In this document: one piece after another, positions 1 to 64,000 of the stretch | Numbering within the stretch: the stretch's first letter is position 1 | How the letters are laid out: each line of letters starts with the position of its first letter | Source: Monocercomonoides exilis PA203 | Lineage: Eukaryota; Protista; Preaxostyla | NCBI GenBank assembly: GCA_001643675.2 | Contig: LSRY02000012.1 | Coordinates: 1-64,000, forward strand | Length of the DNA: 64,000 nucleotides | Direction: 5' to 3' | Notes under the pieces: model-generated | What the model was told of the DNA's origin: nothing | What the model saw: only the letters and a program-made list of their open reading frames with translations | Database searches by the model: none | Translations under genes and position numbers: made by a program

Positions 1-3000
1 CCCTAACCCTACCTCTAACCCTAACCCTAACCCTAACCCTAACCCTAACCCTAACCCTAACCCTAACCCTAACCTAACCCTAACCCTCTAACCCTAACCC
101 CTAACCCTAACCCTAACCCTAACCCTAACCCTAACCCTAACTCTAGTTTTTGAACCCTAACCCTAACCCTAACCCTAACCCTAACCCTAACCCTAACCCC
201 AACCTCAACCCTAACCCTAACCCTAACCCTAACCCTAACCCTAACCCTAACCTAACCCTAACCCTAACCCTAACCCTAACCCTAACCCTAACCCTAACCC
301 TAACCTAACCCCTACTTAACCCTAACCTAACCCCTAACCCTAACCCTAACCTAACCCTAACCCTAACCCTAACCCTAACCCTAACCCTAACCCTTAACCC
401 TAACCCTAACCCTAACCTAGTTTGAACTCCTAACCCTAACCCTAACCCTAACCTAACCCCTAACCCTAACCCCAACCCTAACCCTAACCCTAACCCTAAC
501 CTAACCCTAACCCTAACCCTAACCCTAACCCTAACCCTAACCCTAACCCTAACCCTAACCCTAACCCTAACCCTAACCCCTAACCCTAACCCTAACCCTA
601 ACCCTAACCCTAACCCTAGTTTAACCCTAACCCTAACCCTAACCCTAACCCTAACCCTAACCCTAACCCTAACCCTAACCCTAACCCTAACCCTAACCCT
701 AACCCTAACCCTAACCCTAACTCTAACCCTAACCCCCTAACCCTAACCCTAACCCTAACCCTAACCCTAACCCTAACCCTAACCCTAACCCTAACCCTAA
801 CCCTAACCCTAACCCTAACCCTAACCCTAACCCTAACCCTAACCCTAACCCTAACCCTAACCCTAACCCTAACCCTAACCCTAACCCTAACCCTAACCCT
901 AACCCTAACCCTAACCTAACCCTAACCCTAACCCTAACCCTAACCCTAACCCTAACCCTAACCCTAACCCTAACCCTAACCCTAACCCTAACCCTAACCC
1001 TAACCCTAACCCTAACCCTAACCCTAACCCTAACCCCTAACCCTAACCCTAACCCTAACCTAACCCTAACCCTAACCCTAACCCTAACCCTAACCCTAAC
1101 CCTAACCCTAACCCTAACCCTAACCCTAACCCTAACCCTAACCCTAACCCTAACCCTAACCCTAACCCTAACCCTAACCCTAACCCTAACCCTAACCCTA
1201 ACCCTAACCCTAACCCTAACCCTAACCCTAACCCTAACCCTAACCCTAACCCTAACCCTAACCCTAACCTAACCCTAACCCTAACCCTAACCCTAACCCT
1301 AACCCTAACCCTAACCCTAACCCTAACCCTAACCCTAACCCTAACCCTAACCCTAACCCTAACCCTAACCCTAACCCTAACCCTAACCCTAACCCTAACC
1401 CTAACCCTAACCCTAACCCTAACCCTAACCCTAACCCTAACCCTAACCCTAACCCTAACCCTAACCCTAACCCTAACCCTAACCCTAACCCTAACCCTAA
1501 CCCTAACCCTAACCCTAACCCTAACCCTAACCCTAACCCTAACCCTAACCCTAACCCTAACCCTAACCCTAACCTAACCTAACCCTAACCCTAACCCTAA
1601 CCCTAACCCTAACCCTAACCCTAACCCTAACCCTAACCCTAACCCTAACCCTAACCCTAACCCTAACCCTAACCCTAACCCTAACCCTAACCCTAACCCT
1701 AACCCTAACCCTAACCCTAACCCTAACCTAACCCTAACCCTAACCCTAACCCTAACCCTAACCCTAACCCTAACCCTAACCCTAACCCTAACCCTAACCC
1801 TAACCCTAACCCTAACCCTAACCCTAACCCTAACCCTAACCCTAACCCTAACCCTAACCCTAACCCTAACCCTAACCCTAACCCTAACCCTAACCCTAAC
1901 CCTAACCCTAACCCTAACCCTAACCCTAACCCTAACCCTAACCCTAACCCTAACCCTAACCCTAACCCTAACCCTAACCCTAACCCTAACCCTAACCCTA
2001 ACCCTAACCCTAACCCTAACCCTAACCCTAACCCTAACCCTAACCCTAACCCTAACCCTAACCCTAACCCTAACCCTAACCCTAACCCTAACCCTAACCT
2101 AACCCTAACCCTAACCCTAACCCTAACCCTAACCCTAACCCTAACCCTAACCCTAACCCTAACCCTAACCCTAACCTAACCCTAACCCTAACCCTAACCC
2201 TAACCCTAACCCTAACCCTAACCCTAACCCTAACCCTAACCCTAACCCTAACCCTAACCCTAACCCTAACCCTAACCCTAACCCTAACCCTAACCCTAAC
2301 CCTAACCCTAACCCTAACCTAACCCTAACCCTAACCCTAACCCTAACCCTAACCCTAACCCTAACCCTAACCCTAACCCTAACCCTAACCCTAACCCTAA
2401 CCCTAACCCTAACCCTAACCTAACCCTAACCCTAACCCTAACCCTAACCCTAACCCTAACCCTAACCCCTAACCCTAACCCTAACCCTAACCCTAACCCT
2501 AACCCTAACCCTAACCCTAACCCTAACCCTAACCCTAACCCTAACCCTAACCCTAACCCTAACCCTAACCCTAACCCTAACCCTAACCCTAACCCTAACC
2601 CTAACCCTAACCCTAACCCTAACCCTAACCCTAACCCTAACCCTAACCCTAACCCTAACCCTAACCCTAACCCTAACCCTAACCCTAACCCTAACCCTAA
2701 CCCTAACCCTAACCCTAACCCTAACCCTAACCCTAACCCTAACCCTAACCCTAACCCTAACCCTAACCCTAACCCTAACCCTAACCCTAACCCTAACCCT
2801 AACCCTAACCCTAACCCTAACCCTAACCCTAACCCTAACCCTAACCCTAACCCTAACCCTAACCCTAACCCTAACCCTAACCCTAACCCTAACCCTAACC
2901 CTAACCCTAACCCTAACCCTAACCCTAACCCTAACCCTAACCCTAACCCTAACCCTAACCCTAACCCTAACCCTAACCCTAACCCTAACCCTAACCCTAA

Positions 3001-3566
3001 CCCTAACCCTAACCCTAACCCTAACCCTAACCCTAACCCTAACCCTAACCCTAACCCTAACCCTAACCCTAACCCTAACCCTAACCCTAACCTAACCCTA
3101 ACCCTAACCCTAACCCTAACCCTAACCTAACCCTAACCCTAACCCTAACCCTAACCCTAACCCTAACCCTAACCCTAACCCTAACCCTAACCCTAACCCT
3201 AACCCTAACCCTAACCCTAACCCTAACCCTAACCCTAACCCTAACCCTAACCCTAACCCTAACCCTAACCCCTAACCCTAACCCTACCCTAACCCTAACC
3301 CTAACCCTAACCCTAACCCTAACCCTAACCCTAACCCTAACCCTAACCCTAACCCTAACCCTAACCTAACCCTAACCCTAACCCTAACCCTAACCCTAAC
3401 CCTAACCCTAACCCTAACCCTAACCCTAACCTAACCTAACCTAACCCTAACCCTAACCCTAACCCTAACCCTAACCCTAACCCTAACCCTAACCCTAACC
3501 CTAACCTAACCCTAACCTAACCTAACCCTAACCCTAACCCTAACCTAACCCTAACCCTAACCTAAC
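1..3566 (+). repeat. Telomere, (CCCTAA)n / (TTAGGG)n terminal array
   Basis: Near-continuous CCCTAA repeats from base 1 to ...cctaac|atct at 3566. C-rich strand on + as expected for a left chromosome end. Scattered CCTAA/CCCCTAA variants and three CTAGTTT interruptions. Confidence 0.99.
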
Positions 3567-3644
3567 ATCTCTTCTTGAATGTTTAATTCGAAATCGGAAT
3601 TTGTTTTTGTCCCACACAAGAATAGTCCTAAAACTTTTAACAGG

Positions 3645-4012
3645 ACTATGCCAAAATTTTCATCGGTTCTTCCAAAGGGTTTGTCATGTTTTATTTTTTA
3701 TTTTCATTCAAATTAATCATATTCTTTCTATTTTCAAACAATACTATGCCGGATTTTTCTCATTTTTTGTCTGTTTTTTTATTGATTTTTTAACTCTTTG
3801 GAATGACTATGCTGAATTTTTGATATTTTTTGGTTGTTATTTTCTCATTTTTATTCTCTCCTTGGGATGACTATGCTCAAATTTTCATTTTTTTCGGTTC
3901 TTTTTTCTGTCAATTTGTTCCCTCCTTGGGAAAACTCTGCTGAATTTTTGATTTTTTTGGGTTGATTTTCTGGTGATTTTTCAGAGGAGAACAAGACTAT
4001 GCCGGAATTTTC
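3645..4012 (+). repeat. Degenerate ~63-bp tandem array carrying an ACT(A/C)TGC(C/T) motif followed by a T-tract
   Basis: Motif starts at 3645, 3743, 3806, 3870, 3934 and 3996 (spacings 98, 63, 64, 64, 62). The last copy supplies the ATG at 3999. Confidence 0.8.
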
Positions 4013-6665
4013 CGAAACAGGTCTCCCTCCTTCTGCTTCAGTTTCTTCTTCTTGGCGTCCTTCAGCTTCTGCTTCTGCTTCTTCAACTTCGACTTCGACT
4101 GTCTTAAGTGAATCTTCATCTTCGCCATCATTGCCATCATCATCATCTTCATCTTCGACAAAAGTGGAAAATCTTTGGTTCAGCCCTCCAAAGAAAAGTC
4201 TGTGGAAGAAAATTTCTGAAATGGAGGAAAAGAATTTTGAAGGAGTGGAAGAGAGGAAGGAGATGGAAATAGTGGATAAGGATAAGAAGAAAGAAAGGAA
4301 AGGGAGAGGCGGGATGAATGAAAAGAACAAAAAGAAGGGAAAGAAAGGAAAGAAAGGAAGGATATCGGGGTTATTGAAAAGGAAGAAGGAAGTCAAATTG
4401 AGAGAGGTTGTTCTGGTGGATGAGTCTGAAATTGAAGATGAGGAGAAGGATGATTCAGATAATCAAAGGTTCTCTATTCAAACGCTATCTTCTGATTCAT
4501 CAGATTCTTACACTTCTTCTGATTCTTCGGTTGAGCTTGCCTTCAACATACCCACTTTCACTCAACTGAATGGAAATTCAATGGAAAGTCAGAGCAGAGA
4601 AAATGATTTCCTTGGGTTGGACAATCACCCACCCTTGTTGAGATCCATATCTTCAATGTCATCATCAACATCTCCATCTTCTTCTCAAACAGTCACAGCC
4701 GATATGAGTGACTGGGAAATACAGCAATCAATGAAAGAGAAACAGAGTGAATGCAGCCCAAGAAGATGCAGAGCATTGAATTTGATGAGAACAATGACTG
4801 ATGAGGAACTGAACGAGCTGGATGTTGCTGGTCCGATCTATAGTGAAAGTACGTTGAAAAAGCATGAATACGTTGAAGACATTTATATAACTTTCTGCAA
4901 TATGAGAAGAATACCAGCATACCCATTGGATACCAGGAATGCCGCGTCTTTTCTTCGGTTCTTATATCGATCTCGTTGTTATGTTCGTGCTTCTATTGAG
5001 AATGTGTTTGCTTGCTCTCTGAAGCGAATTGAGTCAATGAGGACGGGAGTACCTGTCTCAGCCGAGGTCAGTCAGTCAATTGCAAATGTGCTTCAAGAGG
5101 GGCGTATTGACAAGTCAGTGAAGGATAGTGGAAATGGAAAAGAACCTTGTCTGCTATGTGATGTTGCTCGGATCATCTCAAAAACAAATGACCTTTCACC
5201 TTCCAAAGCCATGGAAGCTTCTCTATGGTTGGTGGCTATCTTCACTGGAGCAAGAGCAGTCACAATGTGGAATGTGCTGGTTGGAGACATTGGTGCACTC
5301 ATTCCTTCTGAGTCGGGTGATACTCTCATCCTCAAAATCAATTTGAGAGTGACAAAGGGCAATCCACACTGGAACCACACAATTTCGCTGGAAGGAACAT
5401 TGGATGAGAGGAATGACTTGAATGTGTTATATTGGTTGAATCAACATCTGATTCAGACTTTCAGTTTGGATCTGAGAGAGATAGAATCTTGGGTTTTGAA
5501 TGAGGATTTGAAATTTCGAAGGTTGTGGGATTTAAACAGAGATGCAATGTCCCAACGTCTTCGTCGTCGTGCTCAGGATGCTGGGTACCCACACGATCTC
5601 TTTTCATTTCACTCATTCAGAAGTGGATTCATGTGCTCCGCCATTCTTGCCTCCGGTGTTGATGCACATTCAAGGGATTCGACATACATCTTCACTGCTG
5701 CTATTGCTGGCTGGATTCCAAATTCGAAGGTTCAAAACAGATATTCAAAACCAGCCATCACTGGGACCATCGTCACCAATAGAATCATAACCTCGAAAAT
5801 CTCCAATGAGGTTGTTGACACTTCTCTCATCAATCCTGAAGCGTTCCATAATATCAGGTTCAACAATGACATTGAGCATAATGTGAGTGAGAGAACTGCA
5901 GTTTTATGGGTTCGGAGAGCATTCAAAGAGAGAATCAATGTTGAGAGAGTGACATCGACGACTGCAAAGAAAACAGAAGAAAAGAGAAAATTGTATAAAC
6001 AGAGAGCTTGGAAGGATGCTGTGTCAAGATATGTGTTGAGTGATGATGACATGGAAAGAGAGGCAAAGGAGATTTACACTCAACATCCCAACTACAAAAA
6101 CATTCATAGTCGAAGTTCAACCATGACTAATGTTCGAGTGGATGTTGGTATTCGTCATCTCAACGAGAGGTACTATGATGAAGGTGAGAAATTGGATGAT
6201 ATTGTGGAAGATTTACTTAGGTTTGTGGAGGATGAGGTGGATGGGACAAAAGAGATGAAACAACACAACAGAAAAAAACCCTGTCCATATGAACATGCTT
6301 TGCACAGGGAAGTCGATGATCATGGTCACAGAAAACGAATACCATGGACGGAAGAGGAAGATCAGAAATTGAGAGAAATGCATTCTGAAAAGAAAAGGTT
6401 AGTTGAGATGGCTGCGGAGTTACCTAATCGAATGCCAAGAGATTGCAGAGACAGACTTAGAAATTTGGGGGTTATTGATAATTGGAAGAATGAAGGCATG
6501 ACGAAGAAAAAGATGAGAAGAAGAAAAACGATCATGAAAGATGATGATGATACTGATGATGATGAAACTGAAGAAATCGATGAAAATGATGGGTTGGAAG
6601 AAAAAATGAAAAAAAGAAATACCAAAGAAAGAAAAATTGAAATCAATTTTGATGATGAAAAATAA
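3999..6665 (+). CDS. Tyrosine recombinase (Cre/DIRS/Crypton-like) with C-terminal Myb/SANT (telobox-like) domain
   Basis: 888-aa intronless ORF. Core-binding-type segment (STLKKHEYVEDIYITFC...ASFLRFL), TGAR (R419), VTKG (K453), FHSFRSG (H538/R541), IAGW (W572), NRY (Y582). C-terminal RKRIPWTEEEDQKL...PNRMPRDCRDRLRNL. The true start may be a downstream Met. Confidence 0.88.
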   Translation: MPEFSETGLPPSASVSSSWRPSASASASSTSTSTVLSESSSSPSLPSSSSSSSTKVENLWFSPPKKSLWKKISEMEEKNFEGVEERKEMEIVDKDKKKERKGRGGMNEKNKKKGKKGKKGRISGLLKRKKEVKLREVVLVDESEIEDEEKDDSDNQRFSIQTLSSDSSDSYTSSDSSVELAFNIPTFTQLNGNSMESQSRENDFLGLDNHPPLLRSISSMSSSTSPSSSQTVTADMSDWEIQQSMKEKQSECSPRRCRALNLMRTMTDEELNELDVAGPIYSESTLKKHEYVEDIYITFCNMRRIPAYPLDTRNAASFLRFLYRSRCYVRASIENVFACSLKRIESMRTGVPVSAEVSQSIANVLQEGRIDKSVKDSGNGKEPCLLCDVARIISKTNDLSPSKAMEASLWLVAIFTGARAVTMWNVLVGDIGALIPSESGDTLILKINLRVTKGNPHWNHTISLEGTLDERNDLNVLYWLNQHLIQTFSLDLREIESWVLNEDLKFRRLWDLNRDAMSQRLRRRAQDAGYPHDLFSFHSFRSGFMCSAILASGVDAHSRDSTYIFTAAIAGWIPNSKVQNRYSKPAITGTIVTNRIITSKISNEVVDTSLINPEAFHNIRFNNDIEHNVSERTAVLWVRRAFKERINVERVTSTTAKKTEEKRKLYKQRAWKDAVSRYVLSDDDMEREAKEIYTQHPNYKNIHSRSSTMTNVRVDVGIRHLNERYYDEGEKLDDIVEDLLRFVEDEVDGTKEMKQHNRKKPCPYEHALHREVDDHGHRKRIPWTEEEDQKLREMHSEKKRLVEMAAELPNRMPRDCRDRLRNLGVIDNWKNEGMTKKKMRRRKTIMKDDDDTDDDETEEIDENDGLEEKMKKRNTKERKIEINFDDEK

Positions 6666-7701
6666 ACTTTTTTATTACCTTTTGATTTGAATTTTTATTG
6701 GTTTTTGATTTTTTCTATATAGTCATTGTTTTCCGAAATATTGTATTTTCATTTGGCTTTGCCAAGTTATACCCAATTAATTTCCTTTTTATTTAATTTT
6801 TATTTTTTTAACTTTTTTTATTTTGAAATATCAAAGGTCAGATGAAATTGATGTTAATCTTTCATCGAACGACCAATATTTTTGATATTTTTCACTCTTG
6901 ATATTATTCGATTTTATTGAGGTTTATTGAATGTTTTTCAATAACACATTGATATTTTTCATAAATTTTCAGATTAAAATAAATAATCCAGATTAATTGA
7001 ATTCTCTTTTTTCATAGAAAATGGTCATTTTCTTGGATTGAAATATCAAATAAAATAACAAAAATCATTCATATTTCTAAATTACATAAAGTGAAGATTT
7101 TCATTGGTTATTCATAATCATGATATTCAACAATGAAAATATCAATTCAGTCATGAAAATATTGTTGGGTTAACAACATTCTCAAATACAACATGTTTAT
7201 TGAATCTCAATCAAATTCATCAATCTCTTTGGGTTAGATGTCATTCATTTTCTCTTCATGTTCAAAGAACAAACATGATCATTTTCAAATGTTCATATGA
7301 CAACGCCAATTCACTCTGCGCAATAAATAACTCACATTCATCTTGTTCTGTTTGATTTTCATTGGTTGCATTCGATTAGCATTTCATGTCAAATAAAACA
7401 CTTTTGAAATAAATCTCAAAATTTGACAGAAATATTCGATGGTTATCTGCAAAACATTAATCGACACATTCTAACCTAGTTTGAATATTCGATGGTTGGT
7501 GTCATTCATAACAACCACAAAACATACACAATAACCTCATAAATATTCTCATTCTCATCTATGAAATACTTTGAAAATATCAAAATGGATATTTGTTGGT
7601 TCAATAAAGAATTTTCTCCTAATGAATTTTTGACATCATGTGGGTTCACAAAATTCCTACATATTCTAACCTGAAAGATTTTTTTGGGGGCAGAGTAGTA
7701 C

Positions 7702-7739
7702 CCCTAACCCTAACCTAACCTAACCCTAACCCTAACCTA
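7702..7739 (+). repeat. Interstitial telomeric tract with CCTAA variants
   Basis: ccctaaccctaacctaacctaaccctaaccctaaccta, followed by g (forming CTAG). Confidence 0.95.
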
Positions 7740-7874
7740 GTGAAAAAATCGAAAAAATGAAAATTTTCAGGTTCGCTTCCAAAATGAAAATATCAACTTG
7801 ATACACCAAAATCAAGTTTTGGATGGTAGTATAGTTGCGCTAAGAGGGAAAACCACAGGTTTTCCCACGGCTGA

Positions 7875-7894
7875 CCTAACCCTAACCTAACCTA
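7875..7894 (+). repeat. Second short interstitial telomeric tract
   Basis: cctaaccctaacctaaccta, 8 bp after a perfect 9-bp hairpin (gggaaaacc-aca-ggttttccc, 7846-7866). Confidence 0.85.
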
Positions 7895-8197
7895 TGGCAT
7901 CTAGAACTTTCCAGCTCTTAAAGGTAATTCCCTATGACCCATGGAATATACAGGGTCCATAGCATAAAATATCATTGAGAAAGGGTTTTTCATAGGAATG
8001 ATATGAGTATTTGCCTTGTAACTTCAGGGCAATCCAACTGAGCCCGATGGGATTACCACCATCGTGTAGAGCGAGTGTGCAGCGAGACCCTCTATGGCAA
8101 CGAGAAGTTTCGCTGACTTGCCCCTGAGGCGCTATGAGTCTGTGAACATGGAGGGTCCACAGTGTATTTTTCATAGAGAAATTTCATTGACAAAATT

Positions 8198-8445
8198 TTC
8201 TAGTATCAAAAACCTCAAAATACACTACGCCGAGGTTTTCGAAGTGTAGTGTAATTTGGTCACTTTTCCTAGGAGCTCAAATTTCTAGTATCAAATTCAT
8301 CCTTATTACACTACACAACGAAAACCTCTGCGTAGTGTAATTTTCCCCTTTTTTTAGTATCAAAGCAGGTTTTTCAGGCATTCCATTTTCATAGTGTATT
8401 TCTAGTATCAAAAGTCACAAAAATCGAGGAAACCTCTGTGTAGTA
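8198..8445. repeat. TAGTATCAAA direct repeats interleaved with TACACTAC-N17-GTAGTGTA palindromic sites
   Basis: (c)tagtatcaaa near 8200, 8285, 8355 and 8402. Palindromic sites at 8221-8253 and 8305-8341; half-site at 8430-8444. Confidence 0.85.
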
Positions 8446-11400
8446 AAGTTGAGTCTATGAGTTTTTCGAAAAAGATGGATTTCCTGGTCTGGGCACCCGG
8501 GGTCTTTAACCATATTTGAGGTTTTTTCAATGAAAGTGACTGAACAAAACCCAGTGCACAGCCCACCCAGCCAGCCCGGCCCACAGCCCACAAACCAGAC
8601 CCCGCCCACTGCACAGCCCTGGTCCCCCGCTACACCGTCACTTTTGTTTCTGGAGCTCTCCCTCCAACACCTGAGGAGATATGTTCGTTGAAAGAGAGGG
8701 GGTACCTCAATGACTGGCCCAGTCATTTTTCACTCACTTTTTCTCACACCACCGCCCAGCCAGCCAGCCCAGCCACACTCCCACCACCCAGCCTTGTAGC
8801 CACTGCCCACACGCCCACTCTGCCCACATCAGCCAAGCTGTAAGTTATGACCGATAAAAAGATACACCCCAATGAAGATGATTTTCCAGTATGTTTCTCC
8901 AGTGAAAAAAGTGAGTGTCTGCCCCACCCAGCCAGAAGGATACGCAGGCGCCCAGCACAACCCTGCCCAGCGTACAGCCACAGTCTGTGCGCACACTGTC
9001 ACTTTTGTTTCTGGAGCTCTGGCTCCAACACCTGAGTTTCTATAACCACCGGAACATACCACCCTCAGTCACTTTTTCTGACAGGACAAATACAGTATAT
9101 GTGGAACAGAGCCAGGCCAAGCCACAGGGCCTGCCCAGCCATAGGCCCAGTGAATAGCCCGCCTCACTCGCTCCTTGCCCTGTGGCCTTTGCCAGCCCTG
9201 CCCATCAGCCCTTCAGGAGATATCCTCCACTCAACTCCTTTTTCAGTCAAACTCAAATTGAGTCTGTGAGTTTTTCGAAAAAGATGGCACTTCGAGGTCG
9301 GGCAGTCAAGATCACATAGAAAAATTATCATAGAAAAAATTCAATTTTCATAGAAAAATTATATTGGTGACATGGTTACTTGGCAACCACTGGACAGATA
9401 TCTTAGCAATTACACCACATCCTACCCCCACTAACACTCCCCAACATATCCTTCTAACTCCGGTCACTTGCCCTCCCTTCACTCTCCACAGCTCTCCCAA
9501 GTCAATACCCCCAAGTCAATTTTCTATGTGAAAAATCAGAACCGAACTCAAAACAACTAGTCACTGGAATTTCTCAGCAACCACTGGGCCTATCGAAACG
9601 CCGTTTGGCCACATCCGGGCATGGGTTACTGTGCCGGTCATATGTGTTTCGATTCAGCCACTTGCCCCTGGTTCACCCTCTGTGACTTCACCAACCAGCC
9701 ACCCCCAGTTAAAGTCAAAAATTTTATTTCTTTTCTGGACAGCCTGCCAGACCCCCGCCACCAACACCCATATGCATGCTATTACCGCACTATATGCACA
9801 TATATCATATATTAATATCAAATTTATATGGCCATAACTTCGGGAGTTATACTCGATATACCTCAAAAATGACCATTTTCACTCAAAAATTCGATTATAA
9901 CTCAGAAACAACAGATAAGTGTATCCAACCAAAAATCACCAATATACAACATTACAATGCATATTCATCCATAAAATCATATTTTATATCCACTTTGAAA
10001 TTTTCGAGAAAAAAAATATTTTTCGATTTTTCAGTCAAAATCATCAACTTGTCCGCACTGCCCTGCCACAACCGCTCGGTGGAAAAAATTTAGATTCGAG
10101 TATGTTTATAAGGGGCCCACGTCCTTGCCACCTGCCAATTATCAAAGGAATCTGAGACCCCATATTTTTCGGTCGTTGATCTATGATCACCACTTTTTCA
10201 GTCAAAATCTTCATATGACATTTTCTCACTAACCAGACCAATCTGGCCCGAGAAAAAAATTCAGCTGACTATTCGCGAATTATCCGAACTTTTTGTGTTT
10301 TCATAAGTTTCGATCACAACTTTCATAAAAACCGATTTTCACCAATTTTTCATTTTTTCTGACTAACTTGAGCTAAATTCAACTTAATCAGAAAAAATCA
10401 AAATTTCACATTTTTCGAATTTTTGACCTTGACTTCAAAAATTCACAAATGGTCCAACTAACACTTCTGTAAAGTTTCACGTCTTAGAAAAATTTATTTA
10501 TCGAGATATTAAAATTTCTTTTTCCAAAATTTTGACTGAAAAAATTTTTATTAACATATCATTCCACAATTTGAATCGATTAATTTCTGTTTTTAATTTC
10601 AATCAATTCCTCTAATAACATTACACATATACGTAACTTTTCATCAATCACTAATTCCTACTTCTTATGAAAAAAATATTTTTTTGAAAAAATGTTTGAT
10701 CTAGATCAAAACCATTTTTCTATGTTAAAAATTCGACTTCTCCAAAACAGTTTGTTACCAATCTCACTATACACCATTACATTCCCCACCCCTCATAACC
10801 TATACAAAATATTATTTTCAAATTTATCTATCCATGGAATAAAAAGAAAAATATTAATTAGAATAAAAAATTATGGAAAAAAATTATAAAAAAATGAAAT
10901 GATGCACAACTTTAAAAATAAAAATAGTGGAGAGATTTTATATGATTACTATTTATTTGATAATAAAATTGAGATGGAATGAAAGTTACAAAAAAAATAA
11001 AAAAATAATTTTTGTTCGAAAAATGAATGAAAAAATGAAAATATTTTTTTATCTCCAATATTGTTGTACAGACTAACATCAAAAAATTATATAATATACT
11101 ATATCATATTAACATTATATATGAATTTTTATGATAAAAGATCAAACTTTTTTGTTGAGATAAAAAAATATTTTAAAAAATGAAAAAATTAAAAAAAAAT
11201 ATAACTTCTCAAATAATGATGAAAGTCGGATAGAAAAAATATATTATATAATAGATATAATAAAGATGATAATAATATATAAGAACATTGATGTTGATGG
11301 TTGGTTCTGAGCAAACAAAAAAGTGTCTTATTTTTGTTAATATTTCAGAATGTTATTTTTTCATTATTATTCAACCACAACTTACAATATTCTAACAATA

Positions 11401-12169
11401 ATTACATCTAATTATACATTATCATATTACACATCTTTCTACCAATTTTCATCAAAAATAAAAAAACAAAAAATTTTATAAAAAAATTACAAAGTTTGAA
11501 AAAATAAAAATTAATCATTACTTAAGGAATACATATCAGATTTTTATAAAAATTATATCAAAAGATTAGAAAAGAAGAGTAGTTAAAAGGAAATTTTATA
11601 AGTGAAAATTTTATTTTTTTTAAAAAAAAATAAAACAAAAATATTGATTTTCTTCATTGAAAATAACTCCTTTTTTTATCTATTTTTCAAAAATTTTCTC
11701 GCTAACCGCGAGGTCAGGGAAACATCGCTCGCGCTACTGCTCCGGTAGCGCTCGCTGGATGAAATCTGCGCACATCATTCCTGCGCGCAGATATTCATCC
11801 ATCTCGCGAAAATTATAGAGAAAGAGTTAAAAGTTAATAAAAAAAAGAAAGTTGTTTAATTAAGGATTTCAGGGGGGAAGGGCAAAAATTTTCAATGAAA
11901 ATTTGAAAACCCTCAAAATTGTATGTCATAAGAGGAACAATTTGGTGATGTTATTTTTGAAAAAAATAATGGCCTTTTCTGATGAGAAAGAGTCCCACCC
12001 AATGGCCGACGCGCCACACGGCAAAAGTTCGGTCGCTTTCGCTCCCCGCCCTTTTGCCGCGTTTGTCGCGCGGCCCCCACCCCTGAGGCTGTTTCTTCCT
12101 TATTCCTTTATTTTTTTCCCCTTTTTTTCATTTTTTATAAGTCAGAAACTTTTTTTGAAATAATCAATT

Positions 12170-12700
12170 TTTGAGTCAAAAATCCAATTGACTTGGGTTA
12201 AAATTTTGACTCAAAAAAACCTTCAAAGTTTTTCATTGAATATTAACCAAATAGGAAGATCCATTTAATTAACATCATTTCAATGAACTCTTCGAAGGAG
12301 TTTCTTTCATCTCCAAATGGAGGAATAGAAACTATTTTTTTTGAAGACAAAAAATTGACTTTTTTTGGGTTCAAAAAATACTTCAAAGTTTTCAATGAAT
12401 ATTAACCAAAATTGAGGATTTATTTGATAAGTATCATCACATTGAAACCATTGAAGAAGTCCCTTTCCACTCTTTTATTGGAGTCAGAAACATTTTTAAC
12501 TTTAGGTCAATTTTGACCCAATTTTTCATTTCACTTGGGTCTTTTTTTTTTGACTCTAATAACTTCAAAGAAATGATGAATATTAACCAATAAGATTAAT
12601 ATCATCATCTTTTTGAAAATGTTTCTTTCAACTCCTTTAAAGGAAGAATAGAAACTTTATTTTGAAATCTTCAAATTTTTGACTCAAAAAAAGTTTCATC
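12170..12700. repeat. Three degenerate 160-180-bp tandem subrepeats
   Basis: Anchor cttcaaag...tgaatattaaccaa at 12221, 12381 and 12563. Confidence 0.75.
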
Positions 12701-12974
12701 CTTTATGACTTTTTCCCACATTGGATTCCCTCAAATTCCCATTTATTTTTTCCTTTCCCAAAAAAAAAGAACAGTTATTTTGGGGGGTAGTACTTCATCC
12801 ATGGTATTATTAAGGCTTTCCAACCAAAGTCCAATTTCAATGTTTTTATATTCAATCATTCATACGTTTTCAAGTTGAAAAGAGAATATCTATGAATTTT
12901 AAAACATTTACTTGTGGGGAGGGTTGATAGACGGACTTTTTTTTCTTCAATGACTTAATCAAAAAAAAATGGTT

Positions 12975-13818
12975 TTTAATTGGACAATATTCAGAGTTAA
13001 GCCTCAGTAAATCGTGCAAACAAAACACTCTGAGACGCACAGCCCTCTGATAACAAGGATTCGTCTAATCCGTCCTTCTCAGGCATGACCCCTTTACCAA
13101 TATTCTCATTTATCTTTACAATAGCCAGGCATATGGTCCAGCAGATGAAACGATTAATTCCAAACTAATGAAATCCGTTTAAATACATCTACCAAATGTT
13201 TTTATTGGACCAACCGTTCCGGCCAAATCTTTCAAAGGCGGTACAACCAATCCTTCAAGATCCTCGACTTGGAAATAAAATATCTCAATTTCCTTATAAA
13301 TTTACTCCCTTGCAAAGCAGTATAATATAGAATCTCAGTCTATATACCAACTTCGATCCACAAGGCATTTAAAGGAGATACAAGACCCATCACAATATAT
13401 TCTAGTCATATATGTTATTCTACAGCTCACCTGGAAGATACGACCCCATTTACACACATCCCATTACAGGATCTTCCCTTATCCAATCGTCGCCGACCGT
13501 AGATAGGAGGGTTGTCAAATATCCTCGATGGCCATGGTCTTAATTTCCATATCTCTATTTTTATCAAAAATCAATTCTTTCCTTTGCAGGAAACATGCCC
13601 AGGAGATTATCAATATAATCCTTCAATTGTCTTAATTATAAAAATTCTGGAATAGATTCTGACTTAGAGGCGTTCAGTCATAATCTAACGTATGGTAGCT
13701 TCGCGGCACTAGTTTCTCAACTAACCGCAAATGCCAATTATACGATTCTAGGGTTCCTCTCGTACTTACTAGAATTACCATCTTGACAATATTATACTTA
13801 ATCAGTAGGGTAAAACTA

Positions 13819-13856
<38 letters not shown>

Positions 13857-13980
13857 TGTTAGTGGGTGAACAATCCAACACTTGGCGAATTCTGCTTCGC
13901 AATGATAGGAAGAGCCGACATCGAAGAATCAAAAAGCAACGTCGCTATGAACGCTTGGCTGCCACAAGCCAGTTATCCCT
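12975..13980 (-). rRNA. 28S (LSU) rRNA 3'-terminal fragment, 5'-truncated
   Basis: Reverse complement reads GGGATAACTGGCTTGTGGCAGCCAAGCGTTCATAGCGACGTTGC...TCGATGTCGGCTCTTCC...GAGCTGGGTTTAGACCGTCGCGAGACAGGTTAG. Sarcin-ricin loop AGTACGAGAGGAAC at 13753-13766, GCCTCTAAGTCAGAATC at 13655-13671, terminal ACGATTTACTGAGG near 13000-13015. The 3' end is approximate. Confidence 0.95.
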
Positions 13981-14520
13981 ATCACTCACAAGTTGCAAAG
14001 TGGATTACTGCTGTGTAATTTCTTGAGAGGCATCTGACTAATCTTTCATTATTTATGGTTTGGAAAAAAATTTTTTGAAAGGCAAGAACATATAGATATG
14101 TTATATTGTTATCAGACCAGGTTATGGTGAGGAAAGAAACAAGTGTTTTCTGTTTTGACTGATAATTTTCTTATATTTTATCCAAAAATTCTTATCTCCA
14201 CGAAAAGCCAAGGGAATAACCTGATTATATGACTGATAACAGTATTCTTCATAACTTATTTAACATATATATTTTAATATGAAACGAAAGTTCTGATCAA
14301 AATTTCAAAAAAATCATTTCATAGATATAATTCCAACAGGTCAAAACAACGCTTCGCTAATTTCTTTTCACATTCTTAATTAAAATTGTCAAAAATTGGC
14401 GCATATTTTAATGATATTATTCTCTTCAACATATTATAAATAGTCTAAAAGTCATACAAGGTCATCTTCTATATTTTTGTGAAAAGTAATATTTGTTAAA
14501 AATGAAATGTTTTTGTAAAG

Positions 14521-14581
14521 TCCTTTTCTTTTCTTTTTCTTTTTTCTTTTTCTTTTTTTATTTTTTTTTCTTTTTTCTTTT

Positions 14582-14613
<32 letters not shown>
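14521..14613 (+). repeat. Poly-T / T-rich low-complexity tract
   Basis: About 90 bp of nearly pure T with sparse C. Confidence 0.9.
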
Positions 14614-14614
<1 letters not shown>

Positions 14615-15977
14615 ATTAAAATATGATCATGATACATACTAGATTACATAATTTTGTGAAAACAACAGCATCGCTTAAGAGATGATAATGTTTTGCTAAT
14701 TTGTTGATTATTTGAGTAGTCAACTGCATTATATATGCAATGACATTGCGTTTAACCGGTTTGAGTTCTTTTATTTATGACTTTTCCATAATATTCATTA
14801 TTAGCCAATTTTGTTTGAGAATAGACATTTTTGTTCCTCTTCGAACGTCAATCTGGAATATCTGGGTCATGTATCATAAATGATTAACAACAAAAAGCTT
14901 TAACTTTTTGTTATAACTGCGTGAAAATACTTCTAATCTGGAGTGTTTGAGTGATGCAAAAATTTTACCGTTGGACAATGAAAATGCGTATTTTTATAAT
15001 ACAATGATTGTTTATTTTTATGTGAATTTCTGGAGGTCGAACTTTACCTATTCTGAAAAATATTGTATTTTTATAATTTTTAACAAATAATGACACGCAG
15101 ACCAATTACAACCAAAATTCTTCAGAAATTTCATGAATATTATTGATTAAGGCAACTCAACAGTGCTTTTTAAGTTAACAAAAGAGGAAAATAATTTCAA
15201 CTATTTGTATCGGCTTATGATTTAATTTTTGATCAACTAGGAAAAGAAATTTGAAGCTGATATTAGTCTATTTCCGAGCACCTTCCCGTCATATCGAGTT
15301 TCCTGCAATTAGCTCTATGTGGAACAAACCTTCTTCCTTGATTTGAAACTTATCATTATCAAATCATCTTTCAAGAAAATCTTCAAAATATCATTGCAAG
15401 AAGCATACACACAGCTGAATAATGTGCGATCGAAGAACCTAAAATAAGAGGAGGTTTTATTAAATGTCTCGACATTTCTTCAAACATTTCTTCAACAACA
15501 TTTGTGTATACCTATCCTTGCTATCATTTATATTCATTTTCGCTTTTCAGAAATTATCTTTACAACATCGATTTATAAGCAGCCTGAGATGAACAACCTT
15601 TTACAATCTGCTCAAACAAAATTTGAACTGAAATGGAAATGCGACGCTCAAGAAAAAAATGAAGGAAAACGAAAAACTACTCAAAAGACCAGAGGAGAAA
15701 CACCCAAAATGATGAACGGGCAAGTGAATATTGATTTTTTAATGAAACTACTGAGCGTACAACTCAATTGAAGAAACAGTTTAAAGAATAAAGGAAATAA
15801 ATTGAAAGCTATGGAAAATTTTTTTGTTTTGTTCTGTTTCTTTCATTTCATCAAAATGAAACGGGATAAAAAACATCATTTTGAAAAGATTTTCAAATGA
15901 CTGTTTGTTTTCTATTTAATGAAATGATGAAAAAAAGAAAACTAGAATTTTTGTGCTATAAAATTCAAAGCAATATC

Positions 15978-17405
15978 TCAAGTAATCACAAAAAAATTAG
16001 AAATATTCAATGATGATTGGTCATTATATTTTTTGTTGAGAAAAGAAATTACTCCACAAAGGCATACAGTGATATCTTCGTATACTCCCTCTTCAAGCTT
16101 TTCAAACACTTTCCTTTTCAACTCTTTTCTTTTCGCTTCTTCCATTTTATCATCCTTTTTTCTTTTCAATCGACTTGAAATATGATCAAAAAATGTCAAG
16201 CTTTGGAATGCCATTACGTCAATCAACGTCGGTCTCTGTATCTCCTCAAAAATAGTATCAATGACCCTTCCTTTCAGCATGCCATCAATTTCTACTGCTC
16301 TGTTTCCCGCCACTGTTACAAACATATAAAGACATTCTATGCAAATTTCTCTGTAATTGTCCCTGGCTGCTCGAAATAACTGAACAATGCTGCTCATAAG
16401 TCCTACCAATTCCTCGTTCCACAAAGTGCACCATTCAAAGTAATTACGAAAAACAATGAGCCATCTCCTGATTATAATCACTTCTTTCACTTCCATTCTT
16501 CCATTTTCTTCTTTTCTCTTCCAGTTGACACATTTTGACAGCTCTTCTAATTCTCTTGAAGCTTCTCTCGCAAAACATAGATCGTTCACAATCATCCCTT
16601 CCAAACTATTTTGACTCCAAAGTCGGAAAATAAAAAAACGCCAAGCAGACTGATAGGCAAGTCTTGTCAAATTAAGATGCTCCTGATGATATTTGATTAT
16701 TTCTGTTATCTTATTCAAATACAGTTCTTGTCCAACATGCTATAAATATAAATGATAGAAAACAATACAATGACATCAAAAGTGTAGCATTAACGCTCAT
16801 ACATTAAATGCACTCATGCAGCACAAAGCCAATAACGCTATTTCCACGTCTTTCTGAGTAACCTCGCTTTTTTCTTTCTTCAACGCAGCTTTCAGAAGGC
16901 AAGGAAAACAAATTTCTTTCGTTTCTTTCATCAAATTTCCGAGATGACAATAAAGCAAAAGATAGCATTCGATAAGATCAACAAAAAGATTTTCATCCTT
17001 TTCTTCTTTCTTCTTTTCTTCGGTAATTATCATCTTTTTAAATCTTTCGTTCAACAAAGTAAACTCAAAGTCAAGAATACATATATGTCTCAGAATACAC
17101 AAATATCCCACGTGCTTCAACAACAAAATCGCATTTTCCATTGAAAGTTTCTCTTTTTCAATCATTTTATCTATTTCGTTGAACAGGTCCGCCACAAACA
17201 CAGATTTGAATTCTTTATAATTCATTCCATCAACTATGTCATTCATTTCTCCAATTTTCTTTCTTTGTTCATCTTCAATACAATGCTCCAGTTCAGAAAA
17301 TAATTCTTTGATGAATAAATAAATAAATAAATACAATAAATAAAAATTCATATACATCAATGGATGCAAGCCTGTGAACTTTTTTGTATTGTCCGTCACC
17401 TGCAT
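15978..17405 (-). CDS. Uncharacterised helical protein of a lineage-specific multicopy family (3 exons)
   Basis: MQVTDNTKKFT|ELFSELEHC...ALLALCCMSAFN|HVGQELYLNKITEIIKYHQEHLNLTRLAYQSAW... Introns 17306-17371 (GC-AG) and 16740-16802 (GT-AG) keep the frame. The motifs resemble an expanded Monocercomonoides family (from recall). Confidence 0.7.
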
Positions 17406-18993
17406 CTTCGCAAACACATTGCATTCAGAAAACAACAATATTTTAATTTTTACATTGAATTTGCATTTGTTTGGATAAAAGAAAATAGATGGTAAAAACA
17501 TGAAACAATCAAATAAAATATGTGTGCCCAAACCGTTCCATCTAATGTTGGCATTTTCGATTTTTAATTCCAAAGATAATGAACTCTTTGCCACTTTCTC
17601 TTTTTTGTAATGGATTTAATGATCATCCGATTTGAAAGAACGAAATTATCTATTCACAGAATGAGAAATCCGCGAGTGAACATTACGTGTAGAACTAGAA
17701 ATATTATTTACTGAGGAGGCAATAGACAATGGTGGAGATGCATCTATTATGAAATACATTCTGATAATTATTGGAGATTGGATGAACAAGGGAAAATGCA
17801 ACAATTTCATCAATTACACAAAAAGACATAATGAATGTAATTTTATATTGTTCTATTAATTGTGAAGATATTTCTATTCGTATCCTCTCCAAAGTGCAGG
17901 AATGTGAGTTATTGTTGAAATGGCCAATCCCCGCTTTGTGGAGCAATGCGATGAGAACGGAGCTGATTATTATATAGCCATTGGGAAACAAATGAAGTTA
18001 CGGAAGATATACGATTTTTATTTGGTGCAGGAGGTGAAAACAAATTCAGCTGATGTTTTGTTGAATGAAGATTTATGGATGGAATTCTGTGAAGAACAAA
18101 ATCTGCACAAAACTATGTAGAATTTTGGAATGTTAGGTAGGGGGAGCAGTTTGGGGTATTTTTTTGGAAAGGAAAGTGGCTGGCAATATCGAGGGAAGGA
18201 TATTTATCACAAATAAAACTAAGAAAGCCATGCAAGCAATGAGATTGGAGCTCGAAACAAGTATTGAGCGGACCATCTTCTGTTTCTGCAATCAAAAACT
18301 CGTGCCCACGAATTGTGGAATTTTAATAAGTGAAGCAAAGATATTTTTTAACACATTATTGACTTGTACTTGACGGAGACTTGTAATTCATGTTTCCATC
18401 CAGGTTCTTGAGCAAAATGCAAAGCAAACGACAATAGACTCGATCATTTTTTCACATCCATTTTCAAGGCATTTCTCATCTAAGCAGATCGAAAATTTTC
18501 TGTTTCGTTTTGACTGTTTCTGATTCGTAATTAAGCTTTGGCAGTTAGAAGTGGCAATGTTCTTCTGTGCTTTTGTCATTGTCATTATCTAATAAGTTCT
18601 GTCACTCCACTTCATATGCATGATTGTTTTGTTAATAATAACATTTATCCTGCCATGTTTGTAGAATATTTGAAGCAGAGAGCTGACATTGAATATTGGT
18701 TGCTCTTTGATGCCTTCAAAGATAACCTCTTTAATCCTTTATCATCTACCAAAGAAATCTCATCATTTCAATCTCACTTTTTCATGTTCTTCAACATGCC
18801 ATTCAGCTCTCAGCTCCACAATAATTCTTGAACTTTATTCATTCACATTGAACGCCTTATCTCTCGAAATTGTGATCTCTTTTAACAATTTCTTGTTCTC
18901 ATTCAAGAAATGTTACTCGTTCACATAACTTAGCAAAGAATCGTTTTTTAAATATGAAAAGCTTCTTTTAATGCTTTTACTTCGCTTTTCTCC

Positions 18994-19051
18994 TCCTTCT
19001 CTTCCTTCTCTTCCTTCTCTTCCTTCTCTTCCTTCTCTTCCTTCTCTTCCT
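18994..19051 (+). repeat. 9-bp minisatellite (TTCCTTCTC)n
   Basis: About six tandem copies visible. Confidence 0.85.
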
Positions 19052-19569
19052 TTTTCCTCCTCGTTTAGTTCTCACAAGCACTTATCAACAACTGAATGCT
19101 ATTGCATCAAAAGTGTTTGAAGACATAACACAGACCACTGCTGAAGAGTATGAGAAGCATGTAGAAAGAGAAGAGAAGGAGAGAAAGAATGATGAGGAAA
19201 AGGAAAAAACAGTTTCTTTCTTTTCTTCTTCTTCTTTTCTTTTGTTTTTTCTCATCAAAAATTATCATCTCATTTTTTGAAGACAATTTATCAAATAAAT
19301 TGATTAACTAGTTTTATCAAATAAAAATTTATAAAATGTGCAGAAGTGTTCTCAATTAATTGTTATGTGAAGCCAATAATTTTTTTGCTGTGAAGAAACT
19401 CCTTGCAATAGAAAAGAAAATTGAAATTTCTTTTTTAAAATTTGAGAAAAATGTTGGACAAAATGAATACTTCATTGAAAATTCGATGAACATTAAAAAA
19501 TTTGAATTACTATTCTTGATGAAATTAGTTTGATAAGTGAAATGAATTCCGAGAATTTTATAAGATGGA

Positions 19570-22450
19570 CTATGAATTTGCAAACATATCTGAAGTCAAT
19601 TTTCCTTCTTCCTTCATTTTTTTGAAAAGTTCTGCCGCCTTTGCAATATCCCAGCCAACTGCAGAAAGACAATTCCAAGCAGACTGAGCAGTAAAATTTG
19701 TACTCTGCATCACTTGCTGCATCATATTTGTTTGCTGCTAAAAAGCAAATCAAAAAGAAATGATAATAAGAAACTTTGTCAATAAAAAATGACAAACATC
19801 TGACAATGAATTAAATGCAGGATTCGAAGGTGGAAGTGGATTTGAGGATGAAGGCTGAGATGCAAATAAAGACGAAGAAGAAGCATTTTGAAAAGAAGCA
19901 CCTGATAAATTAGAAAAAGGAAAATTACTAGAAAATGATGGAGAAGGTGAGCAAGGAGGAACACTTGATTGAAGTGAAGAATCTGATTTTCCATAAACAG
20001 AAGTGGTTGTGCTTGGCTGCATTTGTGAACCAAAATGTAATGGTGAGGTTGACATTAGAGAACTATCAGATATTTGTTCTGATGCTTGTTGGATGCTTGA
20101 TTTTCTCTTTGCATTCAGCAGGTCTTTTTCGGAATGTTTCAAAGAAGAAGAGAATAAAAATGGATAAACATGAAAGTGATCAGATAATATTCTGAATTGA
20201 AGTGTGCTTTCTGGCAAAGTCGAAGAAGGCAACGAAGGTGCAAACGCAGTTGAAGATAAATTTGAACTTGATTCAGCATTGCTTGATGAAGTTGAAGAAA
20301 ATGCTGGATTTTGCAGAAGACATAAAGTGCGTACGAATCCTCGTGAAGTGCCATGTCTAATTTCTCTGAACCGTCCCGTGGTTGTCACAACGAATATGTT
20401 CTCAAATGAAGTGAATGAAGAAGGAGCAGCAGAAGCGACAGACGGAGAAACAGGGAGCATCGTCTTGACAACATCAATTGAAAAGACGACGGTGTCTGAC
20501 AGGAAAAGCGAGCCTAAAAACGCAACAATTGCGGATCTGCCAACTTTCAACAATGAAATGCGAGAAGAAAGATTGTCTGTCATCAGAAGATTCCGACTGG
20601 ACTGAATTAGATTCGAATGAAATTCATCCGTCGGAGGCACAACGTTGTAAATGGGAGAGCAGTAAAATGAGAGTGTTGTCGGTGCTGCTGTGATGAGAGG
20701 AGTAGCGATTGAAGTGCTTGGCACAGAGCTCGAAGAGGGGAATGATGATGTTGATGAATCAGAGGAGAAAACAGGAGAAGTAGAAATCGGTGGAATTGTG
20801 GAAGCAGAAATGGAAGAAGAAGAAGAAGCCAAAAATGGCATCTCAAGACTGTTTGTTGTGAGCGAAAATGTTGATTCGTCAGTGTAGAAATCAAAGAGTC
20901 GTCCTCTATTTCCATCAAAAGAAGCGAAAAAACGCTGGAGAAACGATGAAATGTTGATGGAAGATAAATCAGAAGGAAAAAATGTTGCTCGTGGAAATGG
21001 AAGCGAACGAGATTGAGTTTTTTGCTGTTATGTCATCGTTGAGGCAACAAAACGCCAATAAAACGGTTAAGTGCAGTAATTATCAAATATGTATACAAGA
21101 TGTAATATTACAGTAAAAAAATAAGGAAGGAAAGAAAAAAAGAGAGATTATTCGAAAATTCAACAAATGTTAAAGATACCATTGAAAAAGAATACGAGGG
21201 CAGTTTGATTGAGTCCAGTGTTGTTAAACTCGGAAAGTATCCTTTGACGGATGATCTATACAAAATCTCATTTCCAAAACTTGAGCAAAACGGATTTCCT
21301 CTTAAAATAAGTGTGCTTAATGCACATTCCTTCAGATTTTCTAGTTCTTTTACAGACTCTGAAATAAAGAAAAAATCAAAATAATAATTAAGAAGTATTA
21401 CGAGCCAAATAGAAGAATACCTAAAAGATTATCTTCAAGCGAAAGCGAAGTCAGAGAAGGAGTAATTTTGTGGAGGGAATGAAAAAGACTTAGTGATGTC
21501 AAAGCATTATCTGAAAGATCTATAAAAGAAACTTGATGACAGGTTACTCTGATTGCAGACAAGAGAAGAGCAACAGAAGGAGCAGATGAAAAATCAACAT
21601 ATCCTGCTGCGCCAGTTTCTTCTCCATATTCATCAGCAGCAGCTCGCATCATTGAAGCAGCAATGACAGACGACTCCTCAATCCCTTTTGCAACTTGTGA
21701 CAGATTTAACGAATTGTTCCTGGCATCAAATCTACTCTTCACCAATCCTATCATCTTTTGAGCTGCGGAAGAAGTCAGGTCAATAAAAGTTGTATCTTGT
21801 CGCACTCGTAAAAGTAGTTCATCTCCCATGATAATTCCATTGAGTTTCATTAATGCTTTAACTTCATCTAGAGTTGCAACTGTAAAAAAAGCCTGCGTTT
21901 CAGTTTTTCGAAACTAACGAAAAGGAAAAATTAACAAGCACAAATCATTAAATAAACATAGCAATACATCAATAGGATTTATGTTTGAATGACAATTCAT
22001 CTTTATAAACTGAACAAGGGCGGAAGCTGACATATCACTTCTAAATCCATCAACCTGAAAAGAAATAAAATGATGTAAATTAACATCTTTACGAAACTTA
22101 AATTTTATTTTCATACGATAATTCTTGTTAACCTACGCTGCTCTTTTCTTGAAGTTTTCTCATTTTTCTGAGTTTTAGTTAACTTCGCATTTCCCAGCGG
22201 ATTGAATTTATTGTTGCTAAATAATAATAGAATTGATAGAGAAAACCATTGTGAAACGTTTTTTATTATAATATCAATATATAAAAAAAGCAGACAATTT
22301 AATTCTTGAAGAATCAATATCATCTTCATCTTCCGTCCATTTTCCTCTCTTTCCTTTCCTATAAATATTAATTCAAAAATATACATTATTATCCCTGCAA
22401 AAATTAAGAATTAATAATTTGTTAGACCTTTTTGAGGTTTTACGGCTCAT
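19570..22450 (-). CDS. NXF1: Nuclear mRNA export factor NXF1/TAP/Mex67 (multi-exon)
   Basis: RRM-like piece; LRR (RFDARNNSLNLSQ, IDLSDNALTSL, LSLEDNLL, LILRGNPFC...FPSLTTLD); NTF2-like (FLQRFFASFDGNRGRLFDFYTDESTFSLT...GRFRE...FVRT...ILSDHFHV); TAP-C/UBA (NFTAQSAWNCLSAVGWDIAKAAELF). Start codon tentative. Confidence 0.85.
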
Positions 22451-22546
22451 TCTAAAATTTCTTTCCCTTTTATACAAATAATGGTTGGAATTTTTTATTT
22501 TTTTCTTGTTTTGCTTTTTTGAAATGAAATGTTATTCGAAGTGTTT

Positions 22547-24357
22547 TTAATCAGTGAAGTCAAATGAAGATAAAGGATTATGCCATAATGTCACAAGTGA
22601 ATGTGAAGAAGTTGTATTGGATATATCAGGTGATGTGGACTGTTGATCATCATAATCATCGCTGCTTTCCGCTTCACTAGAAAATTCATCGTCTAATGAA
22701 TCACCAGATTGTGCGAGTTTCTTTTTATCAACTTTCTTCTTATCGTCTTGAATAATTAAGGAGTTTGGTGCAGTTTTGCCAAATTCCTTTTGAGTGCATT
22801 CTTCCATTTTTTCTGATTTCTCAATTTCTGTTTGCGTCCATCGACGCATATGCGGAATATATGCATCAAGCTGCGGAGGCCTTTCAAATAAAGACGGTGC
22901 TTCAAAATGCTCAACTGGTGTTTCTTTTGAAATATTAGTTGAAGAAGCAACGATAACAGCCTAAAGCATCAATAATTTTTGAGAAAATTATTTAAAGTCA
23001 AAAAAAAAATTATATTAATATAAATTGTGAAGAAAATGTATTTATTATATTCAAACCTCCTTTGCATTTATCGTTAAGAATGAAGATACATCCCAAAGAG
23101 ATAAATCGGTCGTAAATGTTGTAAAAGTCTGTGCTAAGCGAGCGACATCTACATTCCAATGAGAACATAATGTCTATTCACATGAAAAGATCGATGCAAT
23201 AGAATAATTTAAGCATATTTCGTAATTTTTATTTAAAAAAAATTTAAAGAAAAAAAAAATATTTGATTTTTAGAAAACTGCAAATTTTTAATACAACAAA
23301 CCGAAACTTCCCAAAGAGATGTGTTTTCTGCATTTGTCTTCATTGGATCCTTTTCTGTCATATCCATAATAGCGGATGCCCTCTTCATTCTTTTCGTCTT
23401 GTCGTCTCCAGATGAAGATTCGCTTGCTTTTTGGTTAAATTTTCCAATGCCAATCATTTTTCTTAATGGAGGGTGGCGAACCAACACATTATGAATAACT
23501 GCTAAACATCCGCAGCAAACAACAGAAGGAGCTGTAAGAGCTAAATTACCAATTCGACGTGCAAAACTCGCTGCTATAGACGATGGAAGAAGAGGTGAAG
23601 ACAAAAACATATCCAATTGACGAAGTAGCCTCTGGGCATAGCTCGTATGAAGAATAAAAGGAGTTTCAAGCAATGAATAAAGAAGTTGATAGAACTCTGG
23701 ATATTCTGCCCCGTGGTTTATCATCAAATACGACATTCCTCCCAGAGCAAGTAATGCATTCAATCCGCCCAACAAAGTGCATCTTTTCAAAAAATCAAAG
23801 AAAAGAAGCGGAGATTTAACGGTAGGCAATATAAATGTTTCCATGGAAAGCAATGTTTGTCTTAAGACATCTGGTGGAAGATCGCACTGTGTTAATGAAG
23901 TCCATCCTTTCGTGAAAAGCGAAACAAATTCAGAACGCCGCTTAATCAAAGTTTTTTGAGATTTATCATCTGAAGCAACCAAATAAAAGCAGTTAACATT
24001 AATTTCCTTTGGTATTCTAAGCTGTAAAAGTAACAAAAGGGCTGTTCTAAGTGTATTTTCTCGAGAAGCACCGGTTGTTTTCTTTTTTGTGGCTGCTGAA
24101 GAAAATTGCCCAGAAGCCAAAGATGAAAGTTTCTGTGCCAATACAAGATATGAATAATAAGTTATATCTTGATATGATGAATACTTAGCAAATTGCTTTA
24201 AATCAGAAACAGAAAATGATCCTTCATCAAGAATTTCATTGAGAAGCTCATTCAAAAGACTAAGTGCCCGATCTAAATCTCCGCGTTGAGAAATATCCCG
24301 TATATTTTCAAATGATAATTGAAAATTAGATGTCGAAACAGTCCCTGGCGAGCTCAT
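22547..24357 (-). CDS. NOC4: Nucleolar complex protein 4 (CBF/Mak21 domain), multi-exon
   Basis: LLALGGMSYLMINHGAEYPEFYQLLYSLL, LDMFLSSPLLPSSIAASFARRIGNLALTAP, HNVLVRHP, DPMKTNAENTSLWE. Confidence 0.85.
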
Positions 24358-24495
24358 TTTTGAAATAAATAATGAATGTTGGTTACAAAAGATCATATTT
24401 GATCATTTTAAAAAAAATAAATATAATCTTTTTAGAAAAAAAAAATAAAAACGAGAAGTAATATAGGCGTGAATTGGAACGTGAAGTGCTTTCTT

Positions 24496-27400
24496 TCAGT
24501 CTAAAATCCTTGCAGAACCAATTGCTAATCCCTCTTTTTCAAGAGTCATTTCCAGCTTGGTTAGATCGTAAGGAATCTTCTGCTTGCTTTCTGAAAGTTT
24601 CTTTTTAAGGGGCGCAACTAATTCAGCGTCTTCTTCTGGTGAAATGAAAGTGAAAGCACGACCTTTGCGACCAGCACGACCTGTTCTTCCGATTCTGTGC
24701 ACATACTCGTTGATATCCTTTGGAGCATCGTAGTTAATCACTGCTGTCACGCCATGCACATCAATACCACGAGCAGCCACATCTGTCGCTATCAGCACAT
24801 CCTTTCGTCGCTGCTTGAAATCGTCCATTGCCCATTCTCTTTCAGACTGATTCTTTCCTCCATGAATCGTCGCACATCTCAGTCGGTGAGTCACAGCATG
24901 GATGTGGTCAGCCAGCACATCGCAGTTCGCACGCTGGTTCATGAAAATGATGATTGGCGGTGACAAATCAGCCAGCAGGGAATCAAGGCGCTCTCTCTTC
25001 TCCTTCTCTGTCGTCAGCACATACACCTCCTGTGCAATGTTATCTGCCACGTCTCCTGCTTCTCCGATGGTGACAGTTAGCGAAGTGTTCATATGTTCTC
25101 TCGCAATCCGCTCGATTTCTGGTTCCATCGTCGCAGAGAACATGAAAGTCTGCCGAAAGAGAGGAAGCGACGAATGCTTCGGATGAGACTGTCTCAAACT
25201 TCGTCGAAGAACCTTTACGATTGATGAAGATGTTGCACTGTCGCCATCTTTTGTATTTTCGTCTGATGAATCGTGATCGAGTTCATCGTCATCATCTTCG
25301 CTTTCTTCATCGTTCAGTGAAACTGAAGAACTTGAAGATGCTTGCGATGAAGAAGACTGCTTTTGGTTCTTTTTCACCTGCCCCCTTCGCCATACATCAG
25401 ACGATTCCTTGATTGTTCTCTCGCTCTGAGCAGGTATTGCTGCGAAAATGGTGTTGATGTCTTCTTCGAATCCCTGATCCACCATAAGATCTGCCTCATC
25501 CAGCACAACGAATGAGCAGCGGGTCAAGACAAGATACCGAGCGTCCAGAAGATCTTTGATTCTTCCTGTTGTTCCCACAAGCACATCCACACCTCTGCTC
25601 AGCACGTGCCGCTGCTCCTCCAGCTCTTGTCCTCCCACCACCGCCATGTACTTCAGCCCTCGAACGTATCTTCCCAGCAGCCCGAGTGATTCGTCTGTTT
25701 GCTGCACCAACTCTTTCGTCGGTGCCAAAATCAGCGCATACGGCCCAAGCGACGGATCGTGCTTGGCTGCTCGGGGAAGCATGCCGACAAGAGCCAGAAG
25801 AGGCAAGAGAAACGCAGCTGTTTTTCCTGAGCCTGTCTTTGCCAAGCCAATCAGATCGCGCCGTGCAAGCCCAATTGGAATGCAGCACATCTGAATTGGT
25901 GTGGGCTTCTGATAGTTGGCTTCGGTGACAGCCTTCAAAAGCGATGAAGGAAGGTTGCTCTCGCTCCAACTGCGCATTGGTCTGACAGGCGCAAATCCTT
26001 TCACAGAAATCTGATAATCTTCACAGAAAATCCTCCAGTCTCTGTCTGTCATTTCCTCCAGTGATTTTTCTCGCCAGCTTCGCACATCAACACCGCGTCC
26101 ATATTGCGCCTCGCTTTGTTCTTTCTGTCGCTGCCTTATTAGCAAGGCAGCTTGCAACTGCTCTGCCAATGCTTCTTTTTCCTTAAAAAATGAATAAATG
26201 TCATCCAGTTCAAGATGCAAACGAAGAAATGATCACAAAAAAATATATTTATAATTCAAATAATTTTGATGAGTCGAAACAGAAAAAGAAACATGGTCAA
26301 TCATCCATACCTCGTCATTCAATGCATCCTCATCCATTCCCTCAGCATGTTCATCTGATAAATTCCTTTTAGACGATATGTCTGTCTCAGGTGTTGTGTC
26401 TGTTGGTTCGCTTATTTTCATTCTTTTTGTCACCTCGTTTTCATCAACATCCACTTCATCCTTTTCGTCTGCTTCCATTCTTTCTCTTCTGCTTTCTCTT
26501 TCTCTTTGTTTTGTGTCGTCGCGCTCTGTTCTTCCCTTTCCTTTTCTTGCTCTTGAATCGCTCTCATCACTTCGTGAACTGCTTCTTTCATTTCTTCTTT
26601 TAAAATGTCTGTCTGACTCACTTTCACTGCTGCTTTCACTTCGATGTCTATCCTTTCTCCTTCTGCTTTTTTCATCTCTCCTTTTATGTCTTCCATCATC
26701 TCTATCTCTTCTTCTCTCTTTCTCTCGATCTCTTTCTCTTTCTCTATCTCTATCTCTATCCCTATCCCTATCTCTATCTCTTTCTCTTTCTCTTTCTCTA
26801 TTTCTTTCTCTATCTCGTTCTCGTTCTCGTTCTCTATCCCTATCACGTTCTTTTTCTGGATCTTTACTTTTTTCTTTTAATTCTTCTCTTCCTTTTTTTT
26901 GCTTTGAAAGATCAGCATCAATTGTATTTTCATCTGCTTTTTCCTTAGAATCTCTTCTGATCTCAGTTTCTTTTTTGCTTCCTTTCGCTTCTTCCATCTT
27001 CGGGAAAGTATTAATTGTTTGTTCTCCCATCAATCGTTTTTGCAATAATGTGTCGTAAAAGGAATATTGCTCCGATTGTCTTTGTTCAGTTCTATCAATT
27101 CCTCCTTTCATTCCTCTACCAAAAAGAACTGCCGGCTCAAATCGTTCTTTAAATCTAAAAAGAAACAAAATAATTCAACAAATGTAACATTTGTAATGTT
27201 GAAAATCATACAGTTCATTTGTTTCTGTTGAAGTATCATCTGTTTCCCTCCAATCAAAAAGTAGTTTATAACGATCAGATGGTTTTACGTATCTTGATTT
27301 CTGTTTATCAAGCTGAAGATAATGCCTCTATGTATTATATCAAATAATGAAATGGGTTTGTATTTTTTTTTTAATTATTCGAAAAAATACAAACACGTAT

Positions 27401-27834
27401 GGCATCAAATTCATTCAATGGCTCTTCAGGTTCTTCTGAATCTGGAACTCTTTTGCAAATTCAAAAATTCAAAATAGTAAAGTAGTTAAAATCGGATATT
27501 AGAAAAATTATTGCACACTTAAAAGAGGAAGATGATTTTTCTTCTTTTGCAGTATTGCGCTTTTCAGTATCTTCCTTAGCTAATTTTTTTACAAATAAAA
27601 ATATCAAACACATCTTATAAAATAAAATAATAACGTTTAGATATCGGCTGTTCGAGCCAAGCTTTGTGAGAATCCTCCAATTGCTTTTGAAGTTTTTGTC
27701 GTTCTTTTTGTTCCTCCTCGGCACGTAATTTGGCTAATCGTTCTCGTTCTGCTTTGGGAATAAAACGCACTTGAGACTATTTACAAAAGTCAAATAAAAT
27801 ATTTATCATATATCAAAATCTTAGCACAAACCAT
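24496..27834 (-). CDS. DDX23: DEAD-box splicing helicase Prp28/DDX23 (multi-exon, ATG-only first exon)
   Basis: RFIPKAERER, LFGRG..GGID, WREKSLEEMTDRDWRIFCEDYQI, AKTGSGKT, DEAD, SAT, HRIGRTGRAG, plus an RD/RE dipeptide tract. Confidence 0.92.
26700..26850. repeat. Coding microsatellite (RD/RE dipeptide repeats) in DDX23
   Basis: tctcta/tctctt/tctcgt hexamer runs encoding RDRERERE. Confidence 0.85.
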
Positions 27835-28178
27835 TGAATCGAATTTATTAAGGGAAATGAAATAAACACAGAATTATTGTGAACAAATCATTTACAAGAT
27901 TTTCCTTAAGTTGATTTGGGAGATTCGAGTTATCATTTCAAATATTAATAAATAATTACCAAGAAAATTTTAAGATGATTATTAAAGTCAAAAACAAACT
28001 CAATAATATTCTTGTATATATAGAAAAAATAAACTTTCATCATTTAAAATTGAAAGCACTTTTGAAACAAATGTTCAAGAAATCTTATTTCAGGCGAAAA
28101 CAATTCGTGAATAAATAAAAAATCAATTGGTTTGGATCACCTCGTTTTATTTTTATTGATTTTTGTTAATTTTTTAAA

Positions 28179-31100
28179 ATGTCAACTGAAGTTTGTGTTT
28201 TGTAAATTCTTTTTATTTTTTATTTGACAAACGTTTAGCAATTATTTTATCCAGATTCTCATGAATCAATAGATAATGCAATGTTTCAATCATTGTTCAA
28301 TCTTGATGCATCGATAGAATCAATATGCGAGCATACAATGACGTCAGATGAATGCTCATTTGGAATGGATCATCACTTTTTAAAAACTGAAGGAGAACAC
28401 TTGGATAATGATTTTCTCTTTCCAATACTTTCTGATCCGGAAGAACTTTCATTATCAAAAGCTTTTCCTCGTGAAATGCTTGTATGCTATTCACATTATA
28501 ATTATTTATAAAATATTTATTACAGGAGCAAACAGTTCAAGCTGTCCAATCTTCAATTACCCAGAAGCACAAAGTGTTAACAAACCAGAGAGTCTTATCA
28601 ACTTCTAGTAATTCTGAATATGGAGGAACAAGGATAGCAGAAGGCGAACATATGTTCATGCCCCGATTTTCTCTTGGTTTGTTTTTAAAAATTTTGGAAA
28701 TTTTAACACCATTAATTGTCTGTATAGTTAATTCATCTGTTCCTGATAAGGATATTGTTGCATTGATTGATTACATTCAAAAAGGCGACTCAACACCTTT
28801 CGAGCAAGCAATTCAAAAATCTTCTGCTACAAAAAGACGATCTGTTTCTCCATCTCCTCAAGTAGAATATCAAGAAAATGAAAAACGTATTGAAAAGCAA
28901 GTACCTTCTATTCTCATAGACTCATCTCCTTCGAGCAATCAGCAAAGCATATCCGATTCCGAGAATATGCAATCTGTGGAAGAGCTAACTGAGCAACGAA
29001 AAGATGATTCTGCACAACAGAATGACGAAATTCGACCACCCTCACCGGAATTTATGCCACTTCCTCTCAAACTCATACCTCCAAAAACGACGAAAAAGAC
29101 AACTGAAAATGATGCAAAACAAGAAACAGAAAATGTTAGCAAATTCGAACATCAAAAAGTTAATTTAGCAGTGAAGGCTGATTTTCCTTCTCTCCAACAA
29201 TCATCTCGGAAGATGTCTCGTTCGCCTCCGCCTCGCAAGCAATCGCGATCTCCTCCGCCGCAGGCACAGGAGATGACTCAGTCACCGCAAGAGAAACAGC
29301 AAGCATCACTTTCCCCTCGTCGCACATCCACTTCACCTCCGCCTCTTCCTTCAGAAAAACTGAAACAAAAAGGAGCTGTCTCGTTGAATGATGTTGTCTT
29401 TTCCTCGAAGAAGCCGTCATCTTCCAGCTCTTTTCGATACATTCCACAAAACAAAGCAAAAAAGCAGGAAAATTCAGATAAGCAGCCGCTGTCTCCGCTT
29501 GTTATGATGCCTCTTCCGCTGAATTCTCCTGATTCAGCCGCATCATCCATGTCATCTAAATCAATGGCTGCAGAAGAGAAGAAACCGAAACGGAACACTT
29601 GGAAAAAAGAACGAACCGGAAAGCAGACTGAAAAAGGCGCTGACTTCAAAAATCTGAATTCGACTGCCTCTGAATCCTCACCAAATGATAATGAACGCTC
29701 AATGAACTCACTTCTGCCAGATCCAACCTCTTCTGCTGCCTCAGCTGCACATGTCTCTCAGCCAAGCACGTCCACACTGGCATTGTCACAACATGCTGCT
29801 TTCCCTCCTCCACCTTCAATTATTGCCAGGCAAACATCAAAGGCCTCTTCACCTTCTAATTCCACTAGCAGTCCAAATACTCCACAAGCACAGTCTTCTG
29901 ATTATCTATTGCCAACTCCATCTACAACTTCATCATCATCTCCTTCTTCTTCGCATTCTTCTTCTCCTTCTTCTTCTTCGTCTACGTCTTCGTCTTCAGC
30001 TAAAGTCCATTTGCCGGTGTCGTATCTGTTTCGTCCTTATCTGCCGATGCGTGGGCTGATTTCCTCAAACGATGAATCGACATCTCAGTCAGGAAAAGAA
30101 GACAAAAACAGCCCAAACGAGGCGAAGCTGCTGGATGAGCTGTTTGGAGCAGATGTGTTGGAGCAAAAGAAGAAGCAGGAGAGGCAGAAGGCCAGCCAGC
30201 TGATGGGAGAAGAAGACGCCGAATTTGACGAACTCGACGAAAAGGATGTTCCGAACGATGTGCAGCAGAAGGAGCAGCAGAGGTGCCTCTATTTGACACA
30301 TCGCGTGTGGCTGACGGCAGCTGAAAAGAAGAGGCTGAAAAAGAAGATGGACAACTTCGAAAAAACGGAGCTGCGGAAAAACACGAAAAAGTCGAAAACC
30401 CACCACAAAGACACAGAAAGTGCTGGGATGTTCAAATTGGCTCCGTTTCTGCTTGACAACAGAAGAGGCAGCATCGGCACGGTAGACAGAAAATACCTTG
30501 TCAAACGAGAGAAAACGCTCGTTTCGATGGCGGCTGAAGATAAGCTGGTGTCTCTTCCGGCTGTTCTGCAGAATCCAGCGCTGTTCAGCTGCAACGACGA
30601 TGCTGTTGGAGTGAAAGGAGTTGGGAAGGAGATTGAGTTGGCACAGCAGACAGCAGCAGCGCTTTCAAAGAAAGCAAACACTTATTCAAAAAAGGGAAAG
30701 CAAGACTGCAAAAGCGATGGATTCGAATTGAGCGAAGATGAATCAGAAAATGTGGGAATGAAACTGTTGGATATGCTTGTGAAGAAAGCAGCTGATAAAC
30801 CAGATGACAAACAAACACCTCAAAAAGTGCAGTCAAAATCAAATAAGCCGAAAAAGCAACAGTCGGAAGGAGAACAAGAGGGAAAAGAAGAAGACAACGA
30901 TGAGTCATCCACAACATCATCTTCAGAGGAGACAGATGAGTTGAGCAAAGATGCAGAAGATGAAGACAACCAAAACGAACTGAGCCAAAATGATGAAGAA
31001 TTATACAATGCGAAGGAAGAGAGCGAGCTGACGACAGCAGAAATTTACAGCCGCTTCTATCGAGGACTGTTTGGGACAGAAGAAAAGAGAGACAGACATT

Positions 31101-34100
31101 TTGAGGAGCAGAGAGAAAGGAAGCTGAGAGAAGAGATGGCACAAACACTGGCAAAGGAAAGGAGCAGGAACGGCTTTGGAAAGAAGAGCAAGGGCGATCA
31201 ATCTTCATTGAACCAGCCATTACAAAAACCAGCCAAAAAAGAGAGATTGCCGAAGAAGCCAAAGAACAAGACACAATATTCGCAAGATGGCGCCATTGTG
31301 CTTGTAAATACGGAAGAGACGAATGAAAACGAGGAGAAAGACGAAAAGGAAGAAAAGGAAGAAAATGAATTACAACAAAAGGAAGAAGAGCAGATAAAAA
31401 AGGAAAAAGAAGAAGAAGCAAAAGAAAATGTTATAAAACTTACTCCTTCAAAAGATCTGAATAACGAAGAAGAAGAAGAAGAGAGGAAGAAGAAAGCAAA
31501 AGAGAAGCAAGCACTCAAAGAAAAGAAGGAAGCCTTGAAAAAGAAGAAAGAAGAAGAAGAAGCAAAGCAAAAGCAGTCAATTGAAGTCAAAACAGACAAA
31601 CTTCTTTCTGATTGCGCCTCTTCTGCAATGTCATCTGCTGAGCATCCAGTTGGCGTGTCTGATGAAGACCTTCTCTTCCTTTCTGATTCACTTGCGACTT
31701 CTCTCTCTCTCGTTCCTCCGCACCCCATCGACGCAATTACTCAGCCAAACTTGTCTCAAGTCAAGGCAGACAGCCAGCAACAGATGGCACTTCAGCCATT
31801 TAATGACATACACAATAAGACGAAAGATCCCGAGGACTGGATCAAAATGATGCTGTTTGATGATTCTGCTTCAGGTGGAAACATTTCTCTTGGATTGCCT
31901 CAGCCATCCCCTCTCACAGACAACCATTTCCTTTCTCCATTCACACACAGCGGCGCACTCATTCCTTTCTCTCTCCATCCTGTTCTTTCGACGCTCCTCT
32001 CTTCTTCTGCCACGGCTTCTCTCTCTGCTGCGCCTGGCGACATCTCAAATTCTGTTTTGCAGTACGCTTTTCTGGATGAGACGGAGACTCAAAACACGTT
32101 TGCCCAGCAGCTGCCTCATCCAGCCATTGTCTTTCCCTTTCAGCTCGACCCGTTTCAGCAGCGTGCCATTTTGCACATCGAAAGAGGAGATGCCTTTGTG
32201 TTTGTGGATGCACACACATCAGCTGGGAAGTCGGTTGTGGCTGAATATGCCATTGCTGTCTCTCTGAAGAACAAGACGCGTGCTATCTACACGTCCCCCA
32301 TCAAAACGCTGTCCAATCAGAAGTTCCGCGACCTTCGTCAGACGTTTGGCAACGACGAAGTGGGCATTTTGACAGGCGATGTTTGTATCAACCCCAAAGC
32401 CAACATTCTGGTGATGACAACGGAGATTCTGCGTACAATGCTGTATTCAGGCTCAGAGACACTGACAGATGCCGAGTGGATTATCTTTGATGAGGTGCAC
32501 TACATCAACGACTTTGAGCGTGGTGTCGTGTGGGAAGAGTGTATCATTATGCTTCCTCCCTCTGTTAAAGCTGTGTTCCTCTCAGCAACTGTGCCAAATG
32601 CCATGGAGTTTGCTGAGTGGGTTGGAAGAACAAAGAAAAAGCCTGTTGCTGTTATCCGAACGGACTTCAGGCCTGTTCCTCTCACTCATTTTGCTTATCC
32701 TGGAAGCGGAGACAAGCTGTATTTGGTGATGGACCAGAACAAAAGATTCTTCGGCGCAAACTTCCAGACAGCTGTTGCACAGGCATCGAAGAATGGAGGA
32801 GGCGGAGGCGGAGGTGGTGGTGGAGGCAGAGGAGGAGGAAGAGGTTCTTCTGCTTCTCCTGCCTTTTCATCACCCTATTCGCCTGCAAACAAAGGAGGCG
32901 GGAGGGATTCTCCTTCATCTTCTCAAAGTAAATCGAATAGAAAAGGTGGAAATTCCAGTAAATTCTTTTCAAAATTTGCGAATGCTTCCCAACAAAACTT
33001 TCAGCTAAAACGTGAATGGAAGCCGTTGGTTGAACTTCTGCACAAAAACAACCTTCTTCCTGCGATTGCATTTGTGTTTTCCAAACAGGGCTGCACAGAT
33101 TCAGGAATGGCACTGATGAGCGAGATGGATCTAACGACCCCGAAGGAGAAGGAGCTGATTGAGTATTCATACAAGACGAATGTGCTAGACGGGATGACAG
33201 ATGCAGAGAAGGAGATCGAACAGGTGGTGATGATGGAGGAGTTTCTCAAGAGAGGCATCGGGGTGCATCATGCTGGTATCCTTCCTGTCGTGAAGGAGTG
33301 TGTGGAGCTCCTCTTTGCTTCTGGGCACGTGAAGATCCTGTTTGCAACAGAGACACTCGCAATGGGCGTTAACCTCCCAGCACGCTGTGTGATCTTCCGT
33401 TCGGTGAAGAAGTTTGATTCGAAGCAGATGAGGTATCTGCGCCCAGGAGAGTACACGCAGATGTCTGGAAGAGCAGGGAGAAGAGGAATCGACAAGGTTG
33501 GCACAGTCATCATCAACATGTTTAAAGACTCGTCGATGGATCAGCAGTCGATGGAGGAGATTATGAAAGGCGCAGCAACACGTCTTCAGTCAAAGTTCCA
33601 TCTCTCATTCAGAATGGCACTGAATGCGATGCGGTCGAGCTCAGCCACTTTTGAAGAAGGAGAACTTGAGAAGGAAGAGGAAGAGGATCGAAAGCAGAAA
33701 GAAATGAGACGAATGATGCGATTAGAAGCAAAGCGAGAAGAAAGAAGATTGCTTAAGGCAAAAAGAGAGGAAGCACGGGAACTGGAAAGAAAGAAAAAGG
33801 AGGAAGAAGCAAAGAGCAAAGAGGACAAACACACAAATGAAGATAAGGACGAAAAGGAAGACGATGAAAAAACAAAAGATGACAAAGAAGAAGAATTGTC
33901 TGATGATGACATAGACACAGAAAACATATCTGAAGAGCTGTCGCAAGATGAAGACGAGGAGGCGCAGAAGTACAAGCATATTGCAAAAATCATCAAGAAA
34001 TCGTTTGTGGAGTTCCATTCAAACGAAGCACGGCCATTTCTCGAAGAGAAGCTGAACGGAATGAAGCAAAAACTTCGTTCGCTGCCATTTCCTGTTTGCT

Positions 34101-36376
34101 CGTCATCACCAGAAGAAGAGACAGCCATGTCTGCGTATGGTTCTCGTTCTTCTACTTTTTCGTACAAACCTAAAAAGAAGCCACAGAAGCAGCAGCTCCA
34201 ACAGCCGCCTGAAGATCTGTGCACACTCACTTCCAGCTCTGTTTTTGAGTCTTCTCATATTTTCCATCAGCTTTCGTTGCTTCTCGATTTCCTGTTCAAC
34301 ATGCGCATTGTCTCTTCGATGCTCGTTTCTCTTTCTGTTTCTCGTTCGCTTGCTGAATCTGCTGGAGTCGCATTGCGAATTGGGCGAATGGTGTTTATTT
34401 CAACAGAAGAGTGTCCATTCTGCATAGGCGTGCTCGTTGAGTCGAGTCTGAAGCAGATCAGACAGCGTCTCCAAGCAAACAAAGCAAGAAAAGCTTTCGA
34501 AAAGATTACAAATCAAATGAATAAACAGGAAGCAGGCGCAGCCACATCGACTCCTTCCTATTTGTCTTTGCAATCATATTCAACGACGACTTCATCCATT
34601 GCGCTACCGTCGTTTTCTCAAACCCATTCGCCTTCTTCTTACTTTTCACTTGGATCACCTTCTGGTGCAAGTGCCTGCTACAGAGACATCACAGCTGCTG
34701 ATCTCGATGAGAACGAGGAGCGTATTGCTGTTCTTGCGTTGATTCCTCCGCCTTCCTTTGCTTTCACTCCGCTTGGGTGTGGTGGAGAAGTGAATGAGAC
34801 AGTCTATTTGGGCGGAGACGAGGAGAGAGAAGGCATCAATGGCTGTTCGGATGAGCTCTCCTTTTCAGACACAAGAACGTGGCAGAGGGCACTGCTGTTC
34901 ATTTATCCACGCCACATCGTTTCATTTTCTGAGGAGCTGTTGCAGATAAACATGAAGCTCACTCCACCATCATCTCGCCATCCGCTGTCTATTCCTATTC
35001 TGTCTGCCAATCCAACGTCGCTTCTTTCAGATTGGATGGATCCGACTCCTGTCACATTCCCGAAGTCCTTCTCTTCGCCAAATTCTTCTTCAGTTCCGTC
35101 GGCATCTGTTGCCTCTCGAACACTCGTTGCATCTCCAGCGTCTGTCATTCTGGACTCTCTCTGCGACTATTGCAACGGGCATCAGCCATTCTGCAGCAAG
35201 AGGGTGTTTCCTCAGCTTACAGTTCGTATTCTCTCTGATCCAGACAGATGCGTCGTGAGAAGCCTTAGCAATGGACTGACTTTCTGCTCAGCTGCACGAA
35301 GTGCCTCACAGGCGTTTATTCGGATGGAGATGGAGCAATTTGACGAGTCGAAGTGGGTTGGGGATAAAGTGTGCTCTCAGACGGGAGTGCACTACAGACA
35401 GGCAATTGACATTCTGAAGGGAATCGACAGAATGGAGCAGTATCAGAGAGAAAGAGATAAAAGCGACAGTGTTTTGCTGGAAGAACTGCATCAGCTGATT
35501 ATCATACTTCAGAGAGGAAAGTACATCACATCTGAAGGCATCTTAACTCTAAAGGGACGTGCTGCTTGCGAAGTATGCAACACTTCTAAAGAAAGATGAT
35601 TTACAAGAAATATATTTTTTTGTTTTTATGATTATTCTATTTCATTCAATCCATTTTATAATTCTGCTTTTTCTTATTTGTATTTTATTATTATTATTAT
35701 TGTTATTGTTATTTTCCTTACTGTTTAGGCTGATGTTGGTGATTGTGTGTTGCTGTCTGAAGTAATCTTTGCCAACTTCTTTGCTGGCCTCACTGCGGCA
35801 GATGCAATGTCAGCACTCTCAGCTTTTGTGTGCTCCGAAAAGGGATTTTGGAAGGGAACGAGTTTGCGTTCTTCTTCTGCTTCTGCTTCCGATGGCCAGA
35901 GCGGCGACTGGCTGGGCGAGCGGCTGTCTTGGCTGACGCAGCGGCTGGAGACAGCGTCGTACAACTGGGCGCGTCTGAAGCTGAACGAACCAGTCAACTA
36001 CGACCTCAGCATCCCGCCTGACCCGCAGCTCGTACAGCAGTATCTCTACACGCCCGCAGACGAGTTTTCGCCTCCCGCGCTGAACACAGCTCTGATGGGA
36101 GTCGTCCTCAAATGGGCAGAAGGAAGCGAGTTCAGCGAGGCCTGCCAGTACTCGACGTCTGGAAACATGGCTGACCAGCCCATCATGGAAGGGGCGGTGC
36201 TGCGCTGCATCCTGCGCACAATCAGCGTGGCTGACTCAGTCAAGCGCTGTGCTCGTGTGCTGGGTGATGCACGACTCATGCAGCTGATGGACGACGGTGT
36301 CAAAGCTGTTCATAGAGGAATCGTCAGCGCAGGATCTCTGTATCTGAAGGATGTACAAACAAAACAGAAACCGTAA
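28179..36376 (+). CDS. SKI2: Ski2/SKIV2L-like DExH RNA helicase with very long N-terminal extension (multi-exon)
   Basis: FPFQLDPFQ, AHTSAGKS, YTSPIKTLSNQK, DEVH, SAT, WVGRTKKK..RPVPL, QMSGRAGRRG. Intron ~35573-35728 joins a DSHCT C-terminus (EGAVLRCILR...RGIVSAGSLYL). 5' exons tentative. Confidence 0.88.
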
Positions 36377-36511
36377 AATTGCTATGAAATGATTTTTTTC
36401 TTTTACTAAAAAGATAAAAATGAAGTGAATTTTAAATTAAATCATAAAATTACTTTTTCTATTTGAATGTTTAATACATTCTTTTCTCAATAAATACAGA
36501 ATAAAGCTTTT

Positions 36512-39082
36512 CTAATTTTGCTTCTGATTTTTTGCTCTTGAAGTGCCAGTTTTAGGTGAAATGGAGCAAGTTGGGAAAGAATACTTTGGAAGGCGTGGTG
36601 TGTAAATTGAAGAGGAAGCAGATGATGGAAACGAAGATTGCTCCTGCGAGGAAAGATAATCTTCTTTGCTGAGAGACCATTTGGTCGTAAAATCTTGCTG
36701 ATAGAGAGAGAACAAGACACCTCCATTCCAGCAGCACATTTCAGGACTGAATAAGAATACAAAATAATATGCAAGCAAAGAAAAAAATAGTATGAAATAT
36801 TTGAGTGTGCACAACATATTAAAAAAGAATAAGAAATGTTTTTGAAATGTTTTCATACTTTTCTGTTTGAATGACTCTCAAATTATCTGAGTCTGGAAGT
36901 TCAGGCCTCAGCTCTTGGTATCTGATTCAGAATTTGTAATTTGAAAGGGTAAAAAATTTCAAAATGAGAAAAAGAAAAACAGTTTGAAAATGAAAATTAA
37001 ATAGGAAACGTTAAAGTTGCACACAATCTTTCAGCAAGACCTTTCAATTTACTGCAGCCGCCAACGATGAAAATGTTCTGAGAAAACAATCCGCGTAAGT
37101 TGCGAGGAAGCAATGAAAGAGAATCCAACACAGCTTTCGAGATTCCGCCAGAAGGAATGCCTGTCATATAAGAACACATTGAATGATCATCAAACAAATG
37201 TGAAAAATTGAAAGAATCAAAAAAATAAATATATATTTTAATATATAAATCATTTCTGTTCTTTTAAAATTTTTATAGTTTCTGCTCTTTGAAAATAAAC
37301 AAATTTAATAGTTGTTGCATTCACCAAACCCACATCTGTTGGATTGAACAGCACTTCTGGAATGGTTATGCGATGAACATCTATTGGGATCACTCTTTCT
37401 GGTTCAACAGAAGAAGAAGCAGAAGATGAAGAAGATGGAAGTGTTTGTGATGTATCAGAATCAGAAGATGATTGGCTGACAGTTTGGTGTGTTGGCTGTG
37501 ACATTTCTGTAAGAAGTTCTTTCTGAGTGGATTGTGATTGAATGTCTACATCTGTTTTTCCTGTTGAGCCAGATGATTGAAGTTCGCGGGTTTGAATGAT
37601 TTTTTTTGACTTCTGCATTTTTTTGCCCCTGTGAACTGATCCATTATGCTGAATTATCCTTCTCTTTTTTTTGGTGTTCGCTCCATCGTCTTCGTCTGTA
37701 AGATCATTTAAATCTGATTCGTCATCGTCATTTTCTTCGTTTTCATCGAGTTGAAAATCTTCATCGTCTTCGTCATCGTCATCGTCATCATCTTCCTCAT
37801 CAATATCTTTGATCATCTCCATCCCACTCTTGCGTAATTTATTGCTTTTCTCGTCTTCGCCTTGCCTTCTCTCTTTCATCAGCTCTTTCCATTTCTTCAC
37901 AAATGCTGGCTCTCTCACAAATCCTTCAAAAGAAGTGACAAAGTCTGGTACAACATACTCCAGAGCCAGCCATTCTTCATCGCAATCCACTTTCTCTAGT
38001 ACATTCTCTCCACATTTTGTTTGCATCAGCTTGTTTTGCATCAACATTTTCAATGACTCCTTTCTAAGTTTTTCCCTTTCAACGGCTTCTTCGATTCGGG
38101 CAACTGCGGATTTCATCGCAACGGCTTCAACGCTGCAACAACAATCGGTTTGATCTTTGATCTGTTCTGTTTTCTCTACTGTCTCCTTTTCTCCTTTTAT
38201 CTTTTGCCTTTCTTTTTCATAATACACAAAACATGTTTGCTCTTTCATGTGATTCATGAGAAGAAATTCTTCAGACACATCCCAAGAACGGAAGCAGACA
38301 ATCCCCTTCAAAATGTTTGTTAGGTGCTTTCCTCCAACAGCAACAGTTTTCATGGCGTCTTCAACTGGAAGCGTACGATAAAGTGGAGTAATTCTCGTAC
38401 TACTATGCCCAACATCAATAATAATAGCACATTCAGGAAAAGATTGCAGAAACTCTTCCTCAGGTGCAGTCTCTTTCAAAGGTTTCCCATCCCACATCTC
38501 GTTCATAACCCCCCAAAGTGCCAAAAATGCTTCGGGTGCTAAACATAAAGAAGGGAAACCAAATTCTTCAAAAATAACCTGATAAATCATTTGCCTCAAT
38601 GTCTGTGGAATTATGAGTGGGCTAGACAAGATTAATGGCGTTTTTTGAATTTTTTCCTTTGTCAATCCAAAATATGAAAATGAGTTTGCCCAAATATCCA
38701 TTTGCACCTTCCAATCGACAACATATCCCTATTGTATATTTAGCGTGAATTATTGAGAAAATTTTCTTCATGATAAAAATATAGCAAACTTTTTCAAATC
38801 CAGATTGGACTGTCAATCTTCCCATGTTGTAATGAGAAATGTCATCTCCATAAATATACGATCGTTTATCTCCCGCTTTTGTTCGTAACGATGCTCTGAG
38901 GTTTAGCATCGTTGTCGGTGCAAGAGAAAGATCTGAAAATCCACATTTCAATCGAAACGAACCGTTGTCTATAACGAACGGCCGTCTATATATTTATAAA
39001 TACATTATTTTAAAGACATAAGAGAACAAAATGAAATAATGAATTGAAGTAATCTCCGAAATAATCGAAATTCAAACTTCAT
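36512..39082 (-). CDS. ARP6: Actin-related protein 6 (SWR1 complex), multi-exon
   Basis: FVIDNGSFRLKCGF, IIDVGHSSTRITP, VGGKHLTNILKGIV...MKEQTCFV, LEYVVPDF..FEGFVR, ITIPEVLFNPTDVG, NIFIVGG, MCCWNGG. Carries an acidic insertion. Confidence 0.85.
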
Positions 39083-39402
39083 TATTACGATCTTCCCCAC
39101 ATATTAAATTGACTCTTTTTTCTTTTTGTTAAAAAGGAAAAAATTATAATTGATTTCATGGTTCAAGTTTTTAAACAATAAATTTATAAAAGGGTGAATT
39201 TACAGTAAAGAATTTTGACTTCCCTGAAAAGCAGAAAAAAATACTGCAAATAAAAAAATATTCGACCTTTATGAGGGTTGTAATAAAAATAATAACTGTG
39301 CTATGGCATTAATAAAATAAAATCCTCCTATCTCAGGGATTGATCTCTCAGAAAGATTCAAAGAAAAGAAGTTGAGAAATGCGTTACAGCCAAGATTGAG
39401 AC

Positions 39403-39662
39403 TTAGATTTGTGTTGCTGCTTCACCTGCAGAAGTTCCAGAAGATGCGCTTCCTCCATTCTTTCTACGTGCACAGTATCCAATAATTGCGAGAACGGCGA
39501 TGATAAACACAATAACCATCAAGATAATAAAGATAACGTTTCCAGCGTCTGCCTGAAATGATATAAAGAAAATAACGCGATGACAAGTTGTAGCATCATC
39601 AAGAATTCATAAGAAAATAAAAAAGTCTGGAAATAGCGCGTGCTAAATGAAATTCAAACCAT
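39403..39662 (-). CDS. 50-aa single-pass membrane microprotein, SMIM30-like (not in ORF track)
   Basis: ATG (39660-39662), intron GTTTG...CAG (39553-39659), exon 39403-39552. Protein: MADAGNVIFIILMVIVFIIAVLAIIGYCARRKNGGSASSGTSAGEAATQI*. Confidence 0.7.
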
Positions 39663-39732
39663 GTTGATTTTATTGTTGAATCCGATCAAAGTTCAACCAT
39701 TATCTTAAATTAACTATTTCAAAAAATAAAAA

Positions 39733-41018
39733 ATGGAGCGTTTTGTAACTTTAAAAAAACGTTTGGAGGCCATGAAGTGTGTATATAAGTATATTTTATA
39801 TTAGATATTTTTAATTCGATTGTTAACCTCTTTTTAGGTTTTACGAGCCTCTTGGAATCGACTCAGTTCCACTGGTTGAAAGACTTGTTGGAGAATTATT
39901 ACTTGCAACCGACACTGTAAATTCGTTGGAAGCTGAAGTTAAAAAGCTTAGACAAGAAAACAAGTCCCTGAACAGTGAGGTTTAAAATTTTTATTCAAAT
40001 TTTAAAAATCGTTTTTTTATAATACATTTGATATGATTTTAACAACTTTTGTTGAACGCCTAAGTGTGACTATTTAGCACATGATAAAAGTCGTGTTGTA
40101 ACAGAACTTAATGAACTTCACAAAAAGATGGTGGCACAAAGTGTTCAAGCCCATGCAAGAGAGAGACAAGGTGAACTTTCAATGGAACAAATGGCAGACA
40201 AAATAAAAGATACGCGCTTTCTCAATACTCAACTCACGCAAAGGCTGCATGAACGAGAGGAAGAGTTGGAAGATTTGAAAAAGAAATATGACGAACTTCT
40301 GGCTGATTCTTTGAAATCTGTGCAAACAAGTTTGTCTAATTTTTTCACATAAATATATATAAATAATAATTGCTTTTAACAATTAGGTGGTGGAAGATCA
40401 ATTCCCCTTCGGCGTCTCACTTCAGCAAGAACTCCTCAACCAGTTGCTCCGAATGCAAATCGTGAAAGAGCAGTATCTGCCACTCCGAAATCTTCTCGTG
40501 CTTATTCATCGACTGAAAAAGCAGAAAGCGCAAGGGTCATGAAGGATATGGAAGAACAAGAACAAAACAGACGCTCGAAAGAACAATATAAGCGTGATTA
40601 TTACTCTTCCCCGAGCACACATTCTCGAGGATCAGAGCATCATCATCGGCATCATTATCGCCATGGCATTCATGATGAATCCAATTATGAAGATGATCAG
40701 CCAACGTATCGCTCTTCGCAGTCATCATCGTCATATTGTTCGAGCTGCTATTCTTCTCCAACTACGTCATCGTATAGCTCATGCGATTCGTGTTCATATT
40801 GTGCTGCAAGAAGGCAGCATGATCCACGTCAAGATTATGAGAAGAGGGATGATGAAAGAGAAGAGGAGAGAAAGTGGAATCAAAGACGAGAAGAAGAGAA
40901 GAGAGGAAGGGGAAAACATTTCAATGAAAAATATGGAGATGATGAAGAAAAGATGTGGGAAAGAGAGAAAAGAGAGAAAGACCAAATGAGATCTCATTTC
41001 AATCCAGCTCGAACTTGA
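39733..41018 (+). CDS. Short CEP135/Bld10-like coiled-coil protein (4 exons)
   Basis: Spliced N-terminus MERFVTLKKRLEAMKFYEPLGIDSVPLVERLVGELL...YLAHDKSRVVTELNELH resembles the CEP135 N-terminal domain. Low-complexity S/H/R/E C-terminus. Confidence 0.6.
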
Positions 41019-41384
41019 ACGTTTTATTCATTTCAACTTTCCATGGTTTTGCTTTCATTTCAGTTTGTTTTCATTTTTTTTTTTTTTGATATCTGCTTGT
41101 GGGATTGTAGAATTCAAAAGCACTTCACATTTTTTGTAACAAAGAAAAAATGATTGTTTCAATGTTGATAAAAACTAATGTGAGAAACGTAACTAACATC
41201 AAAAAAACAAAAGCAATTGAGCCTCGGAACGAAGGCGAGACTGCAAATGCTTTATTCTCTTCTCTTTTAATAGAAAACACTTCTAACAGATTTATAAAAA
41301 TTAAAGTGAATGCACCAAATTTTTGACAAGCTTCAAGTTCTGATTCTCTTAGAATGCTGCGAAATTAATATCTTTGCTTTTCAT

Positions 41385-44034
41385 TTACAACACTTCTCCA
41401 CGCATTGCAATGATGATCTTTCCAACAGCACGAGCAGCAGCGTCTGCACGGCGGAACACCGGAATGCCACGTGCAATAAGCTCAGAGGTGACATGGCGAT
41501 ACAAGTTGCCTGACTCAATCGACACAACAAACGGCTTCTCCTTTCCGAACTTTTCTTTCAACGCAACAATTCTATCAATAAAACCGCCAGGAGCATCGAC
41601 ATCTTCGGGGTGGCCTGGTCCTTTCTCTCTGACTTTGAACTGAATTGACTCTGGAACAGTTGCAAGCACTGCTGCATCACAGCCAGCGTCTGACAACATA
41701 ATCTCGCAGAGGTCGCACCATCTATTCTCAGGTAGCATCGGAGTCACATCCAACACAGGCGAAATATCAATAACACCCTTCAGACCAGCACTGACAAATA
41801 ACTCTTCTATCTTGGCGGAGGTTTCTGGAGACCATTGGGTAAGTGCAATAGACGATGGGTTGCCTCTAAAGAGATGGTCTGCCAAGCAGCACTTTTCATA
41901 TCCTGCATTGCTCACCATCCCAACGCCTGCCGCCTTTGTCATCGGTCGTCGCAGAGCTGAGAATGAAGGCATCAGAGCACAGCACATCAAAATCTGTTCG
42001 TATTCCTCAAACGAATCGCACACAACAGCGCCTCGTCCAGCAGAGCGAATGAGGAACGAGAACATGTCATAATCACCAGCCATTGAGGCAGTGTGGCCTT
42101 TTGCAGCGTCTTTTCCCTGGGCTGTTCGGCCAGATTTGTACACAACCACAATAATGCTCAGTTCTGCTGCCATGTGCAGCAGCTTAATCAGGCGGCGCCC
42201 TTCTCCTTGATTGAAGCCTTCGATGTAGAGTCCAATTGCAGAGGCGCCATCATAGCGAGATTTTGCACTTCCATCGGGATGCTCTCTTGAATTCTTGATG
42301 TCCATGATAACATACTCCAGGAAGTCTGTCACGGACAAATCAAGCTGGTTTCCCACAGACACAGACATGCACGGATTAATAATGCCAACCAGATCAGACG
42401 AGCGAGAAATAAGCTGCGCTCCACTTTGAGAAATGATAACAACATTCTCTGCACCTAAATACGGCATCTTCTTTGCTTTTTCTTCAGCAGGTGCATCAAA
42501 CACTGCATCAGGAACAAGACCACCTTCGCTTTCCTTCATCGTCAATACTCCAGAAGAGCTCTTGTACTGCGGAGTGAAAAGGGTATCGATGGATCCTTTG
42601 GATGTGAACCCGAGAGTATTCGGACCGCATATAACAGGTCGTTTCTCAGGTGTCATGTTGAGCGTGTTGAGTTTCTGCTCCATCTCGTGCTGGATTGCTC
42701 CTCCTGTCTCCGTCTCCGCAAACCCTGCTGTGACAATCAGCATCGACTCTGCTGCATGCATGTCAAATGATTCTTCGCAGAGCTTCTTTGCAGATCCTGC
42801 GCCAACAGCCACAATCAACAGATCAACTGGCTCTCCTCCTCTCTTCTCCAGCACTTCATTCATTGTCTTGTAGCATGTGCATCCTTCAACCACTTTCTCA
42901 GCTGGATGCAGAAGATATATCGATTCCAGTGGAATTGATCCGTTTTCTCTTGCCTTTCGTGCCATAATTGAACCAGGATTATCTCGACGCTTTCCCGAAG
43001 CTCCAGCAATCATAACAGATTTCGGATGAAGCATTTTCTCAATCTTGCCCAAAGGCTTGGGGATCATAGAAAGCGGAAGCGCTGCAATTTCTTCTGCTGA
43101 TAAAGCGGCTTTTGAGCCACATTCACAGCATGCTGAAGGTGTAGTTGAAGATGAAGAGTTGCCGCTTCCATGTCTGAACGTCAATCTTTTAGCTCGGAGA
43201 ACACCATCCAAAGCAATTAAATGTCCATCGTGAACAGTTGCTGGATTAACTTCAAGCTCTTCCAAACTGTATTTCGAATTTCGATTAAAAACAGAGAAAT
43301 ATGACGAAGCCCATTGAAGTTTTTTAAGTTGATTTATTAAAACATCCAATTCTAATCTCTTCTTTGTTCCACGTGCAACACCAGTCAAAATACGAACAAG
43401 TGGAAGATTTTCCAATAATTTACGATTTTCGTCCAAGTTCATATTTGATGGAAGAAATAGATTTGCACGATTCGGCTTCATTTGTTCTTTCAATTCCTCA
43501 ACAAGGGTACCTCCAAATCCAAGTGCAATCATTGGACCAAAGTCATGATCTTGGAAAAGAGAAATCAGAATTTCGTCTCCAAGAGAACCTTTCATTGGGA
43601 GCATTTGAACAAATAATGTTCCTTTATACTTTTCAGGTGGAAAGCGGGATGTAAAATCATTCCATGCCTTATCAGCATCTGCTGGTGTAACATTAAACAA
43701 TACACCTTTTGCTTCGGTTTTATGAGTCAGGCCATCAACAACAACTTTTGCAACAAACTTTTCAACTCCCTTTGGCAGCATTTCTCCAATCTTAGATGGA
43801 TCTGTTCCAGCTGGTATAAAAATACGTGGAGGTGTTGGAAGTTCGAGGACTTCAAGGAAATCGTAAACTTCATATTCATCAAGTGCTTGATTTGGGCGCG
43901 AAACACATTTTTCAAGAATGCTTTTAAAAAATTCAAAAACGACTTTTCAACTTCTCTTAAATAAATCGTTATCAAATATACCTTTCAAGTTTCTCGATTT
44001 GCTCTGCTGGAATAATTGGTTGGACGAATTCCAT
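41385..44034 (-). CDS. Acetyl-CoA synthetase (ADP-forming) / acetate-CoA ligase, beta-alpha fusion
   Basis: Intron 43921-43981. N-terminal ATP-grasp (LDEYEVYDFL, AKVV...HKTEAKGV, FGPMIALGFGG..VE, ELEVNP...IALDG), then CoA-binding (PKSVMIAGAS, GPNTLG) and ligase domains (ISQSGA, SVGNQLD, KSGRT..GKDAAKGHTASMAG with the phospho-His). Confidence 0.9.
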
Positions 44035-45185
44035 CGTTTTACACTTTTTCCACCCATAGCTTTATCTTTGGATGTTAAATGTGAAGGGTTCGATCAAACC
44101 TTTTTATTTTAAAATTTTCGATGAATTGAACTTTTTCTTGAATAAAAAAACAAGGTTATGACCTTAAACCAGAAAATGGAACTATATGCCTATCTGCTGT
44201 TAGTTCAATGCTTTTTCAGAATGGAGTTCATTTTTTTGAATTATTCCAAGTTTTGGCTCAAAAGACGGATAATGGACAAGCTCAACAACAACCTTTGAAA
44301 ATAAAAATTATTATGAGTCAAGCTCGTATTGATATCATATCATACTATTGTTATATTGCAACTCTTTTTCATTTTTCAATGTTAACTGTGATTCGGTTCA
44401 ACGCGAAAGGATTGCAGATTCTGGTGAGCAATTTTTTGTTTTATTCTTAAACTTGATTTTGTTCTGTTTTTATGTTACGTATTCTTTGAAAGATGAAGAA
44501 GTTGTTACTCAACTTCTTGACGCTCTATTTTGTTCTGTAGTGGTGCAATCTCATGGAAATGCAAATAATTCGAAGTGACTTTTCGTGTTTTCGTTGCCTT
44601 CCAGTGAATTATGCATGAAATAACAAACTTTTTAGCAAAATCAAACACCTGTATTGATTTGCTTATTCAATATTTTGAAAACTGTTTTCTTTCAAAAAAA
44701 TGAAAATATTGAGTTTTACATCAAATATTTATTTTTATTTGAATTGATGAAATGTATGTCTGTATCGTATTCTTTTGTTTGAAAATCTTGAGACCTATCC
44801 AACTTGTTATCACTTTTTTTAACAAAATAAGTCTGTAATTGTTGCAAAATAAATTTATATGTTTATGGAAGGTAATTTTGTGTCCAGCAATATATTATTC
44901 ATTATGGAAATGGCAATTGTCTGGAATAAATGAGAAATAATGAAATGACAATAGAATTATTATTTGAATAACTTGGAACAACGCTTTCTGAATTTCTTTC
45001 ATAAGGATATTTCAGTTTAACATTTTTTTAAAATAAAAATTGTAATTGTTAAGAATCTTCTTTTATGACATAATCAAAAGAATACTTTTAATTTTTAATT
45101 TAAAGATAACGTTAAAATTAAACAAAAAATGAATAAAAATGAAATATTTTGAATTTATTAATTAATACAATTTTTTCATGAAAGT

Positions 45186-45991
45186 TCATTTAGTTGGAGG
45201 AGCAAAAGGATCGTATGGCATTTGATCTTCTCCTTCTTGTTCAAGTTCTTTTGCAGCTTTTGCTAATTCATCAATTTCAATCAGGAGACGACTGATTGGT
45301 GCAAGTGCCTCGTTTAGTCGTTGAAGTGGATTAGTTGGTGATGAAGATGTTGAGCCATCGCTTCCGCTTGGAGGAGATACTGAAGAAGTTGTCAAAGGAG
45401 ATGGGGTAGGTGTTGGAGATGGTGTAGATGATGGTGAAGTGATTGAAGGTTCTGATGCTTCAACTTCATTTAATTCAACATTGCAAAAACAACATAAGAA
45501 ATCTTTTGTTTCTATGTCTACATGCCTTTGGGCAGCTAAAGCATCATATTTCCTACGGCATTTGGGGCAATAATACGGATAAACGCATGTATTATCCTTT
45601 TTGTCTGCAGATAAGCTCAAACGCATTGCTGTAATATGATATTTAACGCTATCAATAAAAAGTCTATAATCAATCCAATAAATGTTTCCAGTTCCAAGAC
45701 CAGTTCCTCGTTCAGCAACATTTTCTTCACAACGAATAAGTTGATCAGATCGAAGTTGATTCAGGATTCTACTTGTCTGTTTAGGAGAAAAATGAAGCAT
45801 GTCAACGAGTCTTTCCTCTCGTATTCTTAACAAAAATTAATTCATCAATATCAAGATTTTATAGAAACACAAAAATGTAACCTATTTGATCTTAAAAGAG
45901 CTTCCATCACCACTACATATTCCGAATCATAAAATGCTCTCATGACGGTTCGAACAAGATGAGTTACTCGTGGATCAGGTTGTTGTTCCAT
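45186..45991 (-). CDS. TFA1: Transcription initiation factor IIE alpha subunit (2 exons)
   Basis: LVRTVMRAFY..EYVVVMEALL; winged helix (IREERLVDML..SPKQTSRILNQLRSDQLI); YWIDYRLFIDSVKYHI; Zn ribbon CPKC...CCFC. Confidence 0.9.
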
Positions 45992-46374
45992 TTGAAATTA
46001 CACAATAATTAAATTCATGTACCCATAATAAATTATGAAAAGAATCTATTTTCAGAATAAATGTTTGTCATTTTTCATTGCGATATTAATAACAAATTGT
46101 ATTTTTTTCTTTGAATAACTGTTTTTCAAAATCACTAATTCTTTAATGAAATTATTTTGTAAATTCAGTTTTTTGAGGATTGAACAAAAATGAAATAAAG
46201 CGAAATTATTTTCATGGAAAAAAGCAAAACCAAAATAAGTTCTTTTTGAAGAAGACATTAATGTGAAAGAATGTGTTTACCATTGTCAATTTTAGTAATT
46301 ATTTTTTGTTATCATAACTTTTTTCTCGATATTAATAAATAAAAGGTATTTTTTGTTAAAATAAATTGATATTA

Positions 46375-49300
46375 TGGTGTGTGCATAAACCCTCACATAT
46401 GCACAAACCCGCACTATTCTGTTCATTAAAAAGAAAAGTCACATTGGAATTGACTTCACATTTCAAATACAAAAAATTATCTAAAATTGATTTTAAATAA
46501 TATATTTTCAAAATTTGTCGATTCTTTCATGGTTGGTTTTCCCATATCTTTATATAGTATCTTTAAAATATCGATTTCAATACTCAATTATCAAATTTCT
46601 AATATGGATGAAATGAAAAAAGAAAAGATAATCATCAACAAATCTCAACGCAATAGTTATTATTGTCAACAAAGAGCTGTAAGGATGAGATTAAAAGGAG
46701 AATTAGCTGGAATAAATGGAAGGCCAAGATACTTATCTACAGAAGAAGAAGAAAGGTTGGAAGAAATTTTTCTTTATTGGGATGATTCTGTAACTCAGCC
46801 AACAATTAAAGACATTCCGAAACTGGTTTGTTATAGATTATTTATTTTTTTCTGTTAATTAACTTTTTTCAGGCAAGGAGTTTCAGAATACAAATGTCTG
46901 AAAAGTCTGCAATTTACATAGAAATGCCAAGCATAAGATGGGTGTATGGTTTTCTTTCCATACATAAGCAATTGAAAACCATTCATTCCATTCGACTCGA
47001 TCATGCTCGTCTTCGAGCTTCTTTAAAAAGCAATATTTTTTCGTTTTTGATTCACCCACGTTCAATGATGCAAAGAAAAAAATACCATCCTTCATTAATT
47101 TTTCAGTTGGATGAAACCAGCTGTCAATCTTCAGATAAAAGAGAAAACTTAAGAGTTGTATCGAATAAATGCTCATTCATTCCTTCATTAAGAATACCTC
47201 CTCTTCATCACCTCACACTTCTTTTGATTGTCAAGGCTGATGGATGTCATCTTCCGACGCATCTTCTATTTCCTTTTTAATATGAAAAAGAAATAAAGGA
47301 ACAATGGAGTGATGAAAGTTTTATTTTGCACTCATCAAAAAAAGGTTGGATGACAAAGGAGTTATTTGAAGAAATAATGTTAACAAATATATTACCACAT
47401 ATTCAAAAGCAACGCAAAAATGTGATTAAAATGAATCGATATCTTCAAGAAAAGCAAGAACAAAAAACTGGAAATAGAAAAACTAACAAAGAACAAGAAT
47501 TAGAACAGTCAAGGAAAACATTTATCAATGAAAGAATACAAAAGGAATTAACTTCAAATACAAAAGCGGAAAATTTTTCGGAACAATATCCATCACTGAC
47601 TCAAGAATCACAGCAAATTATTTCGCGAAATGAAAAAAACTTAAAAGATGATGAATTATTTTCGGATTCCAATTTCACTGAAACGCACAAAATGTCAAGT
47701 CGCCAAGTTTATGATGGCGTTTCAACTCCGAAGTCTGAAGACCAAAAATCAACAATTACTTCAATTACAACTCAATGCGAATCCATTGAACATCAATTAT
47801 TGAATTTGGACGTTTCATCTCAGCATTCTCAACACATTTTGCCTTCAAATGATCAACAAATTAATACAGATGGAACAACAAATGATTTATGCGAAGATTT
47901 TGTTTCTTCATTTCCAGAAGACAAGTTGAGTTCTTTTGGTATCTTGTTGAATGATGACAAATGGGAAGAATGCAATTGGTGGCAGTATACTGAATCTCAG
48001 ATACATGAATCAATCTATGAAGAATCTTGTTCGTCAGAGAAAAATGACTTCAAGTTGAAAGAAGAATCCAATGATGTTCCACCAGCACTCATAATACTAG
48101 ATGGTCATTCTTCAAGGCAGAATTAAAAACTGTGGCAACAATTTGCTTCAGAAAATGTTGATGTATTTGTGATTCCTGCCCACACATCTCACATTTTACA
48201 ACCGCTTGATCTTGGACCAAACGCTATCCTTAAACACCATCTCAAAAAAGTCAGAAATGAGCCATCAATCAAAAGAATGAAAAAAGAATTCTTTCCTTTT
48301 GTTCGAGCCATAACAGATTGCGCTTAATATGCTCTTGCTCCAAAGATAATAAGACACGGGTTTTTTGAGGCTGGCATAACATCATTTTCGATCAAACATG
48401 TTCTCGACAAAACTCTTGATTCTTTACCACCTGAAGTGAAGCCTTCAAAAAGGACGAAACGCTGGTCGATTTCGGGCAAATGCATCACAACAAAGGAGTT
48501 TCTGAATGAATGGGAGTTTCATGAAAAAGAAAAGGAATCAAAAACGTTAGATAAAGAATTACAACAGCAAACAAACAACGAAGACAAAGTGGGAAGCGAA
48601 AAGCGTTCAGATTGTGAAAAGAGTGAGTATCTTTCAAATAAAGAAACTTCTGAAAATACATGTTTCGAAAAATGCAATACACAAACTCAAACAAAAATTA
48701 TCAATGATGCACACCCTATGGAAGATGAAACAGAGCCTACAGATTCTCAAGAAGGGGAGGACAATGTGTTGGATGTGCCTTTGTTTCGACGTTCAAAAAA
48801 CAAAAGAGTTCATTCCTTTGATCATTCGTCAAGTTGCTCTGATGAAAGCCTTTCCGAATTGAATAGTTCTGAAACGTCCTCATATTCCAGTCACGATTCT
48901 TTAGAACCAACTTCAAAAAAATCAAAATCAAATATCAGAAAAACGAAAATGAAAAAAAAGAGATATCGTGATGAAAGTGAGAAAGATTTTGATTAGTTAT
49001 ATAATGAAGAAGAAATAAGTGAAATGATCAGTCAAACAATGGACAGAGGCGACAAACCAAAATTGTACTCGACACGATCAATCAAAACCATGACGAATAA
49101 ATATTCTGACCTGTACGTTGTATTTACTGACTCTGACGATGAAGAAGTCGAAAAAGAAATCAAATGAAAAAAACGAAAGAATTATTAATTAACGTTTTTT
49201 TAAAGAATATAAATTCAGTTTTTTTTTCACACATGAATTCTTCACAATTCCTTTTTTTTTTTTGAAAAATTATTACTTCAGAAAAATTGAAAATAACTTG

Positions 49301-50570
49301 ACATTCGAAAATAAATGCTACAAGAACAATAAAAAATCATTACAAAGAATAGTCAAAACAATATAAAAGTATTTCACAAACCTTTTAACATGCGCTCAAA
49401 CAGTCAACTGTCAAACGATAAAATTTCTTATTTGAGGACGGATAGTCTAAAAAGAAATCATAAAAGGACTATATTGAACATGACAAGTTGTAAAAATGAA
49501 TGAGCGCTTTTGTTTCAAAAAATTTGAATATTTAAAATAAAATCAGACCTTTGATTCAATCTGCAACGTAAATGTGTTCGGTTTTTGTTTTTTGTTTTTA
49601 TGAATCCGAATTTCCATAAAAGAAAAAGTATTCACTTTCTGTTTTTGAACGATTTTCCTTTTTTGTTCAAACAACACGTCATTATAGATTGAATTTTCTA
49701 TTCGGTGGATCGAGAATAAATTTCAATGATTTCTAGCGGGACACGAGAGCAAATATAGAATAAATGAACACATTATTCAATAAAAAATTGATAAGATAAT
49801 GGATAAATAAACAAACGTTTCTTTTTGATTATATTTATTACACAAATTGTCGAATAATTGTTTATATTATAAAGATTAATTGTGAAAAGCAATTTTAATT
49901 CATATTTGAATAAAGGCCTAAAATAATTAAACTCTCGAAATTAATATTTATTTTTAGGGATAAAAACCATTATCCGCTCTGAAACTTATCAAGAAAATGA
50001 AAACTGTTTGTTCTTTGTAATTTGATGTTATTCAAATTGAAACATATATTTTTTGAATCACTGTCACAATTATTTATTCGAGCATGTTTCAATTTTTCAA
50101 TTAATTGTTCATCTTTTTTGATATAATTGTTTTTCAGTTTTAAGGAAATAAACTTTCGATTCAAGAATTCAGACGTGTAACTTTTGAATAAAAATAATGA
50201 AATTAACATTTTCGAAGTTCTAATATTCCTATTTGCAGATTCTCATTTTTTTTTGCATATTCACAAACAATTTATCATTTCATATGTTTTTCGAATTGAA
50301 TAATACAATAAAAGACTGTGATAAACAAAATTTTGATTTTTGCAGGTTAAATGTCGATAATGAAAGAAAAAAAAAAAATTGAACGAGAACTTTTAACAAA
50401 AAACAAAAGATGATCCTTTTTGAACAGTAAATATTTTTAATGCTTTTGTTCTTTTCAAGAAATGAATCAACAACCAAATCAGATGCAATTTCGTAATAAG
50501 ATATTCTCAAACTTTCATTTAAACCCGAGTGTGCGGGTTTATGCAATTGTGCGGGTTTTGCACATCACTA
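46375..50570 (+). mobile_element. pogo-type (Tc1/mariner superfamily) DNA transposon with ~40-bp imperfect TIRs
   Basis: Left TIR tggtgtgtgcataaaccctcacatatgcacaaacccgcac (46375-46414). Right TIR gtgcgggtttatgcaattgtgcgggttttgcacatcacta (50531-50570). Each holds two tgca.aaaccc.cac subrepeats. Encloses a DDE_1 transposase. Confidence 0.85.
46604..49167 (+). pseudogene. pogo-like DD35D transposase interrupted by in-frame TAA/TAG codons
   Basis: Exon 1 (GRPRYLSTEEEERL), intron 46826-46872, then one frame with FQLDET, SKKGWMT, ILDGHSS, IPAHTSHILQPLD. Stops at 47278, 48124, 48325 (TAA) and 48994 (TAG); TGA at 49165. Confidence 0.85.
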
Positions 50571-51149
50571 TTAAACAATGAGAAATGTCTCATAATTGTT
50601 TCAAAATTTTAAATATTTGTGTCAAATAAAAAAATTTTGTCATGTCTGTCAATAATTGAAAATCCATGTCAGATTTGGTTTTTGTGAAAAAAATATTTTT
50701 TTATCTGATTATTTGGGATTTCTTAATATTAATTAATATTTGTTGATATATTCATTATATTTTATTCTTTTTACTTCGCTTTGTTTCAAAATTAAAATAA
50801 ATAACACTTCCCTTCCAGATATTGACTCCATTGACAGTCACAGATACAACTGATGGAAGGAAGATCAAAAATTTTCAGTTTTTTTTTTGAAAAACGTATT
50901 TTTGTATTTCGTTCATTTGAATAAATAATAAATAATATTTGCATGTGAAATAATTGTTTCCATAATTGAGATTCTGACATAAAAATTATCTCTGGGTCAT
51001 TCAGGAAACCAATTTTGAATGTAAACAGCCACAAAGAAACATATGACTCATTTTTTTTTAGAAAACTTCTTTTTGATTTGTTTTCTTATAAAATACTTCT
51101 TTCATATTTTCATTCATTTTTTTTTTGTTCTCTCTCACTTAAGTTCACT

Positions 51150-52123
51150 GCAATGGATATCAAAACAAAAATTATGCTATTATTTCCATTTTGGTGAAGT
51201 TAAGTGAGCGGGAACAGAAAATTGATGTAAATATTAAACTTATATTTCATTTGAAAATAAAACAAAAGGAATTATCCAAAAAAATAAAGATAAATATGTG
51301 ATATTTTTTTCGAAAAGTCGCAAACGAACATTTTTTTTGAAAATAATGTTAATCTTCATATTTTGCTCAAATTTCTTTTCACATTCACATATCTTCACTT
51401 GAATGCATGAAATACAATTTTTCAATAATGGATTCCATATTAGTGGAGTTTGGTGCATGTTAAAAGAAATTTGAGCAAAATTTGAAAATTTTGATTTATT
51501 TGGAAATCAAACATTTGTGACTTTTCAAAAAGAATCACCCATTTGTTTATCCAATGTCCAACAGATCTGCCTCTGTATCAATTCGGTTAATATAAAAATA
51601 TTTTCGTCCCGGAACAGAAATTCACTCTGATCAATGGAAAGCATATTCTTCTTTGAGTGAGAATGGATTCACACACAAGACCGTCAATCATTCCGAGCAT
51701 TTTGTGGGTTTTTATTTTCACTTTTTATTGTCTTTTTTTCATGAAATGTTATTTCTCACTTTTTCAGATCCAATCACAGGCGCTTGCACAAATCATATTT
51801 GAGCATTGTGGGCTTCGCTTCGTAAGTTCATGCCTTCACATGGAGTAAGAATTAATAGAATGCAAGAATATATCTATTCATTTTTGTTTTTCAGAAATCG
51901 AAAAGTTGATTTTTCCATTTTTGTGTCGAATGTTATGAAATACAGTGATGAAGAATCCAAAGCTCTTAAGGATGAAGCTTTTGGGCCAGAAGAAGAGGAA
52001 GAAGAGGCTGAAGCTGAAATGCAACATGAAGAAGAATCTTCTGAATAAGATTATGAATTTGAAACAGATTTTTCATCAGATGGTGCTGAGGATGGAGCTG
52101 ATACATCTGAATGGGAGGCTGAT
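51150..52123 (+). pseudogene. Merlin / IS1595 (ISXO2-like) DDE transposase remnant
   Basis: RPGTEIHSDQWKAYSSL...HKTVNHSEHFV|DPITGACTNHI*ALWASLR across an intron (~51708-51767). The catalytic Glu position is TGA. Upstream part degraded; boundaries approximate. Confidence 0.8.
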
Positions 52124-52639
52124 AAATAAATACCGATTTTTCCACATATCATTCTTCTTAAAATAGAAAAACATCGCACTCTCTTTAATTATTTCTTTGT
52201 TTTATAAAGATTTGTGAGGTGGTTTATAAGTACCATTTGCGGAATAAAAGCATGTTAAATCAGTCACAAATTTTCCACCTAAAAAAAAAAAAAAAAAAAA
52301 GATATTCTTTTCTTTTTTAACGCAATGAAAATATTTTCGTTTCAAAGATCATTTCTCTTCAATATATCACATTTTTCCTTTTAACAAATTTAAATTGTTA
52401 AAAATTGTATTTCTAGATATTTTGATTGAATAGCGGCTTCAGTACGTAAATTTGGTATAATCATATAAAAAAATGAGATCTATTTGTCATACAAACCGAA
52501 GTGTTATAAGAGTTATTTTTCAAAGGCGTGATTCAATTAATGATTTAATAAAAAATATCGACTTCATTCCACCGCATTTATGTTTTGGATGGGTTTTATA
52601 TTCAAAAATACGATGTGGTCAACATCAATTTGAAACTAC

Positions 52640-53315
52640 CTACTTACGTGCAGGTTTGTTTTGAGAAGGCTTGTTTTGTGCTGCTTTTGTTGTACGTTGT
52701 GCGTTATTTTTTGATGGAGCTGCTCCCTTCTTGCGTCTTAAATCAGTTACAGGCAAAGTGCGTACGACACCTGGAATGCGTCCCATTCCAATTTGGTGCA
52801 ACATGTTCATGGTTGTCTTATCAACTTCAATGCCTTCGGTTTTCACCTCGGACACTTCTGGGCAATAGTTATCACGTTTTTCACGTTCCTCTTCTTGCAT
52901 TTTCAATGAGATGCCATGAACTGGACCCTAAAACAATAATTATAAAAAGAACAAGTAATATGCAAAATGATATGGAAAAAACGAACATTTGAAGTTGTAA
53001 TTTATTTTTAAGATGTTCAATCAAAGACGCATAATACATACTTTTTCAATTCTTGTCATGAGATGAGTAAGAAATCCAGCGATCTTATTACGAAGACGCT
53101 TTGATGAAATAATAGCAACTTGCTCGCATACGCGTTTGTTTACCTGAAAATCGTTGGTAAGGCGAGGATAATATTTCTCAATGATAACACGTGCAGCTTT
53201 CTTGACAGCCTTATTACGAACACGACCCTAAAATAAAAATATAAATAAATAAAGCAATATTGAAATATAATAAAAGTATATGCAAATGATAGTTTAACCG
53301 CAAAAAACAAACCAT
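52640..53315 (-). CDS. RPS17: 40S ribosomal protein S17 (eS17), 3 exons, 158 aa
   Basis: Exons 53313-53315, 53042-53227 and 52640-52927. M|[62 protein letters not shown]|[26 protein letters not shown]. Confidence 0.97.
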
Positions 53316-53365
53316 CTATAATTCAATGATCTTTTTCCATTCTTTATCTTTCGACATTGATCTCA

Positions 53366-56300
53366 ATGAATTTCCAAGATGCTCTTATTCGACTAGAAAG
53401 GAAATTTACTGCACCAGCTATTAAGCCTGGAACTAAAAATGAAGTGTCAATAATTTCAGATGGATTCCTTTTGCTAACATTTTCCACATTTGTCGATTCA
53501 GGATCATCACCTCTTCTCGTTAATCGTCATCGTCTCGAGCAATTTTTTGTAACAATGAATACAAAGCCATTATATGGAATTAGCTATCTTGCTGCTCCTC
53601 GAGTTATTTGTCGTGTACTTCTTGCATTGCGACAAAAAACAAATATTTCACATTTTCTACGTGATTTCATCCAGCATTTTTCTGGATTTTCAATAGATGC
53701 TCGACAAATATCTATGCTTCATTCTTATGGTAAAACAATGATGCGCATGAAGCATTTATTTTCCATTCATCAAACTGAAACATTAACTCTTTTCTCTAAA
53801 TGGCAAAAATACTCACCGCCTTTTATTCAGCTTGCAATACACAAAGCCCAATATCAAGCCTTGTATGCACATACAGTAGTGCTTCATTCTTACGCTGCAT
53901 TGAACAGTCCAGAAGCAATGGATGAAACTACAACGGCTCATCCTGCTTTATCAACATCAACTCCTGTTCAGCTTTCTCCTCAGAATTTGGATGCTTTGGT
54001 AAAAATGGTTCAAGCACCACTTGGAAATAAAAATGCACCTTCAATATCCTTATCATATGCACTTCTCTCGCTCCCACTTGCTGCTGTAAACAATCCAAGT
54101 CTGACAAAAGGATGCTTAAGAATACTTGAAAAGACACTGAACGACGACAGTTATCCATATCGCATTCAAGTCGTTGCTTCACAATCAATGGGGCTATTTC
54201 TTGCTATTTCGTGTCATTTTTCGCTTCCTTTTTTTGCTCCACAGCCATTCGGGTCAACTCCTCTTTATCGAAATCTTCAATCACTTTTGCCTTCTCCCCA
54301 ATGTCTGCCTGAAATTGTTGGAAAGTCGCCATCTGCATCTTTGCTCTTTTCCAGAAAAGACAGCGATTCTTCAGAACAGTCGCCTCAGGACACGTTTCGT
54401 TCGCATGTTGGATATCTTTGCCAAGGAATGATGAAAGGTCTGTCAAATGAACAAATCATTTTGGGTAATTTTATAAACTTAATAGAAAGATTTTGGCTTT
54501 GCTAAAAATTTTTATGTTTTGTATGTTTTGTATATTTTTTGCTGAAACATTTTTTGCACGCTTTTTGAGATTTTCCCAAACTCAAATAAACATTTATTCT
54601 GTCATTTTTGTATTTGACATCTGCTTTTCCCCCACAAATTATGAAGGATCGCACACATCTCGTCTTCTGAAGGCATACACCCTCTCTCTTCTGCTGTCTG
54701 TTTGCCCGCCTCAATTTCTGTTGGCTAACATCGACTGCATCATTGATGCGCTTTCCTTCGTTGTTCTGTTTCCTCTTGCTGCACTTTGTTCCACAAACCG
54801 CTCCTCATCTTCTTCTCCTTCGTCTTCCTCGTCCATCATGTCTGCCCTGCCGACTGGCTCCTCTTCTGCTCTCCCGCAGACAGCCACAGACACATTCTGG
54901 GCACGCCAAGTGGCTGCCACATGCTTTCTCGACACTTTCGAAATGCCCAAAAGCAAAGAAGTCCACCGAAGAGGCGCCAGCCGAGCAGCCATTTCTTGCA
55001 CCGCTTCGTATTGGCACCGCAAAACTACGCTTTCGTCTTCTCTTCTTTCGCTGCCTCTTTCCTGCCACACACTGGCAGATGACACACCCCCACCAAACCC
55101 TTTCATCCCCCTCGCTACACCATTCACTCCTCAGTCTTCTTCGTCTTCTTCTCCTTCTTCTGCCTCATCCCACACCACAAACACACAAACACCCTCGTCT
55201 CCGCTGAGCAGCCGGGCAAACGTGTCTGCGACGTCTGCAGAGAGCATCGACCTGATCATTGCCCAGCACTGCTTCGCACTCGCCTTCCATCTTCTGCCCC
55301 AGTCCTTCGACAGCAGCGTGCTCTCAGCTGTCTTCGACTCCTTTCTCCGCCGGCTGGACGTGTTCGACTTGATCAACGTGATGGACAAGCGGCGCAAACG
55401 AGGCACAAAACCACCTTCAGCCACACACCCCAACGCAGCGCCTTATCAGCCGTCGTCTCTCAGTCTGAAGAGCAGCAGCTTCAGCTACCCCCACATCCGC
55501 CCTGTTGAACTTCCCTTCTCTCTGTTCGACCCGCCCTTCCCTCTTCTCCCCCTGCCTCCGCTTCTGCTGCGTGCCTACCTCCGCCAGATGACATCTCTCA
55601 TCCCGTCCATCCGCATCGAAGCATCCTGTGCCATTCAGCGCATCACAGGCGTCGTCTTTTCGGTGCTGTGCTTCCACCAGACACTCCAACAGCAGAATCC
55701 TCTGTCTCTTCTGCTGACTGCCCCTTCCTCGTCTTCCACTGCCCGGCAGAGAGGCCCCTCGTCTGCAGTCACCCCGCTCACCTCAGCCACCCTCACCTCA
55801 TACACCGACCACCCCTTCAGCCGCACTGCCCACTTTGCCATTGCCTTCATCCGCACACTCTGCTGCTGCATCCCTTCAGCCACACCAGTCGTCCGCACAC
55901 TCACCTCCCTCCTCTTCACTTCTGCCTCTTCTCTCCATTACCTCGTCGACGGCCTTGCCAAGGGAACTATCTCTGACGAGAACACATTTGCCCTTCCTCA
56001 GAAAAGACACACCCAACAGACACCGTTCAACAGACACTCAGCAAGCGAGTCTCAAACAGCTTCTTCGCTTTCTCCATCGACTCGCAGCTCGTCTGAATCT
56101 TCTCTTCCTCCGATGGCAGTCCCCATCAGAAGATTGGCTGGAGTCAAAGTGGTTCCTGAGGAGTCTCCTTCTCCCTCTCACTCTCCCACCCCTTCCAACT
56201 CACATTCGCCGTCGCCTTCTCTTTCGCCTTCGAATGCCTCGTCGACATCGCGTGAGCCTTTGCGAATTCACCAGCGACAGGCATCAGCCTCTCCCTCGCT

Positions 56301-59300
56301 CAGTCCAAGCACCCGCTCAGACAGCACAACCACAACTGCCTCCACTTCGAAGCCTCTTCTCAACCCGTCTGCCCAGTTCAAGTCATCCCACCCCACACAA
56401 AACATGCCATCTGCAACACCCACCCCGTTTGCCCCAAACGCCCTTTCAGCCAAAAGCACCCCGTCTCGCTCGCTCATTTCGATGGTGCTGCAGGCTGCCT
56501 CGATGCTGCGCCCACTCACAACAGCCCTCGCCTTCGTGCTCACTTCAGATGCTCCACCTGAGCCGCTGACTGCCACAACACAGCTGCAACGCCCAAGAAA
56601 GGTCGTGTGGTTGAAGGTGGACAGCGACGGAAAGAGGAAAGAAAGGAAGATGATGGTTCTGACAGAAAATTTGGGGTTTTTGACAGCTGTGCAATTCAAC
56701 AAGATCATTTCCTCGCTTCCTGTGCGCTCGCTGTACAGCTACCTTTCCCAGAACACTCGCCCCTTCTCTTCTCTCTCTTCTCCCACAGCCACACTCTGCC
56801 CAGCCACTCCATTAGCCTCCACAATGCGCTCAGCCACGTCTGCCTCGCGTTTCTGTGCGCCTCTCTGCTCGCCCAGCTCCATCCGCCAGCCGATCTGCTC
56901 TTTCATTCCAATCTCTCTGTATCGCTCGCTTTGTGCCCTTTCCACTTTTCTGCTGCAGATTCCGTGTCCGTCTGCCGTCGAAGGCGGATGGCGGTTGGCG
57001 GCTGCCCTGCTCACATCGCACAGAGCATTGGGAGTGATCAACTGGAGCGAAGACGACAGCCTCGCAAAGCAGAAGGAGCGCAGAAAGAAAGGGAGAGAAG
57101 GAGACGAGCCGCAGACAGACAAATACGGACTGCTCTTTCAGGGAGAGATGAAGCTGACACGCGACGAGAAGCGGAAGAAGAGGCGACAGGACAGAAAAGT
57201 GCAGAAGCTGGCAGGGAAAGGAGGAGGGCCTGAGAGAGACTTCAGCATGTTTGACAGAGTGAGAGAAGGAGGAGACGACAGCGTCGACAGCGACACCTTC
57301 AGCGACGATCTGAGTGAGCCAGGCGAAGCAGACAGCGAAGACGAGAGAGGAGCAGCGATGGTGCTGCCGGCAGAAGGGATTGCGTCGATGTTTGTGGTGC
57401 AGCGCAGATGGAGACACGAGGCACCGCATGCAGACATTGTCGACCCAGCAGACGAGGAGATGGTGCGAAAGAGGAGCAACAAGTGGTATTTTGAGGAAGG
57501 AAACGGAATCGACGATGCGAACGAGCTGATGGAAATGAGCGAAGACAAGTCGAAGGCATCATTTTCGTCTGTTTCTGGGAGCATTTCTGGAGGAAAGGCG
57601 AAGAAGAGGTGTGCAGATGAGCAGCAGACGAAGAGCCATCTTTTGTGCTGCGGAGGAGAAATGCCCGAGTTCTTTGAGGCGCTCCCAGCATGGATTGTGG
57701 ACTTGTCTGAGGAAGGCGCTCTGAATCCTCTTCTTGTGTTCTCATCCTTCCTAAAGAGAGACATTGCCATTCCGCCGCTTCCTTCAAAGCCAAAGACACT
57801 CGCTGCAAAGAGGACAGACAGCGATGACCAGTCATCAGCCAATGAACAACCTGCTTTCTCTGCACATCCCTGTGCACCTGCTGCCAAACAAGGTGCATTT
57901 GGAGCAGACAGAATAAATCAAAGTGGGAGATTCGTGTCAGGTGCCTCTCAAGGCGATGCCTCTGCTGCACGTGTTGCATCAGCATCTGACCCACCTTCCT
58001 TTACACCACTCTTCCCAGACTCGTATTCAGCAGCCATCCCGTCTTCCCCGTTTGTCCTGCACCACTTCCTCTCTCAGCGATTCTATGCACTCAGCGCCCT
58101 ATCATCTGCCCTGTCGTCTGTTGGAGTGCACTTTCTGTGCACCCTCCCTTCCATCGACACTGCCAACAACACTTTTCAAGAAATGCGCAATTTTGAGGCT
58201 GCCAGCAAAGCACAGTCACCGACTGACATCTTCGGAGAGGCCAAAGCTGTTGTTGACGACTATCCAATCAGACCGCTCTTCACGTGGGAGTCGCCTGCCT
58301 TCTCGCTCATCTCGACTCTTTCCTCTCTTCTCCTCGACTGCCTGTCGATTGCACTGACACTCAACAACAGATTCGCCTCACAATATCACAGCACCCTCAC
58401 CTCAGCCACGCTGATGAGCTCCTCCTCTTCTTCAGTCCCTCTCTCTTTCCTCTTCCTGGAGCGAACTCTGTTTGCTGTGTCCCACTCTCCTTCGCTCGTA
58501 GCATTGCGCTTCACTTCTCCTGATCTGCTGGCACTTGCAGCTGAAATGAGCGTGCCCTCACTTGTCCACTCGTCCCTTTCTCATGCTCTTCTCTCCCAGA
58601 ACGACATCGGCATGTTTTCTTATCTCGCTGGCTCCCCTTCGTCCCCCATTGAAGACGCTGTCCTGCGCTCTCCTTCGTCTGGAAGTGCGTTGTCTGTCCC
58701 TGGCACTGTCTCATCATCCACCGTGTCTGCATCTCTCCCTTCAAACAACGTTATCCTCTCCACCTCCTTCGACCTCATCCACACCCTCCCGTCTTCCTTC
58801 AGAGAGGCCACTCCAACAATCTATCCACTCCACAGAGCACCTCTTCCTCGCTCGTTCGTTCCGTTCCTCTCAAAAGCTCCTCCACAGCCGTCGCATGTGG
58901 AGCAGAACATTGCCTCCACACTTGGCATGTCTTCTCCTTCTGCCGGAAAGAAAGGCAGCAAAGAAGATGCATCAGGCGGAGGAAGCAGCGGAAGAGACTC
59001 TCCTTCACCTTCTCAATCTCCATCGCCATCAGCTGCACACAAAGCGAACAATCCGCTGGATGTGATGTTGGCATCGTCTGTCTCACTCTCCCGCAAAACA
59101 CGCGAAAATGACATCGAACTGAACGGCGCTGGTTCCATCGAGACGCAACAACCACCGCTGGCAGCGCTGCAGTTCAGAGCAGGCTGTGAGTTTCCCACTG
59201 CGTCTGATCTCGACCATGCTCTGTTCTTCAGCTCATTTGTGACACAGGCACACATCCCGACACACGACATCACTCGCCACGCCCTCGACTCAGTGGCACA

Positions 59301-62300
59301 TGTGACATCATCCTCATCCACCGATCCTAATCCATTCACACTTCCTGGCTCAAACGTATCTTCCTCATCTTCCTCTGCATTTGTCTCTCTCACCCCATCT
59401 TCCTCGACGCCTGTTGCACCTGCCATCACTTCGACCTCTTCTTCTCTGATAGGCTCGTCTGTGGTGCTGTCGCCGTATGACTCGAATTCCATCCACGACA
59501 ATCCCTTTCTGCTTCTCTTGCCTTCCAACTGGGCTGCCTCGTTTGACACCTTTTCTGCTCGCCCACTCCGCTCAGTTTGCGCCAACGCTGACACAATCAA
59601 AGCAGACGATACAGCTGTCGATTCTGATCGATGCCTCTCCTTTTCACACAACCCGTCATTTGACAGCAATCTCCTCTCAATTGCTGGCCCTGCTCCGTTG
59701 TATCCAGCCATCGGAGGGCTGTTCCTGCAGCCATTTTCGCAGCGATTCAGCAGCGTGTGCCAGCTAACCATTGCGTCTTCTGTCTTTCTGTCGTCTTGCA
59801 TGACACACATCTCATCCACTGTGGACACCTTCCTCTCTTCTTCTCCATTGACTCCATCGATTCTGCAGTCGAAGCTTCCTTCTCATTCACTTGCACTCCG
59901 CTCCAACATTCTCCTCACTTCTGCACTTTTGGTCGAAGTGATCGCAGAAAGCGAACGGCAAAGCAAAGCACTCGAAAGCAAAGCAGCAAGCGAAAAAGGA
60001 AAGCTCTTTGAAGACAGCCCAAAGACACCTGGAAGAGGAAGCTCAGGGCCAAAGCCACTTTCAGCGCTGGAGACAGCGATGGCTGTGATGACAGGTGCGT
60101 CTGTTGAAACAGAAAGGGCAAATGCGAAAGGATCCAGCTGGACAGCTCGGCTGACTTCGATTGCGAGACACGCAGCGATTGGCACAGGAACATGTGTGTG
60201 TGCAACACAACAGCCAGACACAAACATTATTCCTTTGATGACACTCATCCAACGTCTATCTAATGCATCTGCCCAACCTGGACAGGCGCCGACATCAGCC
60301 ACATCACCCACTGAAGGAGCAAAAGACCAGTCGCGTGCACATCTCTCAGCATTTGCTGCAACAGTCACTGTTGTCGATGACTATTCACTCGATCCAAACA
60401 GCCTCCTTCGCTTCTGCTCCTCTCGTGTCATCTGCATGTTAGCCATGTTCCCTCCAAATGGGCTGATTGGCGTCTCCCCTGAGCCTGCAAACGATCCAAA
60501 CAGAGTTTCTGGCTACAAAGAGAAAGACAAACGCCTTTCGAGACACTCTTCACGCGATGGCTCAAGTGGAAGTGGAGCAACTTCTGACTCGTCCATCATT
60601 GCCATTCAACAAGGCTTAGTCACTTCGCTTTTCAATCTCCTCACTCCTCGGATTGTTCAGTTTCTCCATCCTCTTTTCAGAGTCGATGGCGTTGTTTACA
60701 CAATTACTCAGTTTATTTCCTATTCATTTCTTCATCCCACTCTCTTTTCTGCCTCGCAAGATAAGACATTTCTGACTGCTTTTATTTCTGTTCTCCTCAA
60801 ATTATCTGCCCATCCAATGCGAACCATCCACATCTGCGCATTAAGAGCACTTGTGCAGATCTTGTCTTCTGCCATCAGTGCTACAAGCTATTCATTCCAG
60901 CAGCAATCATCTCATTCATCTTCCTCCTCCTCTCCTCCTCCATCTCCTTCGCCTTCCCTTTCCTTCTCTGACCCCACAACCACACCTGTCTATGCACTGG
61001 CCACAACCATCACGACGATGCTGTCTTCGCTTGCCTCTCTCCTCACAACACCCACACACGACTATCCTTTAGCCATCTCGCTTGTCTCGCACGTGGTCAC
61101 TCTCTGTCTGCAATGTGCACAAGCTGCTGTCTCTCTCTTTGCCCGCATTCTGTACACCTCCAACCTCCCAGCCAGCACTACACTTATGTCTGTTCTCCCG
61201 TCTCCGCTCCACTCAATCGTCCCAACTTGCACCATTGCTGCATTCAATGTCCTCTATTCACTCTCGACTTACCCATCTTCTTCTCTTTCTTCTGTTCGCA
61301 ATCAGATGGCTCTTGTTCTCCTGTTGACTGCACCTACATCCAACCTCTCGTTCTCCTGCCTTCCTTTCATCAGAAGATGGTTCTACTGCGGAAGTGCCTA
61401 TCTCAAGCAAGTATCGCTGGCTTATCTGCTCGGAACACTCTTTCCAACAGACAACGAAGAGGACAATGAGGCAAACATTGAAATTGAGCGCATGCTGACT
61501 GAACGAGGCATCTCGCGCCCTTCTTTCCCAGCGACCCATCTCACTCCGCCAATCTCTCTTGTTCTGTCGCTTTTGAGGGAGTGTCTGAAGCAGTTGGATG
61601 TGGAAGAGGAGGCAGAAGAGGAGACAGACACAACTGTCCTCCTTTCTGCTCTTATTTCACGTTCCATTGCCTTTTTAGAGTGCTACCAGCCGATTGCTCT
61701 ATTTGAGCTCCTTCTCAGCATTCTTCGTTCTCCCACACATCCATCAGAAGTGGCAATTGCATCGAATTCCACTTCTGTTGCAAGCACGACAACAAGAACA
61801 GCAACAACAGGCACCGCAGCAGAAGCACAGACGTCCACACAGCAATCATCAGAGTCAATTCCTCTGCCACTCACACGCCATCCGTATGTTGTGAGTGGCA
61901 GTGCAGCATCTTCCTCTTCATCATCCAGCACAACGCACGGAGAATGGATAGACAGCAGCAAAGATCTGACACAAGCAAGAAGGATGGACCAGACAGCAGC
62001 AGGAAAAGAGGGAGAAAGTGCTGGAGGAAAGGAAAAGAAGAAGTTTGGTGAAAGGGAAGGCGAAGAGGTGGAGATGGGTCTGCTGAGTGAAATGACAGAC
62101 TACAGCGACGAGGGAATGACAGTGTCTGTGTCAATGGCATTTGGAGGAGGAGAAGGAGGAGGAGGAGGACAAGGAGGAGGAAGAGGGCTGATGGGCAGTT
62201 TGGGAGAAGACGAAACTCCACTTTTGTATGACGAGGACGAAGATGATTTGGGGAAGCCTTTACGATTGAAAGAAAAGAGATTGGCTGGAAATCAGATGGA

Positions 62301-64000
62301 AGAAGAAGAAAACAACGAAGAAGATGAAGAAGAAGACGATTTTGTGTCACGAAGAAGAAGAGAAGAAGAAGAAGAAGACGAAAATGAGGGAATTTTGGGA
62401 GATCAAAACTTTGACGACGAAGATTCTGTAGATGATGATGGAGAAGGACTCAGCAATTTCGGTAGAGAAAATGCCATGTTGCAGGGAAGAAAACAAAAAG
62501 GAAGACAACAAGAAGTTCCATCTGTGCAGGAAAAGAAAAAGAAAAAGAAGAAGAAAAATGAAAAAGCAGAATATTCTGAGAAAGCGAAAGGGATTTCACA
62601 CGAAGGAGTGGGCAGTCAGCTGATGAAGCTCAATCCATCTGGCTTTATGACAGCATATCAGTCACCCTGGCTACTCAGAACGCCTTCATCCTCAGACTCG
62701 CTGAGGATGTCTGCGCCTTCTTCGATTCTTGCCCCTTCTGCCTCTCAGGCAACAATCGACTTCTCAACCGATCTTCAGCGTCTGGTTGTGCTGGAAACAT
62801 TGTTTGCAAGTCCCGACGACGAAGACATTCGAGCCCATTCATTCAATACTTTCTGCTTTTCGATCCAGAGACGCATTTCCGCACTGAAAGAGCTGAGCGG
62901 AGTACTTATTCTTCTGCTTTACTCGATCCCTAGCGAGACACAACCACCTGCATCGACAATACACCCAACCCTTCTGCCGTTCTTTGGCTATGCCCGTTCA
63001 ATGCGACTGATGCGAGAAGAAGTCTGCCGATCGTTTTTGGCATTTCTCCACCAGCAGTTCCTCTCCATCGTCTCGTTGCTGTCTCAAATAGCAACAACTG
63101 CACCATACACAGGACTAACCCAATCAACCAGGCTATCTCCTTCACTCCGTCCTATCCACACTCTTTCTCTGCACAGCGAGCGACTACAGGAAAGTGCATT
63201 GAACTGCATCTCTTTTCTGACTCAGATTATTGCACTTTCCTTTGGAGAACCATCTGCCCCTGGAACAACATTTATTCCACAGCCCTCGCGTCTGTCTGAC
63301 GATGAGGATGAATGGGGAATGCAGCAGCGAATGCAAGACGACGACGACCAGGACGATGATTTTGACAGTGACACTTGGATCATCACGCGTGCAGAGGTGC
63401 AGCTGACTCTTTCTGTGCGCACAACAGCTGAATGCTTGTGGAAGCAGCTAAATTTGTCAAACATCCTAAGCACAAAGGCAGCTGATGCTGGTAATTGCGA
63501 AGTTACGCCTTCTCATCTCCATCAGATTCCATCTTTTGCACAGACTGCTTCATTACCTCGCTTCATGGCTGCTGCCTCTGTCGCCTCGACTTTTCTTCTT
63601 TCGGGCGCATTCTCGTTCGGTGCCACAGCCGAGCACATTTTTGACTTGCTCATTGCACCTGCATTCCACGTTCCGTCCAACTTCGACCTGTCCATTTTTG
63701 CAGGAGAATTCAAATGGCACGCAATGACATCGCTGGCACAGCAGCTATTTGGAGATCTTGTTGTTGCAGGTGATCCTCATCTTGCGGGAGACACATCTGC
63801 CTGCCTTTCTGTCTCTCTTTGTTCGTCGCTGTGTGCTCTTCTCTTTCGGTTGGTGCGAAGTCTTGCTCTTCTTTCGCTGGCTGCCTTTTGCACAGACAAC
63901 ACACCTCTCCGCAGAGATGCGCCATCAACTCCATTCAACCAGTGGATCCGAAGAATGAAGCGAACGAAGAAAGAGCTTCGCACTTTTCTGACGCCACATC
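53366..64000 (+). CDS. Very large HEAT/ARM-like protein, possibly HEATR5/Laa1-like (3' partial)
   Basis: Exon 1 53366-~54465, intron to ~54646, then a frame that is open at every point spot-checked up to 64000 (absent from the ORF track, consistent with no stop in the window). Segments LEKTLNDDSYPYRIQVVASQSMG, LLKAYTLSLLL..PPQFLLANI, IHICALRALVQI and LETLFASPDDEDIR resemble HEATR5. Many Ser-rich inserts. Confidence 0.6.

Follow-up and report, generated by a model that had tools for sequence, protein, structure and literature searches.

A tyrosine recombinase-Myb gene family at the chromosome ends of Monocercomonoides exilis: a possible telomere-specific, Crypton-like DNA element

Known chromosome-end elements and the window locus

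To our knowledge, all of the telomere-specific mobile elements known are retroelements. The Y' element of yeast is a multikilobase coding unit that occurs in fixed orientation at many chromosome ends, with short internal telomere tracts between tandem units and between the unit and the sequence inside it; its product is a helicase, and its spread depends on homologous recombination. Telomere-associated Penelope-like elements (PLEs) reside at chromosome ends, carry a telomere tract at their inner end, are truncated from the telomere side, and form head-to-tail stacks (PMC4522978). Cryptons are eukaryotic elements that have a tyrosine recombinase (YR) as their sole enzyme and lack TIRs and LTRs (Goodwin 2003; Kojima & Jurka 2011, PMC3212892). 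The short direct repeats at both ends of Cryptons are presumed to be the recombination substrate, a circular intermediate has been proposed, and CryptonF elements have an added C-terminal DNA-binding domain (PMC3212892). No telomere-specific Crypton, YR, or DNA element was found in the published literature searched, which does not prove that none has been described.

The window, which is the entire 64,000-nucleotide stretch analyzed here, begins with a terminal telomere array. The first open reading frame (ORF) inside this array is intact and encodes 888 amino acids, and its ATG lies 431 bp past the last telomere unit, matching the 430 bp given in an earlier reading of the sequence alone (Table 1). 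Elements of the family to which it belongs are approximately 4.1 to 4.5 kb long and contain a single ORF. Like Cryptons, the window element encodes a YR and no reverse transcriptase (RT) or other transposase. It differs from them in that its DNA-binding domain is a Myb repeat rather than GCR1_C or DUF3504, in that its flanking direct repeats are telomere repeats, and in that its copies form eroded stacks restricted to chromosome ends. It is called Crypton-like here without comparison to Crypton reference sequences. End residence, fixed orientation, an inner tract, truncation, and stacks with telomere repeats between units are features in common with the PLE Athena/Terminons, HeT-A/TART, and TRAS/SART elements; however, those elements encode and need an RT, whereas the window family has a YR and no RT. 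Also in contrast to telomeric retroelements, the polarity of its gene relative to the telomere varies by subfamily. The family resembles yeast Y' in its end location, fixed orientation, and short internal telomere tracts but encodes a site-specific recombinase, is diverse (24 to 77% identity), and occurs in many organisms.

Table 1. Features of the outermost element, its gene, and the neighboring telomere-end sequence in the window
Feature	Position (nt)	Strand	Remarks
Terminal telomere array (CCCTAA)n	1..3567	.	Contains 5-nt CCTAA variant units plus a few GTTTGAA-type interruptions
Telomere-side noncoding element end	3568..3998	+	Window copy
64-bp tandem repeat	3743-3971		Approximately 3.4 units immediately 5' of the ATG, in the telomere-side noncoding end
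Intact 888-aa ORF	3999..6665	+	Ser/Lys-rich low-complexity N terminus (aa 1-260) followed by the YR core, a helical linker, the Myb repeat, and an acidic/basic tail
YR core	4782..5918	+	aa 262-640; helical core-binding domain (N-terminal) and catalytic domain
YR catalytic codons	R419 5253-5255; K453 5355-5357; H538 5610-5612
YR catalytic codons	R541 5619-5621; W572 5712-5714; Y582 5742-5744
Single Myb/SANT-type helix-turn-helix repeat	6342..6467	+	aa 782-823; helix 3 = RDCRDRLRNL; three-helix model
Noncoding inner (3') element region	6666..7700	+	Ends ...GCAGAGTAGTA
15-mer CTAACCTAGTTTGAA	7464-7478		In the inner noncoding region of the window copy
Short interstitial telomere tract	7701..7737	+	Inner boundary of the window element; units of 7, 6, 5, 5, 6, and 6 nt
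137-bp remnant	7738..7874	+	Inner end of an older C58-subfamily element; telomere side truncated
Second short telomere tract	7875..7893	+	Inner boundary of the older remnant
Outer end of element			TTTTTTATAAAC...

Recombinase and Myb domains of the window protein

Pfam (E of ≤1) and NCBIfam called no recombinase domain in the window protein, and its recognition therefore required a family profile and structure prediction. The profile of alignment A2, which contains 34 sequences including metagenome homologs, matched Cre (E of 9e-4) and XerD, with R419 aligned to R173 of Cre and the HxxR region to XerD. An AF2 model of the YR (pLDDT 88.8, pTM 0.76), in which K453 is placed in a beta-hairpin, was searched against the PDB with Foldseek; the top 31 matches were all Cre/Tre (E of 4e-9, probability of 1.0, TM of 0.51 to 0.62), followed by lambda Int, IntI (IntI4), XerH, and XerA. 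By this model the window protein carries a two-domain Cre-type YR fold, as the sequence-only reading had anticipated. That reading had also picked out six YR catalytic residues in order, and all of them (R419, K453, H538, R541, W572, and Y582) are invariant both in alignment A1 of 19 paralogs (24 to 77% identity) and in A2, where they occupy columns 158, 192, 277, 280, 311, and 321. Among the 34 family members, 13 match Pfam Phage_integrase (PF00589) at an E of ≤0.1 (best, 1.2e-6), and one relative (P0101) scores 36.2 bits against a cutoff of 27.1. The predicted two-domain fold and the R-K-H-R-W-Y set, with W at the fifth position as in Cre, are common to Cre, lambda Int, and Xer, whereas the window YR is just 15 to 17% identical to these enzymes, is found in a eukaryotic chromosomal context, and belongs to a protein that bears a Myb repeat and is extended at both termini by long low-complexity segments of eukaryotic type.

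The profiles of other eukaryotic YR groups gave no matches. DUF3435, the Starship captain domain, was not detected in the window protein (E of ≤1) or in the 34 members, and captain identity was rejected on that basis; DUF3504, which is Crypton derived, and GCR1_C likewise had no match in the window protein or the 34 members. DIRS, Ngaro, and VIPER identities were rejected because there is no RT domain and because a 4.5-kb unit with a 2.7-kb YR ORF is too short. Membership in RT-bearing DIRS elements would have refuted the sequence-only interpretation, and no RT was found in any copy, flank, paralog, or relative examined, where Pfam finds only Myb or integrase domains.

The window ORF is under purifying selection, with dN/dS values of 0.15 to 0.17 in comparisons with three other intact copies (dS of 0.7 to 1.0) and lower values of 0.05 to 0.13 in the YR core, so that the features of the gene go well beyond chance. 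It could still be supposed, from the lack of a recombinase call by Pfam and NCBIfam, that this is an ordinary single-copy host gene or a decaying pseudogene that adjoins the telomere by accident and whose YR-like residues are coincidental. That supposition is scarcely credible, being refuted by the high-confidence Cre fold, the invariant catalytic residues, the approximately 109 paralogous segments located at chromosome ends, and the purifying selection.

Pfam Myb_DNA-binding (PF00249) matches a single repeat at aa 782-823 of 888 (E of 7.5e-8; 32.8 bits against a cutoff of 24.4), close to the aa ~779-823 proposed from the sequence alone, and the position of this repeat near the C terminus is kept across paralogs and relatives. 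The sequence-only reading had further expected the repeat to rank as a TRF-type telobox above generic Myb, and this expectation failed. Profile A3 scored c-Myb R1 to R3 at 34 to 43 bits, and c-Myb repeats together with TvMYB21 at 31 to 43 bits per repeat, versus 29 to 31 bits for TRF1/TRF2; a Foldseek search with the Myb domain placed c-Myb R1/R2 and Trichomonas (Tv) Myb first, with TRF1 at rank 19 and TRF2 at rank 32. Because c-Myb-type repeats outrank TRF1/TRF2 by both profile and fold, classification of the window Myb repeat as a telobox was rejected as unproven; the domain cannot be told apart from generic c-Myb-type repeats. A helix-3 motif that resembles the telobox consensus, RTNVDCKDRWRNL, is clear only in the relatives (A3 alignment). 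TRF1, TRF2, Taz1, and TRB likewise have a single Myb repeat near the C terminus, but the window protein lacks TRFH or any other telomere-protein domain. With the telobox ranking failed and the motif clear in relatives alone, steering of the recombinase to telomeric DNA by the Myb domain remains an inference, for which there are no TTAGGG-binding data. For binding of duplex TTAGGG, the sole support is indirect and comes from the genomic proximity of the family to telomere repeats.

Subtelomeric copies and their telomere-tract borders

A profile search of the M. exilis genome identified 109 matching segments, approximately 96 of which (about 88%) lie within 50 kb of contig ends; the segments away from known ends all contain stops or are fragmentary. 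The family amounts to roughly ninety mobile-element copies, almost all at chromosome ends and bordered by telomere repeats, although for most copies only 1.5 kb of flank was examined. Dispersal of homologs to internal loci, which would have told against the proposed tie between recombinase and telomere, was thus not observed, and the question of whether copies sit near telomeric repeats is answered by an almost wholly subtelomeric family. The copies are stacked terminal insertions, with the oldest innermost. On C25, an intact copy at 5 kb is followed by copies at 7, 10, 15, and 21 kb that show more and more disruption, and in the window an older remnant with its own tract (7738-7893) lies immediately inside the intact element, the remnant being 98.7% identical to the 3' end of the C58 copy. 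Relatives also occur outside this genome. There were 1,038 homolog clusters at an E of ≤1e-3, and the metagenome homologs are 35 to 42% identical and retain the combination of YR and Myb domains. On 10 of 11 external contigs the gene has nearby tracts of (TTAGGG)2-4 or of the TTTAGGG type, in some cases on both sides or stacked, which extends the association with short telomere tracts to unrelated relatives.

The inner end of the element (...CATGCACAGTTGGTC) sharply abuts a telomere tract, past which the sequence is different in at least six copies. In group A copies this tract always opens with units of 7, 6, 5, and 5 nt (CCCCTAA CCCTAA CCTAA CCTAA); the terminal arrays show this order of units at 1% of their registers. 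The window copy opens in the same way despite having a unique tail: homology of its inner region with other close copies extends as far as ~7040, and the remaining 660 bp (7041-7700) have no match elsewhere in the genome. The identity of this start with that of all other group A copies indicates an element-borne tract. Tract length is 16 to 17 nt in subfamily B and 35 to 76 nt in group A. Random integration into kilobase-long arrays predicts variable tracts, and the near-fixed tracts observed may mean that only very short telomeres are targeted or that another route is used.

At the other end of the element, copies are capped by telomere repeats at differing points, including the window, C30, C100, and C39 copies and, within the ORF, the C21, C58, and C49 copies. 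Just two copies, C30 and C57, provide evidence of a complete outer end, and that of C57 adjoins non-telomeric DNA. The window copy is short of approximately 25 to 30 bp that both of these have (starting TTTTTTATAAACTTG...) and has thus been slightly eroded and recapped. Telomere repeats in the same orientation are present on both sides of the window, C39, C100, and C49 copies and of the external L033 and L037 copies; the crossover sequence is undetermined. Telomere healing junctions were also seen in which ...AC is joined to TAGGTTAGGG. The terminal arrays themselves contain 100 identical, scattered copies of the interruption CCTA-GTTTGAA-CCCTAA; a templated telomerase variant fits these at least as well as a recombinase footprint does, and they are not used as evidence.

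A domesticated or host-tolerated subtelomeric family comparable to yeast Y', spread by homologous recombination or break-induced replication from the tracts and with a YR that serves the host in telomere recombination, end repair, or resolution of fusions, would also place its copies strictly at ends with short internal telomere tracts as borders. Such an origin would suit the strong, long-lasting purifying selection on copies at dS values of 0.7 to 1.0 and the few copies per lineage. Two further observations favor it: C100 and C49 share a flank beyond the tract, which points to end-to-end copying, and a 12-unit tandem array of the element inner end adjoins the C26 telomere. On the other hand, the sequence past the tract is unrelated in most copies, the termini are sharp and conserved, and truncated, decayed copies are numerous. 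The YR-plus-Myb gene is also found with telomere tracts, some of them of the TTTAGGG type, on small contigs of many organisms, a distribution more usual for a mobile element than for the gene of one host. We regard a Y'-like origin as unlikely, with the qualification that it and the mobile-element interpretation are not mutually exclusive.

Group A copies have exactly the geometry of telomere-adding retroelements. This leaves room for nonautonomous terminal retro-addition, in which a transcript ending in C-strand repeats would anneal to the G-overhang and be copied in trans by telomerase or another RT, as for Penelope-like Athena elements, with the YR being secondary. The 3' tract pointing away from the telomere, the 5' truncation, and the head-to-tail stacks are those of telomere-associated PLEs, and the fixed tract pattern looks as if it were templated. 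However, no RT is present in or beside any copy or relative examined, and the inner end has no poly(A). Moreover, the gene of subfamily B, like that of most metagenome relatives, is opposite to the tract, reading toward the telomere with the fixed 16- to 17-nt tract upstream, so that telomere-side truncation removes the 3' end of the gene. The terminal motif is conserved with respect to the tract rather than the gene, with ACCAAC directly following the tract in four lineages and in both polarities; the polarity of the element is set by its tract and not by its gene. Retro-addition is accordingly given little credence here. Many but not all termini also have an inverted CCCTAA-like motif after the tract, and its identification as a lox-like core site is suggestive only.

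Proposed mode of movement and implications for subtelomeres

The explanation that we favor, as probable though far from settled, is that positions 3568-7737 of the window are the outermost copy of a Crypton-like, YR-only, telomere-specific DNA element that moves by integration of a circle. In the proposed mechanism, the element would exist briefly as a circle in which its telomere-repeat tract lies beside the conserved terminal sequence. The recombinase, aided by the Myb domain, the core-binding domain, or both, would pair the circle's tract with chromosomal telomere repeats and join the circle to the chromosome by conservative site-specific recombination, and excision might also be possible. 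In a variant of this scheme, a short overhang at the chromosome end would prime on the tract of the circle. By either route the element would come to lie between an inner, element-borne tract and the outer telomere, after which end erosion would trim its telomere-side end, telomerase would recap it, and new copies would enter outside old ones. Subtelomeres would consequently consist of stacked copies that are older and more decayed the farther in they lie. Four elements of this scheme are inferred without read data, namely, the circular intermediate, recombination within the tract, binding of telomere DNA by the Myb domain, and excision with reintegration; neither circle junctions nor empty sites nor polymorphic insertions have been seen.

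The sequence-only reading had proposed a recombinase tied to telomeric DNA, acting either as integrase for a DNA transposon that targets telomeres or as a domesticated telomere/rDNA recombination enzyme. The former is supported by the Cre fold, the subtelomeric family, the tract-bounded ends, the absence of an RT, and the relatives; nothing was found to support a role in rDNA recombination. A broader proposal, which we offer tentatively and as somewhat short of probable, is that these elements represent an undescribed and widespread superfamily of telomere-repeat-specific, Myb-guided YR DNA transposons that builds essentially all of the M. exilis subtelomeres and possibly buffers or backs up end maintenance as a counterpart of HeT-A/TART in Drosophila. 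Such a role may follow from the fact that only copies that move outward escape erosion.

If the DNA-element interpretation is correct, the use of a site-specific YR to live among telomere repeats would represent a new means of safe-haven targeting, and the enzyme would be a natural eukaryotic recombinase with a universal, multicopy chromosomal target. It would account for the makeup of the M. exilis subtelomeres and for unclassified repeats in the genome paper, and it would give a name to more than 1,000 protein clusters now annotated as hypothetical. The family would also bear on the coevolution of telomeres, recombination, and mobile DNA.

Recombinase and Myb domains of the protein family

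The sequence-only reading had proposed that the first gene inside the telomere, the latter occupying window bases 1 to 3567 as (CCCTAA)n, encodes a tyrosine recombinase (YR) fused to a telobox-like Myb domain and steered to telomeric DNA. Neither Pfam nor NCBIfam called a recombinase domain in the window protein, so the YR claim required a separate test. A six-frame search of the M. exilis genome (82.3 Mb, 101 contigs) identified more than 50 paralogs with 28 to 77% identity. In an alignment of 19 paralogs, the six catalytic residues named in that reading (R419, K453, H538, R541, W572, and Y582, numbered on the window protein) are invariant and occupy the classic motifs TGARA, KG..W.H, FHSxRSGF, AGW, and Y.K; they are still invariant in a 34-sequence alignment to which 21 metagenome homologs had been added. 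The best PDB matches of the profile of this second alignment are to Cre (E 9e-4), where the core-binding domain and Arg I align, and to XerD over the HxxR region. An AlphaFold model of aa 262 to 640 built on the same alignment has a pLDDT of 88.8 and places K453 in a beta-hairpin. Foldseek returned the Cre-type fold that had been anticipated, with Cre or Tre structures as the best 31 matches (E 4e-9, probability 1.0), ahead of lambda integrase, IntI4, XerH, and XerA. Pfam Phage_integrase is matched at E<=0.1 by 13 of the 34 family members (best, 1.2e-6), and none of the 34 matches DUF3435 or DUF3504. The recombinase in this family is real.

The predicted single C-terminal Myb repeat was recovered in the window protein by Pfam, and it is kept at the same C-terminal position in the paralogs and in all of the metagenome homologs. 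Helix 3 reads RTNVDCKDRWRNL in many relatives, close to the telobox consensus, and RMPRDCRDRLRNL in the window copy. The family Myb profile scored 31 to 43 bits with single c-Myb repeats and Trichomonas MYB21 versus 29 to 31 bits with TRF1 and TRF2. The predicted fold (three helices, pLDDT 79) matches c-Myb R1/R2 and Trichomonas Myb2/3 first; TRF1 ranks 19th and TRF2 32nd. Because generic Myb repeats outrank TRF1 and TRF2 in both profile and fold, the expectation that TRF would stand above generic Myb fails. The Myb repeat is real, its identity as a telobox is not established, and its DNA specificity cannot be read from the profile and fold data.

Chromosomal positions and structure of the copies

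A near-complete census of the genome by profile search (174 candidates, 108 scored) yielded 109 matching segments. For approximately 96 of these a contig end is no more than 50 kb away, versus approximately 12% expected under an even spread; contig ends were estimated from telomere matches and contig extents, the extents being partly inferred. Segments away from known ends are all fragments or carry in-frame stops. Several copies per end are common at many chromosome ends, with the intact copy outermost. On contig C25, copies lie at 5.2 kb (intact), 7.4 kb (1 stop), 10 kb (broken), 15.4 kb (10 stops), and 21 kb (3 stops), and contig C1 shows a similar trend.

Most copies were viewed with 1.5-kb flanks only. 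Close copies of group A, in which the gene points away from the telomere, are 72 to 80% identical in DNA, and the sequence they have in common runs from the 5' leader as far as a sharply defined inner end 1.0 to 1.4 kb beyond the stop codon. This end reads ...CATGCACAGTTGGTC and is directly adjoined by a short tract of telomere repeats, oriented as in the telomere itself. The flank past the tract is different in at least six copies and common only to those on C100 and C49. The opening units of the tract are always 7, 6, 5, and 5 nt (CCCCTAA CCCTAA CCTAA CCTAA), a pattern found at 1% of registers in terminal arrays. It is also present in the window copy, though the final 660 bp of that copy (7041-7700) are unique in the genome, and the inner tract is nearly identical in the C67 lineage (46% identity). 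Since the pattern is constant, rare in arrays, and kept in the window copy and the C67 lineage, the tract belongs to the element. The full unit is approximately 4.5 kb with one ORF, and its telomere-side end varies between copies. In the window, the order of tract, remnant, and tract shows stacked terminal insertions with erosion in between.

Features of the window copy and of related copies (named by contig)
Feature	Position	Strand	Description
YR-Myb ORF	3999-6665	+	Intact, 888 aa, first ORF; ATG 431 bp inside telomere
Myb_DNA-binding repeat	aa 782-823 of window protein	+	Pfam E 7.5e-8, one repeat
Inner tract of window copy	7701-7737		
Remnant beyond window inner tract			137 bp; inner end of C58-type element, 98.7% identical
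Second tract in window	7875-7893		After 137-bp remnant
Telomere-side end, C30 and C57			Start TTTTTTATAAACTTG...
Telomere-side end, window and C55 copies			~25 bp missing
Telomere-side end, C100 and C39			120-200 bp missing
Telomere-side end, C21 / C58 / C49	aa 482 / 328 / 497		Cut within ORF; telomere caps directly
Segments away from known ends	C22 cluster 1.15-1.17 Mb; C30:385805; C40:581707; C44:449679; C52:123537; C59:125804; C15		All broken or fragmentary

The YR ATG is immediately preceded by a 64-bp tandem repeat (window 3743-3971, approximately 3.4 copies, 75% matches), which also occurs in other close copies and may be a promoter or binding array. The complete outer end of the C57 copy (L003:40-110, telomere side) adjoins non-telomeric DNA including tRNA-like sequence, with approximately 2.3 kb of other sequence between element and telomere and no tract at that junction. 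Directly beside the C26 telomere (C26:1190954-1202647) are 12 tandem units of approximately 1060 bp, each comprising the group-A inner end and a degenerate tract (CCCCTAACAATAA); this array could be a satellite or a mini-element derived from the end of the element. The window also contains an isolated eukaryotic LSU rRNA fragment (13484-14046, minus strand), approximately 10 kb from the telomere, that matches the 3' part of Rfam RF02543 (375.7 bits).

In subfamily B (loci L023 to L030, 24 to 28% identity), the gene reads toward the telomere. The tract is a fixed 16 to 17 nt, (T)TAGG TTAGGG TTAGGG, located 420 to 630 bp upstream of the ORF, and flanks differ among copies of one lineage. The telomere-truncated copies on C60 and C72 have lost the 3' end of the gene. 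Whichever direction the gene takes, it is thus always the telomere-side end that is truncated and the inner end that has the tract. This geometry argues for a DNA-level mechanism: it is expected if inserted DNA erodes from the chromosome end, but not from incomplete reverse transcription. It also bears on retro-addition in trans. The group-A arrangement would permit such addition, as in the description of PLEs (PMC4522978), but it is disfavoured by the polarity of subfamily B and by the absence of a reverse transcriptase, none of which was found by protein-domain search in the paralogs and relatives examined.

Read on the G strand, the tract is followed by ACCAAC in the close A family, one B lineage, and two metagenome lineages, and many termini have an inverted CCCTAA-like motif 7 to 30 nt further in. 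Together these motifs are suggestive of a recombinase site, which is not proven.

Telomere arrays have a recurrent interruption, CCCTAACCTA-GTTTGAA-CCCTAA (window 141-154, 417-428, and 617-624). The exact 23-mer has 100 genome copies versus 0 for the reversed control, all in terminal arrays and in telomere orientation at approximately 60 chromosome ends. Where telomere tracts meet the sequence on their inner side, many junctions also read ...AC followed by TAGGTTAGGG. Interruption and junction, both unexplained, may reflect a variant templated by telomerase or a signature of healing, as opposed to a scar left by the recombinase. A 15-mer of the interruption (CTAACCTAGTTTGAA) recurs in the unique 3' tail of the element (7464-7478), within an approximately 52-bp segment with direct repeats of ATATTCGATGGTT on either side (7427-7494).

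Models of mobility and maintenance

The best-supported interpretation is a YR-only DNA mobile element with specificity for telomeric repeats, resembling Cryptons in the genes it carries. Cryptons are described as encoding a YR with a C-terminal DNA-binding domain, lacking TIRs, and having 4- to 6-bp direct repeats as recombination substrates (PMC3212892). In the M. exilis element, telomere units would take the place of these direct repeats. By inference, a circle would carry the telomere tract and recombine through it with chromosomal telomere repeats, and the Myb domain, for which there are no binding data, may help in targeting. The inner tracts are short and nearly fixed, but random insertion into kilobase-long arrays predicts otherwise. 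Integration at very short telomeres would be a better fit, as would a short chromosome-end overhang priming on the tract of the circle (roll-and-spread); the C26 array of inner ends is compatible with the latter variant.

Among four intact close copies, dS is 0.7 to 1.0 (0.15 for C57 versus C100) and dN/dS is 0.15 to 0.17 overall, 0.05 to 0.13 in the YR core, and 0.07 to 0.13 in the C-terminal part. These lineages are old, have remained functional, and each comprise few copies. The pattern fits a conservative excise-and-integrate element forced to keep moving to escape erosion and fits a host-retained gene just as well; a Y'-like family spread by recombination, possibly domesticated, is a rival to the mobile element. 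The M. exilis ONT assembly paper, which reports contigs capped by telomeres and 35% unclassified repeats, does not mention the recombinase family (PMC8767320), and no telomere-specific Crypton or YR-Myb element was found in the literature searched.

Homologs in metagenomes

A word-indexed search found the 21 metagenome proteins (31 to 42% identity), and in an exhaustive HMM search 1038 cluster representatives reached E<=1e-3, 249 of them E<=1e-30. Homologs beyond M. exilis are on contigs from metagenomes or Logan. One is labelled as belonging to a bacterial MAG; this protein (P0017, Rhizomicrobium sp., partial) is probably from a eukaryotic contig that was mis-binned with bacterial sequence. 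In another relative, P0101 (2064 aa, on a 7498-bp metagenome contig), the predicted protein begins with a ubiquitin hydrolase (UCH, E 3.7e-37) fused to the YR, and Phage_integrase is matched a second time at 1844-1986; the fusion may be a gene-call merger of adjacent genes.

The YR and the C-terminal Myb repeat are kept in all relatives checked. Short telomere-type tracts occur 0.3 to 2.2 kb from the gene in 10 of 11 contigs examined, with one on each side in L033 and several stacked segments bounded by tracts in L037; the chance expectation for a 12-mer tract is approximately 6e-4 per 5 kb. Most are described by (TTAGGG)2-4, with TTTAGGG-type tracts in L035 (417-454) and L040 (6606-6618), and these two sequences suggest hosts with a different telomere repeat, whose type the tracts would follow. 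Association with telomere repeats is therefore a property of the protein family as a whole and not of a single genome.
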